In this document: one piece after another, positions 1-64,000 of the stretch
Layout: each line of letters opens with the position of its first letter
How positions within the stretch are numbered: the first letter of the stretch is position 1
DNA from: an uncultured Chthonomonadaceae bacterium
GTDB lineage: Bacteria; Armatimonadota; Chthonomonadetes; Chthonomonadales; Chthonomonadaceae
DNA length: 64,000 nucleotides
Assembly: GCA_963835065.1 (NCBI GenBank)
Contig: CAWIEK010000063.1
Location: 32,001-96,000, forward strand
Direction: 5' to 3'
The notes under the pieces: model-generated
Seen by the model: only the letters and a program-made list of their open reading frames with translations
Told to the model about the DNA's origin: nothing
Databases searched by the model: none
Program-made: the position numbers and the translations under genes

Positions 1-1
1 C

Positions 2-868
2 GGCGGCACGGATCCGACGGGCGGCAAGAGCCTGTGGGGCAGCGGCTTCCTGCCCTCGGTCTATCAGGGCGTACAGTGCCGTTCCTCCGGGGAGCCGATC
101 CTCTACCTGACCGACCCGAACGGCCTGTCGCGCGCCAATCGCCGCGACAGTCTGGACGCGCTGGCGAAGCTGAACGAAAACGAGGCCAAACGGATGGGCG
201 ATCCTGAGACCCTAACGCGCATTGCGCAATATGAACTCGCCTACCGAATGCAGATGGCCGTGCCGCAAGTCATGGATATTGCCAAGGAGCCGAAGGCGAT
301 CCTTGATATGTACGGCGCGCAGCCGGGCCAGCCCACCTTCGCCAACAACTGCCTCCTTGCGCGTCGCCTGGTGGAGAACGGCGTACGATTCGTGCAGCTC
401 TACGACTGGGGCTGGGATATTCACGGTACCGGGCCAGGCGACGACCTGATGACGGCGTTTCCCAAAAAGTGCCGGGAAATGGACCAGGCGGCGGCGGCTC
501 TGGTCACAGACCTCAAACAGCGCGGGCTGCTGGACGAAACGCTCGTCGTGTGGGGCGGCGAGTTCGGGCGTACCCCGATGAACGAGGCGCGCGGCGGTTC
601 CAAGTTTCTGGGCCGCGACCATCATCCGCACAACTTCTGCCTCTGGATGGCGGGCGGCGGCGTCAAGTCCGGCCAGGTTTACGGCGAAACGGACGATTTC
701 GGCTACACCATTGTCAAGGATGCGGTAAGCATCCGCGACCTGCAGGCGACCCTGCTCTACGCTCTGGGATTGGATCCCTACCGTCTCAGTTTCAAGTACC
801 AGGGTCTCAACCAACGCCTGATTGGTCCTACGGAAGAAGGCATCGTCCGCAAGGGTCTCTTCTCTTAA
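2..868 (+). CDS. DUF1501 domain protein (5' partial)
   Basis: Frame is open from the window start (WGSGFLPSVYQGV). Motifs CLLARRLVENGVRFVQL, WGGEFGRTP and GRDHHP are typical of DUF1501. Confidence 0.85.
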   Translation, partial: GGTDPTGGKSLWGSGFLPSVYQGVQCRSSGEPILYLTDPNGLSRANRRDSLDALAKLNENEAKRMGDPETLTRIAQYELAYRMQMAVPQVMDIAKEPKAILDMYGAQPGQPTFANNCLLARRLVENGVRFVQLYDWGWDIHGTGPGDDLMTAFPKKCREMDQAAAALVTDLKQRGLLDETLVVWGGEFGRTPMNEARGGSKFLGRDHHPHNFCLWMAGGGVKSGQVYGETDDFGYTIVKDAVSIRDLQATLLYALGLDPYRLSFKYQGLNQRLIGPTEEGIVRKGLFS

Positions 869-1650
869 CCAGGACGACGTGTATTCTCAGGCGCTTCCAG
901 ACGAAAATCGCTTACAGTGGGAAGTGAGCCGAAGTGCTGTTCCCGATCCTCGCCACGCACGAGAACTGGCCGCCAGCCACGCCCTTTCGAGGTATTCCGG
1001 TCGGGCTGAACCGAAGTGGGCACATAGCGCAGCGTCAGGCCGCATCGTCGGCGCGTAGAGCGGTTCGGAAGGCTGCCGTGTATCAGCGCACCATCGTGAA
1101 TGGACATCTCCCCAGCCTTTAACGGCAACGTGACGATGCGCTGGGCTTCTTCCCTCGTGACCGGAACTTCCTGATTGACGCTGAGCAGATTGCCCGCCTG
1201 CGCCGACGTACCATGTTCCCGAAGGCCGTCACGATGCGTACCGGCAACCACGCGCATGCAGCCATTCTCCTCATCGCTGTCATCTACGGCGTACCAGGCG
1301 GTTGCCGCACAGGGCGGAATCAAGCCCCAGTATGTCGCATCCTGATGCCAGGCGACAAATTTCTCGTCCTGTCCATACTTGCAAAAGAAATGGGTTGCCA
1401 GCAGCAGCAAGTTCGGGCCGAGCAGAGAGGCCATGCAGTCCAGTATCTTCGGGTGGGTCGCAATCTCCCAGAGAAACGGCTGCTGAAAATGATAATCCAG
1501 CAGGCCGATGCGCGCTTTTTCGCGCCCCTCCTGCTCTTCCAGCCGATTGAAGGCGTCACGGTAGCGCGCCGCCTCCGGTACTGCTGCAATGCGCAGGCCG
1601 GAAAGATAGCCCTCCATCTGATACGCCTGCACCTGTTGTTGGGATAACAA
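865..1650 (-). CDS. Phytanoyl-CoA dioxygenase family (Fe/2OG) protein
   Basis: WHQDATYW (HxD) and distal IHGSLPNRS..RR motifs. Confidence 0.85.
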   Translation of the reverse strand: MLSQQQVQAYQMEGYLSGLRIAAVPEAARYRDAFNRLEEQEGREKARIGLLDYHFQQPFLWEIATHPKILDCMASLLGPNLLLLATHFFCKYGQDEKFVAWHQDATYWGLIPPCAATAWYAVDDSDEENGCMRVVAGTHRDGLREHGTSAQAGNLLSVNQEVPVTREEAQRIVTLPLKAGEMSIHDGALIHGSLPNRSTRRRCGLTLRYVPTSVQPDRNTSKGRGWRPVLVRGEDREQHFGSLPTVSDFRLEAPENTRRPG

Positions 1651-2232
1651 GGTCGTCGTTCCTTTCTCTCGAGATAATGTCCTGTCTTATGTTCGTGACC
1701 TGCGCCTGTCGCTCCTGCTCTAAAACGTCTGAAAACAGCGCCTCCAATAGGTTCTCCGCTTGGTTTTGCAGCCAAGCTGCTCCATCTGCTCACTCCGCGC
1801 CAGGGTTTACCTCAAACCGAGGCAATTCTCGTGCCCCGGCTTTGCAGCGGACACAGAGGCGGCAGGCACAATTCTGAACGATTCCGGGATCGCACTTTAG
1901 ATAAATGGCGGAAGAACGGAGGAGTACCGCCATGCTATCAAGAACTGCTATCCTTGATCCAGTAGCGAGGGCATCCAGTCAGGAGGTCAGCATGATGCTG
2001 GCATTTTGAGTAGGAGTTGGACGGATAGATCGTGTCGCGTTGCGGTTCCCTTCCGCGCCGACATCGTTGTTCCCATTGACAATGGGGTAACTATCTCACT
2101 TACGTCCACTCCTTTGTATGTCTAAGTGTTTTAGGCCGCGATACGTTATAACAGCCCACGAATTTTGGACACCAAAAGGGGCGGAAGTACAGATTTCAGG
2201 GAACAGGTCAAACGCAGAGAGAGGAACTAGCG

Positions 2233-4355
2233 ATGAGAATTGGCAAACAGGTGCCGGCCGTTCTGTTAGGGGCGTTGCTAATGTTTTCGTGCTCGCATGT
2301 CTCGACACAGACTGCCGCGGTGGGGCAGACGGAGAGCCAGGCGGAATGGCCGAGCTATGGCGGGGGACCTGACGGCATCCGGTATTCGAGTCTCACCCAG
2401 ATTGACCGCTCGAACGTCAATCAACTACAGGTCGCCTGGACGTATGATTCCGGTGAGGGACCAGGCGGCACCCAGACGCAACCGCTCGTTGCCAACGGCG
2501 TACTCTTTGCCGTCACGCCGCACCATAACGTGGTCGCCTTGAACGCCGCTACGGGAAAGCTGATCTGGCGGTTCGATTCCGGCATCATTGGGCGTGGGCC
2601 GAACCGCGGAGTCGCGTACTGGACCGAGGGCGGAGAACGCCGCGTTTTTGCGGCGGTTCAGCACTTTGTCTATGCCCTGGATGCCGTGACCGGCAAGCCG
2701 ATCCCGAACTTCGGCGCCAATGGGAGAATTGATCTGCGCGAGGGCGTCGGGCGCGACCCGGCAAAACAGTCCATCATTCTGACGACTCCGGGGGTCATCT
2801 ACAAGGACCTGTTGATCGTCGGAGGACGGGTATCCGAAGGGCTGCCGTGTACTCCCGGCGACATCCGCGCCTACGACGTCCGCACAGGAACGATGCGGTG
2901 GGCGTTCCACACAATCCCACATCCGGGCGAGTTCGGATATAAAACGTGGCCCCAATTGGCATGGAAGGTCTCTGGATCGGCCAACAACTGGGCGGGTATG
3001 ACCGTGGATGCCGCGCGGGGACTGGTGTTCGTGCCAACCGGATCGGCGGCAAGCGACTTCTACGGGGCGGATCGGGTGGGCGATGACCTCTTTGCCAACA
3101 CCATGCTGGCGCTCGATGCGAATACGGGTAAGCGTATCTGGCATTTCCAGGCGGTCAAGCACGACATCTGGGATCGTGATTTTCCCGCCCCGCCCGCCCT
3201 CGTTCGCGTGAAACGCGGACAGAAGTGGGTGGACGCCGTAGCACGAGACTACCAAAACCGGGCATGTTTACGTCTTTCGATCGAAAAAACGGAAAGCCGC
3301 TTTTCCCCATCCAATATCGCAAGTATGAGCCTAGCGCCGTCCCGGGCGAGGTGGCGGCCAAGACCCAGCCGCTGCCCACGAAACCCGCGCCGTTTGCCCG
3401 GCAGGTTCTGACGGAAGACTTGTTGACCAATCGGACGCCGGAGGCGCATCGCTGGGCCGTAGAGCAATTCCGGTCTTTCCACGGAGGCGGACAGTTCGTG
3501 CCCTTCCGAGCCGGCCAGGAGACAATCATCTTCCCCGGATTCGACGGCGGAGCGGAATGGGGTGGCCCCGCATTCGACCCTGAGACGGGGCTCCTCTACG
3601 TCAACGCGAACGAGATGGCCTGGACGTCGCACCTGGTCAGGAACGAGGAAACCAGATCCGCGCGGGGGCTTTATCTGCATAACTGCGCCAATTGCCATGG
3701 GGACACCCTTGCCGGGTCACCGCCCCAGTTGCCGAAGTTGCTCAACATGGGCCCAAAATGGGACGAGGCCGCGATTTCGAGGATCACCCGCCAGGGTGCG
3801 GGCCGCATGCCCAGCTTCCCGAACCTTTCCGACGCGGAAGTAAAGGCCGTGTCAGAATACATCCTGAGCGGCGAAAGCAAACCTATCCAATCGGACGAGC
3901 CGGCAGCGGTGACGCTGGACTATCGCTTTACGGGCTATCACAAGTTCGTGGATCCCGAAGGCTATCCGGCGGTCGCGCCACCGTGGGGAACTCTCAACGC
4001 GATCAACCTCAACACCGGCGAATTCGCCTGGAAGATCCCGTTGGGCGAATATCCGGAACTGGCGGAGAAGGGCATGAAGGACACCGGCAGCGAGAACTAT
4101 GGCGGCCCGGTTGTCACCGCGGGTGGACTGGTCTTCATCGCCGCCACGAACTACGACCGCAAGTTCCGGGCCTTCGATAAGACCACCGGCAAGCTCCTGT
4201 GGGAAACCACGTTGCCGTTTTCTGCCAACGCCACTCCTGCGGTCTATTCAGCCGAAGGCCGGCAGTTCGTCGTAGTTTGCGCGGAGGGAAGCAAAGGTCG
4301 CCCGAACGATCCGAAAGGTGGCAAGTACATCGCCTTCGCATTACCCCGGCCCTGA
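2233..4355 (+). CDS. PQQ-dependent (glucose/quinate-type) dehydrogenase with embedded c-type cytochrome domain; frameshifted near 3245-3280
   Basis: Two ORFs (2233-3411, 3225-4355) join into one protein if two extra bases are removed ([17 protein letters not shown]). Signal peptide, [26 protein letters not shown] haem motif and PPWG are present. Confidence 0.85.
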
Positions 4356-4567
4356 GGCCATTCTGCCGACAGGAGCCACTATACACCCCGCGCGTTCTGG
4401 CGGATTGCCTTCCACGCCGCATACTTCACCCATCTCTATCTCGACCAAAACCTTTTCGCCTGTATGCAGGAGTTCGCAAGAATATGGCGAATGAGCAGGC
4501 ATGACAACCCATATCATCAACGTCAGCCTTCCCTGCGGTTTGCTGCTCTTCGGAAAGGTCTCAACCC

Positions 4568-5431
4568 ATGCTACGTCTCTGCCACTTTCTGAGCCTTACT
4601 CTCCTCGTCACGCTCCTCTGTGTACAAGGTGAATTAGCCCTGTTCGCGCAGCCCCTCAAGGACCGAAATGGAAAATCTCTGTCAGTGGGCTTACAACTCT
4701 ACTCCGTCCGCGCCGATTGCGCCAAGGACCTGCCTGGTGTTCTCAAAGCCGTGTCCCATATGGGCTATACCGGCGTTGAGTTCGCAGGCTATTATGGTCG
4801 CTCCTCCGAGGAACTGCACCGGATGCTTCTGGAGAACCACCTGCAATGCTATGGTACGCATGTGGATATGAACGCCTTGCAGGGAGACAACCTGGACAAG
4901 ACGATAGCGTTCTGTAAAGGACTGGGCTGCGCGTTCGTAGTGGTTCCCTGGCTGCCGGTTGAGCGCCGCAACTCAAAGCAGGCTATCGTAGAAACGGCGC
5001 ACTTCTTCAATACCATTGCGACGAAATTGGCGCGTGAGGGAATTATTTTGGGCTGGCACAACGAAGACTATGAGTTCCAACCGGTCGAGGGAGAAACGAT
5101 CTGGGATACGTTTTGTGCGAACACGGACAAAGCCGTGGCACTCCAATTCGACACCGGCAATGCCCTCGCCGCAGGAATGCAGGCCGCTCCTTTTCTCCGC
5201 AAATATCCCAAGCGCGTTGTTTCCGTGCATGTCAAAGATCATTCCACTACGAATCCTAACGCCTTGTTGGGCGAAGGCGACGAACACTGGCAGGAAGTGA
5301 TTCCCCTGCTCAAGCACAAAATAGCTGCGCGGTGGTTCATTATTGAGCAGGAGAGCTATAGCGCGCCGCCGCTGGTTTGCGTCGAAAAGTGCCTGCGGAA
5401 CTTTGAAAAGCTATGGAACACCTACAAGTAG
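4568..5431 (+). CDS. Sugar phosphate isomerase/epimerase (xylose isomerase-like TIM barrel)
   Basis: GLQLYSVR, GVEFAGYYG, HN, DTGN, HVKD and IEQE metal motifs; N-terminal signal peptide. Confidence 0.85.
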   Translation: MLRLCHFLSLTLLVTLLCVQGELALFAQPLKDRNGKSLSVGLQLYSVRADCAKDLPGVLKAVSHMGYTGVEFAGYYGRSSEELHRMLLENHLQCYGTHVDMNALQGDNLDKTIAFCKGLGCAFVVVPWLPVERRNSKQAIVETAHFFNTIATKLAREGIILGWHNEDYEFQPVEGETIWDTFCANTDKAVALQFDTGNALAAGMQAAPFLRKYPKRVVSVHVKDHSTTNPNALLGEGDEHWQEVIPLLKHKIAARWFIIEQESYSAPPLVCVEKCLRNFEKLWNTYK

Positions 5432-5482
5432 GGCCGCACCTGGATGGTTGGATCCGGCAGATGATGGAAAAGGAGAAGGTTT

Positions 5483-6472
5483 ATGGAATATCGTTCTCTG
5501 GGGCGTACGGGCGCGCAGGTGAGCGTGTGGTGCCTCGGCGTGATGACATTCGGCTGGAAAACGGAACAAGAGGAAGCGACGCGCATGGTTGACCGCTTCT
5601 TGGATCAGGGCGGCAACTTCATTGATACCGCCAACGTTTACAGCAGGGGCAAGAGCGAAACCATGACCGGAAACGCTCTCAAAGAGGGCGGCAAGCGCGA
5701 CAAAGTGTTCCTCGCCACCAAAGCGCACGGCAAGATGGACGATAACGATCCTAACGCGCAGGGCAATACGCGCTTTCATCTCATGCGCGCCTGCGAAGAC
5801 AGCCTGCGCCGCCTGCAAACCGACCACATTGACCTGTATCAGATTCATCGCCCGCAGCCCTCCGTTCCCATTGACGAGACGCTGCGCGCGCTGGATGATC
5901 TGATCCGGCAGGGCAAGGTGCGCTATATCGGCACGAGTACGTATGCGGCTTATCAGGTGGTGGAAAGCCTGTGGGCATCCAAAGAACTCGGCCTCAATCG
6001 CTTTGTCTGCGAACAGCCTCCTTATCACATTTTAGACCGGCGCATCGAGCGTGAACTGCTCCCGGTAGCCCGCGCTTATGGCCTGGGCATCATCCCCTGG
6101 AGTCCACTGGCAGGCGGCAAACTGACCGGCAAATACCGGCGCGGCGAGGCCGCTCCCCCCAACTCGCGGGAAGACCCGGCCAAATTCAGCGAAGGAACCT
6201 GGAAGGCGCTGGAAGGGCTGGAAGCGCTTTGTAAAGACAAGGGCTGCACCATGACGGCGTTTGCCAATGCCTGGTGTGCCTCGCAGTCGGGAGTGACCAG
6301 CCCGATTATCGGCCCCAACAGCGTCGCGCAACTCGACGAGAACCTGACCGCTTCCGACGTAACGATCACGGAGGAGGACCGGAAACGGGTAGACTGATTG
6401 GTAAAGCCGGGAGAGCATATCGAGGGCAATGACTACTACAAGGCCGACTTTGGTCACACGGCCCGCTGGTAA
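5483..6472 (+). CDS. Aldo/keto reductase; in-frame TGA at 6395-6397 before the last 24 codons
   Basis: DTANVY, SLRRLQTDHIDLYQIH, GKVRYIG and WSPLAGG motifs. The frame continues LVKPGEHIEGNDYYKADFGHTARW to TAA at 6470-6472. Confidence 0.85.
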
Positions 6473-6703
6473 CCAGAGTTTCCAACCTATCAGCGGCAGT
6501 AGAAGACAATGTAGCCCTGATGCAATTGTTAATCGCGCATGGAGCCGTGATTCAGGATAGCGACGACCTTTCGCGCAAGCCGTCACTGAGGACTGCGGCA
6601 AGGGAAATTGAAGGGAATGGCATACTGGCAGAGAATAAGGAACAAGATTTGCGGCAATAAACCCGTATAGGCCATGTAAACGATGTGCGAGAGGAGATAC
6701 AGA

Positions 6704-7600
6704 ATGACGAACCCTGATCAGGAAAGAGAGCAGACCCCGCAGAACGACCTGTCCCGGCGCGACCTGGTCGCGTTATCGGTGGCGGCGGGTCTCGCCGCCG
6801 CGACAGGAGCGGCAGGGGCCGCAGAGTTGCCTGTTGTGGAGGCGGATGTCACGGTCAAAACCCCGGACGGCACATGCGATGCCGCCTTCATTCATCCAAC
6901 TGCTGGTTCCCATCCCGGCGTGTTGATCTGGCCGGACGCATTCGGACTTCGCTCCACGTTGCGCGCAATGGGCAAGCGCCTTGCCGCCGAGGGCTACGCG
7001 GTACTGATACCCAACCCCTACTATCGAACCGCCAAAGTCTCCACGCTGGATCTGAACACCGCCTCGTTCAGCTTCCAGAATGAGGCTGACATGTCCAGGC
7101 TGAGAAAGCTGATGGCCGGGATTACGGCACCAGGGGCGGCGGAAAAGGACGCGGCTGCGTTCATCGCTTTCCTCGATGCGCAAAAGCCCGTCAACACCAG
7201 AAGGAAGATCGGCACTCAGGGTTACTGCATGGGAGGACCACTCGTTTTTAAGACCGCCGCTGCCGTACCCAATCGCGTTGGAGCCGTCGCGTCCTTCCAT
7301 GGCGGCGGTCTCGTGACGGATCAGCCGAGCAGTCCGCACTTGCTTATCCCGAAGATGAAAGCCCGTTTCTATATCGGCATCGCGTCCAACGACGATATGC
7401 GCCAGCCCGACGCGAAGGACAAGCTGCGAGAAGCCTTCGACGCCGCCAAACTCCCTGCCGAGATTGAGGTCTATGAGAGCCTGCACGGCTGGTGTATGCC
7501 GGACATGCCGGCTTCGGGTGGGAAGCCTATCTATAACAAGGCGGACGCCGAGCGCGCATGGGGCAAGTTGGTGGCGCTGTACAAGAAAGCCCTGGCCTGA
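6704..7600 (+). CDS. Dienelactone hydrolase family protein, Tat-type signal
   Basis: SRRDLV twin-arginine leader, GYCMGG nucleophile motif, HGW. Confidence 0.9.
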   Translation: MTNPDQEREQTPQNDLSRRDLVALSVAAGLAAATGAAGAAELPVVEADVTVKTPDGTCDAAFIHPTAGSHPGVLIWPDAFGLRSTLRAMGKRLAAEGYAVLIPNPYYRTAKVSTLDLNTASFSFQNEADMSRLRKLMAGITAPGAAEKDAAAFIAFLDAQKPVNTRRKIGTQGYCMGGPLVFKTAAAVPNRVGAVASFHGGGLVTDQPSSPHLLIPKMKARFYIGIASNDDMRQPDAKDKLREAFDAAKLPAEIEVYESLHGWCMPDMPASGGKPIYNKADAERAWGKLVALYKKALA

Positions 7601-8012
7601 CCGGGAACCACCGCGCCGCCACAGGGCGCGTCACAGCAAAAATTAGCAGAAGGCGGAAAAGACAAGGAACTCCGCTTGCTCTTCTCAGTGTGAACGCGAC
7701 GCAGCGAGTTCAAGAAGCCGCGAGAAAGATAGCAAGTGCAATAGCGGAGGGGCGGCAGTCCTCTCGGCGGAATGGTTTCAGGGCTGAGGTAACGCGAAGG
7801 CGATGTACTGGCCGCCCTCATAGCCAGGCCATTCTGTCTGACTTTCCGACTGCTGCCGCACCCCGGCGGTTGGGAGGACGAAGCCTGCCTGCGCTGGCAG
7901 GCGCAACGCTCCAAATAGTAGGACTGGTATCCCTCTGAACACTCTCATCAACAGTTCCTCTCCGCGTGGTACACTTTGTGTTTGATTAGGCTCGAATATT
8001 GACCTCAGCCCC

Positions 8013-8390
8013 TTAGGGCAGCAGCAATTTTACCACATCCTGGTGTCCCTCCTCTGTCGCCAAGGACAGGGGAGTATTTCCTTCTTTGGTCACAGCGTTA
8101 ACATCGGCATTGTGGGCAAGCAGCAATTCCACCATAGCCAGGTACCCCTTATCGGCTGCCAAGTATAGCGAGGTATTTCCTGCATTGGTCACGGCATTGA
8201 CATCGGCCTTATAAACCAGCAGCAATTCCGCTATACCTGTGTGACCAAATTCTGCCGCAATTTGCAAAGGTGTCTGGCCGTATTCGTCGTCTTTGCTGAA
8301 AACCAGATACGGAGCGGATTCAAGTAGCGCCCGGACTGTTTCCAGGTCGTCTATCTCGACTGCCTCATACAGCAGGTACTTGTTCTCCAT
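8013..8390 (-). CDS. Ankyrin repeat protein
   Basis: Repeats GQTPLQIAA..GH, GNTSLYLAA..GY and GNTPLSLA...GH with ADVNA linkers. Start taken at MENKY. Confidence 0.85.
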   Translation of the reverse strand: MENKYLLYEAVEIDDLETVRALLESAPYLVFSKDDEYGQTPLQIAAEFGHTGIAELLLVYKADVNAVTNAGNTSLYLAADKGYLAMVELLLAHNADVNAVTKEGNTPLSLATEEGHQDVVKLLLP

Positions 8391-8536
8391 AGTTGCTCCG
8401 ATCAGAGGATTGGCATAGTGCCGGCGCTGCCTTTGCCACATCGCTTGCATACGCGCGTAGAGCAGGCTCAACGGGTCAGGTCACGCGCCACTTCGGCGAG
8501 CAAGGGGCGCGTCAGGCTGAAGCGGGTAATTCGTAG

Positions 8537-10741
8537 TTATCCTTTTGCCTCATACAGATAGTTGAAGCGTCCATTGGGAGCCGCATCGCCGCTGAGGGTG
8601 AATTCCATGATGTCGCCGTCGCGCTGTATGTTGTCCGCCCACTTGAACTGCAGGCGTAGCGGCTGTCCGGGGCGCAATCCCAGGTCGGCGCGACGGATCG
8701 CTATTTCCATTTCGTTGCCCCGGACGTGGTAGCGGACTTTTGCCTTTGGCTTCCAGTTCCAGCCGCCCGTACTCGTTTCCAGCACACTTGTTGTGTCGTT
8801 TTCGATGTGGCGGTTCACCATAAAGTTGTAACCTGCCCATCCGGCGCGCGAATCGCCTTTGGTGTTGAGAAACAGCAACATCCAATGCGGATCGGTATGT
8901 GGCGTGATGGGCGCGTGGGTACGGGCGTAGAAGTACACGTACTCTGTATCGCGCGCTACTTTGAGCGCCACGAAGTCGTTGCGGCCTGTCGTGTTGGTGT
9001 ACTGCGCCACATGGTTCCAGCCGGCATGGTTTCGCCAGCCGGTGTCGCCAATGTCATCGCGATATTCGGGCTGCACATTCTTCCAGGCGGCGAAATCGCC
9101 GTTGAAGGGAATGGTCTGCATCGGACTTGCGGCAGGCGGCTTGCGGACGCCCTTGTAGCGGCGAATGAAAGCAGCCATCTGGTAGTAATAGGCATCGCCG
9201 TGCCCGCCGCGCATGGGTTCAATGTCGCGGCTGCGCTCCTGATTAAATTCGTCCACGAACAGCACGGGCGCTTTCACGCCCGCGAACTCATCGAAGCGCC
9301 CCGCAATCCATTCGTTCCAGCCCGTGATAAAGAGAAACTGCGGGTTTTCCTTCAGGGCATACTCGAACTGCTCGGCAAAATTCAATCCCTGACTCACGGT
9401 GTTGGGGCGGGTGTCATTCGCGCCTCCGTGCCAGTTGCGGCCACGCGCCCCAGCTTCGCTCAACGAGCCGATACGCTTGCCCACCGCGTTCTGGGCTACT
9501 CCTACCGACATCTGTTCCTTTGCCCCCTGCGCATTGCGAAAAACGTGTTGTGGATACACTTCCAGCCAACTCCATTGACTGGGCGCGGTCGGCCCCTCAA
9601 AGTAGGAGGGCTGCGGCTTGCGGAACGTGAAGAAATCCTGTAGCCGCGTTCCCTTGTCACCCAGCACACCGATGCGCAGCGTCCGGTCTCCCTCGGACGC
9701 CACGCCGTTTACAAACGCCTGACCGGACGCATACACATCCTTGCTGTTGCTCCACCAACCGATTGTGTTCGCCCCCTCGGACATTTCCAGATAGTAGACT
9801 CCCGGCGGCAGGGGTTTGGCAAAGCGCAGGGACAGCCAGGCGTTGTCGGATACGTCGGTAAAGCGCTGCCGGGCAAGCAGCTTTCCTCCCACGCCGTTTT
9901 GATACAGGGTCAGCGTCATGGCGGCATGGGGCATTGCCCAGGTAGGAAAGCGTCCACCGACGGCATCAAAGGGTTTGGCAGTAGTGAAGGATTGACCGAG
10001 CGTTTGATAGGGCAGCAGACGCGCGGGCGTGTCCTGGAGTGTATTCCCTTCGCCCTCTTCCAGCAGTTCCGGGTCGGCCAGCAGAAGCGGCTTGCCCTGC
10101 CAGCGGAACCACAGCTCGGAATGGAGGCCGGGCACATACAGGTCGTGGAACAGTTCCCGCGCTACCTTGCCGGGATCGCCGAAGGGACACAGAAACGCGA
10201 CCTGCGGCGTCTTGCCTCCATGTTTACGAACCTGCGCGAACACGTCGAGGAGCGTCTTGTAGTAGGAAGGATAGGTAATCTGGTTGGTAACATCGAAGAT
10301 AATCACGTCCACGCCCGCATCCGACAGCATTTGCGCATGCTTGCGCAACACCCAGACGTCGTCCGTCTGGTAGTAGCCGAACAGCGGCTCACCCCAATGG
10401 TGGGGCGCAAGGGGTGGCCCCCACAGCGGATCATCGCCGTGCTGCATGGCGTCGGGGTGTTGGGCCAGGATACGGGAATTGTCGTACGGTCCGCCGTTGA
10501 TGTACGCCCCAAGCCACAAAAAGTAAAACATTCCAACATAACGATCTTTGCGGAGCGGGCCAGCCTGCGCATACAGTGGCAGCGACCGTCCGAGCGCATC
10601 CGTTGCCGTCCAGGTATCGGCAAACGTGTCCCATGCAGGCGAGTAGGCAGGCGTGGGCGAAGCGGCAGGAACCGTTTGCGCCCATCCGACACGCGGCACA
10701 CACAGCAGAAACAGGAGCAGCCATAATCTTGAAGACATCAT
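8537..10741 (-). CDS. Secreted glycoside hydrolase-like protein (GH71/GH99-like TIM barrel plus beta-sandwich modules)
   Basis: Signal peptide; VGMFYFLW, HHWGEPLFGYY, AGVDVIIFDVTN, FITGWNEW and SRDIEP. Family assignment from recall only. Confidence 0.6.
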   Translation of the reverse strand: MMSSRLWLLLFLLCVPRVGWAQTVPAASPTPAYSPAWDTFADTWTATDALGRSLPLYAQAGPLRKDRYVGMFYFLWLGAYINGGPYDNSRILAQHPDAMQHGDDPLWGPPLAPHHWGEPLFGYYQTDDVWVLRKHAQMLSDAGVDVIIFDVTNQITYPSYYKTLLDVFAQVRKHGGKTPQVAFLCPFGDPGKVARELFHDLYVPGLHSELWFRWQGKPLLLADPELLEEGEGNTLQDTPARLLPYQTLGQSFTTAKPFDAVGGRFPTWAMPHAAMTLTLYQNGVGGKLLARQRFTDVSDNAWLSLRFAKPLPPGVYYLEMSEGANTIGWWSNSKDVYASGQAFVNGVASEGDRTLRIGVLGDKGTRLQDFFTFRKPQPSYFEGPTAPSQWSWLEVYPQHVFRNAQGAKEQMSVGVAQNAVGKRIGSLSEAGARGRNWHGGANDTRPNTVSQGLNFAEQFEYALKENPQFLFITGWNEWIAGRFDEFAGVKAPVLFVDEFNQERSRDIEPMRGGHGDAYYYQMAAFIRRYKGVRKPPAASPMQTIPFNGDFAAWKNVQPEYRDDIGDTGWRNHAGWNHVAQYTNTTGRNDFVALKVARDTEYVYFYARTHAPITPHTDPHWMLLFLNTKGDSRAGWAGYNFMVNRHIENDTTSVLETSTGGWNWKPKAKVRYHVRGNEMEIAIRRADLGLRPGQPLRLQFKWADNIQRDGDIMEFTLSGDAAPNGRFNYLYEAKG

Positions 10742-10907
10742 GAGAGAAAATTCGACTTCGCGCCCCGACTTTCCTGTTGTGCGCCGCCAAATCTATTCCA
10801 AAGGAGGGACAGACAGGAAAATCCCTGGTTCTGGCGAATAGTACCCTGAATCAGGGGCATGAAAGCATTGGTGACAGAAACTTACGATTGCAAGGAGGTT
10901 TCCTCAG

Positions 10908-12281
10908 ATGATTGACAGGCGCGCGTTCTTGAAGCAGGCAAGCGCAAAGCCGTTGCTGCTTGCGCTGGGAATGACCACTCTGACGGATGCTCAGGCGAAC
11001 GCCAACGAGATGCCGCGCGTGGAGATTGTTGGAGATTGGCAGGTACAGGTTTCTCCCGGAACCATAACGCGCGGCAAGTCTCGCAGATGCCTTTCTCATA
11101 CGGTTCCCTTGACGATCTCACCGGCTACGCTCCTCAAGGTACTGGATGAGAAATATGACAGCCTCCCACTCTTCGACGCGAACGCTGCGCCGTGGGCCAG
11201 AGGCGCGAAGATGCGGCAGTTGACGACGTTTGAAACAACCGCCCCGGATTGTCTCGTTGCCGGAAGTCTGGTCTTGAAGTCCGCGCCAGGCATGGCAACG
11301 CCGTATGAGCAGAACAAAGATTATGATGTTGAGCCACGCTGGGCCACGTTGGGACGGGTGGCGGGCGGCATTGCGGAGGGCCAGCCCGTCTGGGCCGATT
11401 ATGCGTGTGGTTGGGGGCGCATAGATACGATTGCGGTCAGCCGAGAGGGGAAAGTCCGACTGATTCAGGGAACGCCGCACAACGCCACGCCTCATCCACC
11501 CGACCTGAACAAAAGCGAGTGGCCGCTGGCGAACCTCTGGATTGCGCCTCTTCTGTCGAAATTGACCGCAGAGTACCTCTACACGGTTGTGGAACCGACC
11601 TACCCCGAACCGAAGCGGCGACGAACGCCACCTGCCGCTGTGCTGCTGCCCAAAACCTGGGAGAAACTGCGTTCCGGCCAGCCGGTGCATATTCTCGCTT
11701 GGGGCGATAGCGTGACTGCGGGAGGACAGGCCAGCGACTCGGCGCACCAGTATCAGAGCCGGTTTGTCACCTTGTTGAAGACACTGTTTCCGAACGCTTC
11801 GATCCGGCTGACGACAGCAGGCTGGGGCGGACGCAACAGCGACAGCTTTCTCAAAGAGCCACCGGGTGCGGAGTTCAACTTCGACCGGGCGGTTCTCGAA
11901 CCGCACCCCGACCTGATCGTGATGGAGTTCGTCAATGACGCTTATATGTCGCCGTCCATTGTGGAGGAGAAGTATGTTTCGCTGCAAGCACAATTTACAC
12001 AGGCGGGAGCGGAGTGGGTGATCCTAACCCCGCATTTCGCACGCCCGGACTGGATGGGCGCGAACTCTGCGCGCGTGGAAGCCGACCCTCGCCCCTATGT
12101 TACCGGCCTACGGCAGTTTGCGGCGAAACACAGGGTCGCCCTGGCAGACGCCTCCCTGCGGTGGGGCCATCTGCTCAAAGAAGGCGTTCCTTACACAACC
12201 CTCCTCAGCAACAGCATCAACCACCCGGATGATCGAGGGCATGAACTTTTCGCGCAGGCGTTAATGGAGTTATTTCGATGA
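10908..12281 (+). CDS. SGNH/GDSL hydrolase, Tat-type signal
   Basis: DRRAFL leader; blocks GDSVT, GWGG, FVND and INHP. Confidence 0.85.
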   Translation: MIDRRAFLKQASAKPLLLALGMTTLTDAQANANEMPRVEIVGDWQVQVSPGTITRGKSRRCLSHTVPLTISPATLLKVLDEKYDSLPLFDANAAPWARGAKMRQLTTFETTAPDCLVAGSLVLKSAPGMATPYEQNKDYDVEPRWATLGRVAGGIAEGQPVWADYACGWGRIDTIAVSREGKVRLIQGTPHNATPHPPDLNKSEWPLANLWIAPLLSKLTAEYLYTVVEPTYPEPKRRRTPPAAVLLPKTWEKLRSGQPVHILAWGDSVTAGGQASDSAHQYQSRFVTLLKTLFPNASIRLTTAGWGGRNSDSFLKEPPGAEFNFDRAVLEPHPDLIVMEFVNDAYMSPSIVEEKYVSLQAQFTQAGAEWVILTPHFARPDWMGANSARVEADPRPYVTGLRQFAAKHRVALADASLRWGHLLKEGVPYTTLLSNSINHPDDRGHELFAQALMELFR

Positions 12282-12399
12282 ATAGAGCATCCCTCTTTGG
12301 CAATATGTTTGGCACACTGATGGCTCGGCGTGAGCGCGTCCACCCTGGAGTTCGTTGTAGCCTTCGCGCCCACCCGCTTTGCCCACCCTTTGCCTTCCG

Positions 12400-12720
12400 C
12401 TGTCCAGACTCAGTTCGCCTCCACCGCGATGTGGAAACGTTTCTGGAACAATGGGGCAGCCATTGATCTGTCGCAAAGCCAGGACCCGCGCTGGCGCGAA
12501 TTGGAGCGGCGGATCGTCCTTTCTCAGTATCTACCCGTATCCAATGCGCAGGCTCACTGCCGCCGCAGGAAACCGGGCTGACCTGTAACAGTTGGTTCGG
12601 TAAGTTTCACCTGGAGATGCACTGGTGGCATGCCGCGCATTTCGCGCTCTGGGGCCGCTAAGAACTTCTGGAGCGAAGCCTGCCCTTCTACCAGCGTATC
12701 CTGCCCGGTGACTCCGGCCA
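12400..12720 (+). pseudogene. Internal fragment of a GH65-like glycoside hydrolase
   Basis: Across frameshifts it reads WKRFWNNGAAIDLS..ELERRIVLSQYL..PPQETGLTCNSWFGKFHLEMHWWHAAHFALWGR. No start or end. Confidence 0.6.
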
Positions 12721-12830
12721 GTTGCGTACGCTGCCACGACAAAGAAAACAGCGAAGATTTCCACTATGAGACGTTTTGGCCCAAAATCGCCCATTGAACG
12801 ATGCTTGCGGGACCGTCAATGGCAAACCTG

Positions 12831-12914
12831 ATGATGAGCCTACGCGAACGGGTCAAAGCCAGGATTGCGCAGGCACACAAAGAGGGGAAGCCGCATGGAC
12901 GCCCACTCACATAA
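12831..12914 (+). pseudogene. Serine recombinase/resolvase remnant
   Basis: Translates LRERVKARIAQAHKEGKPHGRP, resembling the resolvase helix E / GRP linker. Confidence 0.5.
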
Positions 12915-13103
12915 GCTCTCACCAGAAAAGCCACATATGTGAGTGGCATGCTGATTCAGCGATGACTAACAATGTGGATATTATGAGTATCAGTTTAATT
13001 TTTCAAGCGTTGTGAAGCTCTCCGGCTTGCGGAAGAAACAACGAATTCTCCACCTCAAGTTCGAGGTCAGGTGGCTTGGAAACGGCAAAAGGAGAGTAAG
13101 GGA

Positions 13104-13205
13104 GGTATAATCAGATTAGGGACGGCAGTGGCGAAGGCCGCATGTCTTTGGATCAGCAGGTCACGGTACGCAAAAACGAAATTTTGGTGGTATCATCAGA
13201 TTAGG
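13104..13205 (+). repeat. 17-bp direct repeat pair GGTAT(A/C)ATCAGATTAGG
   Basis: Copies at 13104-13120 and 13189-13205, one mismatch. Confidence 0.8.
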
Positions 13206-13225
13206 AGCCATTACTACAACAATGG

Positions 13226-13272
13226 GCTGACTCTTAATCAGCCGGTTCCGGGTTCGATTCCCGGGCAACCCA
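13226..13272 (+). mobile_element. 3' half of tRNA-Lys(CTT); att-site-like fragment
   Basis: Anticodon arm GCTGA-CTCTTAA-TCAGC, T arm CCGGG-TTCGATT-CCCGG and acceptor 3' strand. No D arm or 5' acceptor strand upstream. Confidence 0.8.
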
Positions 13273-13378
13273 TTCTCCCCTTCACTTAGCGGTAAGAGTC
13301 ACCTGCTCTTACCCTCAATCAGAGCCGCGTCTCTACCCGTCTACGTCGCCACCAATAAGCACCACGAAAGGGCTTACT

Positions 13379-14211
13379 ATGCGACTGGACACGATCATCA
13401 AAGACTACCTGCAAGCGCTGCGCGTCGAACAGGGCGCGGCACTCACCACCCACCGGGGCTATCAGTCCCACCTTCACCACTTCCACGACTGGCTGACGGC
13501 AAACGGGTATGCCGAGCCGAGCCTTGCCGAATTCACGGTTCCCGTTTTGCGCCGCTTCCTGTACTACCTGAGCGGCAAGAGCCTGCGTCCGCGTACCATT
13601 CGCAGCTACTTTCAGCCGTTGAAGGGCATAGGCGAGTTTCTCATCAGCAACGGATTGGCAACCGAGAACGCGGCAAAGGGCGTCAACCTGCCCAAGAAAG
13701 ACGCCGCGATCCGCAAAACGGTTTCAGATGAAGAAATCCGCCTGCTGCTGGACGCCTGCACCCGCGAACGCAACGCCCGCAAAGCCGCCCTCAATTCCGC
13801 CGTGCTGCATGTGCTGGTCTACGGGGCGCTTCGGCGTTCGGAACTGTGCGATCTGCATGTAGACGACGTGGCGCTTCCCGCCCCGAAGGACAAAAAGAGT
13901 AAGGGCAGCGTTCTGGTACGTTGTGGAAAGGGCAGCAAGTCAAGGAAAATCTACCTCCCTGATGTGGCGGTAACAGCCTTGAAGGAATGGCTTGCCGTGC
14001 GTCCGAAGGGATGCCGACACGACTTTCTGTTCACCTTCGACGTTCGCCGCCGCTTGTGGCATACAAGCCTGCACACGCTTTTCGAGGATTTGAAAGCCGT
14101 TGCGGGGCTTGCGGGGCATGACAACGTGCAGCCGCATAGCATACGCCACTGGCGGGCCAGCCGACCTGCTACGGAGTGGCGCGAACATTCGGGACGTGCA
14201 GGCGTTCTTAG
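13379..14211 (+). pseudogene. Tyrosine recombinase/integrase, frameshifted and C-terminally truncated
   Basis: SAM-like N domain, GALRRSEL (R), GKGSKSR (K), HSIRH (HxxR). A +1 shift near 14161 gives DLLRSGANIRDVQAFL, then similarity stops before the GH...Y catalytic segment. Confidence 0.85.
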
Positions 14212-14271
14212 TATTCGTGTTTTAAACGTCAATTTCCTTTGTACTTGGAGACCGAATTTTACAAAAGTTAA

Positions 14272-14303
14272 AGAGGCTATTCAATGTACTTGAACAGCCT
14301 CCT
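14272..14303 (-). terminator. Intrinsic terminator of the sigma factor gene
   Basis: Hairpin GAGGCT.TTCAA/TTGAA.AGCCTC followed by a T-rich tract on the minus strand. Confidence 0.6.
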
Positions 14304-14329
14304 TATACTTCCTCAAAGCGCGTTGTTAT

Positions 14330-15436
14330 CTAGGACATGAGTTCGCGCATACGGCGGTTGCGGCCCCGCTTGCGCAGCTTGCCCAACGCCGAGGACTCGA
14401 TCTGGCGGACGCGCTCACGGGTCACTTCGAGGGCGCGGCCCACTTCTTCCAGTGTGCGCGGCTCGTCGCCATCCAAACCGTAGCGCAGCATGATGACGTC
14501 CTTTTCGCGCGGCGTCAGTTCGTCCAGCGCAATCATCAGTTCGTCGCGCAGGGCGCTCTTGGTGGCTTCCACAACCGGGTTATGCTCATCTTTGGCCGGA
14601 ATCAGGTCGGCCAGGCGGCTTTCGCCCTCCTCGCCAATCGGCATTTCAAGCGACAGCGGCTCAATCGCGCCTCGCATCAGGTCGCTGAGTTTTTCCTCCG
14701 TCATGGAAAGCGCCGTTGCCAGTTCCGAGCGCGTGGGCATTCGTCCCAACCGTTCGCGCAGCGTACTGCGCGTTTTGTTGATGCGCCCCAGCGTGTCCGT
14801 GACATGCACGGGCAGGCGAATCAAGCGGGCCTGATCCGCAATCGCGCGGCTGATAGAACGGCGAATCCACCAGATGGCATACGTGCTGAACCGATAGCCC
14901 TTGCGGTAGTTGAATCGCTCCACCGCCCGCATCAGGCCAATCGTGCCTTCCTGCATCAGGTCTTCAATGGGCATGCCGTGTCCCAGGTAGCGCCGGGCTA
15001 CAGACGCCACGAGGCGCAGGTTCGCCAGAATCAGCGTTTCTTTGGCGCGTTGTTCGTCCAGGTCGTTGTGGCGGGCGCGGGCGGTTTCAATGCCGCTTGC
15101 CAGCGCGATTTCCTGCTCGTGCGTGAGCAGCGAAACCTTGCCCGCCCGCCGCAGCCAGGCCTGGGTGCTTTCTTCCAGTTCGATGGCGGGTTCCAGCTCT
15201 TCCGCCGTCGGTTCCACATCGTCGGGAGCGACAGACCGTTCGGAACCCAGTCTCATTTCGGCAGCCTCCAGGCTGCCCATTTTTCTAATCAGCGTTTCCA
15301 TTGCTTCAGGATCGTTCAGGTCTTGGGTTCGATTCCGCGTTTCCGGCGAACCAATTATGTCATTGTCCGCTAAGAATCCTTGCCTCCGGCCTCGATCCCG
15401 CGGACGCGCTTGCGTCTCTTTTACTTGTGCGGGCAT
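14330..15436 (-). CDS. RNA polymerase sigma-70 factor, RpoD/SigA-like, without a recognisable region 1.1
   Basis: ANLRLVASVARRY, DLMQEG, GYRFSTYAIWWIR, ARLIRLPVH, TLEEVG..VTRERVRQIE. GGGAGGG RBS before MPAQV. Confidence 0.9.
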   Translation of the reverse strand: MPAQVKETQARPRDRGRRQGFLADNDIIGSPETRNRTQDLNDPEAMETLIRKMGSLEAAEMRLGSERSVAPDDVEPTAEELEPAIELEESTQAWLRRAGKVSLLTHEQEIALASGIETARARHNDLDEQRAKETLILANLRLVASVARRYLGHGMPIEDLMQEGTIGLMRAVERFNYRKGYRFSTYAIWWIRRSISRAIADQARLIRLPVHVTDTLGRINKTRSTLRERLGRMPTRSELATALSMTEEKLSDLMRGAIEPLSLEMPIGEEGESRLADLIPAKDEHNPVVEATKSALRDELMIALDELTPREKDVIMLRYGLDGDEPRTLEEVGRALEVTRERVRQIESSALGKLRKRGRNRRMRELMS

Positions 15437-16212
15437 CGCGCCCTCCCTTCTGTCATACACTGCTTTCATAAACTTCAATCATGCTAAACTTCAAACATTC
15501 CGAACATGCGCTTCCATTTTCGCGCCATTCGATCTTAATGGGCCGTTGCGGCAGCCGCTTGCCGCCACGCGATTCGGCTTAAATTCAATTGGGCAGAGGA
15601 AAAACTGCGCCCTGTCTCAAGATTGACAGGGCGCGGAACGAAAAGGTTTCAGGGGGTACTTGCCGGATGGTCGTGTCCGTGTTAAGCCGTGTTCCTGCTC
15701 CTTGTTCCGCGATTTCGATTGTTCTGGAGGGGGCGCAAACCCCACAATGCAAGGCTGTGTGTTTTGTTTACGCGCCGCAGGCGACAATGTTTGCACTGTC
15801 CGCCCTGCTGCGCGGTATTTTGAACCGCACCGTTTTCACAATGGTATACACAGTCGCGCATTGCCGTCTCCGTGATTCTTGTGCCCGTGTCTTCAGTCCG
15901 CCGGTTCCGTTTGCGTGGTTCCGGCCTGTTGTTTCCGCGTCGGCGCTTTGCCTGCGGGAAGCAGAGAGTACCTACTTCGCAGTCCATGCCTGCGATTCCT
16001 GCAAGGCTGGAAATTTGTTGGATTCTTTTTTCATCCAACTACAGATTGTTGCCACATCCGCTGTGTTTTCTCTATCGTTTTTCAGCCTGCCCGCTGATAA
16101 ACACAACGATAAACACCGGGAGAAACACGCTTTTGCCGCTTCCATTGCAGGAATACGGCAAATCGTTCAGGATGCTGCACAAGGCCAACTCGAAACTTTC
16201 CTGTTGAAGTTT

Positions 16213-16998
16213 TCAGGGCTGATGCAGCGCGAACCAATCATCGGCGGGATTTTGTCCCGTGTAAAAGCCGCCGGGACGAAACCATTTTACGTGTCCGTCC
16301 AGCAGGCCAACCACGACGCCGGACGTATGCCGCGCTTCCGGGCGGCCCCAATAATCGGCATCCGGCTGCGAGGGCGGCAGCATGTACGCGCTGAGGTGGT
16401 TGGCAGGCTGCTTGCCGTTTAGGCCTGTGTTATCGCCCATCAGAACCAGATGCGCGGGCTGCGCGGCTTCCGCCAAACTCACGCCGGGCGCATTGTTGAT
16501 CGTGTAGATGTTATTCACATCTATGGGCTTGCCCGCATCTATGCCGTTGCGGTTCAGGTAATAGGCGTTCCAGCCGTAATGACAAACCGGCTTGCCGTAA
16601 ATGTCCTTGATGGGAGCCGCCGCGCTCGGACAAATCCATACCTGCTTGTTCTTCACATACGGATCAACCAGGTCGTGCCAGTTCAGAAAGCCCGTCGGGG
16701 TTGCGGTTGCGGCCAGTGGCAGCGCCTCGTCCACATCCTGCGCGTACATCTGCACCGCCAATCCCATCTGCCGCATATTCGATAAACAGCTTGTCTGCCG
16801 CGCCTTTTCCCGCGCCTGCGCAAAGACCGGAAACAATATCGCCGCCAAAATGGAGATGATAGCGATAACGACGAGCAATTCGATCAAGGTAAAGGCGGTA
16901 TTCAGGTATTGGGCATTGCGTGTGCTTTTCCCTTTTCCCTTTTCCCTTTTTCCTGTACCCAGAATGTTTATTCTAACATACTTTCGGTAGTTTGTCAT
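16213..16998 (-). CDS. Prepilin-type N-terminal methylation / DUF1559 protein with H-X9-DG tail
   Basis: [40 protein letters not shown] and [17 protein letters not shown]. Confidence 0.9.
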
Positions 16999-17150
16999 GC
17001 GCGGTGCAGAGAAATTTTCAGTTCCGCCCTTTCCGTTCGCAATGTTTGCTATGGGACATCCATACCCTTGCTCTTCAAGACGCCAACATTCTCCCTATAT
17101 TCCGTCTTCCTCTCTATTATACGCGCTCCAGCCCCTTATCTGCGCCCAAT

Positions 17151-17268
17151 TTAGGTTTTTAGGGTTTTAGGTTTTTAGGTTTTTAGGGTATTCAGGTGTT
17201 CAGGTATTCGGTGTTCAGGTATTCGGCTTCTGCCTAATATCTAATATCTAATGCCTAATGCCTAACAT
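17151..17268. repeat. Intergenic cluster of 7-9 nt tandem repeats
   Basis: Runs of TTTTAGG, GGTGTTCAG/GGTATTC and CTAATAT/CTAATGC. Confidence 0.8.
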
Positions 17269-17276
17269 CTTCCTCC

Positions 17277-19982
17277 CTACTCGAACAACTCCCCGGTCAG
17301 ACGCGCCCATTGGATGCGGGTGATGTTGAAAGTCATTTGTTCGTTGGTTAGGCGGTCATAAGCCGCCAGGATTTGGCCCATGATGCGCCCCGGCTCGATT
17401 TCACGCCGGATAAGACCGGGCTTGCCCGTTTCCAGATACTCGATTTCTACGACGGTATGGGTTTTACTGGCCTGCATCAGCAGCGTTTTAATCAGCGTTT
17501 GGTTGCGCACGACATTGCTGACGGTTCCGCCGCCGGCAGGGGTCGCGCCTGGTGTTACGCTTGGCGTTTGCGTTTGCCAGGATTTGCCGTCTTCCTGCGC
17601 GATGCGATCCCAATCCAGCGTAGCGTCCACTTTGGCGGCGTACTTGGCCTTCTTTGCATCCACTTCAATGGGGATGGGAACCACAGGGGGCGCGTTTTTG
17701 GTTTTAAGGCTCAGAGTGGACTGCGGCTTATCATCGTCGGATACGGGCAGATACCCGGCCTTGCGCAGTTCGCGCAGGAGTTTGTCGGGATCGTCGGCCT
17801 TCAAGATCGCAACCGTATCGCTCAAACTGCGAACGAAATAGGGCTTCAATTCCCGCCGCGCTTCCAGTTCCTTGAGCAGCAGGGGCGTGTCTACCTGCAC
17901 ATACATTTGCGCCTTGCCGATGTGAATATGGCCGTGCTTGCCGCCCACATCATTAATAAGGTACTCGACGTTTTGCGGAATTCCCGTGCGGGCATGCCCC
18001 TGCAAAAACGCCAGCACGTCGCGGGTTTGCTCACCTTGATCCAAACAGCGCCGGATGCTGTCGCGCGTCAGGCTGACCGTGTTGCCCGTGCCACCCTTCG
18101 CCGGCGGCTCCGTCATGGCAAGCAGATGGTACAGCGTGGACGGTTCCAGATACGGCGACAGGAATATCTCGCCACTCGCCTGAACAATAAACTGATCCTC
18201 GCGCGGGTCCGGGGCGGGGGCGGGAGCGCCCATCACGCCCAACAGGAACCGTCCCATCGGCGTCAGGCGATACCCCGCCGCGTCCGGCAGCGTCGGTTTC
18301 TGCGCGGCAGCCCCGCGCAGGGAAGTTGAGGGTTGAGAAATTTCCGATTGACGATTGACGATTGACGATTGAGTGTCTGCCATCTTCTCTTCAGCGAGTT
18401 CGACCAGTCCTAACCAGTACAGGCACTCGCCGACCAGCAGGCGGATGAAGGCGGTGGGCGAGGAGACCAAATCGGATCCCATTGCCGCGCTGTGCGCCAG
18501 CAGCAAGGGGTACTGAAAGGTCAGCGTGTCGGAAATGGAATCCAGAGCGTAAAAGACTTCTTCGTTAGAAGAAGCATTAGAAGAAACGCTGTTGGCTGAA
18601 TTAGCGTTGGCAGAAGCATTGTCGGAAGAGCCAGTATTGGAAGAAGCGCTGTCTGATATATTGCTTTGCGGCGTGGGTTTGACGATCACGCTCAGGGCGG
18701 ATTGGCGCAGGCGCTGTATCGCTTCCTGCGAACGGTAATCGTTGGCTTTGTGGAGCGGGTCATTGTACATTTCGCTCCACAGCATGCCCTTGCGCCAGGC
18801 GTCCGTGAGCGCGCGGGTTTGCGCCAGGCTGTCCCAGGCCAGCCAGGAATTGCCTGCCGGGGTGATGGTATACACCTGTTTTTCGCCCTGCACGGCGATC
18901 AGGCCCGCTTCGCGGCACACGGCGTACAGAAAACTGGCGTAACGCTCTTCGGGAACGCTCAGGGTGCGCGCGAGGTTCTTCAGGCTGGTTTTGTGGATGT
19001 GTCCCGTGTTGGTGCGAACCGCGTCCTGCGCGCTGACATAGCCGAGCAGGGCGACCACGTCGCGCAGCAGGCCGGGATGCCGCGAAGTGCGTTCCGGCGA
19101 GGCGGGCAGGGGAACCGGCGCGGGAACCGGCCCTGTCCAGAAGTTTTGGTCGCCGCCCCCGCTCAGGGCGCGCAGCAGGTCGCCGGGAATCACCAGAAAC
19201 AGATTGTAGCCGTACCCGTAAGCGACGACGTGCAGAATACCGCGCGCTAAAAGGGTGTCAATGGCGTTGCGCTCGTTGCCCATTTTCCAGCGGTTTTGCC
19301 AGTCGTAGCGAAAGAAATCTTCTGTTCGCCCTTTCAGCGCCGTTGTCGCCACTTCCAGAGCGGTCGCGTCGCCATTCGACTGTACCATGAATTCCAGCAC
19401 GGCCACTTCGTCTTCCGTGAGCGGATTTTTGAAGGACATGGTACGCGCATGTTCCATTAAATAGGATTTAATAGCCCGCACGTTGAGAGGCTTGGTTTCC
19501 TGCGGCAATCCCAGCGTGGCGCAAATGCGCTTCAGGCTCTGGGCGTCGTACTGATCCAGGCAGCGTTCCAGCGTATACCGATCCGAAAGCGACGCGGGAA
19601 TGTAGGAGCGGGCGGCGTCCGGCAGCAACGCCTGAGCGCCCACCCGAAAGGCCAATCCGAGTTCTTCGAGACGACTGAGCGTGGCGCTGACCGCCAACTC
19701 CACGCTCTGCCCGCCCGCCATTTCCAGCAGCTTATCCCACGCCATCGCCTGCCCGATTTCCGTAATCATCAGCAATTGCAGCAGGCGCAGTTCGCGCGCG
19801 TTGCACTGCGTAATGGCATCCGAAAGGGACGTGGGCTTGTTGAGTTCGGCGCTGAGGAACTGCGCCAGTTGGCGTTTGTTGGGAATCAGCGCCAGTTTCT
19901 TCGCGTCCATGCGCCGCGCCTGCACCAGTTTGCGCAAAGTTTCCGTCGGCAGGTTGTAAAGCGCTTCCACCAAAGAGGGCAT
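17277..19982 (-). CDS. Helicase-associated (XPB N-terminal-like, Helicase_C_3) domain protein with C-terminal WYL-like domain
   Basis: FIVQASGEI..LTRDSIRRCLDQG..LAFLQGHARTGIPQNVEYLI. C-terminus VEIEY..RREIEP..LAAYD..TFNITRI. Confidence 0.7.
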   Translation of the reverse strand: MPSLVEALYNLPTETLRKLVQARRMDAKKLALIPNKRQLAQFLSAELNKPTSLSDAITQCNARELRLLQLLMITEIGQAMAWDKLLEMAGGQSVELAVSATLSRLEELGLAFRVGAQALLPDAARSYIPASLSDRYTLERCLDQYDAQSLKRICATLGLPQETKPLNVRAIKSYLMEHARTMSFKNPLTEDEVAVLEFMVQSNGDATALEVATTALKGRTEDFFRYDWQNRWKMGNERNAIDTLLARGILHVVAYGYGYNLFLVIPGDLLRALSGGGDQNFWTGPVPAPVPLPASPERTSRHPGLLRDVVALLGYVSAQDAVRTNTGHIHKTSLKNLARTLSVPEERYASFLYAVCREAGLIAVQGEKQVYTITPAGNSWLAWDSLAQTRALTDAWRKGMLWSEMYNDPLHKANDYRSQEAIQRLRQSALSVIVKPTPQSNISDSASSNTGSSDNASANANSANSVSSNASSNEEVFYALDSISDTLTFQYPLLLAHSAAMGSDLVSSPTAFIRLLVGECLYWLGLVELAEEKMADTQSSIVNRQSEISQPSTSLRGAAAQKPTLPDAAGYRLTPMGRFLLGVMGAPAPAPDPREDQFIVQASGEIFLSPYLEPSTLYHLLAMTEPPAKGGTGNTVSLTRDSIRRCLDQGEQTRDVLAFLQGHARTGIPQNVEYLINDVGGKHGHIHIGKAQMYVQVDTPLLLKELEARRELKPYFVRSLSDTVAILKADDPDKLLRELRKAGYLPVSDDDKPQSTLSLKTKNAPPVVPIPIEVDAKKAKYAAKVDATLDWDRIAQEDGKSWQTQTPSVTPGATPAGGGTVSNVVRNQTLIKTLLMQASKTHTVVEIEYLETGKPGLIRREIEPGRIMGQILAAYDRLTNEQMTFNITRIQWARLTGELFE

Positions 19983-20309
19983 TATGATACATTCCTAAAC
20001 TGCGAAATTTGATCTTTTGGAATCTAAGCAAAAGAAAAGGCAAGAGATATTGTAGCATATACGGGCTTGAACAGGGCGCAAATTAATCGGGGCGTTAGGG
20101 TAAGCGCATCTTAATCTCATTCTAGCGAACACGCAATTCACCGATGAGATAGGAAAAATACATCGCGCGCCGGCCCTGACCAACCCGCAACCTCCTTGAC
20201 CTCGGTGCGATTCTCTAGTATAATGGAATGTTGCCTGCCACTCAGGTAGACATTGCTGTACTTGCTTGTTTGAGTTTACGTTTTAGATTTATGTTTGAAG
20301 TGACGACCT

Positions 20310-20546
20310 ATGACACAGCGAATTCACGTCGTAGTCGGGATGCGGGTCAAACTGCGCAAGCCGCACCCATGCGGCAGCGAGGAATGGACGGTCACGCGAA
20401 CCGGAGCCGATGTGGGTCTCGCGTGCGCGGGATGTGGCCGGCGCGTCATGCTGGAACGCGAAGAATTCGAGCGGCGAGTGAAGCAGATTGTACAAGACGG
20501 TTTGTTGCCGGACGCGAAAGTGACGCCCGACAAACCCGTGGAATAA
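20310..20546 (+). CDS. DUF951 family protein
   Basis: LRKPHPCGSEEW..R.GAD..L.C.GCGRRVML.R.EFERRVK. Confidence 0.9.
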   Translation: MTQRIHVVVGMRVKLRKPHPCGSEEWTVTRTGADVGLACAGCGRRVMLEREEFERRVKQIVQDGLLPDAKVTPDKPVE

Positions 20547-22181
20547 GTGATTTCTATGGTTCAACAACATCAACGGCGGCGTAATACGCGCCGTAAGCGG
20601 CAAGCCCGCGCCCTCTGCCTGGCGTTTGCAATGACGCTCCTGCTTGGCTGCGTGGTGGCGCAGCGTTTTGCGCATACTCAACAGGGCCGGACGCGCGCCA
20701 AGGCAATGCGGCTGACGCCGGTTCGTTATCAGGCGCGAACAACACAAGCGGCGGAGCAGTCCACTCCCCCGGCTTCGGTTCCCTCGGTTTCCGTTCTGGT
20801 GGACGCGCGGGAAACTGCTGCCGCCGACCTGCCTTCGCTGACCGACGCGCTGCGCGGGTCTGCCCTGTCCCCCGACATTCTCAGCGCGGTTACCAGCCCT
20901 TCCGATACGATTTCAAAGGCGCGTCCCAATTGGTTTGATTGGGCGCATCTGGATGCCAAACGCGCCCACCTTCAGGTAAACGCCGCCCCCACGATTGACG
21001 CGAATAGCCTGGGCGCGTACGCCACGCGCGGTGATTGGGGAATGTCACTGTGCCTGGTCAACAAAACCAATGCCCGCTTGCTGACAACCGCGCAACTTCG
21101 CCTGCCAGGCGGCGTCTATACCATTGAGCGGCTCACGTTAGGGGCAGAAGAGAAGAAGAGAAGAAGAGAAGAAGAGAAGACGGAGGAGGGAACAGGGAAC
21201 AGGGAACAGGAAACAGAAAGAAATGCTGAACGCGGAATGATGAATGATGAATTGAATTCCCATTCATCACTCATCACTCAGCACTCAGCATTGTCTTCCC
21301 CCTCAACCCTCAACTCTCAACCCTCAACTCACTTAGCCCGTCTCGAAGGCTGCGATTTCGGCAGCGCGGGAACGGTTCGCAAGGTGTTTTGTTTGGAGCC
21401 GGGGCAGGTGTGTATTTATCGCTGCATGGACTCGGCGCGGGAAGCGCGGGGGGCGTGGTACGATGTATTTGCGCAATTGCGCGTGATGGGAGCGCGGCAG
21501 TCCGGGCCGGCGCGGCGCTTGAGTACCATGCTGCGCGAAGCGAACGGGTATGTGGCGGGCGTACGCGGCGGGGGCGGCAAATACGGGCGCGACTCGCGGC
21601 TGGAATGTGTCCACCATCTGCTGCTCATCACCGCGCAGGCGCACTCGCTGCACCATAATTACCAGATGCGGCACACCGTAGACGAGGAAACTGGAAATCA
21701 CGTGATGGCAGCGCTGGATCGCCTGACCACGTCGCTTTCCGAAACCAGCGCGGCCCTGTTGGGCCTGGTTCCGCAGGTATCGGTTGCCTCCAATCCCGTT
21801 TCAAGCGCTCAAGCGCGAACCATAGGCGCGACGCGGGAACAAACGGAAACTTTCACAGCGAATAAAAAGGAATTCAATCCCAACGCGCCGAATATGCAGA
21901 TGCGTCCTGAACGCGCCGTCACGGTTTCTCTGGAAAATACGGGCGGGCGCAGCGTCAGCAACGTCAAATTGGGTTTGAACATGGCCGGGATGTCAGGCGG
22001 CTTGACCTGTGAGCCTGCCGACCCCGCTTATTTCGATGTCCTTCGTCCCGGTCAAAGCATCCGCGCCGTCTTTCATGTGCGCAGCGTATCGGGCGCGGAT
22101 TTGTCAGACACGCTGTTTACGGGCGATGTCTCCTATTTTGCAGGCACGGCTCCCGCGCACTTGCGCCCGCGCGCCTGGTGA
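20547..22181 (+). CDS. Hypothetical exported protein with low-complexity repeat insertion and C-terminal Ig-like domain
   Basis: 544-aa ORF with N-terminal hydrophobic helix. Repeat-derived segment at 21147-21330. Confidence 0.6.
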   Translation: MISMVQQHQRRRNTRRKRQARALCLAFAMTLLLGCVVAQRFAHTQQGRTRAKAMRLTPVRYQARTTQAAEQSTPPASVPSVSVLVDARETAAADLPSLTDALRGSALSPDILSAVTSPSDTISKARPNWFDWAHLDAKRAHLQVNAAPTIDANSLGAYATRGDWGMSLCLVNKTNARLLTTAQLRLPGGVYTIERLTLGAEEKKRRREEEKTEEGTGNREQETERNAERGMMNDELNSHSSLITQHSALSSPSTLNSQPSTHLARLEGCDFGSAGTVRKVFCLEPGQVCIYRCMDSAREARGAWYDVFAQLRVMGARQSGPARRLSTMLREANGYVAGVRGGGGKYGRDSRLECVHHLLLITAQAHSLHHNYQMRHTVDEETGNHVMAALDRLTTSLSETSAALLGLVPQVSVASNPVSSAQARTIGATREQTETFTANKKEFNPNAPNMQMRPERAVTVSLENTGGRSVSNVKLGLNMAGMSGGLTCEPADPAYFDVLRPGQSIRAVFHVRSVSGADLSDTLFTGDVSYFAGTAPAHLRPRAW

Positions 22182-22207
22182 TCAGTTACGAATTTAAGGT
22201 TTAAACT

Positions 22208-23931
22208 ATGCTTACAACTTCTATTCGAACTCGCGCGTTGTGTCGCTTTGGGCGGCCTCATTTGCTGCTGGCCCTTCTGGCGCTGTTTGGGCTGCTGGCG
22301 TTTACCGGCAGCAGCGTCCGCGCCGATGTGAAAGTCAACTTTGAACAAAAAGACGGCGGCAAAGTCAGCGACGTCGTGAAACTGGTCGTCAAGGCGGAAA
22401 GCGCATCCGGCATTGACAAAGTGGAGTTCCGCATTGACGACCAGTTGAAATACACCGACACCAGTACGCCCTACGAGTACGATTGGGATACGCTGGCCGA
22501 CAAGGAAGGGCAGCACACGCTGACCGCAACCGCCTTTGACTCCGACGGCCAAACGGCTCGCGCCACCATCAAGCTCACGGTTGACAACGAACTCAACGTG
22601 GGCGCGGATACGCTGGCAAAACGGGCGCAGGAGGCTCTGGCGAACAAGGATGTCGAGGGCGCGAAAAAGTTCAGCCGCCGCGCCCTGAAAGCCGATCCCG
22701 GCAACCTCAACGCCGCCCGCTCGCTGGCAGGAATTTATGTCGCCGGGCAGGATTACGATAAGGCGATTGCCACGCTGGACAAAGCGACGGGACTGGACAA
22801 CGATGCGACAGCCATGACCGATTTGGCCTCCTATCGGATGCGCCGCGCTCTTCAGCCCGATAACGCGCCCAAGTTCTTCAGCGAAGCGCAAACCGCCGCC
22901 GAACTGCGCCGTAAAGCCGGCGATTTGCTTGTGGCGGACATTGCCAAAAAGAACGCCGGCACAGATACGCCCGCCGCCCATGACGCCATCGGGGATGCGA
23001 TGATGCGGGCCGGGCGTTTCCACGATGCCGCTGCCGAATACTCCAAATCCGGTACCGGTGACGCCACGCCCATTCCCAGCATTAACCGCTACGGCCTTGC
23101 CTTAGTCATGGACAATCGCCCACTGGATGCCATTTCCGCCTTGCGCAACCTTCAGTTGGGCAAGCGCGACGATGCGCAGTCCCGCGCTATCATCGGGCTG
23201 GCGAACCTGCGGATGCAGCATTTTGCGGAAGCCCGCGATGCCGTAAAGCAGGACTTGCCCGACCATGTTCTGGCCTCGCTGATCGTCGCCTCGTATGCGG
23301 ACACGGCTCTGAGCGGCGCGTATAACACCCCTGCGGAGCGCAAACTCGCCGTTACGGCCCGCAAACTGGCGATTGACGAAGCCACGGACGCGGTTGCCCT
23401 TCAGCCCAATCTGGCGGAAACGCAGTACGCTTTCGCCATCGCGTCCACCAAAACCGAAGAGTCCGACGCGGCTCTCAGCAAAGCGCTGTACATCTCGCCC
23501 TTCGAAACCGGGCCGTACCTGGATTACGCTACCGAACAGGTATTCCAGAAGCGGCAGGATCGGTACGATCAGGCGCTGAATCTGACCGACCTGGTATTGA
23601 AGCAGGAGCCGGAAAACGTTCAGGCCAAGCTGACGCAGGCGCTTATCTACATCTACCAGAAGCGGTATACGGAAGCGCAGCCGCTGCTGGCCGACCTGCA
23701 AAAGAAGTACCCCGACTCGCCCGACGTGCTGACCACGATTGGCGTATTTTATCAGGCTAAAGGCAACAACGCCAATGCGGGCCAGTTCTTTGAGGCCGTG
23801 CGCAAATCCGACCAGAAACGCTTCAACTACACCATTCCGCCCACTGCGCTGGAACTGCTGCTGCGCCTGCGCGTCCTGCACTACCGCGCCGACTTCTTCC
23901 TGACGCCCGCCGCGCTGTATCCGGCTACGAG

Positions 23932-23935
<4 letters not shown>
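22208..23935 (+). CDS. Secreted Ig-like (Big) domain + TPR protein
   Basis: Signal peptide; IDKVEFRIDD..PYEYDWDT..HTLTATAFD; helical TPR-like repeats. Confidence 0.8.
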
Positions 23936-24074
<139 letters not shown>

Positions 24075-24076
24075 CC

Positions 24077-24862
24077 ATGAACACTCCTCCCCCCGGTTCG
24101 CCAATTGAAGAAGACGCCGCGTTTGTCGAGATTGCGCCGCTGTACGACATGCTGATGACGGGTGTGCCGTATACGGAATGGATCGTGTACTTACGCAAAC
24201 TGCTGGACGAGCGCAAGGCGCGGCCCCGGCAGGTGTTGGATTTGGCGTGCGGCACGGGCAATGTGTCGGAACTGCTGGCCGGCGAAGGCTTTGCCGTGAC
24301 GGGCGTGGATATTGCGCCGGGCATGATCGCGCAGGCGCAGGCGAAAGCGGCACAGGCGAATTTGCCGATTGCGTATGCGGTGCAGGACGCGGCTCTGCTG
24401 GATCTGCCGGGCAAGCGGTTCGATTTGTGCGTGTCCCTCTTCGACAGCCTCAACTACATCACCGACCCCCTCCGATTGCAGATGGCGATGGAGCGCGTGG
24501 CCGCGCACCTGACCCGCAACGGCCTGTTCATCTTCGACCTCAATACGGAATACGCCCTTGCCAACCACTTCTTTGACCAGAACAACCTGAGCAGCAAGGA
24601 CCGCCTGCTGTACGACTGGAAAAGCGACTTCGATCCGCAAACGCGCCTGTGCCGGGTCCACATGAACTTTCGCTATACGGCGGAAGAGGGAACGGAGCGC
24701 GTATTCGAGGAAGTCCACTGGCAGTACGCTTACCGCACGGAGGAGATCGTTGCCATGCTGGAGCAGGCGGGTTTCGACCAGATCGCCACCTACAAAGCCT
24801 ACACCCTGCGCCAGCCCGTCCGCACTTCCGACCGCATCTTCTACGTCGCCCGCCGCCCGTAA
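24077..24862 (+). CDS. Class I SAM-dependent methyltransferase
   Basis: VLDLACGTG, GVDI, FDSLNY, GLFIFDLNT. Confidence 0.9.
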   Translation: MNTPPPGSPIEEDAAFVEIAPLYDMLMTGVPYTEWIVYLRKLLDERKARPRQVLDLACGTGNVSELLAGEGFAVTGVDIAPGMIAQAQAKAAQANLPIAYAVQDAALLDLPGKRFDLCVSLFDSLNYITDPLRLQMAMERVAAHLTRNGLFIFDLNTEYALANHFFDQNNLSSKDRLLYDWKSDFDPQTRLCRVHMNFRYTAEEGTERVFEEVHWQYAYRTEEIVAMLEQAGFDQIATYKAYTLRQPVRTSDRIFYVARRP

Positions 24863-25488
24863 GGGCTTTGCCATGAACAGAAGCAAGCATTTGTTGGTGA
24901 AGGTAGAACAGGAAGATACCGGCTGAAACAGCAGTGGTTTACACGGTTTGACCATCATGGAGATTGTCTAAACTGAATGGCTACCTTCTTATGGAAGTAT
25001 TGCGAAGCCGTTATTAATCGTGTGCGTTATGGATCGTTGCCAAAGGCAGAAGCGCGGATACGCGACAAGACAAGCGGGGAAACAGTTGTTGTCTTCACAG
25101 TCAGCGACGCTTTTGTGTTTACAGGAATGGTTTATAATGTTCGCAGGAGGACAGGAACATGAGTCTGACACTCGACGATACACGCCTGCTATATAGCCCA
25201 ACTTGTGCCTTATGTAAGCACCTCAAATCCGCTATGACGCCGATGTGTGATGCTTTTCCCACAGAAAACGGCATCCCGGACGAAATCTGGACGGGAAGGA
25301 ACGATCATCATCAGCCCTATCCCGGTGATCACGGTATTCAGTTTGAACATCGGAAGCAACCGACCAAAGCGGCGTCACAAGAAACCGTTTCGCGTTGATG
25401 CTGTTGTAGCAATGGCGGCTGCCCCGCCCAGTCTAATAAAATCGCCTGCGCCCTCCCGTCTGCATCTTCTACGTCGCCCGCCGCCCGT
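24834..25488 (+). repeat. 27-bp exact direct repeat duplicating the methyltransferase 3' end
   Basis: GCATCTTCTACGTCGCCCGCCGCCCGT at 24834-24860 and 25462-25488. Confidence 0.95.
25159..25398 (+). CDS. Small Cys/His protein, paralogue 1 (CxxCxH..CxAFP..GIP..PYxGDHG)
   Basis: AGGAGG at 25145-25150 and TATAAT at 25133-25138. Clear similarity to 28222-28440 and 29385-29639. Confidence 0.85.
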   Translation: MSLTLDDTRLLYSPTCALCKHLKSAMTPMCDAFPTENGIPDEIWTGRNDHHQPYPGDHGIQFEHRKQPTKAASQETVSR

Positions 25489-25500
25489 GAGGTGTTGCTT

Positions 25501-26340
25501 ATGCCCTGCGCCCTTGTGCTGCCATTGAAACCTCTGAATGTCGCGCCGATGCCCGAAGCCGTCAATGACTGCGCCCACGCCGCGTTTTTCGCACTGATTG
25601 ACAGCGTGGATGCGTTGTTGGCGCAGCGTCTGCATGGCATGGAGGAGCGCAAGCCGTTCACGCTGTGCCCGCTGTACGGAGAACCGCGCGGCAAGGATGC
25701 GCGGACGGGCGGCCCCCTTGTGCCAAGCGGCCTGCGCCTGACCCTGCTGGATGACGCGCTGTTTGCGGTTGTCGCGCACGCGCTGCTGGCGAATACAGCC
25801 GGGGCAATCCTGCGGCTGGGTGAGGCGCATTTCACGCCAACGGCGGTGTGGGTGACGGCGGACGCGCATCCGCTGGCGGGGCAGGCGGCGTATGCGGATT
25901 TGTACGGGAAGGTGGAGTCGCCCGAAACATTGACCGTGACCTTTGAAACGCCAACAGTGTTTCGGTCGCAGAAGCGCGATGTGCTGTGGCCGGAGGCGCG
26001 TTTGCTGTGGCAGTCGTGGGCGCGGGCATGGGCGGCGTTTGCGCCTTCCGTGTGCCGTCTGCCGGACGAAGCGCAAATTCTGGACTGGGCGACGCAAACG
26101 GGGGTGACAGGGCATAAACTGCAAACGCGAACCGTGCCGTTGACGGGAAGCGGGCAGGCGGGTTTCACGGGGTTTTGCGCCTACGACCTGAGCGCCCTGC
26201 CCCTGGAAGCGCGGCGAACCTTGAATACTCTGGCCGCCTTCGCCTTTTACGCGGGCACGGGCCGCAAAACCGCGATGGGCATGGGGCAAACGCGCTGCCA
26301 GCCGAACCAGCGCAAGCAAGGGATAAGGGATAAGAGATAA
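25501..26340 (+). CDS. cas6: CRISPR pre-crRNA processing endoribonuclease Cas6
   Basis: N-terminal HAAFF, KPFT, FETPTVFR, GFTG, and C-terminal G-loop FAFYAGTGRKTAMGMGQ. Adjacent to arrays. Confidence 0.92.
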   Translation: MPCALVLPLKPLNVAPMPEAVNDCAHAAFFALIDSVDALLAQRLHGMEERKPFTLCPLYGEPRGKDARTGGPLVPSGLRLTLLDDALFAVVAHALLANTAGAILRLGEAHFTPTAVWVTADAHPLAGQAAYADLYGKVESPETLTVTFETPTVFRSQKRDVLWPEARLLWQSWARAWAAFAPSVCRLPDEAQILDWATQTGVTGHKLQTRTVPLTGSGQAGFTGFCAYDLSALPLEARRTLNTLAAFAFYAGTGRKTAMGMGQTRCQPNQRKQGIRDKR

Positions 26341-26529
26341 GAGTATGTAGAGTCATCGTCGAAATCTTGGCAATGCAGCGCTTCCAGCCCGATGTCTCAT
26401 TGTGTCAAATTGTAGGAGAGAGGCGTCGTGGCCTCCAAAGCGTCAGGGCGAACGGGAGGGGTGGGACATGGGCCTGTACCTCCTTTGCTGAGTGAGTAGT
26501 TGATAGTTGATAGTTGATAGTTGATAGGA

Positions 26530-26922
26530 ACTACCAACGTTCAGCCTTTGTGCCTGGATAGTAGACACTTGTGCTATTTAGACAGGATGTGTGGGGAAAA
26601 GGTTCACTGTTTTTGTGTTGTTTGGCTCTTTTTTTCATCTTTTTTCCATCTTTTTTGCTGGATGGTTGCTGTTGGCGTCGGGCAGGAAAGGGGAGAGGGC
26701 GCTTGCCTATTCCGGTTGGACCGGCAGGATTTGCCTGCCTGCCGGCGCGAACCGGAAGTGATGGCGGCGCACGGTAGAGGTTCGCGCTGGTTAGGAGGCG
26801 TTACACCGACAATTCCTGTCAGGAAGCGGTGAAATCATCAAAACGGTCGAAAAATATTTGCAAAAAAGTGGTAAAAGAAGGAGGAATATGTCAATCAAAG
26901 GCAGAATCAAGGCATACTACCC
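26530..26922 (+). promoter_or_regulatory. Putative leader of CRISPR array 1
   Basis: Non-coding stretch with A/T tracts directly before the first repeat. Confidence 0.55.
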
Positions 26923-28159
26923 GTTGCAACGCCCGTTTGCCCCTCACGGGGATTGAAACCGCTTAACTACATTCGCGAATCTTGAGTAACATTACGCCTC
27001 GTTGCAACGCCCGTTTGCCCCTCACGGGGATTGAAACTGCCGTCTGGAACGCGCCTGTCTACCTGTTCTGGGCGTTTCGTTGCAACGCCCGTTTGCCCCT
27101 CACGGGGATTGAAACCCTTGATTGCGTCAGCATCGATCGTCGAAGCATTTCATGTTGCAACGCCCGTTTGCCCCTCACGGGGATTGAAACCTTGACTCAA
27201 ACTGTGTAGTGATGTCACGTTGTCTTGTTGCAACGCCCGTTTGCCCCTCACGGGGATTGAAACCTGACACAATGTTGCAACTCGCATTCATGCGTTAACG
27301 TTGCAACGCCCGTTTGCCCCTCACGGGGATTGAAACATGCGTCTCGGCATGACTCGTACTCTAAGTACGCGTTGCAACGCCCGTTTGCCCCTCACGGGGA
27401 TTGAAACCGCAACATGCGCACTGCGCAGGTTGCAACGCCCGTTGCCTCTCACGGGGATTGACAACGCTCGATCTGCCAGTGCACGGCAGGTTGCAACGCC
27501 CGTTTGCCCCTCACGGGGATTGAAACGTCATTCGGCAGCATGCGTAAGCCAGGTTGCAACGCCCGTTTGCCCCTCACGGGGATTGAAACATCATTTGCTG
27601 CGTATCGTTATCAACGCGGATTGGGCATGATTGGCAAGTGTATGCAACGTCCGTTCGTTTGCCCCTCACGGGGATTGAAACTCTGTCAAGCTGCGATGCG
27701 GCAGTTGCAACGCCCGTTGCCCCTACGGGGATTGAACATTCGAATCGCGGCGCTAATCAGTTGCAACGCCCGTTTGCCCCTCACGGGGATTGAAACGATC
27801 TGCCAGCGCGTTGTCAGACATCGAGCATTGCGTTGCAACGCCCGTTTGCCCCTCACGGGGATTGAAACATCCGAACCTGCCGGATACCGCTCTCGTTGCA
27901 ACGCCCGTTTGCCCCTCACGGGGATTGAACGATGCCACCTGCAGCGTTCTGGCGCAGGTTGCAACGCCCGTTTGCCCCTCACGGGGATTGAAACCTTTGC
28001 AAGCCGGTCTTCCATGTACGCCAGGCTCACGTTGCAAGCGTTGCGCCGTGTGAATTGCAACGCCCGTTTGCCCCTCACGGGGATTGAAACTCAGACGGTT
28101 GTAATGTCGGCAGCGAAACTTTGTTGCAACGCCCGTTTGCCCCTCACGGGGATTGAAAC
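26923..28159 (+). CRISPR. CRISPR array 1: 18 repeats GTTGCAACGCCCGTTTGCCCCTCACGGGGATTGAAAC (37 nt)
   Basis: Counted by eye. Several central repeats carry indels and spacers range about 21-59 nt. Orientation from the ATTGAAAC 3' end and the leader. Confidence 0.97.
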
Positions 28160-28221
28160 TTAGGCGACAGCGGCAAATTGGTGTACAATAGAAAAAACCG
28201 TTCGGAGAAGGAGGCCAGGCT

Positions 28222-28440
28222 ATGAAAGGGCATATCGAATCCGACAATTTGCCTGTGGTAAGTCAAACATGTTTCAGTTGCCGCCACTGGCAACCAGGCA
28301 ATAGGACATGTGCCGCTTTCCCGGAAGGTATTCCTCTGCCAATTTGGATGGGTGAAAACAATCACCGACAGCCTTATGCCGGCGATCATGGCATACGCTA
28401 TGAATCAGTACAACAGCCCGTTTTAGCCAAAGCCTCTTGA
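28222..28440 (+). CDS. Small Cys/His protein, paralogue 2, located between two CRISPR repeats
   Basis: AGGAGG at 28209-28214 and TACAAT at 28184-28189. CFSCRH..CAAFPEGIP..PYAGDHG. Confidence 0.85.
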   Translation: MKGHIESDNLPVVSQTCFSCRHWQPGNRTCAAFPEGIPLPIWMGENNHRQPYAGDHGIRYESVQQPVLAKAS

Positions 28441-28460
28441 CACGAGTACGCGAAGCGCGA

Positions 28461-28567
28461 GTTCGATCCGAGCGCTTCCCCTCACGGGGATTGAAACTCT
28501 GCGTTTCCTCTCTGTCGAATAGATTTATAGAAGTTGCAACGCCCGTTTGCCCCTCACGGGAATTGAC
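28461..28567 (+). CRISPR. One-spacer mini-array with two different repeat types
   Basis: 37-nt GTTCGATCCGAGCGCTTCCCCTCACGGGGATTGAAAC (28461-28497), a 35-nt spacer, then an array-1-type repeat with degenerate end (28533-28567). Confidence 0.85.
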
Positions 28568-28585
28568 TGAGATTATCCATAGAAA

Positions 28586-28624
28586 CGCAAAAACACCCTC
28601 CTACGGGTTTTTCGTAAGAGGGTG
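28586..28624 (-). terminator. Intrinsic terminator (possibly bidirectional)
   Basis: Stem CACCCTC.TACG/CGTA.GAGGGTG at 28594-28624 with an A-tract on its left. Confidence 0.65.
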
Positions 28625-28676
28625 ATGTTAGAAGGGAAAGGCAGCGACAAACATTCAGGAAAATGGACGGCTATAT

Positions 28677-28994
28677 TCAGCAACCGGAGAGCGTGACGGG
28701 TGAGGACGCGACTACTTCAACGGGGTTGTTGGCGCTGATGGGAGTGAACTCCAGCAGAACAATTGCGATGCCGTTGCCAAGACGCTGTTCAATCACAATG
28801 TCTGCTTCCTCGCCGTTCCGGGCATCGCGGCAGAGCCTTTGCAGTAGTTCCGCATCCGTCACTTGCGCCATTTGTGAAAACAATTTGCGCTTGCCGTCCG
28901 GGCGCGTCACGATTTTGGAGTAGGCGAGCATCGGCGGTTCATCTTGCGTTAAGCCATGAATTTTAACGCGCATCTTTACGGTTGTCTCGATCAT
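28677..28994 (-). CDS. Hypothetical protein (105 aa)
   Basis: GGAGG-type RBS before MIETTV. Overlaps the end of the upstream gene. Confidence 0.6.
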   Translation of the reverse strand: MIETTVKMRVKIHGLTQDEPPMLAYSKIVTRPDGKRKLFSQMAQVTDAELLQRLCRDARNGEEADIVIEQRLGNGIAIVLLEFTPISANNPVEVVASSPVTLSGC

Positions 28995-29320
28995 TGTCTC
29001 TCCTCCGGCCACGCTGCAAAACCGGCAGACGTTCCAGCACGGGCGGCAACCTTTCCAAATCCTCTCCACTTCCGCCTGTCGGAATGTATTCCATGCGGAA
29101 CAGGTCAAAGACGCCTTCTTGATTGTACCGTCTTCCAAGCAAAATCACTTTGCGCATAACTGCGATCAGGAAAAACGCTCACCGAATACAGGCGCTGCCC
29201 TGCCTGATCGCCAAAGTACAAACTAAAGGTTGCGCCGCCGTTTGCCTCATGCAATTGCAAGATCGTTTCGGATGCTTGTTCAACGTCCTGTCTTGCAGGC
29301 AACTCCGTATCAGAGCGCAT
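28963..29320 (-). pseudogene. Hypothetical protein broken by a frameshift or internal deletion near 29160
   Basis: N part MRSDTE..NGGATFSLYFGD..LYSVSVFPDRS and C part LGRRYNQEGVFDLFRMEYIPTGGSGE are in different frames. Confidence 0.55.
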
Positions 29321-29384
29321 TAAGTACGATTTGAGAGTGTTTGCCACACGAATAGAATTCATCAACAGAACGGAATTGTCCTGC

Positions 29385-29639
29385 ATGATCAAGACGATAC
29401 AATGTGCTTTTTGCATCCACTACGAACCGGACAGAAAGCCACAGAGCGGCGAACAGAGGTCGCTTGCGCGTGGGTGTTGCGCGGCCTTTCCTGATGGCAT
29501 CCCGGAGGCAATGGTGGAGGGGCGGCATGACCACCGCCTGCCGTATCCGGGTGATCATGGAGTTCGATTAGAATTAATGCCGGGACTTACGCCAGCATTA
29601 TTGGGCGATTTGCCGGAGCCAATGCGGAAAGCCTCTTGA
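29385..29639 (+). CDS. Small Cys/His protein, paralogue 3
   Basis: CAFCIH..CAAFPDGIP..HRLPYPGDHGV; ATG at 29385. Confidence 0.8.
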   Translation: MIKTIQCAFCIHYEPDRKPQSGEQRSLARGCCAAFPDGIPEAMVEGRHDHRLPYPGDHGVRLELMPGLTPALLGDLPEPMRKAS

Positions 29640-29706
29640 CAGGCGCGGTAAACCAGCCCCTTTAACCGGATGATTCACATAAAATCTAAATTTGCAATGC
29701 AGCGTG

Positions 29707-29735
29707 TTGACAAATCGGCAAAAACGTTGTAGAAT
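29707..29735 (+). promoter_or_regulatory. Sigma-70 promoter in the leader of CRISPR array 2
   Basis: TTGACA-17 nt-TAGAAT. Confidence 0.75.
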
Positions 29736-30036
29736 TGTGGGAATGGTTGATGGGGTTGGAGATGCGCGGCAACCCTGCACAACATAACTGGCAAGGAAAT
29801 GACATCAATCACATTGTCAGCGAACCGCTCTTGCGCGTTGTTACCTTTGTTTGCGCAGGATAGGCAGCAGGCAAACAGACAACCCCGAACCTCGCAACAG
29901 GCTCAAAATGGCCGTCATTCGGGGTTTGGCTTACTCTCGAAAAAGAGGAAACTATGGCAAAAAAGTGTAATTTTGTGGGTGTTGCTGCCGTTTGTGGAAT
30001 CATTCGGGGTTTCCTATCTCAAACATGAGATAGAGG

Positions 30037-31363
30037 GTTCAAATGAAGGGCTTCCCCTCACGGGGATTGAAACGTTATCGGCACGCTGACCTCATATTGC
30101 CCAGAGCGCTGGTTCAAATGAAGGGCTTCCCCTCACGGGGATTGAAACGTCGTTAGCTGCGATGAATTGCTCAGTTTCTTGCTAGTTCAAATGAAGGGCT
30201 TCCCCTCACGGGGATTGAAACGGGCATGTACCATGAAATTCATTCCTAACCTCTCGTATGTTCAAATGAAGGGCTTCCCCTCACGGGGATTGAAACGTGA
30301 CTCCGATCGTCCAGCATACGGTGCCTCGTACTGCCGTGTTCAAATGAAGGGCTTCCCCTCACGGGGATTGAAACGCGATGGCCGTCCTCGTCACAGTTGC
30401 GATGATCCGGCACGCGTTCAAATGAAGGGCTTCCCCTCACGGGGATTGAAACGTTCCGCATGCGGCCAGCGAGGCTCTGTACCTGCTGCTATGTTCAAAT
30501 GAAGGGCTTCCCCTCACGGGGATTGAAACGGCAGACGCTTCCAGCGAATCAGATGCTTCGCATGCGGTTCAAATGAAGGGCTTCCCCTCACGGGGATTGA
30601 AACGCCCGTACGCATGCAGTATCGACGATCGTGCAAGCTTAGCCTGTTCAAATGAAGGGCTTCCCCTCACGGGGATTGAAACGCATGCGATGCAGGTGAT
30701 CGCATGTGCTATCGCTGTCGGGGTTCAAATGAAGGGCTTCCCCTCACGGGGATTGAAACGACCATGATCTAGAGACATTGAGCGTAGCTACCTTGACCTG
30801 TTCAAATGAAGGGCTTCCCCTCACGGGGATTGAAACGTCTGATCGGCATATAGCCGTTTATGAGCCTGCCGCCGTTCAAATGAAGGGCTTCCCCTCACGG
30901 GGATTGAAACGGTCAGCTCCGCCAACTTGACGTATTGCGAAGCTGCGCGGTTCAAATGAAGGGCTTCCCCTCACGGGGATTGAAACGACAAGACTTCCGA
31001 TGAATGTCGTTCACGAGCTTCATACGTTCAAATGAAGGGCTTCCCCTCACGGGGATTGAAACAGTGACATGCGATGCACGAAGCGTGTCATGCTAGATCG
31101 GCTCGTTCAAATGAAGGGCTTCCCCTCACGGGGATTGAAACGCGCCCGTCAGCGAGCAATCCCATGGCCCTTGGTCCGTTCAAATGAAGGGCTTCCCCTC
31201 ACGGGGATTGAAACGTCAAGTGGCTGCCACACCATTCGCAGTAGCGCTCCACGTTCAAATGAAGGGCTTCCCCTCACGGGGATTGAAACGACTTCACGAC
31301 CTGTCCTGACGTTCAGCCAGCTGGACGCGACGTTCAAATGAAGGGCTTCCCCTCACGGGGATT
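30037..31363 (+). CRISPR. CRISPR array 2: 18 repeats GTTCAAATGAAGGGCTTCCCCTCACGGGGATTGAAAC (37 nt), last one degenerate
   Basis: Counted by eye; 17 spacers of about 36-42 nt. Confidence 0.97.
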
Positions 31364-31439
31364 TGAGTTGAGGGTGATTGCCGCCGGGTGTGAAGGCGCG
31401 GCTTTTGTTCGTGGAACCATCGTGCTGTTGTTGCTTCGG

Positions 31440-32474
31440 ATGGAGAACGCCCGTGCTGTTTGGGGAACTGACGCCACTTCAACGCCTGAGCCTGCTGCCC
31501 TGGCTGCCTGCGCCTGATTTTGCGCCGCTTGCCCCGGAAGAAGCGGACGTTTTGCGGCAGGCGCGGGACCTTGCCGGGGATTTCGGACGCTTTGCCCGTT
31601 GCGCTGCAAACCCCGTTTGCCGGGCTGCGCGTTCCCGCCATAGGGGATATGCCCGGATGCCTGCCGCCGCCCGTCACCTACTGGCCGCTTTCTCCTGCCG
31701 ATCCGCCCGATGTTCGCCCGCCCGATATTGCCGCTTGCCTGCGCGATTGGCAGGCCGACGTGAACGGGCTGAACCTGCTTCCCGCCGTTTCTTTTTCGCG
31801 CCGCTACGCCGCTCTGATGGGACTGGCGCAATCCCATGCGGCCTGTCTTGGCCTGCCCGGTCAGCCCGACATTCCCCTGCTGCAAAGCCGCCGTTTGTGG
31901 AGCGCCCTTGCCGCCTGCCTGTGGACGCTGCGGCAAACACCCGGCGACGGGGAGGAACTCGCCCTGCTTGTGGCCGATCTGTCCGGCATCCAGTCGTACC
32001 TGTTCGGAACCTCTGACGTTCGGCGTGGGCGGCGTGGCCCGTTCCCTCCGCGCCCGCAGTTTCTTTTTGTCGCAAATCACCGCCCTGTTCGCGTGGCGGC
32101 TGCTGGAACAACTGGAACTCCCGCCCGGCAATCTGCTGCTCGACGCTGCGGGCAAGTTCTACCTGCTGTTCGCGCCCACGCCCCGCGCCCTTGCGATTGT
32201 GGAACAGGCCCGGTGCGAAGCCGCCGTCTGGTGTCTCCACGAACTGCACGGCGAACTGGCCCTCAACGTCGGCGTCACCCGCTTTCCGCTTTCCGCCTTC
32301 ACGGATGGCAGTATCGCCCGCGCGTGGCAGGACGCGCAGCAGTCTATCGCGCAGGCCAAGCAGCAGAAATTACGGGACGCGCTGCAAATCTTGGACGGGC
32401 AATGGCCGGGTTGTTTAACTCCGATTGTGGCCGGTGACAGGCGTAACAGTCGTTTCACCCCATCACGATGTTGA
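31440..32474 (+). pseudogene. cas10: Cas10/Csm1 remnant (first Palm region), frameshifted, no HD domain, truncated before GGDD
   Basis: LLVADLSGIQSYLF, then (shifted frame) ARSLRARSFFL..NLLLDAAGKFYLL..AKQQK, matching Csm1 GDxSGIQxF / LRGRSF / GGxFYLL. Ends at the leuS 3' end. Confidence 0.8.
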
Positions 32475-35320
32475 CCAGCTTGCCGGGTACGACGATTACT
32501 TTGCGGATTTGCTTGCCGTTTTGCTCGGCCTGCACTTTTTCGCTTGCCAATGCCAGACGCTCGATTTCCTCGTTTGCCGTGCCGGGAGCGACCATCACGC
32601 GATCCCGCAGCTTGCCGTTGACCTGGACGACAATGGTAATCTCGTCTTCTTTGGCGGCTTCCTCATCCACGCTCGGCCACGATTGCCGGAACGTGCTGCC
32701 CACTTTGCCCAATCGCTCCCACCATTCGTCGGCCAGATGGGGCGTAATGGGCGACATCAGCAGGGGCAGGGTTTCCAGAACTTCCGACAGCAGCGTGGTT
32801 TGCGCGGGCGAAGGCTGATTGCCCGCCAAAGCGTTGCGGAAAGCGGACAGTTCGTTGGTAAACTCCATCAGCATGGCAACCGCCGTGTTGAAGCGGAAGT
32901 TTTCCAGATCGTCGCCCACCTTGCGTATCGTCTGGTGCAGCTTGCGGCGCAGTTTACGCTCGTCCTCGCCCAGCCATAATGGGTTCTGGTCGCCTTCATC
33001 GGTATTGATTTCGCGCTGCGTCAGCAGATTGGGCAGGTCACGCTTCCAATCGGCCTGATAGTGCGGGCGCAGTTCCGTCCACAAGCGCCATACGCGATTC
33101 ACGAACTTAAACGCGGCCTCAATGCCCTTGTCCGTCCATTGCACCGTTTCTTCAAAGGGCGCGACGAACAGGCCGAACAAGCGCAGGCTGTCCGCGCCGT
33201 ACTGATGCGCCATGTCGTCGGGCGTGACCACGTTGCGCATGCTTTTGCTCATCTTGACCCACCGCCATACCCATTCGTTTTCCGGCACGGCGGCCCGCTC
33301 TTCGGGCAGCAGCACCTTCCAGTTTTCGATGGGTTCGCCGCTGTCGTTTTCCTCCCCTGCCGCGTTGACTTCCACGTCCTTTTTGATTTCGCGTCCGGGC
33401 GTATAGGCCAACAACATGCCCTGATTTTTCAGGCGCAGAAACGGCTCGTCGAAATTGATGTACCCGGCGTCATGGATTACTTTCGTCCAGAAGCGCGAGT
33501 ACAGCAGGTGCGACACGGCATGTTCCGCGCCGCCCACGTACAGGTCAACCGGCAGCCAGTATTTCACGATTTCCGGGTCGAACGCCTGCATCGCGTTGTT
33601 CGGGTCGGCAAAGCGCAAAAAGTACCATGAGGAGCAGGCCGTGCCGCCCATCGTGTCGGTTTCGCGTTTGGCCGGTTCGCCGCACTTAGGACAGGTGGTA
33701 TTTACAAATTCCGGGATGCCCGCCAGGGGTGACTCGCCCGTTCCTGTCGGCTGATATTTTTCCACGTCCGGCAGCAGCACGGGCAATTGGTCGTCGGGAA
33801 CGGGAACGTCGCCGCACGCCGGGCAGTGAATAATCGGAATCGGGACGCCCCAATACCGCTGCCGCGAAATCAGCCAGTCGCGCAGGCGGTAGTTGATAAC
33901 GCCCTTGCCGACATTGCGCTCTTCCAGCCAGCGAATGATTGCGCCGACGGTTTCCTTGTTGTTGGGCAGGCCGGCAAACGGGAACTCGGTTCCGGCCTGG
34001 GCGTTCGGCAGGGGCATAAAGTTCGCCATCACGCCGCCCGCAGGCGCGGCTTCCGTCATCGCGTCCGCCGTCTGTTCCGCATCCGTCTTGTATACCAGCA
34101 CAACCGGAATGTCGTACTTGCGGGCAAACTCGAAGTCGCGCTGATCGTGCGCGGGAACCGCCATAATCGCGCCCGTGCCGTAGCCCATCAGGACGTAATC
34201 GGCAATCCAGATCGGAATGGGTTCGCCCGTGACCGGGTTTTCCGCATAAGCGCCCGTAAACACGCCTGTCTTGGTACGCTCCAAACTTTGCCGCTCGATC
34301 TCGCTTGCCCGCTGCGCCCGTTCTTTATATTCGCGCACCGCATTTGCCTGTGCGGGCGTGGTAATCTGCTCCACCAAAGGGTGTTCGGGAGCCAGCACCA
34401 TAAACGTCGCGCCCCACAGCGTGTCGGGACGGGTGGTAAATACGGAGAGGGTGTCGGGTGTCGGGTGTCGGGTGTCGGAAGAAGCGGACGTGGCATCACT
34501 GCCGGCATTCGCTTTCGATACCCGATACCCGACACCCGACACCCTGAACGCGACTTCCGCCCCCTCGCTTCTGCCGATCCATTCGCGCTGCATGTTGCGG
34601 ATGCCGTCGGGCCAGTCTACCGTGTCCAGGCCGGACAGCAGGCGCTCGGCGTAATCGGTGATTTTGAAGAACCACTGGGGAATGTAGCGCTTTTCCACCA
34701 GGGTTTGGCAGCGCCAGCAGCGCCCATTGACGACTTCCTCATTCGCCAGAACGGTCTTGTCTTTGGGACACCAGTTGACGGCGGCGTTGGAGCGGTACGC
34801 CAGGCCGCGCTTGTGCAGCAGCAGGAATATCCACTGCGTCCACTTGTAGTAATCGGGGGCGCTGCTGTTGATTTCCCGCGACCAGTCGTAGGAGATGCCG
34901 ACCAGTTGCAATTGCCGCTTATAGTTGGCGGCGTATTCGGGAACCATATCTTTGGGATTGCGCCCCTGCTTGATGGCCTCGTTTTCCGCCGGCTGCCCGA
35001 AAGCGTCCCAGCCCATCGGGTGCAGCACATTATAGCCCTGCATACTCTTCAAGCGGCTCACGGCGTCCAAGGGCACATAATTGCGGCAGTGTCCCACGCT
35101 GATACCCGCGCCAGACGGGTAGGGAAAGAAGTCCAGGCCGTAGAATTTAGGTCTGTCACTCGGAATTCTCGACCCGAAACAAGCCCGTTTCTTCCCAACG
35201 CGCCTGCCACTTGCGTTCAATGGCGCGAAAGTCGTAGCGGTTTTCGTTTTGCTCCGCGCTCGGCTCGTTGTCAGGAGCGTCAATGGAACCCGGAACCTCG
35301 TTGATACTGGCAGTCGTCAT
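32455..35320 (-). CDS. leuS: Leucine--tRNA ligase; single frameshift near 35165
   Basis: YDFRAIERKWQARW, FPYPSGAGISVGH, FTTRPDT, GYGTGAIMAVPAHDQRD, LRDWLISRQRYWG, KMSKS, VQVNGKLR. Confidence 0.97.
34448..34545. repeat. Inverted heptamer arrays (GGGTGTC)n ... (GAYACCC)n inserted in frame in leuS
   Basis: Arms at 34448-34478 and 34516-34545. Encodes RVSGVGYRVS..DTRHPTPDT. Confidence 0.9.
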
Positions 35321-35351
35321 GGTAAGCCTCTGGTGGTAAGTTGGTGATTGA

Positions 35352-35390
35352 TAAAAAGAAACCCGGTCAACCGCGTTGCGGTCGCCGGGG
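35352..35390 (-). terminator. Attenuator terminator upstream of leuS
   Basis: Minus strand CCCGG-CGACCGC-AAC-GCGGTTG-A-CCGGG-TTTCTTTTT. Confidence 0.85.
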
Positions 35391-35420
35391 GACGTGCATC
35401 GAAAAAGGTCGGCCAACCGC

Positions 35421-35516
35421 TCAAAAAGAGACGCGCAAAAGCGCAAGGCTCTGAAGAAGGAGCGTGGCAAGCCGCGCAGAGGCGGGAAAAGAACGGTTGT
35501 GCGTCGAATAAGCCAT
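35421..35516 (-). CDS. leuS leader peptide MAYSTHNRSFPASARLATLLLQSLALLRVSF
   Basis: 31 codons with 7 Leu among codons 16-27 (five CTT). The stop is followed by an antiterminator segment and the terminator. Confidence 0.75.
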   Translation of the reverse strand: MAYSTHNRSFPASARLATLLLQSLALLRVSF

Positions 35517-35636
35517 TGAATTTATATCAAATTTATAGCCGGGTTTCTACCCTGACAAGACCGGAGGGGAACGGCAAAAGTTGCGCGTCCCAACAGTTGT
35601 ATCATTATACGCTTTACATACGGTTTCGTCAACGGC

Positions 35637-37050
35637 TTACGCGGGTTGGCGCAAAACGAGCGGCACAAGAGCTTGATCTTCCAGAATGGTTTTAACGCGG
35701 CTGGAAGCCGCAAGCGCGCGGATACCTTCCGGGGTTGTTTCCACAGGAAGCACACCGAGAGCATTGGGACGTTCCGCTAATCGTTTTCCGGCAGTCTGCG
35801 CAAGGATAAGATCAATTTCCGGCAGAACAGCCTCCGTCAAATTGCGTACTGCCTGCGCAAGTTCCTGACGCTCGGCGCGGGTGCGCGGCGGTTTTTCAGG
35901 AGCGGCAACGCCGGAAACGTGCGGGGTTGCCATAGACGTGCCATTCATGTAGGTATACTCAACCGTACCCGTCGGACGTTCCGCGGCGGAATACAGGAGT
36001 ATACCTGTACGCCGGGGGCGGCGACATCGGGCTTTGTGACCGAATCCGGCGTTTCGCCGGGAAAGACCAAACTTGCGCCGCTGCTGAACGCGGCAATGTC
36101 CAACTTGCCGCCGGGCATCTTTTCCACCGCGCCGACAGAGAACGTATTATAGACGCTGCCGGGACAACTGGTGTTACCATGATTTTCGTTACCGATAGCC
36201 ACAACGGGCAAGATGTTGTACAGTTCGATCAGCGGCCTGAGAACTTCCACAAAGGGTCCGTAAAAGTATAAGTTCCCGTTTGCAAAGGTCAGCGTTCCCG
36301 CCTGTTCGGGAAGTTATACTTTTACGAACCCAAAGTAGGGTTCATAGTAGGTGAAGCCAAGCGACATATTGATGATGTCTACACCGTGATCCACCGCCCA
36401 ATCAATACCCTCCACCAGTGTTCGCAGCGTCGAGTCGCCAACCAGAACGCCGCCGACAAAAAGATTGGCTTCGGGCGCGACGCCGATGGCAACGCCTTCC
36501 GGGGTTTTGCCGCCCGCAATCGTGCCGCAAACATGCGTACCGTGCATCCCCGCATCGAACGAAAGGCTGGAAGTAATACGCCGTCCTAACGGGTCAACAA
36601 GGATAAATTCTGCAATACGATCCCGCAAGGCCGGATGTTCGCCATGAACGCCGTATCCAGAACGGCTACATTGATATCGGCTCCTCTGGTCTGCTCCCAT
36701 AGTTTTGGGATGCCAAGCTGTTTCAATCCCCAGGTTACGCCGTCCTTGCTTTCCTGACGGCCTAACTCGTTGTAGTTGACTTCTTTTGACTGAATCAGGC
36801 GTATCTTCTGATTCGGCAGAATAGCGATCACTTCCGGCCTTGCGGCAAGGTCGGGCAGCGTTTTCCGAGTCACTTCCACATTGGCAATCGGCAGCGTGGT
36901 TTTGCCAATTGCGGATACTGCCAATTCCTGATGGCCGGGAAGCTGTTTGGAACCTTTCGCCTGATAATCTTCCAGAAAAGCGGCCTGAACCTGCGAGAAT
37001 GGCAAACAGGTAGACAAATCCTTTCGGTAAGGGAATAGAGGGGAGGTCGC
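35637..37050 (-). pseudogene. Subtilisin-like S8 peptidase, fragmented, fused to the end of a downstream small gene
   Basis: VAVLDT, HGTHVCGTIAG, VVAIGN, KPDVAAPG and NGTSMATPHVSG are spread over four ORFs. Confidence 0.85.
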
Positions 37051-37058
37051 AACTCCAC

Positions 37059-37216
37059 AGGCGAGAGTGTGGTTGCCCTTGACCACTTCCAGAGCCAGTT
37101 TTGCTTTGAACTCGGCAGAATAGCGTTTACGGGTTGTAGACATGGTAGGTTCTCCTGTGTTCATTGTGACACAGCCACCACCTTAAACCACTGTCCGAAT
37201 TCTTGGGGTCATTATA
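37059..37216 (-). mobile_element. IS3-family left-end remnant
   Basis: OrfA start MSTTRKRYSAEFKAKLALEVVKGNHTLA (ATG at 37143) preceded by an IR-like TATAATGACCCCAAGAATTCGGACA...TTAAGG. The rest is missing. Confidence 0.7.
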
Positions 37217-37219
37217 CTC

Positions 37220-37639
37220 TTACCGCTCGTGGACGAAGCGCAGCTTGCCGACATTGTTGCCGCGCAGGAAGGCTATCCCCGCCGCCTGATCGGTTCGGAC
37301 CAGAAACTCATGATCAACGGCCGGCCCCTTTCCCTGCCCGCGCCCCTCGCATACGCCAACGGACGCTGGCTTGCCCCCGCAGAAGCCGTCGCGCAGGCAA
37401 TGGGCGGGCAGGTCACGAAAACGGGCGAGGACGTCAGCATCACAGCGGGGCGTCCTACGCTTGTTCTGCATCCCCTGCAAACATCGGTAGAATTCGACGG
37501 CCAGAAAAAACCCAACTTCCCCTGCGCCAGCATGGACGGCATCGCCTACGCCTCCCTGCGCACCCTCGCCGCCCTCTTCAACACTGCCATCACGGAACCT
37601 GCGAAGGGAACGCTGAACATGCAGATTGCACAGAAATGA
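37220..37639 (+). pseudogene. C-terminal (stalk/copper amine oxidase N-like) fragment of an L,D-transpeptidase paralogue
   Basis: Aligns to the C-terminal third of 37837-39057 (LIGSDQKLMING vs LLGTDQKIKVNG). Begins at the IS end. Confidence 0.7.
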
Positions 37640-37713
37640 ACCACCAAGACACAAAGAACACCAAGTTTTCTATTCTTGTCTTTTCTTGGTGTTCTTTGTG
37701 TCTTGGTGGTTCA
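37637..37713. repeat. Perfect 29-bp inverted repeat (REP-like hairpin)
   Basis: TGAACCACCAAGACACAAAGAACACCAAG at 37637-37665 and its reverse complement at 37685-37713. Confidence 0.9.
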
Positions 37714-37836
37714 AACGAAATCTTGATGGTCCCAAACAGCCTTCGGAACAGGCAGGCGGCGGTTTGCGTCTGCTGAGGGAAAGGCCGCGAGCGTTGCTGA
37801 CCGCACAAGGAACGCCGCGCGAGAAACATTAAAAGC

Positions 37837-39057
37837 ATGATAGGCAGTAAGTGGGCGAGGTTGTGGGGCATTGTTTGTGGTATCGGAATGGGTTTGGGAG
37901 CGCGGGCGGGCGCGGCAGTCGGTATCGAGCCGATGGTGGGCGCGAACGCCAAATATATTGTGCGCAAGGGCGATACGCTGCTGAAAATCGCGCGGCGCAA
38001 CAATCTAACGCTGTCGGTTTTGGCGCAGGCGAACCGGGGAAAAGGCAGGCGCGTTCGACCGGGGCAGACGGTGATTTTGCCTTCTCTTTATATCCTGCCG
38101 CGCAATCCACAGGACGGCATTGTAATCAATGTGCCGGAGCGTCAGGTGTATTTGTTTGAGGGCGGCGCATTACGCGCCCATTACCCCGTTTGCGTCGGCA
38201 AGCCCGATCCCAAATGGCAGACGGCATTGGGAACCTTCAAACTTGTTGAGAAAAAGACCAATCCTACGTGGCGTCCGACCAAATCCATTGTAGAAAGTTC
38301 CGGCATCAAGGACGAACCCGTGCCGCCCGGTCAGGAAAACCCGCTTGGCGACCGCTGGATGGGCTGGAGCAAGCCGGGCTTCGGCTTCCACAGCACCATT
38401 GCGCCGCAAAGTATCGGAACCGCGTCTTCGCACGGCTGCGTTCGCCTGTACCCCGAATCTGCTCACGCTATGTATGACCGCGTGAAAACGGGCATGACCA
38501 TTTATGCCGTTTATGAGCCGGTAAAAATCGGCAAAAGCAACGGCAAGCTGTTCCTGAGCGTATTTCCAGACATCTACCATCAGGGCGTGGCAAGTGTGCC
38601 GCACGTGCAGAAGATTTTGCAGCAGTTTGGCCTGCTTGCCTTCACGGATGATGTTAATCTACGCCGCATTATTGGCAATCAATCGGGCGTCCCGCAGGTT
38701 CTGCTTGGCACGGATCAGAAGATCAAGGTGAACGGCAAAGTGGTGGCATTGCCGCTTGCGCCCATTTCGGTACGCGGCAGTTGGGTCGTTCCCGCAAAAG
38801 AAATGACAGGCGCGTTGGGCGGGCAGGTCGCTTCGGCAGGCAAGAACAGCATTACTGTCACCTGTAAAGGCCACAGCCTGCTGCTCACTGAAGGAACCAA
38901 ACGCGCGAAATTGGACGGCAAGCCCATTACTCTGCCCATTGCGCCCGGACGTATCCAATCCGTCCTTGTCGCGCCCCTCGCCCCGCTTGCGCAGGTGTGC
39001 GGCGCGGCCCTGACGCACCCGAAAGGGCAGGCGATTGCCTTAAACGTGAAGGGCTGA
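37837..39057 (+). CDS. L,D-transpeptidase (LysM + YkuD + stalk domain)
   Basis: YIVRKGDTLLKIA, NPLGDRW, FHST..SIGTASSHGCVRL. Confidence 0.92.
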   Translation: MIGSKWARLWGIVCGIGMGLGARAGAAVGIEPMVGANAKYIVRKGDTLLKIARRNNLTLSVLAQANRGKGRRVRPGQTVILPSLYILPRNPQDGIVINVPERQVYLFEGGALRAHYPVCVGKPDPKWQTALGTFKLVEKKTNPTWRPTKSIVESSGIKDEPVPPGQENPLGDRWMGWSKPGFGFHSTIAPQSIGTASSHGCVRLYPESAHAMYDRVKTGMTIYAVYEPVKIGKSNGKLFLSVFPDIYHQGVASVPHVQKILQQFGLLAFTDDVNLRRIIGNQSGVPQVLLGTDQKIKVNGKVVALPLAPISVRGSWVVPAKEMTGALGGQVASAGKNSITVTCKGHSLLLTEGTKRAKLDGKPITLPIAPGRIQSVLVAPLAPLAQVCGAALTHPKGQAIALNVKG

Positions 39058-39107
39058 GTACATGCCGGTAGGCTATAGAACTGTTACGCTATAGAAGAGG
39101 ATGATGT

Positions 39108-40403
39108 ATGAATAGAGAAAAGTCGCGGGAACTGTTTGCGCAGGCGACGGCTGTAATTCCGGGCGGCGTGAATTCACCCGTGCGGGCGTTTCGGGCGGTG
39201 GGCGGCGATCCCCTGTTCATCGAGCGGGGCGAGGGCGCGCATCTGTACGACGCGGACGGCAACCGCTTTTTGGACTGCATCGGGTCATGGGGGCCGCTGG
39301 TGTTGGGACACGCGCACCCGCAGATTATGGAAGCGATTCGGGATCAGCTTGCCAGAGGAACCACGTTTGGAGCGCCGACGGCATTGGAAGTGCAGATCGC
39401 GCAAATGATCTGCGAGGCCGTGCCGAGCGTGCAAAAAGTGCGGCTCGTTTCGTCCGGCACGGAAGCCACTATGAGCGCGATACGGGTGGCGCGGGGCTAT
39501 ACGGGCCGAGATAAAATCGTCAAGTTCGAGGGAAATTATCACGGCCACGCGGATTTTCTGCTTGCCAAAGCCGGGTCAGGAATCGCCACGCTTGGCCTGC
39601 CAGAATGTGCGGGCGTACCGGTAGGAACAACCGCCGACACGCTCACGCTTCCCTACAACGATGTTCAGGCCGTCCGGGATTTGTTCGACGCGCAGGGCGA
39701 TACTATCGCCTGCGTGATCGTGGAACCGGTTGTCGGCAACATGGGCTGTGTGCCGCCCCACGCCGATTTTCTCCCCGCCCTGCGCGAAGTGACGGCAGCC
39801 AACGGCAGCGTTCTTATCTTCGACGAAGTGATGACTGGCTTCCGGCTGGCGTATGGCGGCGCGCAGGAACGCTACGGCATCGCGCCCGATATGACCACAT
39901 TAGGCAAAATCGTGGGTGGCGGCCTGCCGCTCGGCGCGTATGGCGGCCATGCCGAAATCATGGACTCGGTTGCGCCCGTAGGGCCCGTCTATCAGGCGGG
40001 AACGCTGTCCGGCAACCCCGTCGCCGTCACGGCGGGATTAGCCATGCTGCGCCTACTCCGCGCCAACAAAGCCGAAATCTACCCACGATTGGAAACAATC
40101 GGCGCGCGATTGGCGGACGGCCTGCGCCTGCTTGCCCGAAACCACAACATTCCCGCCGTCGTCAATCAGGTAGGCTCTATGCTGACCGTGTTCTTCACGG
40201 ACGCAGAGGAAGTGACGGACTACGCTTCCGCCAAAACCAGCGACACCACGCGCTTCGGCAATTGGTTCCGCGCTCTCCTGGAGGAGGGCGTGTACTGGCC
40301 CCCCTCCCAATTTGAAGCCGCTTTTCTGTCCGCCGCCATGACGGACGACGATATTGCCTTTCTGCTGGCAGGGGCTGGGAAGGCTTTTGAAGGGGTGAGA
40401 TGA
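39108..40403 (+). CDS. hemL: Glutamate-1-semialdehyde 2,1-aminomutase
   Basis: [53 protein letters not shown]. Confidence 0.97.
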
Positions 40404-40906
40404 GAAAACCGCGTTACGGGCGTCCCAACCGGGCGAGTTTGTTGGGCGTGATGTTGCTGAATGGGCTGGTCGGGGCGATAGTGTTGTATCTGGTGTGTAC
40501 CCTGTTCGGCGTCAGCACAATTATTTTGAACGGGCTGGCCGCGCATGGAATTCAGGTTTCAGAAAGATGGAGCGTGGTGCTGCCGATGCTGCCCGGCGTG
40601 GCAATCGGCATGGGGTGTTTGTGGTACTGGCTCGTCATTATCGGGCGGACAAAAGGCGTGCAATGGGGCGGGGCGCTGGTGTACGGCGGCGTCCTCGCAG
40701 CCTGCAACGTGCCGATAGCGGGCCTGATTTTAGGGCTTGCGGAAGGCGTTCCCTCCGACCAATTGCTGATGCTGATGCTGATCGCCCTCGCCCTGATGAT
40801 GCTTTCCCCCGCCATGATTGTGGCGATGCTGCTGTCCGGCGGCATTATGGGCCTGTTCAACGCCCGGCTGGCCCATGCGTGGATTGCGTGGTATAAGAAG
40901 GTGTAG
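40400..40906 (+). CDS. Hypothetical membrane protein
   Basis: 4-5 hydrophobic helices; ATGA overlap with hemL. Confidence 0.7.
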
Positions 40907-41027
40907 GGTGTTGGGTGTTGGGGGAACATCCATACTCATGCTCTTACCAAATATGTCGAACAAGGTTGACGCCAGATGCAGCAAATCCCAAACCCAACAC
41001 CCAACACTCAACACTCAACACCCTTCA

Positions 41028-43225
41028 TGGATGTGCCCCCGACACCCGACACCCGACACCCTACACCCTACCTCATAGGCGTTGACACCGGCGGAACGTT
41101 TACGGACATGGTGATACGCGCGCCGGACGGGAGCCTGACGGTGCGCAAACAGCCGTCCACGCCCCGAGATCCCTCGCAAAGCGTGCTGACAGGCATTGCG
41201 GACGCGAAGCGCGAGGGGTTGATCGGCGAACCTTTTCGCGTGGCGCATGGCACGACGGTTGCCACGAATGCCCTGCTGGAACGGCGGGGCGCGAAAACCG
41301 CCCTGATTACAACGCAGGGTTTCCGGGACGCGCTGGAAATCGGTAGGCAGACCCGGACACAGTTGTACACATTTCATCCCACCAAGCCCCTTCCCCTGCT
41401 TGAACGCGACCTGCGCTTTGAACTGCGGGAACGACTGGACTGGCAGGGCGCGGTTCTGATTCCTTTAGAAGAGTCGGAAACAAGCGCGCTGCTGGACGAG
41501 TTACAGGCGCAGGGGATAGAGTCGCTGGCGGTTTGCTTCCTCTTTTCGTACCTCAACCCCGTCCATGAGCGGCTGGTGGAGCGGCTGGCGCTAGAACGCG
41601 GATTTGACGTTTCTCTGTCATGCGATATTTCTCCCGAACCCCGCGAATACGAGCGTACCAGCACAACCGTCGCCAATGCGTTTGTCGCGCCCATCATGTC
41701 CCGCTATTTGAGCAATCTGCAAGCGCGATTACAGGAAGCCGGCGCGGGCGGCCTGCGCGTGATGCAGTCGGATGGCGGGGCATTGTCGGCGCAGGAAGCG
41801 TCGCGCCGCGCCATTGCCACCGCGCTTTCGGGGCCGGCGGGCGGCGTGGTAGCGGCGGCGCGCATCGGGGTTGAAGCGGGTTTCCCCGACCTGCTTACGT
41901 TTGATATGGGCGGCACAAGCACGGACGTTGCCTTAATCCATAACGGACAATGCCCGGTGGTGACGAACCGCGCGTTGGGCGACATTCCTCTGCGCGCTCC
42001 GATGCTGGACATACATACGGTTGGCGCGGGCGGCGGCTCGCTGGCGCGCATAGACAGCGCGGGCGGGCTGCGCGTCGGGCCGCAAAGCGCGGGAGCCGAC
42101 CCCGGCCCCGTCGCGTATGGCAAAGGCGACGTTCTAACGGTGACGGACGCCAATGTTCTGCTCGGACGCCTGCCGCATAATTTACGATTGGGCGGGCGAC
42201 TGGAATTGGATGGCGAACGGGTTCAGGCGCGGTTTACCCTGTTTGCGGCGCAGTTGGGCTGCGCGCCCGAAGAGGCCGCGATGGGCATTGTGGATGTTGC
42301 CAATGTGACCATGACGCGCGCCCTGCGGCACGTCAGCGTGGAGCGGGGGCACGATCCGGGCGGGCTGACATTGCTCAGTTTCGGCGGCGCGGGCGGGCTT
42401 CACGCCTGCGCGCTGGCGCGGGCGCTGGGCATGACGCGCATTTTAATCCCTCGTTTTCCCGGCGCGTTTTCCGCGCTTGGGCTGGCGCTGGCCGCCGCGC
42501 GGCGCGAGTCCGTATATGCTGTTCCGCCCCTGCGCCTTGATCCCGATGATTTAGATTTGGCTGCTCGGCTGCTGGAACCAATTGTTAATTCTTTGTGGGA
42601 CAGGGCGCAGTCGGACATGGCGCAGGAGGGATTAGCGCCGGATGAGTGGCGCGGGGAAATGCTGCTGGACATGCGCTACGTCGGGCAGTCGTTTGAACTG
42701 CGCGTACCGCTGCCGTTATCAGCGCCGAATGAGGCGGAAAATCAAGCAGAAAATCAACTGGAATCGAATTTTCTTGCGGAGGCTTTGCGACAGGCGGCGA
42801 CGGCCTTTCACGCGCTCCATGCGCAGCGTTTCGGCCATGCCAACCCCGAAGAATCGGTTGAAATCACAGCCGCGCGCTGTGTTGCAAGCGGATTAGAAAC
42901 GGGCGTGACCGCATCAGGCGTGAAAACCGGCGACCAAGCCGTTTCAGGGCAGGCAGCGTCTTCCAATGACCAAGGCGCAAATGACCAAGCCGCAGCCGCG
43001 TTACCGGCGGCATCGTTCCGCGCTTCCAGAACGCAGCGCGTCTATGTGGAACAGGATTGGCGCGACATACCACTATACTGGCGTTCCGAGTTGACGGCGG
43101 GGCAGCAGTTCGCCGGGCCGGCATTGATTGTGCAGGACGACGCCACCACCTATATCGCGCCCCATTGGGAGACGCAGGTTGATACGCATGAAAATATGGT
43201 TCTAACAAATAAAAACTTGACCTGA
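41028..43225 (+). CDS. Hydantoinase/oxoprolinase A family protein
   Basis: GVDTGGTFTD, HGTTVATNALL, SGPAGG, DMGGTSTD, GAGGGS, SAGADPGP. Start uncertain (40976 or 41028). Confidence 0.92.
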
Positions 43226-43449
43226 ACAGATAAAAGCAAGTAAAATTGCTGGTATAGGAACTTTCCTGCTCTGAGGTATGTTGAAGTTATCAGGAGGAAC
43301 TTGAAAAGGCTGGTATTTGACGGCGGCGCATTGTTGGCGCTTCCTCTGCCACCGGCAACGAGTAACAGTCTAATTCTAACTGAATAAACTCCGTACCGTA
43401 CAGCGCCGGGTTTACTCGCTATTTCCGTGTTTCCGACTCGGAGGGAGCC

Positions 43450-44952
43450 ATGAGCCGCGATGATGAGCGTGATGAGCTGATCAGGGAAACTTTTGAAGCC
43501 GATTACGCAGCCTCTTTTTCCTCTGTTTCCCCCGCGCCGGCAAGCCCGGAGGCCAGTGAAAGCGAACGAATCCTGCAAAGCCTGTATGCCAGTTCCGGCG
43601 CGATGATGGGCGTTGTGGAACTTGTAGACGATGACTTGCGCTTTGTGGATTTTTGCGCCAACACCGCAGAATTTTTGCGTCGCCCGCCTGCCGAGATACG
43701 GGGCAAGCGCGCTGCGGAATTGGGACTAGATGCGGACGCGCGCGCGTTCTGGGTCGCCCGCTATCGAGAGAGCCAGACATCCAGCAAGCCTTTGAAGTTC
43801 GAGCGCATCACCCATTGGACGCTGGGAGAGCCGCCGCCAACCCCGTATTGGCTGTGCTGCACCATCTCCTACATCGGGCTGGGAGCCAACCGCCTGCCTC
43901 GATTTACCTTTCTTGTGGAGGATGTTTCGGAGCGTAAGCTAAAGGAACAAGCCTTGCAGACGGAACTTCGCAAGGCGGATCGTGACCGCCGCAAGGCTAA
44001 CAAGCGCGTCGCCAACATCCTCGACAGCATCCACGACGCTTTCCTCGCCCTTGACCGCAACAGCGTTATCACCTATACCAACGGACGCGCTGAAGACCTT
44101 CTCCGCCGCCCCCGCGCCCAACTGTTGGGGCAGAACTTCTGGGACGCTTTTCCCAGCCTCCGTTCGTTCCGCATTTACGAGGAACTCCAAAACGCCCTTG
44201 CAAGGCAGTCCGCCGCGCATTTTCAGGACTACTACTATTTCGCCGAGCGCTGGCTGGAACACGATATTTATCCGTCTCAGGAGGGAGTTTTCCTGTATAC
44301 CCGCGACATCACGGCGCACCAGCAGGCGAAAGAGGAATTGCGGCAGGGCGTGGAAAATCTACAGCGCGGTCTTCACAGTTTTGTGCAGGCCATGTCCCGC
44401 GCTGTGGATACTCGCGATCCGTATACCGCCGGGCATCAGCGCCGCGTCAGTACACTGGCCGCCCATATTGCGCAGCAGTTGGGCTACGCGCCGGAGCGGG
44501 TAGAGGGCATTCGCATCGCCGGCCTGCTCCATGACATCGGCAAACTGGCCGTGCCCGCCGAAATTCTCAGCCGTCCCGGCAAATTGTCGCCGCTCGAATT
44601 CAGCCTGATTCAGCAGCACGCGCAGGCGGGCTATGACATTCTCAAAGACATTGAGTTTGCTTTTCCCGTTGCGCTGGTCGCGCTGCAGCACCATGAGCGT
44701 CTGGACGGTTCCGGCTATCCGCAGGGCTTGCGCGGCGAAGCTATTCACCCCGAAAGCCGCCTGATGGCTGTGGCCGATGTGGTCGAAGCGATGGCCTCGC
44801 ACCGCCCCTATCGTCCCGCCCTGGGCCTGCCTGCCGCGCTGACAGAAATTACGCTGCATCGCGGCACCAGGTACGATGGCGACATGGTGGATGCCTGCTT
44901 TGAAGTGTTTCGCGCCTACGCCTTTGATTTTGAGCAGGCGTTGGAAGAGTAG
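43450..44952 (+). CDS. PAS-PAS-HD-GYP c-di-GMP phosphodiesterase
   Basis: RDPYTAGH, LLHDIGK, HHERLDGSGYP, ADVVEAM..RPYR. Confidence 0.92.
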   Translation: MSRDDERDELIRETFEADYAASFSSVSPAPASPEASESERILQSLYASSGAMMGVVELVDDDLRFVDFCANTAEFLRRPPAEIRGKRAAELGLDADARAFWVARYRESQTSSKPLKFERITHWTLGEPPPTPYWLCCTISYIGLGANRLPRFTFLVEDVSERKLKEQALQTELRKADRDRRKANKRVANILDSIHDAFLALDRNSVITYTNGRAEDLLRRPRAQLLGQNFWDAFPSLRSFRIYEELQNALARQSAAHFQDYYYFAERWLEHDIYPSQEGVFLYTRDITAHQQAKEELRQGVENLQRGLHSFVQAMSRAVDTRDPYTAGHQRRVSTLAAHIAQQLGYAPERVEGIRIAGLLHDIGKLAVPAEILSRPGKLSPLEFSLIQQHAQAGYDILKDIEFAFPVALVALQHHERLDGSGYPQGLRGEAIHPESRLMAVADVVEAMASHRPYRPALGLPAALTEITLHRGTRYDGDMVDACFEVFRAYAFDFEQALEE

Positions 44953-45005
44953 AGGCAAGGTTTTAGGGTATTGGGGTATCAGAGTGTTCAGGTGCTAGAA
45001 AGCCG

Positions 45006-45935
45006 TTAATGCGCTTTGTGCGCAATCGCCATCAGCGTCTCGAAGTGCGGCGATTCGGGCGCGCGATCTACAACGGATAGGTCTATCTGCTCGAAACCCG
45101 CTTGCTGCAGCAGCGTGAGCAGTTCCACCTGGGAAAAGCCGAGCCACACATCGGCGTACAAATCCCGCGCCGCTTCAAAGTCGTGTTTGAGTAAGTCCAG
45201 CAGCACGATGCGCCCGCCGGGGCGCAGGATACGATGGGCTTCCGCAAGCGCCTGCTGCGGATGCAGGGCGTGGTGCAGGGATTGGTGCATCAGCGCCATG
45301 TCCACTTCGCCACCCGCAAGAGGCAATTCTTCCATGTCGCCGTGCCGATACTCCAGATTGGCGATGCCATTGCGTTCCGCCAGGCCGCGCCCGTACTCCA
45401 CCATCTTTTCGGAACTGTCTACGGCGATTACCCGCTCCGCCCTTTGGGAAAGCAGCAGGGCCAGTGTGCCTTCCCCCGCGCCCAAATCCGCAATCACGAG
45501 GGGCGGCAGCAGGCGCAGCAGCATTTCCGAGAGGGCTTTCCAGCTACGTCCCGGCACATAGTCGCGCCCGAAGCGCCCGGCAAGCGCGTCGAAATAATCG
45601 CGCAAATGATCCTTGCGGCGGTTCAGGACAAGGCGCAGGCCGGCGTCATCGTGTTCGGTTTCCGCGATTTCCGCCGCGCCCTTGTCCAGCGCTTCCGCAA
45701 GAAGGGTTTGCGCGCCGGGTGGGGGCGCAAGGCGGTACAGGCTTTTTTGCCCCACGCGGCGTACATCCACGCAGCCCGCCTGTTTCAGTTGCGAAAGCTG
45801 CATGGAGATACGGCTTTGTCCCATGCCCAGTATCTCCTGCAATTCCGCCACGCTCAGTTCTTCCCGCGCCAGCAGCCGTAATATTCGTAATCGCGCCGGG
45901 TCGCCAAGCGCGCGAAGCAGTTTCAAGATTTCCAT
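45006..45935 (-). CDS. sahR: ArsR HTH + methyltransferase-domain regulator (SahR-like)
   Basis: ALGDPARLRIL..GQSRISMQLSQL and ADLGAGEG. Divergent from ahcY. Confidence 0.8.
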   Translation of the reverse strand: MEILKLLRALGDPARLRILRLLAREELSVAELQEILGMGQSRISMQLSQLKQAGCVDVRRVGQKSLYRLAPPPGAQTLLAEALDKGAAEIAETEHDDAGLRLVLNRRKDHLRDYFDALAGRFGRDYVPGRSWKALSEMLLRLLPPLVIADLGAGEGTLALLLSQRAERVIAVDSSEKMVEYGRGLAERNGIANLEYRHGDMEELPLAGGEVDMALMHQSLHHALHPQQALAEAHRILRPGGRIVLLDLLKHDFEAARDLYADVWLGFSQVELLTLLQQAGFEQIDLSVVDRAPESPHFETLMAIAHKAH

Positions 45936-45964
45936 GCTTCCATTATAGGCCGAAAAAAATAAAA

Positions 45965-46003
45965 TATCAAGGTATCAAGATTCCTTGATAAGTGTGCTAT
46001 AAT
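45965..46003 (+). promoter_or_regulatory. SahR-type operator overlapping the ahcY promoter
   Basis: Palindrome TATCAAG-ATTC-CTTGATA at 45973-45990, extra half-site at 45965-45971, extended -10 TGCTATAAT at 45995-46003. Confidence 0.8.
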
Positions 46004-46023
46004 AGACATCGGAGGAATTCATT

Positions 46024-47481
<1,458 letters not shown>

Positions 47482-47506
47482 AGCCGGTACAACAACCAAA
47501 GCAACA

Positions 47507-47545
47507 CCCGCCTGCATATTTCGCAGGCGGGCGTTGTGTTTTTGC
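47507..47545 (+). terminator. Intrinsic terminator after ahcY
   Basis: CCCGCCTGC-loop-GCAGGCGGG then TTGTGTTTTT. Confidence 0.8.
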
Positions 47546-47687
47546 AGCAGGCGTTACACAACGATGGTCACTGTAGTTGTCAGCCGTATGTTTTTTCGTT
47601 GGGCTACTTTTTGCGTGAACAAACTCCTTCGGTCGCAGACCGATCAGCCGCAGGCTTGTGAGATAGGTCGTTCATGGCCTGTGAAGG

Positions 47688-50201
47688 CTATTGTCCTCGT
47701 TCCTGAAGAAAGAGTTGCAGGTTTTCACGCACTGTTCTGGTACTCGGGTGTTCCGGTCCCAATGCGCGTTCAACAATGTCCAATGCCTGTATATACAGCG
47801 GTTCGGCTTCGGTGTAGCGGCTTTGTGCCTTGTACAACGCCGCAAGATTGTTGAGGCTTTGGGCAATATCAGGATGATTTTCCGGCAATGTCTTGCGCTG
47901 AATATCCAATGCCTGTATATACAGCGGTTCGGCTTCGGTGTAGCGGCCTTGTGCCTCGTACAACGCCGCAAGATTGTTGAGGCTTGTAGCTAGGCTTGGA
48001 TGCTGTTTGCCATAGGCTTGTCAATAAATACTCAACGCCTGTATATACAGCGGTTCGGCTTCGGTGTAGCGGCCTTGTGTCAAGTACAACGCCGCAAGAT
48101 TGTTGAGGCTCGTAGCTAGGCTTGGATGGCCTTCTGGCAACACTTTGCGCCGTATATCTAATGCCTGTGCGTATAGTGGTTCGGCGTTGGCGTAGCGGCC
48201 TTGTGTCAAGTACAAGTTCGCCAGAGTGTTGAGGCTTGTGGCAACATATGGATGCTGCTCCCCGTAGGCTTGACGAAGAATATCTAATGCCTCTTTGATT
48301 AGCGGTTCGGCATCGGCATAATGGCCTTGTAACCGATACAAAACCGCCAGGTTGTTGAGGCTGTTTCATATCAGAATAATTCAGCACGTGCCCGTACCGG
48401 TTCGGCGCGCAAATACTCTGCGCGACCTTCCAGATAAAGACCTGTCTGATTATAGAGTCTGGCTGCCTCAGCAGTTTCTATTTTGTAGTTTTTGCTATAT
48501 TCTACACATGCCAGTTGATGAGGAAGTAGTCTATCCAGTTGTTGCCAGTGGATATAGTCGGAGCCGGGCCAGATGGCAATGAGCGCGGCGATGAGACGCT
48601 CCACGCAGGCGCGTTGTGCTTGTTCTTCCAGTCGCGCCCGGACAGCGACCTGCACCAGACGGTGAACGGCGAAACTTCTGTCGTCTGTATCTACCGAAAT
48701 CAGCGAATAACCGGCAGGAAGCAGCAGGAGTTCTATCAAGTACAGGGCCTGTTCGCCGGCAGGGTTCAGCATCGTCGCCAACGCCGGTCCTAATTCGTTC
48801 GCTCCCTGCAGAAAAAATCTCGAATGGAATGGCGTCGGGAGCCAGAAACGCGCTCAGGTTCAGCAGTTCCGCCGCCGCCGGGTTGCGTTCCTCAACCACG
48901 CGGAAGTTCGGCTCCCAGGTTGCAAGGACGGTTTCGCGATAATCTCCCTGCAAAGGACGGCTTGTGCGGAGCAAATCGGCGCGGCGCTCTCGAAAATCGT
49001 GCAAGTAAGATTGTATATCGCGCTTTTGCTGCGTCATGTAGGACGCGGCGAGTTCTAAGGCCAGCGGCAGGCCGTCGAGTTCCTGTGCCAGTTCCTCTGC
49101 CGCACTGCGCTCGGCCTCCGAATACCCCTGTGGATAGATACGCTGCAGCAAATACTCCCGCGCATCCGTTTCCGGCAGGGTTTCCAGCCGCAAAACCGAC
49201 ACGTTTCCCAACCGGGAGAACTGTCGGGCGCGGGAGGTCAGCACAATATGACCAGCGGGACGTTCGGGGAGGAAAGGACGAACGCTTTCCGGCGCGTCCG
49301 CGTTATCGAGGATGAGCAAATAGCCTTCGTTGTCCTGAAGCCAGGAGCGTACCGCGCTGCGTATGGCGTCTGCCTCCATAGCGTTCTGCTCCGGCAGGTC
49401 GAGCGTTCGCGCGATCTGCCGGTATCCGGCGCTGAGAGCGCTTTCATTTTCCGCTGACGTCCACAAAACGGCGCGGTACTCGTCCCGATGCCGGTAAGCG
49501 TACTCACATGCCGTTTGTGTCTTGCCGATGCCTCCCAATCCCGAAATCGCCTGCGTCAGCAGGACGTTTTTGCGGTCTTGCAGCGCATCGCGCAGGGCTT
49601 GCAATTCCGCTTCTCTGCCGACAAAGTGCGGATTGCGCGGCATGGGAACCATGAAAACTCTTTGCGTCTCCTCCCCAATGCCAATCGTCATTGCCCCGCT
49701 GCCCTTCGCCACAAGTCGGGGCAACTCTGGCGCTAATTCCAACTGTACAAAGAACCAGCGATTGAGGTCTGGAATGGCCTGTCGGACACGTTGGGCGAAG
49801 TCGTAGGGCATCCACCAGATTTGCTTCAGGGGAAAATGCGCCAGATTGTCCCGACAAAAGTTGAGGACCCGGAGTGAATCCTCCAGCGTTTCGTCTTTCG
49901 AGAACACCTCCGCGCTCCAAACCATCGAGACGATTCCCTCCGGCAGTTGGCGGAACTGCTGCATCAGGAAATCGGCGACTTTCACGGCAGATTGGTGTCG
50001 GGGCAAGGTGAGCGTATGGAACGGGATTTGCTGCGCGGCAAACATTTGTCGCAATCGGTCTGTCGCCCGCTCCCGCAGGAGATCGGACTGATACTCCACG
50101 CGGGCGAATCCATCGGAGACCACTTCGCCCCATAGAGCAAGGTGCGCCACCACTTCTTCAATGGAACCGGAAGCGAAGGGATAGGTCTTGTCAGGTTCCA
50201 C
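47688..50201 (-). pseudogene. NB-ARC + TPR (NLR-like) protein with an N-terminal inactive-NTPase-like domain; broken into 4 ORFs
   Basis: RNPHFVGRE, GLGGIGKT, LLILDNA, DGLPLAL; 42-aa SLNNLA..QGRY.EAEPLY.QAL repeats. Breaks near 48815 (homopolymer), 48370 and 48020. Confidence 0.85.
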
Positions 50202-51620
50202 TTATCCGGTTCCACCAGGGACGATTCCCTGCTTGTCGCGTTGGACGCGGTTTTGCTCGTGGAGAATGTCCACAACGACGGGATGCACCCCGAACCACCA
50301 TGTTCCGTTGAACTCTTGCACGGCTTGCGCGCGGAGCAGAGAGTTAAGTTTTGCGTCTCGGATGCGGGCTTCCGGTTTTTGCTCATAGATTTGCAGCAGC
50401 TTATCCGCCTTTTCTGCCCACGTCAATGCGACTTCATCCGCGGGGCTTGTCCCTAACGCCCCTTCGAACTCTCTCTTTCGGTCGGCAAGCGCTCGATCCA
50501 CGTCCTTACCCCCGATTTTGGGGTCGGGAACGTTGCTAAGGATAGCGTAACGCGCTGCCGCCGCTGTCATCGCCAGCAACTGATTGATGTTCCCGCCGCT
50601 CCCAACAATCAATCGCTCCTGTTGTCCCACTTCAAAGAGGGCTGCCTCCATTCGTTTGTCGAGGATGTCTTTCATCGCGGCGCGTCCCTCCACATGCAGG
50701 GAGTGGTCGGGGTGAAACACAGGGGTATCGGGCAGAGTCAGGGTTCCGCCAGACAAGCGCGGCAGTTTCGCCCCTTTCTCGGAATAAACGAGACTGAGCG
50801 GAATGTTGAAGATCAAGTGCGCGTCGAGGTCTTGCAGGATGTTGGAGTAGTTCAGAAATAGGTCTTCGATTCTACTAACCGGGATGCCGGGCTTGTCGAA
50901 GCTCTCGCCGACAAAAACCCAGGAGCAATCCACCGCATGACCGAGCAACTGATTACATTCTTTCAGCAAAGCGTTCAATAATTCTATGAGGTCATAGATG
51001 CGACTGAGACGATAGTTGACAACCTTCTCTTCACGATCAGCGGAGAGTTTTATATCGCCCCGAATTCTGGCAAACAGCGTAACAAATTTGGGCCACCAGG
51101 CTGCGCTTGGCGTACCGACGCGGACTTCACCCTCCGTTTCGATCTCACCAACTTCTTTTTCTGTTTGTGTCACCGTGACGTTGTTGTACCAATTCCAAAT
51201 GTTTTCCAGCAAGTCTTTGGAAGGCGGGTATCCTGTGCCCCCTTCTTCCACTGGTTTTGAGGTTTCTTCCACGAGTTTAATCATCATAACCAGTAACACG
51301 TCGAACGGCTTGAAGTTGATGGGGTCAATTTCCTCACGGACATCAAAGCGGATGAAGCGAAACTTCCCTTGCATTTCATTGATAAGACGCGACAGTTCTG
51401 TAGATTTTCCGCAGCCGGAATGACCAATCAGAAAAGCTTTGTAGGGATTATCTTTATCGGCTTCAGAAAGTCCAAGTTTGATGTGGGCAATTTTATCGTC
51501 ACCACGCACCTGATTCGGTTCCGAACTATAGAAATCTCTGAGTTCTTCCGGTTTTTCCAATGGCTTTGGGGTCAATACTTTGAGCGCTTCACGAAGGGTG
51601 GTGGCTTTCCTGGTAATCAT
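50202..51620 (-). CDS. P-loop ATPase (STAND/KAP-like)
   Basis: Walker A GHSGCGKST, Walker B-like VFVGESFDK, SGG, C-terminal WFGVHP. Abuts the NB-ARC gene. Confidence 0.8.
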   Translation of the reverse strand: MITRKATTLREALKVLTPKPLEKPEELRDFYSSEPNQVRGDDKIAHIKLGLSEADKDNPYKAFLIGHSGCGKSTELSRLINEMQGKFRFIRFDVREEIDPINFKPFDVLLVMMIKLVEETSKPVEEGGTGYPPSKDLLENIWNWYNNVTVTQTEKEVGEIETEGEVRVGTPSAAWWPKFVTLFARIRGDIKLSADREEKVVNYRLSRIYDLIELLNALLKECNQLLGHAVDCSWVFVGESFDKPGIPVSRIEDLFLNYSNILQDLDAHLIFNIPLSLVYSEKGAKLPRLSGGTLTLPDTPVFHPDHSLHVEGRAAMKDILDKRMEAALFEVGQQERLIVGSGGNINQLLAMTAAAARYAILSNVPDPKIGGKDVDRALADRKREFEGALGTSPADEVALTWAEKADKLLQIYEQKPEARIRDAKLNSLLRAQAVQEFNGTWWFGVHPVVVDILHEQNRVQRDKQGIVPGGTG

Positions 51621-51754
51621 CGTATTTCTCCGAACATTACAGACATATAAAGGAAGTCTACGGCCACAAATGGCATACTGATAGTATACCTTTTCTTGAT
51701 AAACAGGTCGCATACGTCTGCCAAAGCCCAAGAGTAAGCATCCCGTACTAAACT

Positions 51755-52179
51755 ATGATGCAATTCACTACGGAACGTTTGTCAATCAGGTTTGCAGGAA
51801 TGGAACCACGCCGCCGTGAACTATGCCGCATGAAGGAACCGGTTTTGGGGTTGCTGCGCATGGGAGAAGACATCTCTGTTCACGCAACCTTTGGAAAACT
51901 GAATACGCAATCCATATTGGAAACAGCGCCTCGTCTACGGTATCGCGTCCAGGAGCGTGAATATCAGGGTATTGGCAAAGTGCTGGTAGCGCGATTGATT
52001 GTCGAAAGCATTTTACAGGGGCAGGGCGGTAACCTTGTTGTCTCTCCCAGACCGCAGATTATCCCCTTCTATCGGCATCTCGGCTTTCAGCAATCACGCA
52101 GAAACCCCAGATATTTCTTTATTCGCGCAGAAGCAGGCATGCTGTTGCTGCAAAGCGTTTTGATAAGGAGTGAAGATTA

Positions 52180-52180
<1 letters not shown>
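51755..52180 (+). CDS. GNAT-like acetyltransferase (possibly 5' truncated)
   Basis: LETAP, YQGIGKVLV (acetyl-CoA loop) and FYRHLGF. Confidence 0.65.
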
Positions 52181-53131
<951 letters not shown>

Positions 53132-53382
53132 CGGTTGTCCCCTTACTCGTTCCGAGACCAGGCGCAGCGCCTCGGGGTTTCCGTCCGTTACTTGTTCTTA
53201 CGCTTTCATTATCGGCAGCTATGGAATCACTTCCATACCCGGAGTTTTGGACTCCTACCTTCTTATACGCATCTCCTACCAGAGAATGACGCCTTTTGCG
53301 GCAGGGATGTTCGCAAAAGTTGACACTCCGCGCCTGTGTTGGCTACAATAGCAGGAATTTTTTTTCGGTTCGCGGAGCTGCC

Positions 53383-55038
53383 ATGCCTGATGCACCTACT
53401 AACGCCCCTAAGCCTGACGCGCCACTGGATGCCGCCGGCAATTATATCGTGCAAATGGAGAACATTACCAAGCGGTTCCCCGGCGTGGTGGCGAACCAAA
53501 ACGTGCATTTGCGCGTGGTTCCCGGCACGTTTCACGCGGTCATCGGCGAAAACGGCGCGGGCAAATCCACGCTGCTCAACATTCTGTATGGCCGTTATCG
53601 CCCGGACGCGGGGCGCATTTTTGTAAACGGCGAGGAAGTCACCCACGCCCTGCGCGCGCCTGCCGATGCGATCCGGCGCGGCATTGGTTTGGTCAGCCAG
53701 CATTACGCGCTGATACCGGCTTTGACGGTAATCGAAAACGTGATGCTTGGAGCCGAGCGCGGACTGCCCGGCGGATTGTTACAGCCGCGCAAGGCGGGCG
53801 CGCGGGCACAGCAGCTTGCGGAACAACTCGGATTGGCGCAGCTTGACCTGAATATGCGGGCAGAACGGCTGTCCGTCGCCGCGCAGCAAAAAGTGGAGAT
53901 ACTCAAGGCGCTGTACCGGGGCGCGCGCATCCTGCTGCTGGACGAGCCGACCGCAACGCTTGCCCCGCAGGAAGTCGAGTCGCTGTTCGCCCTGCTGCAT
54001 ACGCTGGCCGCGCAGGGTTCCACCATTCTGTTCGTCACCCACAAACTGCGCGAAGTGATGGCGCACAGCCACTGCGTCAGCGTCCTGCGGGCGGGGCAAA
54101 GCGTGGGCGATTACGTCACGGCGCAAACAAGTGAAGCGGAACTGCTGCGAGCCATGATCGGCGCGCGCACCAATGCGGCGGTAACGCTGAATATGGAGGA
54201 AGGGAACAGGGAACAGGGAACAGAAGGAACTCAATTGGCAATCGGCAATCGGCAATCGGCAATTCCTACTCAACACCCTTCCCCTTTGCTTCAAATCGAA
54301 AACGTGACGGTTCGGAACGCGCGGGGGGCGGAAGCCGCGCAAAGCGTGTCGCTGAATGTGGGGCGGGGCGAAATTTTGGGCATTGCGGGCGTGGACGGGA
54401 GCGGGCAACGCGAACTTTCCGAAGCGGTTGTCGGCCTGCTGCGCATGGAAGCGGGGCGCTTGTTTCTGGACGGCGTGGACATTACCCGATCCAACGTGCG
54501 GGGCAGGCAGCAAGCCGGAATCGCGTACATTCCCGAAGACCGTCACCGGGCCGGCATGATTTTGGATTTCTCGATTGCGGAAAACTATCTGCTCGGCCAT
54601 GAGCGCGAACCGGCATGGGGTGGCGGCGGAACATTGGACACCAGCCTTTTGCTGTCGCGCGCCCGGACAATGGTGGAGCGTTACGACGTGCGCGGCGGCA
54701 CACGGGGCGGGCAGGCTCCGGGCGGCGCGCTGTCGGGCGGCAATCAGCAGAAAGTGGTGTTTGCCCGCGCTATGGATTCCGGCCCGCGCCTGCTTGTGGC
54801 CTGTCAGCCGACGCGCGGTTTGGATGTGGAAGCCGCGCGTTTCGTCTATAAAACGCTGGAACGCGCCAAAGCGGACGGGTTGGGCGTCCTGCTGTTTTCA
54901 CTGGACTTGGACGAAGTGCTGCGCCTGTCGGATCGCATCGCCGTGATGTTCAACGGGCGTATCGCGGGCGTCCTGCCCCGCGCCGAAGCCACGCCGGAGC
55001 GTATCGGCGCGTTAATGACGGGAGCCGCGTATGAATAG
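53383..55038 (+). CDS. Nucleoside/sugar (CUT2) ABC transporter double ATPase
   Basis: GENGAGKST, LLDEPT, AGVDGSGQ, IPEDR, LSGGNQQK, QPTRGLD. Confidence 0.92.
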   Translation: MPDAPTNAPKPDAPLDAAGNYIVQMENITKRFPGVVANQNVHLRVVPGTFHAVIGENGAGKSTLLNILYGRYRPDAGRIFVNGEEVTHALRAPADAIRRGIGLVSQHYALIPALTVIENVMLGAERGLPGGLLQPRKAGARAQQLAEQLGLAQLDLNMRAERLSVAAQQKVEILKALYRGARILLLDEPTATLAPQEVESLFALLHTLAAQGSTILFVTHKLREVMAHSHCVSVLRAGQSVGDYVTAQTSEAELLRAMIGARTNAAVTLNMEEGNREQGTEGTQLAIGNRQSAIPTQHPSPLLQIENVTVRNARGAEAAQSVSLNVGRGEILGIAGVDGSGQRELSEAVVGLLRMEAGRLFLDGVDITRSNVRGRQQAGIAYIPEDRHRAGMILDFSIAENYLLGHEREPAWGGGGTLDTSLLLSRARTMVERYDVRGGTRGGQAPGGALSGGNQQKVVFARAMDSGPRLLVACQPTRGLDVEAARFVYKTLERAKADGLGVLLFSLDLDEVLRLSDRIAVMFNGRIAGVLPRAEATPERIGALMTGAAYE

Positions 55039-56209
55039 CCGCATTGCGCAATCGGGCGGGTGGGCGCGTCCCCTCCTGAGTATTGTGGCGGGACTGGCGC
55101 TGGCTGCCATTTTGATGCGGTTGTCCGGCTATGATGTGCGGGCGGCTTATGGCGCGCTGTGGAGCGGCGCGACGGGGCTGGAAGCGGGACATGCGCGGGG
55201 CGGAAGCCAGTTCGGGTTGGGCGCGCTGCCTTACCATGTCAACCTGTACCAACTGGCGCAATCCCTGTCGCGGGTCACGCCTTTATTGCTGGCGGGGCTG
55301 GCGATTGCGCTTGCGCTGCGGGCGGGATTGTTCAACATCGGGGCGCAGGGACAAATGACGGTCGGGGCATTGGCGGCGGCGGTTGTGGGCGAGTGGGGCG
55401 CGGGGAGTGGCAAAGCGGGCGCGAGTGGCGCATTGCCGCCGTTCGTCCATATACCCCTTGTGCTGCTGGCGGGCGCGGCTGCGGGCGGATTGTGGGGAGC
55501 CTTGCCTGGCCTGCTGAAAGCGTACCGGGGCGTCCATGAAGTGATTGCGACGATCATGCTCAATTACCTGGGCCTGAACATCGTCACATACCTGGTCACG
55601 CACAACTTCAAGGATGTGAAGAGTCAGGCTACGCAGACGCCGCAGATTGCCCGTTCTGCGATGCTGTCGCCCTGGGTTACGGGCAGCAATTTGACCGTTG
55701 GTTTTGTGATTGCGTTAATTCTTGCCGTTGCAATCACGTTTCTGATAAAGCGGATGAGTCTGGGGTATCAGATACGGGCGGTCGGCATGGGCGCGGAAGC
55801 GGCGCGGGCGGCGGGTATTCCGGTTGCCCGCGTGTTGATTACAACGATGTCGCTGTCGGGGGCGCTTGCCGGCATTGCGGGCGCGATTGAAGTGATGGGC
55901 ATCCACCATCGTTACGTGCAGGGCGTGGCGGGCAATTACGGCTTTGATGGCATCGCGGTTGCCCTTCTTGGCGGGTTGGGCGGGTTGGCCGTCACCCTGA
56001 GCGCATTTTTCTTTGGCTTACTCGCGTCCGGCGCGGATTACATGCAGACCCTGACGAACGTGCCCGATTCGGTAGCCGTGATCGTGCAGGCATTGGTGAT
56101 TTTGTTTGTCGGCGTTCGGCTGATGCGGGGCGAAAAGCGCGAAGCCGCCCCCATTGCGCCAACGCCGACTGCGCAGGAAGGATCTGCCACGCAACATGCC
56201 CCCCTCTAA
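55031..56209 (+). CDS. Nucleoside-type ABC transporter permease 1
   Basis: GLFNIGAQGQ, HEVIATIMLNY, GFDGIAVALLG. Confidence 0.9.
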   Translation: MNSRIAQSGGWARPLLSIVAGLALAAILMRLSGYDVRAAYGALWSGATGLEAGHARGGSQFGLGALPYHVNLYQLAQSLSRVTPLLLAGLAIALALRAGLFNIGAQGQMTVGALAAAVVGEWGAGSGKAGASGALPPFVHIPLVLLAGAAAGGLWGALPGLLKAYRGVHEVIATIMLNYLGLNIVTYLVTHNFKDVKSQATQTPQIARSAMLSPWVTGSNLTVGFVIALILAVAITFLIKRMSLGYQIRAVGMGAEAARAAGIPVARVLITTMSLSGALAGIAGAIEVMGIHHRYVQGVAGNYGFDGIAVALLGGLGGLAVTLSAFFFGLLASGADYMQTLTNVPDSVAVIVQALVILFVGVRLMRGEKREAAPIAPTPTAQEGSATQHAPL

Positions 56210-57090
56210 CGTGATTGCCACTTTTGTTTCCGCCACGCTGTTCAGCGCCACGCCGCTTGTGCTGGCCGCGATGGGCGGCATCCTGTCCGAACGGGCGGGC
56301 GTGGTCAACATCGCTTTGGAAGGCTTGATTTTAACGGGCGCGTTCGTGGGCGTGGTTGCGGAACAAAGCGCGCATAATCTGGGCGCGGGCGCGGCGAGTT
56401 TCGGATTGGCGGCAGCGGTGCTGGCGGGCGGGCTTGCTCGGCCTGCTCCACGCCCTGCTGACCCAAAAACTGCGCATGAACCACGTCGTCAGCGGCCTGG
56501 GCATCAACCTGCTGGCGGCGGGCGCGACCCGGTATCTGAGCCTGCGCCTATTCCCGTCCGGCATCTCCGTCGTGGGGCTGTCGGGCAATCTGTTTCTTGG
56601 CCTGGCGATTGTCCTGCCGTTTGTGGTCTACTGGCTGCTGACGCGCACCACGTTCGGCCTGCGATTGCGCGCAGTAGGCGAAAACCCGGAAAGCGCGCGT
56701 ATGGCAGGCATTTCGCCCGCGCTGCCCCGTTATTTCGCGGTCACATTGTCGGGGATGCTGGCGGGACTGGCGGGCGCGTACCTGTCGCAGGCCGAGACGC
56801 GCAATTTTTCCAGCAATATGTCGGCGGGCCGGGGGTACATCGCGCTTGCCGCCGTGATCTTCGGCAAGTGGACGCCGCAGGGAGCCGCCCTCGGCGCGTT
56901 GTTTTTCGGCTTCTGCTACGTCCTGCAAACGCAGCTTCAAATAATGGGCAAGCACATCGTCTTTTTGGGCGTGGAGTGGACAAGCCCCTACCTGCTCGAC
57001 GGCCTGCCCTATCTAATGACCCTCGCAGCTCTCGTCAGCGTGGTAGGCCGCGCCACCCCTCCCGCCGCCCTCGGCAACGAAGACGCCTGA
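56196..57090 (+). CDS. Nucleoside-type ABC transporter permease 2; frameshift near 56435
   Basis: SERAGVVNIALEG in one frame; GLRLRAVGENP, AGRGYIALAAVIFGKW and LPY..P.ALG in another. Confidence 0.88.
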
Positions 57091-57301
57091 TAACCTGACG
57101 TACAGAGATAGGATTTTCGTCTGAGATGTTGTTGAAAACCTATTGACCATGAGCAGCAACTCTTTGGTGAATCGTTGACAACAGCCTTCTTTTCCATTAT
57201 ACTGTGATTGGTAAACAGAGTAGGGTTTTATTACTCAACAGAGTAGTGTTCCTTCACATTTGTCTGCTTTCACATTGATAAAAGGAAGGGAGGTTTTCAT
57301 T

Positions 57302-57649
57302 ATGTCAGAACATTATGCCGCGCTGAGTTCAGGTGGGATTAGCAGCACACAAACGGGTACAAAAATGGAACCGATAACCCTTTCCAAAAATGGCTTACCT
57401 ACGGCTCCTGTTGTAGAACCACGTATTTCATTCGCTGAGATCGGTCGAAAAGGGGATGCAATTTACGCGCGTCTTCGTCCTGAATTGGAAAAAGAGCATT
57501 ACGGAAAGTACCTCTTGATTGATGTTGAGACAGGAGAGTATGCGTATGATTCTGAGAGGGAGAAGGCGTACAACGCTCTCTTAACAAAATGTCCGAACGC
57601 GCTTGTCTACTGCGCGCGTATCGGCTGGAGAACCACGCTTCGTCCGTAA
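57302..57649 (+). CDS. Small DUF5678-like protein
   Basis: G.AIY..LRPELEKEHYGKYLLIDVETGEY..RIG. Start may be 57364. Confidence 0.65.
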   Translation: MSEHYAALSSGGISSTQTGTKMEPITLSKNGLPTAPVVEPRISFAEIGRKGDAIYARLRPELEKEHYGKYLLIDVETGEYAYDSEREKAYNALLTKCPNALVYCARIGWRTTLRP

Positions 57650-57667
57650 TGGCAGGATTAACAAACC

Positions 57668-58042
57668 ATGAATGGTATTGTAACCGACAGGCTGGAATTG
57701 CAAGTAGAATTTAAATTGTTTGCCGAAGGCAGGTTTTTTGATGCTAACGGCACAGTAGACACTCGGTTTCCAGCAGAAATAGTGATACCACAAAACAATG
57801 TGAGCGCACTTAACTTGAAGTACAAAATGCTGGACACATTCGATATGCTGGACGGCACTATCTGCTATATTCCTGTGTACGAAGCTGAAATTGAGTGGAA
57901 CAACAAGCGCCTGCGGGTTTATGTACATTCGATAGGAGAAGAAAACATTCTGATTGGTGTAGGATTGTTATTTTTACTTGACCTGGACGCTTACATTGCA
58001 CCCGGCAGTGAATTTGTCCTGAAAGAACATGAAAACCAATAG
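57668..58042 (+). CDS. Clan AA (retropepsin-like) aspartic protease homologue with degenerate motif
   Basis: VDTRF in place of DTGF, and ILIGVGLL. Confidence 0.6.
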   Translation: MNGIVTDRLELQVEFKLFAEGRFFDANGTVDTRFPAEIVIPQNNVSALNLKYKMLDTFDMLDGTICYIPVYEAEIEWNNKRLRVYVHSIGEENILIGVGLLFLLDLDAYIAPGSEFVLKEHENQ

Positions 58043-58105
58043 TCCTCTAAAAGTAGAAGCAAAACCTGACAGTGATCTATCCTGTTGGTACAACGTAATT
58101 GCGCC

Positions 58106-58134
58106 TTGACAAATCGGCTTTCCTCCCGTATACT
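58106..58134 (+). promoter_or_regulatory. Sigma-70 promoter of tRNA-Gln
   Basis: TTGACA-17 nt-TATACT. Confidence 0.8.
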
Positions 58135-58185
58135 ATTTGATGGATACACGCGCAAGTAGAACGTTTTGCGGCGTATCCGCAATGT

Positions 58186-58256
58186 TCCCCGTTAGTTTAG
58201 CGGCAGAACGCCTCGCTCTGGACGAGGTAGGGGTAGTTCGAATCTATCACGGGGAG
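58186..58256 (+). tRNA. tRNA-Gln(CTG), CCA not encoded
   Basis: Acceptor TCCCCGT/ACGGGGA, D arm GTTT/GAAC, anticodon arm CCTCG-CTCTGGA-CGAGG, T arm GGTAG-TTCGAAT-CTATC. Confidence 0.93.
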
Positions 58257-58270
58257 TTGGTTCGTTTTTA

Positions 58271-58342
58271 GGAAAAAAGGAAAAGGAGAAAGGAAAAAGT
58301 AACGCTTCTGATACTTTCTCCTTTCTCCTTTTCCTTTTTTCC
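58271..58342. repeat. Purine/pyrimidine inverted repeat after tRNA-Gln
   Basis: GGAAAAAAGGAAAAGGAGAAAGGA.AAAGT ... ACTTT.TCCTTTCTCCTTTTCCTTTTTTCC. Confidence 0.8.
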
Positions 58343-58541
58343 TCCCCATAGACGCGCTTTTTACTTGCGCGGAGCCGTAAAAATCCGTCTTGACAAACTG
58401 CCCCTGTTTTTGGGTACACTAATCATCAACAAAAGTTTGAGCCGCCGCCTTCTTTTTCTTCCTTTGTTATCTGCAATTTCATAAGCCAGCCGTACCCTGC
58501 GGCCAGCTTTCGCAAGTGTTTGGAAACACGAGGTTACTTTT

Positions 58542-59498
58542 ATGGGCGCAAGTAAGCGCAGTAATTATTCCGCCGGCAGTGGGCGCGGCGCGGGAGCCGA
58601 AGCCGCTCGCAACCTGGGCGTCGTTTTAGGATTGGGCGGCCTGAGTTTCTTCCTGGGCTTCTTTGTCCTGTCGCGCATGGTCCCAGATAAGCACGATACC
58701 AGCGGACTCGCGCCGTCTCCTGCCGTCACGACGCATGATACAGCCCCGGTTCCGACACCCACGCCTGATCCCGCGCCCCGTGAAGCGCGGACAGTGGCTG
58801 CGGCGCCCGCGTCCAGGCGGAACGACAACGGGCCGGAACTGGAACCGGCAACGGAACCCGCCACACAAACGCCCGGCAGTATAGACAGCGCCAAGCCCTC
58901 CCATTCGGACACTTCCTCCGCCAACCCTGCCGATAGCGCGGAAACCGGCGCAAATCCGGCAACGGGCGCGACGGGAGAAACAGGCAGCGCGTCCTCGACA
59001 ACGTCACGCACCCGACGGCACAGTCGTACCACCATGCCGGATGCTTCTTCCACCAACGACAAGGCGCAAGGCGACACAACCGACAACGGCGGATTCAGTC
59101 AGGAAGACCAGAAACCGTCGCGTATTGACCGCGACGCTTCCGGTGACGCTCCCTCCCGAACTACGCGACACACGGATGCCGATACTTCGTCTTCCCATTC
59201 GGATCGCAACGACAGCGCGACAGGTGATACGACCCACACCGCCACACCCGCCAAGCGCGCCCGCTACAGCGTACGCGGCAGCGCGTACTCCCGTCGCGAA
59301 GCCGCCGAGCGCGAAGTGCGCCGCATCACGGATATAGGACTGGAAGCCACCGTCGTCCCTGTCACAACGGAAGACGGCACAACGGTCTACCGCGTCCAGC
59401 AGGGCGTGTACCGCAATCGCTCCAACGCGGAAAAAGCCAAAACCAAGCTGTCGGATGCGGGCGTGGAAGCGGAAATTGTGAAAACAAGTGGTCAGTGA
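58542..59498 (+). CDS. SPOR domain membrane protein
   Basis: One TM helix, a low-complexity linker, then YSVRGSAYS..YRVQQGVY..AEK..L. Confidence 0.8.
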   Translation: MGASKRSNYSAGSGRGAGAEAARNLGVVLGLGGLSFFLGFFVLSRMVPDKHDTSGLAPSPAVTTHDTAPVPTPTPDPAPREARTVAAAPASRRNDNGPELEPATEPATQTPGSIDSAKPSHSDTSSANPADSAETGANPATGATGETGSASSTTSRTRRHSRTTMPDASSTNDKAQGDTTDNGGFSQEDQKPSRIDRDASGDAPSRTTRHTDADTSSSHSDRNDSATGDTTHTATPAKRARYSVRGSAYSRREAAEREVRRITDIGLEATVVPVTTEDGTTVYRVQQGVYRNRSNAEKAKTKLSDAGVEAEIVKTSGQ

Positions 59499-59550
59499 TC
59501 AGGGGTCAGGGCAGTGTCTCTTTAATTTTAGTTTGAGCAAGGTAACAGTT

Positions 59551-60204
59551 TCAAATAGCAAGGTCTTCCCTGATCACTGACCACTGATCACTCTCCACTT
59601 CTGCCCGAATCGCCTTCCAATCCTCCGCCTGCTGCGCTAAGGGGCGTGTGGAAATCACTACTTGTGGGCTGGGATGGTAGACAGGCAAAAGTCGTGTGCC
59701 GCGCCAGTCAATGCACCGCCCGACGCCCGACGCCAATGTGAGGCCGTGCGGTTCCAGCAGGTGCAGGGCGCGCAGGGCGGTTGCGCCCACGCTGACGACA
59801 AGCGGCGGCTGAAGCAACTCCAACTGACGACGCAAAAAGCCGCCGCAGTTCGCAATCTCCGAAGTGGTGGGCTTGTCGTTTGCGCCGCTGATTTTGCGCG
59901 GGTTGCACAGCACGGCATTGGTGATAAAGACGTTTTCGCGCTCCAGCCCGGCCTGCTCCATCAGCCAGCGAAAGTGCCTGCCGGACGCATCGCCCTGCAT
60001 CGGAACGCGGGTACGGTCGCCGCCCCTGCGTCCCGGCGCTTCCGCCACAAACAGGACGTGGGGCGTTCGCGTCCCGTTTTCGCGGCTCAACACTGCAACG
60101 CGCTCGGCCAGGCGAGGACAGCGCGTACAGGCTTGCGCTTCCACGCACAACTCATCGAACAGGCTGTCTCGCGCCTCATTTGGCTGTAAATGGAAAATTT
60201 GCAT
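59551..60204 (-). CDS. Uracil-DNA glycosylase family (4/5-like, Fe-S)
   Basis: CTRCPRL, AEAPG, TNAVLCNP, C..FL, YHPSP. Start uncertain. Confidence 0.85.
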   Translation of the reverse strand: MQIFHLQPNEARDSLFDELCVEAQACTRCPRLAERVAVLSRENGTRTPHVLFVAEAPGRRGGDRTRVPMQGDASGRHFRWLMEQAGLERENVFITNAVLCNPRKISGANDKPTTSEIANCGGFLRRQLELLQPPLVVSVGATALRALHLLEPHGLTLASGVGRCIDWRGTRLLPVYHPSPQVVISTRPLAQQAEDWKAIRAEVESDQWSVIREDLAI

Positions 60205-60731
60205 CTTATTTTGCCTCACCTTAAAAGAAAATACGTCAAAAGGCTTGCGCGAAGCGTCTAAAACTTGATATAATAGCGGCGACACCCCCGACGCGCGTTC
60301 CGCTCCCCCTCCGGCGAACGATTATCAATTCACAGCGCTTTGCTGCGGATGGCATCCCTGTGCGGCATCCGGCAACAATCCAACTTTCGGCGCTTTGCAC
60401 TACCAAATGAACGATTCCGCAGGGCAGCGAGTTTTCCACGCGGCACAATCCCTGGCCGCGCGTGTGCGCCGATGATAATGGCATCCATTTTGGTTCTGCC
60501 GGCCATCGCGCCCGCGAAGAATGAACCGCGACATCTCTTTTCTCCTGTTTGCGCCGCGCCCCGGCGACCTTACCGGTAAGTAATTGATAGTTCATAGCTC
60601 ATAGTTGATAGAGATGCAGGAGCTACAAACTACCAGCGCCTTTCCGCTCAGGCAAGGACAGCGCGTAACAGGAATTCCCCGCGTTCGGCGCGCATGGCGC
60701 GTTCGACGCAATCCAGAAGGCAGGAACATAA

Positions 60732-61274
60732 ATGAGGAAAAGCGTGTTGTGGAACCTTTCCCACGTCCGACTCTCCCTCGCGCTGTTGTTGGCGCTCATG
60801 GGTTCTCTGGCAATCAACGGCTGCGGCGGCGGTGGCGGCAGCTCAAATAACAACACCGGCGGTAACACCGGCGGCACTACGGGCACGACCGGCGACCCGA
60901 CCAAAGCAACCATCACCGGCACGGTCACGGACACCACGACGTCCGCAGGTCCCGTCGTCGGCGCGACAGTTTCCGTGTCGGGCACGAGTTTTTCCACCAA
61001 AACCGGCGCGGACGGCAAGTTCACAATCATCAATGCGCCGGTCGGCACGGTTGGCGTGATCGTCACAACGCCCGATCCCAACGCCTATTACGGCGTTGTT
61101 TTGTACAACTCGAAACTCTACGGTGACCCGGCCAAATGCCCTATTGGTTTGACGACGCAGGCCAGTTCCAAAGGAACATCCCCGGTGGGAACCGTTCAGT
61201 TGTATCCCGGCGGAACCAACCCGCCCCCGCCGCCCTATGTCGGCGCGCTGGATGCCAACGGCTGCCCGAAGTAG
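60732..61274 (+). CDS. Lipoprotein with carboxypeptidase-regulatory-like domain
   Basis: Lipobox-like INGC; ITGTVTD..PVVGATV..TGADGKF. Confidence 0.8.
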   Translation: MRKSVLWNLSHVRLSLALLLALMGSLAINGCGGGGGSSNNNTGGNTGGTTGTTGDPTKATITGTVTDTTTSAGPVVGATVSVSGTSFSTKTGADGKFTIINAPVGTVGVIVTTPDPNAYYGVVLYNSKLYGDPAKCPIGLTTQASSKGTSPVGTVQLYPGGTNPPPPPYVGALDANGCPK

Positions 61275-61342
61275 TCCGCTTTCGCCGCGCATTGCCCCCG
61301 CCCCTGCTCAAGCCCTCAATCGCCTGCGCAGGGGCGCGCGTT

Positions 61343-61472
61343 TAGGGGTCAGGATTTAGGGGTCAGGGGTCAGGGCAATGCCACTTGCTTAATTTCGCAG
61401 TTTGAAGCGGTGATAGCATCTGAAATTTGCATCGCCTGACCCCTGACCCCTGACCCCTAAATCGCTGACCCC
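61343..61472. repeat. Inverted heptamer arrays (GGGGTCA)n ... (TGACCCC)n
   Basis: Arms at about 61343-61375 and 61436-61472. Confidence 0.85.
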
Positions 61473-61518
61473 TTACCTTCGCCTTGTCAGTTTGGCGCGA
61501 ACGTGGTACACTCCAATT

Positions 61519-62589
61519 ATGAGTACGTCCAAAGGCAATTTACGTCCGGTTCGTGTGTTGCGGCAGGCTTTTGCATGGCTGCTGGCGGCGGCATTTTGCG
61601 GCGGCGTGTACCGCGTATACCGCTGGGCCGAACCCTCGCCTGCCAGCATTGCCGCCATCCTGTCGCCTTCGCCTGTCAGCAACGTCAGCCTGGAATTGGA
61701 AGACGCCGCGTTTGAAAATTTCGCGGACGGCAAAAAGAACTGGTCGCTGTGGGCCAAGCGCATCGCCCTGGAACGCCAGCCTGGCGGCGTCGCCAACAGC
61801 CTGCAAACCGCCACCATTGACGGCATCCGCGACGGCAAGCTGTTTGCCAGCCCCATGGGAAGGGGTCAGGGGTCAGGGGTCAGGGGTCAGGAACAAACAC
61901 AGGGAACAGGGAACAGGGAACAGGGAACAGCAGGAACGCAATCGGCAATCGGTTCATCCTTCCTCCTGCATCCTGTATCCTTGCCCGATACCCAACACCC
62001 GACACCCGACACCCCTCCTCAGTCCGGCAGTGACAGCGATCCGGGCCCGCCATCCGCGACGTTTACCGCGCAGCATGGTCGGTATCTGGTGGGGAGTTCG
62101 GAGGGACTGCCTGCCGAGATGCAGTTTACGTATGCGGTGCAGTGGCAGTTTCAATTGACGGGTGACGTGAAAATTCAGACCCGCGAAGGCCACCGGTTTC
62201 ATGCGCCCGCGATTACCATTTTGGAACTCTACAACCGCAAGTCCACCAAAACTGAGCGGCATATCCTGTGCAGCCAGGGCGGCGACATTCAGGCCAAAGG
62301 CGCGACGGTACATGCCAACCAAGCCCGCTACGATGACAAAAACCAGACGGTCGAATGTTTGGGCGGCGTCCGCGCGCAATTGGAGCAGGACAGCGTACAA
62401 GCCGAAACCTTTCACTGGTCGTTGAAGGATGAAGTGATTCGCTGCCCGGAGCAGGCGACGGGAACATGGCAGCACACGCCTTTTACGGCGCAAAACCTTG
62501 TCATTGATTTGAAGCATCATCGCTATCGTAGCTCGGAGATGAATTTGCAGTTGTCGCAAAACCAGATTTTGAAGGGGCACATTCCTTAA
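61519..62589 (+). CDS. LptC-like beta-jellyroll membrane protein with repeat insertion
   Basis: N-terminal TM helix and beta-rich repeats; upstream of an LptA-like gene. Confidence 0.5.
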   Translation: MSTSKGNLRPVRVLRQAFAWLLAAAFCGGVYRVYRWAEPSPASIAAILSPSPVSNVSLELEDAAFENFADGKKNWSLWAKRIALERQPGGVANSLQTATIDGIRDGKLFASPMGRGQGSGVRGQEQTQGTGNREQGTAGTQSAIGSSFLLHPVSLPDTQHPTPDTPPQSGSDSDPGPPSATFTAQHGRYLVGSSEGLPAEMQFTYAVQWQFQLTGDVKIQTREGHRFHAPAITILELYNRKSTKTERHILCSQGGDIQAKGATVHANQARYDDKNQTVECLGGVRAQLEQDSVQAETFHWSLKDEVIRCPEQATGTWQHTPFTAQNLVIDLKHHRYRSSEMNLQLSQNQILKGHIP

Positions 62590-62651
62590 TATCGTTTTTC
62601 AGGAACGTGTTGATGTTTGCGGTTGTTGTGTTTGCAGGAAAGGAAACGCGC

Positions 62652-63638
62652 ATGTTGAAACCACTGTTTTCCACTTCTTCCGCCGAGTCTTTGCGCTTGC
62701 GCCGCGTGGCGGCAGGCGCTTCGCTGGCAAGCGCGCTGCTTGTCACCTGCTGGAGCGTCGGCGTAAGCGCGCGACAGGCAAAATCCCCAACGACTAAAAC
62801 GCCGCCCACGAAATCGGCTGTCCCTTCCACTACCGCGGGTAAGACAGCTTCTTCCGCGCCTGTTTCTCCGCCTTCTGCCGACAAGCCCAAAATGGCAAAC
62901 CTCAAGCTCATTGACTTTGACGTAGACGAACATTCCGGCATCGGAACGGGACACAAATTTGTGTATACCACCGGAGACACCGTGATTTCCGGTGAGAATG
63001 GCCGCTACAACAAAAATCTGGAGGTTATGGATGCCGACACCAATTTGATTTTAGATGATCCCGAACATCACATTACGGGCGATAAGAGCCATGTGGAACA
63101 AAAGAAGTCACGGCTGGTTGTCACCGGCAATGTCGTGCTGACCTTGAAGCCTGAAAAAGCTGCCGCGAACGCCGATCCCAACGCTTCCGTGGATGATGCC
63201 AAGAAGCAGGGCGCAATCATCAACTGCGACGAGGTCGAAAGTTTCTACAAGAAAAAGTTCAATACCCTGCGCGGGCATCTGATTTTCAAGCAGCACATTC
63301 TGCGCCCCGGCAAAGAACCGCTGGACCGCATGGGTACGGCGGAACATGCCGAATACGACGGCAAAAAAGAGATGCTGGTGCTGTTTCCCCCGGTTCACGG
63401 CGAAGACAGCGAAGGCAAAAAGTTCGATTCGGAAAAGAACAAAGTCATCATCAGCACCAAAGCCGGTAACGAAACTATGAGCGGCGCGCAAGGCACTCTC
63501 GTCTTTCCAGTGCAGGAGGCCGAAGAGGACGGGGCGGATACGTCGCCGTTGCCCACCAATCCGGGTACTGCAAAGCCGGACGACACGAAAAAGGACGCGG
63601 GTACGAAAGACACGGGAAAGCCGAGTACCAGTAAGTAG
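62652..63638 (+). CDS. LptA/OstA-like exported protein
   Basis: Signal peptide; beta-strand pattern (LVVTGNVVL, AEHAEYD). Confidence 0.5.
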   Translation: MLKPLFSTSSAESLRLRRVAAGASLASALLVTCWSVGVSARQAKSPTTKTPPTKSAVPSTTAGKTASSAPVSPPSADKPKMANLKLIDFDVDEHSGIGTGHKFVYTTGDTVISGENGRYNKNLEVMDADTNLILDDPEHHITGDKSHVEQKKSRLVVTGNVVLTLKPEKAAANADPNASVDDAKKQGAIINCDEVESFYKKKFNTLRGHLIFKQHILRPGKEPLDRMGTAEHAEYDGKKEMLVLFPPVHGEDSEGKKFDSEKNKVIISTKAGNETMSGAQGTLVFPVQEAEEDGADTSPLPTNPGTAKPDDTKKDAGTKDTGKPSTSK

Positions 63639-63673
63639 CCGACTTTTTATAAGCCGGGTTTCAGGGAACCGCA

Positions 63674-64000
63674 TTGACGAGTTTGGAACATTTGAGTGAC
63701 AGCCAGAAGGCCGCCGTCCTGCATGACGAGGGGCCTGCCGCCGTGTATGCCGGGCCGGGCAGCGGCAAAACGCGCGTGGTCACGCTGCGGGCGGCGCGGC
63801 TTGCGAGTGTGGGCAAGCGCCTGCTCGTGACTACCTTCACCAGCGACGCGACGGAAGAGATGCGCGCTCGCCTGGCGCAACTGCTTTCCAAAGAACAGCT
63901 TGCCAGAACGCAGATTTCCACCATGCACGCCCTGTGCCTGCAAACTCTCAAAGCGACGGGAACCCAATTCGCGCTTTTGACCGATGAGCAACTGCGCCGC
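63674..64000 (+). CDS. UvrD/Rep family helicase (3' partial)
   Basis: TTG start; LSDSQKAAV..AGPGSGKTRV..TFT..EMRARL..STMHAL. Runs off the window. Confidence 0.9.
   Translation, partial: MTSLEHLSDSQKAAVLHDEGPAAVYAGPGSGKTRVVTLRAARLASVGKRLLVTTFTSDATEEMRARLAQLLSKEQLARTQISTMHALCLQTLKATGTQFALLTDEQLRR

Follow-up and report, generated by a model that had tools for sequence, protein, structure and literature searches.

Arrays of orphan immunity genes of the AID and rAID types, reportedly described by Ross et al. in 2019, are said to be directed against type VI secretion effectors and to use a tyrosine recombinase. Phage-borne MuF polymorphic toxins form another described system: according to the available parts of Jamet et al. 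(2017, PMC5576092), a MuF protein carries a C-terminal metallopeptidase or ADP-ribosyltransferase (ART) domain and is followed by a small ORF, as was the case for 89.4% of 191 MuF toxin genes, and immunity was proposed for these ORFs. Here, a window of 64,000 nt from an uncultured Chthonomonadaceae bacterium was analysed, in which three genes for a small Cys/His protein are interleaved with cas6 and two CRISPR arrays. They are probably orphan immunity genes against MuF toxins, of which some are stored as gene-sized spacers.

The three genes lie on the + strand and encode proteins of 79 aa (copy 1, 25159-25398), 72 aa (copy 2, 28222-28440) and 84 aa (copy 3, 29385-29639). The other two window copies are 44% and 43% identical to copy 1 in a protein alignment, and the motif C-x2-C-x-H, C-x-AFP, GIP, G-x3-H, PY-x-GDHG, E is common to all three. 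An earlier note on this DNA had described three related + strand ORFs with a shared Cys/His motif, located before cas6, inside the repeats and before leader 2, and no further copy in the 64 kb; the ORFs proved to be real, all three positions hold, and a search of the window with a profile of the three copies returned no other. The same profile identified five copies outside the window (C26, C49, C62, C53 and C44; E 5e-24 to 1e-15, next match E 0.05), giving eight copies in the genome, five of which have no adjoining array. For the window proteins no family, and no Cas family, was found in Pfam and NCBIfam, in agreement with the earlier note; a DZR_2 match (E 0.05) was disregarded. Because five of the eight scattered copies are not beside any array, the family is not considered a Cas family. 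PHROG 33375, of unknown function, weakly matches all three window copies (E 3e-6 to 3e-4). The AlphaFold model of the small protein (pLDDT 81) had no match in the PDB by Foldseek, VIA-align or sequence, and its BFVD matches were uncharacterised phage proteins only. The family comprises 9,103 clusters at 50% identity and probably consists of small immunity proteins that are zinc-stabilised via three Cys and one His.

In viruses, the family gene overlaps the stop codon of a MuF head protein ending in a RadC-like JAB, a zincin or an ART domain. Domain profiles, which were seeded from the same loci as were counted, placed 60 of 70 viral family genes after such a domain, and the same context was obtained for 75 of 87 by a plain motif count. 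Of 46 long viral proteins encoded upstream and compared with Pfam, 37 had Phage_Mu_F or Phage_min_cap2, and in the annotated phage lotta8-1 the family gene comes after a PF04233 protein in the head module. The predicted JAB toxin domain is RadC-like in fold (pLDDT 96.5; Foldseek probability 0.99, E 2e-3). On the family tree, which has few columns and weak supports and in which kin are not independent, toxin class required 30 changes compared with 76.5 when shuffled (0 of 200 as low). An N-terminal hydrophobic-Asp motif occurs in 63 of 71 JAB-linked, 3 of 57 zincin-linked and 4 of 21 ART-linked genes, while one invariant core is kept behind all three effector classes. Moreover, tandem arrays and fusions of 2-4 domains of the family occur. 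Copies 1 and 2, both putative immunity proteins, belong to the JAB-linked subfamily, copy 1 with an N-terminal LDD motif; copy 3 is of the zincin-linked subfamily with a short N-terminus.

The cofold of the intact C49 JAB domain with its partner scored 0.85 and the best control 0.00; of the reference pairs, 116 of 157 with a solved structure and 2 of 215 mismatched ones passed the score mark used. The runs shared at least 92% of contacts, with a partner pLDDT of at least 87. In the model, residues 1-8 of the partner meet H62, H64 and residues 71-77 of the toxin, and the partner N-terminus covers the active-site histidines. For the C49 pair, which is of the JAB class, the prediction supports binding of the partner to the toxin domain. 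Gene context, co-clustering by toxin class and the modelled complex together lend support to two suggestions of the earlier note, namely a link to MuF/ADP-ribosyltransferase toxins and the interpretation as orphan immunity genes.

Copy 1 stands upstream of cas6 (25492-26340, + strand; PF10040 E 1e-18, PF19308 E 5e-13, TIGR01877 under its cut-off) in a cassette flanked by a 44-nt direct repeat. The left copy of this repeat (24821-24864, +) is the 3' end of a methyltransferase gene (24077-24862; Methyltransf_25), and the right copy (25449-25492, +; 89% identity to the left) closes the cassette. Between them lies what an internal deletion has left of a RadC-like JAB toxin domain (24977-25162, +), for which comparison with the intact C49 domain gave 60% identity over 40 aa and 8 of the 10 final residues; the start and last codons are retained, the HNHP core is gone, and the stop codon overlaps the start of copy 1. 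The TATAAT/TACAAT hexamers upstream of copies 1 and 2 spell the VYN codons within the toxin tail and were not counted as promoters, whether or not they also act as -10 boxes. The start of cas6 is spanned by a repeat-like 38-mer, which was put down to coincidence in the coding sequence.

CRISPR array 1 (26923-28159, +) contains 18 cores of the 37-nt repeat R1, several with indels and short spacers, and array 2 (30037-31368, +) contains 18 repeats of type R2. The spacers of the window look error-prone, and no target was found for them in the genome or in the collected family loci. Array 1 is followed by a strong, terminator-like hairpin (28594-28624, no strand assigned; T run on the - strand, z -4.0), and pieces of a broken type III-A cas10/csm1 in different frames (31520-32474, +; TIGR02578 E 2e-8 and 5e-26; Csm1_B) lie after array 2. 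Copy 3, an orphan without bounding repeats, sits before leader 2. A two-gene cassette on the - strand has an intact second gene of 105 aa (28677-28994; another small family with 10 homologues) and a broken first gene (28963-29416), and its intact version was found in genomes G002 and G001. A SAM-lyase-like reading of the broken gene received no confirmation from Pfam or Atlas and was dropped.

Copy 2 occupies a gene-sized spacer of 301 nt (28160-28460, +) that consists of a probable toxin tail, a ribosome-binding site, copy 2 and 20 nt. The tail comprises 21 codons from the first base after the repeat and looks like JAB tails by eye, its own score not being significant (E 1.8). This tail, the toxin remnant and 44-nt duplication at copy 1 and the cas10/csm1 pieces are additions to what the earlier note had described. 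On its left the cassette adjoins a perfect repeat whose last base is 28159, and on its right a variant repeat, R3 (28461-28497, +), which differs from R1 at 11 of 37 positions and from R2 at 6, so that opening and closing repeats are not identical; R3 has the same 3' 20 nt with the hairpin and the 8-nt handle. A last 35-nt spacer and a degenerate terminal R1 repeat form the trailer end (28498-28569, +); within the rest of the window this spacer matches at no more than 21 of its 35 nt, with none above 13-16 nt in the genome. The copy 2 cassette was probably imported from an R3-type array via crossover in the shared 20 nt, and copies 1 and 3 would be orphan cassettes that reached this insertion hot spot in other ways. 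Short contigs derived from the reads of four small-share DNA sequencing runs match 24987-25348 without a difference and 28189-28345 with 5 differences, and no read or contig of these runs bridges a repeat-cassette junction of the window.

Across genomes, a repeat was present within 600 nt of the family gene at 13 of 367 other cellular loci and at 0 of 62 viral loci, counts from which L450 with a repeat-like sequence (7 mismatches) was excluded. De novo array prediction yielded 7 arrays in the 0.36 Mb that lie no more than 600 nt from the gene and none in 1.09 Mb of more distant flank (p 6e-5). Repeats of several types surround the family gene in six other genomes, in cassettes that often open with toxin codons at the repeat end and hold the trailer position where this can be told. 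With the window included, the cassettes span 301-773 nt, as compared with 30-45 nt for an ordinary spacer. Exact repeat-end junctions involve several repeat types in both bacteria and archaea. In L568 (E 1.5e-8) and L567 (E 3e-8), matches to a toxin-tail profile start with the codon that directly follows the repeat, and the same start was recognised by eye in the window, L032, L047 and L026. The flanking repeats are identical in L569 and show one difference in L567; Rfam assigned DR7 four times in L047 and DR9 in L060, where the entire toxin domain is retained. Repeats punctuate three successive small-gene cassettes in L047 and at least two in L026. For the other small cassette genes viral searches gave no match or one 18-residue match, and due to these near-empty searches their MuF-toxin link is by motif only. 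L639 and L640 carry truncated family genes behind a repeat, which selection for immunity does not explain. Targeted surveys found the family in 29 of 301 genomes of the same phylum and in 26 of 251 of the G041 archaeal order, and together added two CRISPR cases only, both truncated genes. No close donor phage was found among the collected loci. With no repeat within 600 nt at 354 of 367 cellular loci (about 96%) and non-CRISPR duplications around many orphans, CRISPR accounts for only a minority of landing sites. The earlier note had made its reading depend on CRISPR enrichment as opposed to scatter over this genome: the family is indeed scattered here, and a small but real enrichment appears across genomes. 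This enrichment is of a kind unforeseen there, with genes as cargo between repeats.

The immunity genes could have a passive link to CRISPR, in which a general route acting at repeats of 20-130 nt uses arrays as tolerant landing sites with no role of Cas1-Cas2 or Cas6, and this is a real, if somewhat less than even, possibility. It would suit the duplicated gene end around copy 1, with the like in L006, L085 and the neighbouring two-gene cassette in G001, the repeat-bounded L060 cassette, which shares 67% identity over 722 nt with the repeat-free C49 cassette, the different repeats R1 and R3 around copy 2, the lack of a Cas1 match in two of five genomes tested and the broken local cas10; against it stand the junctions that coincide exactly with repeat ends across several repeat types in bacteria and archaea, the punctuated series in L047 and L026, and arrays enriched next to the gene with none in the farther flanks. 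An origin of the cassettes from prophages that integrated into a CRISPR repeat or gene end and then decayed to these residues is improbable. Their phage origin and flanking direct repeats would fit, as would prophage integration into CRISPR repeats, reportedly published by Varble in 2021, but the inserts start within the last codons of the toxin at the repeat edge, no integrase or other phage gene was seen in the cassettes inspected, and the three stacked cassettes of L047 would need three separate decays.

Three unrelated effector classes preceding one invariant core would also be expected of a general MuF effector partner, such as a chaperone, packaging adaptor, metal donor or regulator, and the cofolded binding would suit a chaperone too; a partner of this kind rather than an inhibitor is nevertheless unlikely, since the modelled contact sits over the catalytic histidines, the gene is retained in cells after effector loss and the N-terminus differs by toxin class. 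It was counted against immunity that neutralisation of three unrelated enzyme classes by one small fold would be unusual. CreTA modules are defined by a mini-array guide that partly matches the toxin promoter. The three copies around cas6 and two arrays, and the single 35-nt spacer between variant repeats after copy 2, recall such an addiction toxin or else a CRISPR accessory protein or regulator, both of which the earlier note had considered; these readings are very unlikely given the absence of a Cas family match, the dominant phage MuF context and the poor match of that spacer within the window. The accessory or regulator proposal is unsupported because most genomic copies lie off-array and few cellular and no viral loci are near repeats, and the addiction proposal because the gene outlasts its decaying toxin and no CreA-like guide target was found.

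The storage of orphan MuF-toxin immunity genes could proceed as follows. Temperate phages fuse toxin domains to the MuF head protein, and the family, whose phage genes directly follow MuF-JAB, MuF-zincin or MuF-ART, would supply the antidotes. As modelled, the JAB-linked subfamily may inhibit its toxin by laying the N-terminal hydrophobic-Asp strand over the metal site. Cells retain short phage-derived pieces with the partner gene, the toxin meanwhile being cut, deleted or stripped of MuF. Some pieces sit between CRISPR repeats as putative spacers of 300-770 nt and are kept at the trailer end or in arrays from which the ordinary spacers have gone. Co-oriented cassettes may be transcribed together with the array, Cas6 cuts at both repeats could free a one-gene mRNA, and the resulting protein would blunt the toxin injected by an incoming phage. 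Beyond this, we tentatively propose, as a possibility and no firmer, that CRISPR arrays of several types, bacterial and archaeal, serve as a second memory, in which the adaptation machinery now and then integrates gene-sized phage fragments, those coding for an antidote to an injected MuF toxin are kept while ordinary spacers turn over and are expressed from the array, Cas6 excises single-gene mRNAs, and cassettes move between arrays by repeat recombination, immunity then being protein-based rather than dependent on base pairing.

The analysis assigns a probable function and a modelled mode of inhibition to a phage protein family that is very large and lacks annotation, and makes the role of MuF toxins a testable question: if hosts hoard the antidotes, the toxins should be delivered and harmful. 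Should the repeat-bounded cassettes prove to be made by Cas1-Cas2, arrays would be able to take up whole genes and express them, which would join CRISPR adaptation to integron-like gene capture and be relevant to genome engineers seeking larger Cas1-Cas2 insertions.

Compared with the described MuF toxins, the relatives likewise place a small ORF directly after MuF and a C-terminal toxin domain, the window copies being orphans; the available parts of PMC5576092 do not define this Cys/His family, contain neither 'JAB' nor 'orphan' and mention neither host capture nor CRISPR. Polyimmunity loci and proteins, in the accessible portion of Zhang et al. (2012, PMC3482391), are alike in their tandem orphan genes and multi-domain fusions as back-up and in using one scaffold for several toxin classes, as in SUKH and SuFu. 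Unlike here, where CRISPR repeats separate the genes, accumulation is tied there to XerC/D-type recombinases; no row of its Imm families, as far as accessible, matches the present motif, and the Tox-JAB-1/-2 partners Imm65 and Imm-NTF2-2, compared by description, have other motifs. In the literature searched, which covered few subscription papers, no precedent was found for spacers that consist of genes or for arrays that contain immunity genes. Tn7-like transposons also place foreign DNA within arrays, but in the available text of PMC11837452 these are complete selfish elements that bring a transposase of their own. Prophages in arrays are whole elements with their own integrase, whereas the present cassettes measure 0.3-0.8 kb, carry no mobility gene and are joined at the repeat end. 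As with AID/rAID arrays (as cited in the accessible part of PMC12483513), hosts stockpile immunity genes without toxins; the present family differs in having phage-delivered effectors as putative targets and in its placement between CRISPR repeats.

Three ORFs for a small Cys/His protein, placed as described in the earlier note, were recovered on the + strand by translation of the window at 25159-25398 (copy 1, 79 aa), 28222-28440 (copy 2, 72 aa) and 29385-29639 (copy 3, 84 aa). The shared motif described for them was seen in all three, copies 2 and 3 being 44% and 43% identical to copy 1, and the nearest named homologues were from Chthonomonadaceae, pointing to a probable Armatimonadota host. 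The gene order is methyltransferase, copy 1, cas6, array 1 (37-nt repeat R1, 18 cores) and copy 2, followed by the variant repeat R3 (28461-28497), one spacer, a degenerate R1, two − strand ORFs, copy 3, array 2 (18 repeats, R2), a broken cas10/csm1 and a gene that we take from its motifs to be leuS-like. The 61-aa ORF before copy 1 corresponds to an internally deleted form of a RadC-like JAB (HNHP) domain encoded on contig C49 of the same genome (60% over 40 aa and 8 of the 10 last residues). A dispersed high-copy repeat between cas6 and leader 1 (26340-26650) had more than 30 matches in the same-genus genome G002 and gave a depth spike in all four sequencing runs mapped. Judging by its translation, a fragmented gene at 35637-37164 is presumably subtilase-like with a transposase-like start.

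No model in Pfam or NCBIfam matched the three proteins, PHROG 33375 matched the family weakly, and Atlas neighbours were mostly hypothetical proteins, viral or bacterial. An E threshold of 0.001 gave 9,103 clusters for the family, including some proteins with 2-4 domain copies. Among the best 80 of 151 viral loci, 60 of 70 distinct genes were preceded by a JAB, zincin (HExxH) or ADP-ribosyltransferase (ART) domain, a partly circular count because the toxin profiles were seeded from the same loci; 49 of these 60 domains belonged to proteins at least 400 aa long, and counting by motif only gave 75/87 with duplicates still unmerged. Of 46 chosen long upstream viral proteins, 37 matched Phage_Mu_F or Phage_min_cap2 and 7 matched ADPrib_exo_Tox in Pfam, and one was a portal fusion. 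The association with MuF/ADP-ribosyltransferase toxin genes, suggested in the earlier note, was thereby supported. In phage lotta8-1 the family gene is right behind a PF04233 protein in the head module, and Brevibacillus phage Jenst has a weak relative with no annotated MuF gene adjoining. The HNHP domain had a confident predicted fold with likeness to RadC/JAMM. Sections of Jamet et al. (PMC5576092) describe small ORFs behind MuF toxins as probable immunity genes, and Iyer et al. (PMC5512222) propose nucleic acids or nucleotides as the targets of RadC-type JAB domains.

Toxin class clustered strongly on a tree of 168 rows and 71 columns, built by a quick method with weak supports (30 changes vs 76.5 when shuffled; 0/200 shuffles as low). 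Copies 1 and 2 fell among the JAB-linked genes, copy 3 among the zincin-linked ones. A hydrophobic-Asp motif ahead of the first Cys, in a pattern widened so that the copy 2 variant fits, was present in 63/71 JAB-linked, 3/57 zincin-linked and 4/21 ART-linked genes. When the C49 domain and its partner were cofolded, the score was 0.85 (best control 0.00); the mark was reached by 116/157 solved and 2/215 mismatched pairs, a calibration that applies only roughly given the custom alignments and the zinc used. The runs shared at least 92% of contacts, with partner pLDDT of at least 87, and a search for a solved complex of the family that would explain the pass by memory found none. In the model, partner residues 1-8, containing the hydrophobic-Asp motif, contact toxin residues 42-49, H62, H64 and 71-77, the region of the active site that is invariant. 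This supports a putative plugging of the active site by the partner N-terminus. As for the Zn- or Fe-binding fold considered probable before, a structural zinc is suggested since three Cys and the His are invariant.

Searched with a profile of the window copies, the 8.0-Mb genome yielded 8 copies, clearly separated from the next match. De novo arrays were located on C2, C42, C49, C63 and C69, and the 5 copies outside the window adjoin none of them. The C49 copy overlaps the stop codon of a 198-aa ORF with the HNHP motif, the C44 copy sits after an HExxH remnant, and the C53 copy is frameshifted and preceded by a toxin-like tail. Two of the copies (G000:C26:12426 and C62:2-238) are nearly identical and share their upstream gene, although they are on different contigs; they may stem from a duplication or from mixed strains in the assembly.

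Cellular loci were gathered through motif scans without CRISPR selection, the counts covering the matches listed, some in short loci. Across 367 loci outside the window's genome, three of them re-fetched longer after an array was seen, 7 de novo arrays were found in the 0.36 Mb lying no more than 600 nt from the gene and none in the 1.09 Mb of flank beyond (p 6e-5). Of the scatter without CRISPR enrichment that the earlier note regarded as refuting, the scatter was found in this genome (5/8 copies away from arrays), and the comparison of genomes showed a genuine if small enrichment. Using a repeat library drawn from the same loci, a repeat was present within 600 nt in 13/367 cellular and 0/62 viral loci among the matches listed, and the proposal of a new CRISPR accessory or regulator was not supported. 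In six loci the gene lies between repeats. In L047 (Methanosarcinaceae), four DR7 repeats delimit three cassettes (491, 433 and 335 nt), the second of which has an ART-like tail and a different small gene. In L060 (Chthonomonadaceae), DR9 is followed by an entire JAB domain with the gene, then a degenerate repeat and a second gene. The other four are L567 (Methanosarcinales, 505 nt), L569 (414 nt), L568 (in Chlorobium; 353 nt, antisense) and L032 (in Bacillota; partial upstream repeat). It follows a repeat directly in L026 and, truncated, in L639 and L640, lies ahead of an array in L560, where the contig is cut, and merely has a repeat nearby in L017, L078 and L326. Judging by consensus sequences, repeat types are presumably I-E, I-C and III-like, and directions were assigned likewise. 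Wherever an ordinary array precedes (L567, L568, L569, L639 and the window), the gene occupies the trailer end; ordinary spacers are lacking in L047, L060 and L032. The toxin profile match starts at the first codon past the repeat in L568 and L567; the 21 codons after the window repeat resemble JAB tails but fall short of significance (E 1.8). At G000:C37:64854-65518 (L570), a hairpin, a promoter-like stretch and two small genes come after a lone R4-like repeat, and the second gene presumably resembles a Phd/YefM antitoxin; this could be a further antitoxin cassette linked to a repeat.

As an arrangement, the repeated occurrence of these genes between CRISPR repeats is genuine. Their capture and expression by the CRISPR machinery is conceivable, if somewhat doubtful. 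R3 and R1 have only the 3′ 20 nt in common, differing at 11/37 positions, and in relatives every array with repeats of this family has a 5′ half of its own. A circle of the cassette and one R3 repeat, recombining by crossover in the shared 20 nt, would yield exactly R1-cassette-R3-spacer-R1. The best predicted structure of R2 and R3 is a 3′ hairpin; R1, with the same bases, was modelled to fold otherwise. Cas1 is encoded on C44, C49 and C15. At G000:C49:678900-686000 (L565), cas6, a reverse transcriptase and cas1 adjoin a 26-repeat array and form an RT-linked adaptation module, which could acquire spacers from RNA. Against capture, most cellular copies have no CRISPR link and ordinary duplications flank several, the L060 cassette has a relative on C49 without repeats, a Cas1 match was absent in 2/5 genomes tested, and the truncation of L639 and L640 was counted against it. 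Neither a donor of any cassette nor a PAM was found among the collected loci, no transcript came to light, and no reads bridged the repeat-cassette junction of the window in the four DNA runs mapped. Same-base neighbours were scarce in the window spacers (26960-28120 and 30074-31250; 0.15-0.16 vs 0.24-0.29 in other arrays), and array 1 had several spacers of only 20-25 nt and repeats with indels. These are possibly long-read consensus errors, or the mark of an unusual donor, and the local array therefore needs checking.

In two same-genus genomes, other small cassettes lie behind the methyltransferase, and cas6, the arrays and the family are absent there; the site is thus probably an insertion hot spot, at which the three copies would have gathered recently. 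At several loci of the genus (window 24821/25449, L006, L168, L085, L584), insertion of a small cassette was accompanied by duplication of 20-130 nt from the 3′ end of the adjacent gene. A two-gene cassette at 28677-29416 (−) and L583:1107-1915, encoding a 176-aa protein and a 93-105-aa partner, is perhaps another effector-partner pair; it is intact in two same-genus genomes, its first gene is broken in the window, and the G001 copy has a duplicated gene end on its flanks.

Searches on genes or immunity genes within CRISPR arrays returned nothing on point in the portions of the literature covered, and the supplements of PMC5576092 and PMC3482391 could list the family. Altogether, the family is a new one of probable MuF-toxin immunity proteins and not a Cas protein. 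Tandem runs of 3-6 diverged family copies were observed in L014, L020, L063, L112, L387 and L602, and these resemble homogeneous polyimmunity loci.

Follow-up and report, generated by a model that had tools for sequence, protein, structure and literature searches.

A 301-base segment seated between two different CRISPR repeats in a Chthonomonadaceae genome appears to be the end of a phage MuF toxin-partner module that entered the array by a single crossover in a 20-base repeat core and was kept as an orphan immunity gene, a reading to which we assign a probability of roughly 0.5. The window, that is, the whole stretch of 64,000 nucleotides that was analyzed, lies on contig C63 of the organism's own genome (G000); G001 and G002 are genomes of the same genus. 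At the level of sequence, a foreign origin, a toxin stub, an intact partner gene, a foreign right repeat, and recurrence of the layout elsewhere are all apparent. The features of the locus are as follows.

24821-25492 (+): sister cassette with an internally deleted JAB toxin remnant (24977-25162) and a paralogue (25159-25398); sequence comparison
25492-26340 (+): cas6; Pfam CRISPR_Cas6 (E = 1.2e-18) and Cas6_N (E = 5.3e-13)
26923-28122 (+): array 1, 17 repeats and 17 spacers upstream of the insert, with spacers 7-16 irregular (19-59 bases); repeat listing
28123-28159 (+): left joint, a perfect array 1 repeat; repeat comparison
28160-28225 (+): headless 21-codon tail of a putative MuF-type JAB toxin, holding TACAAT and AGGAGG; translation and tail profile
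28222-28440 (+): gene for a 72-aa CCCH protein, MuF-toxin partner and putative immunity protein; phrog_33375, profile, and third-position GC content (GC3)
28441-28460 (+): 20-base trailer; nothing above chance in the comparison with the own genome
28461-28497 (+): right joint, a full-length repeat of a third type; repeat alignment and hairpin folding
28498-28532 (+): ordinary 35-base spacer; composition and own-genome match search
28533-28569 (+): worn terminal repeat of the array 1 type; 97% over 34 bases
29385-29639 (+): third paralogue, 5' of the array 2 leader; protein match
30037-31370 (+): array 2, with the same core and a different 5' half; repeat comparison
about 31378-32474: type III-A cas10 remnant after array 2; domain match

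The original prediction had described a perfect repeat, 301 bp, and a full-length variant repeat, with TACAAT, AGGAGG, a 72-codon ORF, and a 20-base trailer in between, and every one of these elements is present. The segment (28160-28460) contains TACAAT at 28184-28189, AGGAGG at 28209-28214, 7 bases 5' of the ATG, and the ORF at 28222-28440 (72 aa). It lies inside array 1 at the trailer end, and a worn array 1 repeat lies beyond it. The reported absence of a transposase and terminal inverted repeats was also borne out: there is no transposase ORF and there are only two weak internal inverted pairs, so that the insert lacks the hallmarks of an insertion sequence or MITE. Compared with a canonical spacer, the insert shares an origin from foreign DNA (phage family, low GC3) but is far longer than the 35-45 bases found in the array on C49, and its flanking repeats are not duplicates of one another. 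For the 35-base spacer that follows, matches in the own genome did not exceed 13 bases and there was no clear target, and no protospacers for the spacers were found in the own genome or the fetched loci. Pairing of the trailer with this spacer as a structure was only partial (z = -1.37) and was rejected, and in an Rfam search the repeats of the window reached no family.

The reading frame that starts at the repeat edge, from 28160 on, reads LGDSGKLVYNRKNRSEKEARL and ends in a stop that overlaps the ATG of the 72-aa ORF. The first 63 bases of the insert correspond to the tail of a headless MuF-type toxin (JAB fold) and follow the repeat with no gap. Against a profile of 51 toxin tails, which were picked by a motif filter with the loci of this window left out, the stub gave a short match of only 3.8 bits, the best of six frames, and none of 300 shuffles scored as high (maximum 3.7). 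TACAAT codes for Tyr-Asn of the toxin tail, and a promoter scan found no site at 28184; a weak promoter in the stub region is possible. The segment had been described as a complete, expressed-looking gene, which our data do not support: a toxin stub makes up its 5' end, TACAAT falls within a frame that is open as in toxin tails, and the promoter scan is blank there. The related view of a gene in a spacer position survives in part: foreign DNA and a real gene do occupy that position, but not as a self-contained unit with its own promoter. An independent gene, driven by its own promoter and standing between the end of array 1 and a regulatory mini-array distinct from it, composed of the variant repeat, the 35-base spacer, and the worn repeat, would agree with the presence of TACAAT and AGGAGG and with the mini-array shape of the two-repeat unit. 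We give this arrangement very little weight, since no promoter was called, the 5' region is toxin-coding, the 35-base spacer lacks a clear target, and the last repeat of array 1 would have to be a perfect one, with the worn terminal repeat stranded past the insert.

The 72-aa ORF matched phrog_33375 (E = 2.8e-6), and a protein identical at 70 of 72 residues is encoded on an independent 2,620-base contig; together, these two results indicate that the ORF is a real gene. Its GC3 is 0.42, compared with 0.81 for the neighboring methyltransferase. The protein had no match in Pfam or NCBIfam, and a profile search gathered 8,483 clusters at E values up to 0.001. C17, C20, C30, and H48 do not vary among 74 aligned members, a pattern that hints at a metal site. 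The predicted fold (pLDDT 82.6) matched three uncharacterized phage proteins only and nothing in the PDB, and the family is without a solved relative. The conserved "KAS-stop TTGACA" ends were considered as a promoter or att site and rejected, as they represent a shared C-terminal family motif with no -10 box after it. At 28423-28440 and in homologues, the Armatimonadota members end in LAKAS, LAEAS, or LAKA, which we take to resemble a C-terminal degradation tag.

Of 80 fetched viral loci, 70 could be scored for the ORF upstream of the family gene; this ORF carries a MuF or minor-capsid domain in 43 of the 70 and an ADP-ribosyltransferase domain in 15. A small ORF directly behind the C-terminus of a MuF toxin is thus seen both in these 43 viral loci and, behind the stub, at the insert. 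In 53 loci, the upstream gene ended in an E..HNHP..S..D domain, for which the closest relative of a model was the RadC JAB domain (E = 0.004). An assignment of the toxin alignment to RadC by Pfam was rejected, with a match in one of 52 members (E = 0.022). At least three unrelated toxin classes precede the family (JAB, ADP-ribosyltransferase, and, by eye, metallopeptidase-like), which calls for caution about a specific immunity role. When the complex of a related cognate pair was predicted (L232; partner 56% identical to the 72-aa protein), it scored 0.60 against 0.01 for the best control, with contacts agreeing to at least 86% and a partner pLDDT of at least 75. The range up to 0.60 holds only 18 of 157 solved complexes, together with the two mismatches, out of 215, that passed. 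The modeled pair lends weak support to the view that the 72-aa family is a likely immunity protein for MuF toxins.

We then consider the repeats. The right repeat is identical to that of array 1 at 26 of 37 positions, including the last 20 bases, and to that of array 2 at 31 of 37, including the last 24 and the first 4 bases. It folds its own 5' hairpin beside an intact core hairpin, and its 5' half is the part that varies among the arrays of relatives. These properties argue that it is a well-formed sister repeat of a foreign type amid array 1 repeats. Its 5' 21 bases were carried by no other genome among the GTDB genomes searched, and no donor array of the third repeat type was found in GTDB genomes or among the same-core arrays of 401 genomes of the phylum. 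In G001 and G002, there is no CRISPR locus behind the methyltransferase and hence no empty site to compare.

The combination of repeat, stub, and partner gene recurs elsewhere. In G001 (L036), a headless JAB frame and a family gene come directly after a DR9 repeat, and a 30-base second repeat copy and a second family gene lie beyond them; this genome (97% complete) shows no cas1, cas6, or RAMP gene. In a Methanosarcinaceae genome (G407, L329), four DR7 repeats spaced 528, 470, and 372 bases apart enclose three units, namely a toxin tail with a family gene, an ADP-ribosyltransferase-like stub (by eye) with another small gene, and an 8-codon tail with a family gene. One of these units has perfect repeats on both sides, and the first and third, being 78% alike, may derive from one capture. 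The family gene is present in 26 of 151 genomes of the Methanosarcinaceae. Among 30 loci returned from that family, the last repeat of an array joins a cut family gene in L360, a worn repeat lies shortly 5' of the start in L362, and a stub and gene abut a DR7 repeat in inverted orientation relative to the repeats in L351. In a further locus (L156), an array runs into a MuF gene that has lost its head, and prophage genes come next. The toxin stubs start exactly at the repeat edge in L036, L329, L351, and L156.

Counted at 70% identity, 8 of 164 non-viral family genes had a repeat no more than 250 bases away, a tally inflated by the own gene, by two genes of G407, which was selected for its layout, and by a repeat library drawn partly from the matched loci. 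The eight comprised 3 of 57 genes in the Armatimonadota set (one being the own gene), 4 of 33 in Methanosarcinaceae, and 1 of 74 in metagenomes, and they include L219, where an array lies 87 bases behind the domain and no stub joint was shown; the tally leaves out L351 and L156, whose repeats are farther away than 250 bases. By comparison, 0 of 220 reversed controls and 0 of 56 viral genes lay as close to a repeat, and 0.14% of the own genome is within that distance. Two patterns likewise gave no matches in viral contigs, and the insert therefore does not behave like a repeat-integrating prophage. The closest independent homologue (L148, 63%) has a repeat-like hairpin behind the gene, but this agrees with DR9 at only 21 of 37 positions and has no Rfam match, and it was left uncounted. 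A narrow pattern searched over all GTDB genomes returned four matches, two of which (L326 and L327) were rejected as chance matches. The layout appears to be uncommon.

The original prediction had offered two routes, gene-sized acquisition into the array or recombination using the repeats as joints. The second is favored by our data, as the right repeat is foreign and shares the 20-base core, and genes of the same family lie between CRISPR repeats in other genomes. Acquisition straight into array 1 is unlikely, because Cas1-Cas2 integration duplicates the repeat and the repeats on the two sides are mismatched at 11 of their 37 bases. The wider proposal that the 301 bases were taken up as an overlong spacer by Cas1-Cas2, possibly with the Cas1 adjacent to a reverse transcriptase, either at this locus or in the array of a donor, is also one that we consider improbable. 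It would account for the clean left junction and for the L329 unit with perfect repeats on both sides, and the own genome does hold three cas1 loci, one of them beside a reverse transcriptase. Nevertheless, the insert sits at the trailer end, the other spacers of the own genome measure 35-45 bases, and in the same-genus genome with the layout no cas1 is seen. In the L314 region of the own genome (5430-7450, G000:C49), a reverse transcriptase gene is directly followed by cas1 and a 26-repeat array.

A neutral origin was weighed as well. An ordinary spacer derived from the toxin tail may have undergone recombination with the corresponding protospacer of a phage or prophage and drawn in the downstream DNA, after which a deletion left 301 bases with the gene as a passenger. 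Stubs that begin at the repeat edge in four loci agree with such a scar, as do the fusion to a headless MuF gene and prophage genes in L156, the cut partner gene in L360, and the inversion in L351; the inverted and truncated cases indicate that capture needs no usable gene. Recombination between spacers and phages is also in print, as described in the part of PMC8616872 that cites Varble 2019. This origin leaves unexplained why a foreign, well-formed right repeat stands between array 1 repeats and why several units of the same polarity with intact partner genes occur in L329 and L036, and comparison of the insert with its flanks found no spacer-length second copy. We therefore rate it as rather unlikely.

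Repeats of these types also occur outside arrays. Solitary DR9-like repeats were observed in the leaders of housekeeping genes in the own and the two same-genus genomes (G000:C49:678648-678684 on the minus strand and G000:C44:158480-158508; loci L259, L261, L262, L265, L267, L271, L272, and L278). The genes 3' of them, named from translations, are rpsN, rpmJ, rpsD, tuf, ahcY, and a fabF-like gene, and in the own genome a second cas6 adjoins the repeat before rpsN. Such repeats may have been domesticated as an element for RNA processing or regulation. On G407:C33 and C64 (L332-L335), additional DR7 repeats, single or in pairs, are scattered between genes, and at L289 (G382:C228) two different repeats with a 51-base spacer have the shape of a regulatory mini-array.

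Same-base neighbors were depleted in spacers 1-16 of array 1 and in the 16 scored spacers of array 2 (0.16-0.17 versus 0.256; p = 2e-3, 1e-4, and 7e-9), whereas they were normal in the last spacer (0.258), the insert (0.287), and another array of the own genome (0.241). Probably, the leader-side spacers represent a blended consensus and the trailer end is clean. In array 2, 16 of 17 spacers begin with G, and the regions 26960-28053 and 30074-31252 resemble a blended long-read consensus; spacers in these regions should not be used as real spacers. One-base indels were found at 31582 and 32014 relative to contigs from two or three runs each, and these differences at the cas10 remnant may be assembly errors. 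No contig spanning the insert junctions was among the matches listed from four public DNA runs, and no RNA run was among the runs listed. An assembly error, in which noisy long reads were wrongly joined at the 20-base core common to the repeats, would be in keeping with the blended neighboring spacers and the indels. We regard it as highly unlikely, given that the insert and the last spacer are normal in composition, the insert has array 1 repeats to its left and right, other assemblies show the layout too, and the methyltransferase and the genes at 28677-29416 are neighbors in both same-genus genomes too.

The genes at 28677-29416 (minus strand) form a two-gene module with no assigned function and several paralogues in the genome (also L046 6350-7470 and L047 5600-6415); the module lies inside a gene-end duplication in G001 and is inverted at the same locus in G002. 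Between cas6 and the leader, at 26330-26710, lies a multi-copy element of about 375 bases, which is found at least six more times in the genome and is covered very deeply by public runs. The cas10 remnant is cut off by a convergent leucyl-tRNA synthetase-like gene, and the RAMP clusters of the own genome are on C44 and C48.

The own genome contains eight full or partial paralogues of the 72-aa protein, and an intact JAB domain is encoded on its contig C49 (about 602613-603200). The sister cassette, immediately 5' of cas6, is enclosed by 44 duplicated bases from the 3' end of the methyltransferase gene; sister cassettes in relatives are surrounded by duplications of 89 and 152 bases, and in G001 a duplicated gene end surrounds other small genes. 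Since these cassettes sit in duplications of ordinary sequence (44-152 bases), the case for a dedicated CRISPR-linked system is weakened, and CRISPR repeats may simply be good homology targets.

Returning to the preferred reading of a single crossover, the piece taken comprises the last 21 codons of a JAB-fold toxin and the intact partner gene, and would have been carried with one sister-type repeat. Its first capture in the donor may have occurred by spacer-protospacer recombination or by oversized Cas1-Cas2 integration. A circle of insert and sister repeat would then be inserted by one crossover with array 1 in the shared 20-base core, which would yield the exact order of array 1 repeat, insert, foreign repeat, old spacer, and array 1 terminal repeat. 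The repeat would act as a homology joint, like the duplicated gene ends of the sister cassettes, and a dedicated enzyme is not assumed. As the gene has lost its toxin and probably lacks a promoter, it would be read from the array transcript. Release by Cas6, as proposed originally, is compatible with the geometry, in that cas6 is encoded at 25492-26340, the core hairpins are intact on both sides, and a 338-base product is possible; Cas6 may cut out this RNA with a putative 8-base repeat tag. G001 shares the layout and shows no cas6. The gene would persist, without its toxin, for the immunity that it may give against MuF toxins.

Integron gene cassettes consist of a promoterless ORF and one short joint and can in principle excise as a circle and re-enter. 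Here, by contrast, the joint is a CRISPR repeat, and no attC or integron integrase was shown. In the report on MuF toxins of temperate phages (PMC5576092), a small ORF is described behind 89.4% of 191 muf toxin genes, and immunity is proposed for it. The insert is alike in its small ORF directly behind a MuF toxin C-terminus and differs in that the toxin is reduced to 21 codons, the pair lies in a CRISPR array, and the CCCH family lacks a Pfam or NCBIfam model. Polyimmunity loci and orphan immunity arrays, as outlined in sections of PMC3482391 and PMC5361080, are similar in having immunity-type genes without toxin, in tandem and in the same orientation (L329, L036), and added by recombination. 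In the present loci, however, CRISPR repeats join the units and toxin stubs precede the genes; the insert is a single unit, compared with three in L329 and two in L036. Joining of phage DNA at a repeat/spacer edge is also a feature of the recombination between phages and CRISPR arrays treated in passages of PMC8616872 (Varble 2019) and in part of the account of phiAP1.1 (10.1101/2020.10.09.333658), but here there is no integrase or whole prophage, only a 301-base piece between two different repeats. Deletion by recombination between repeats was suggested in a portion of PMC4524480. No description of toxin-stub and immunity cassettes between CRISPR repeats was found in the open-access literature searched, which is weak evidence of novelty. 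In summary of these comparisons, the insert resembles neither a canonical spacer, nor an insertion sequence, nor a repeat-integrating prophage, and its mode of action would be that of an orphan immunity array in which CRISPR repeats form the joints.

A broader possibility, which we put forward tentatively and with clearly less confidence than the local reading, is that bacteria and archaea use CRISPR repeats as movable joints with which immunity genes are stored much as in an integron. Phage toxin-partner modules would lose the head of the toxin at the repeat edge and retain the entire partner gene, move between arrays as repeat-bearing circles, and be expressed from the array transcript, providing a protein-based memory of phage toxins. 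The multi-unit loci L329 and L036 offer test cases for it in two domains of life. The CCCH family, with its 8,483 clusters, no Pfam model, and no solved fold, is a testable partner family for phage MuF toxins. If true, CRISPR arrays would store and pass on whole protective genes besides guide sequences.
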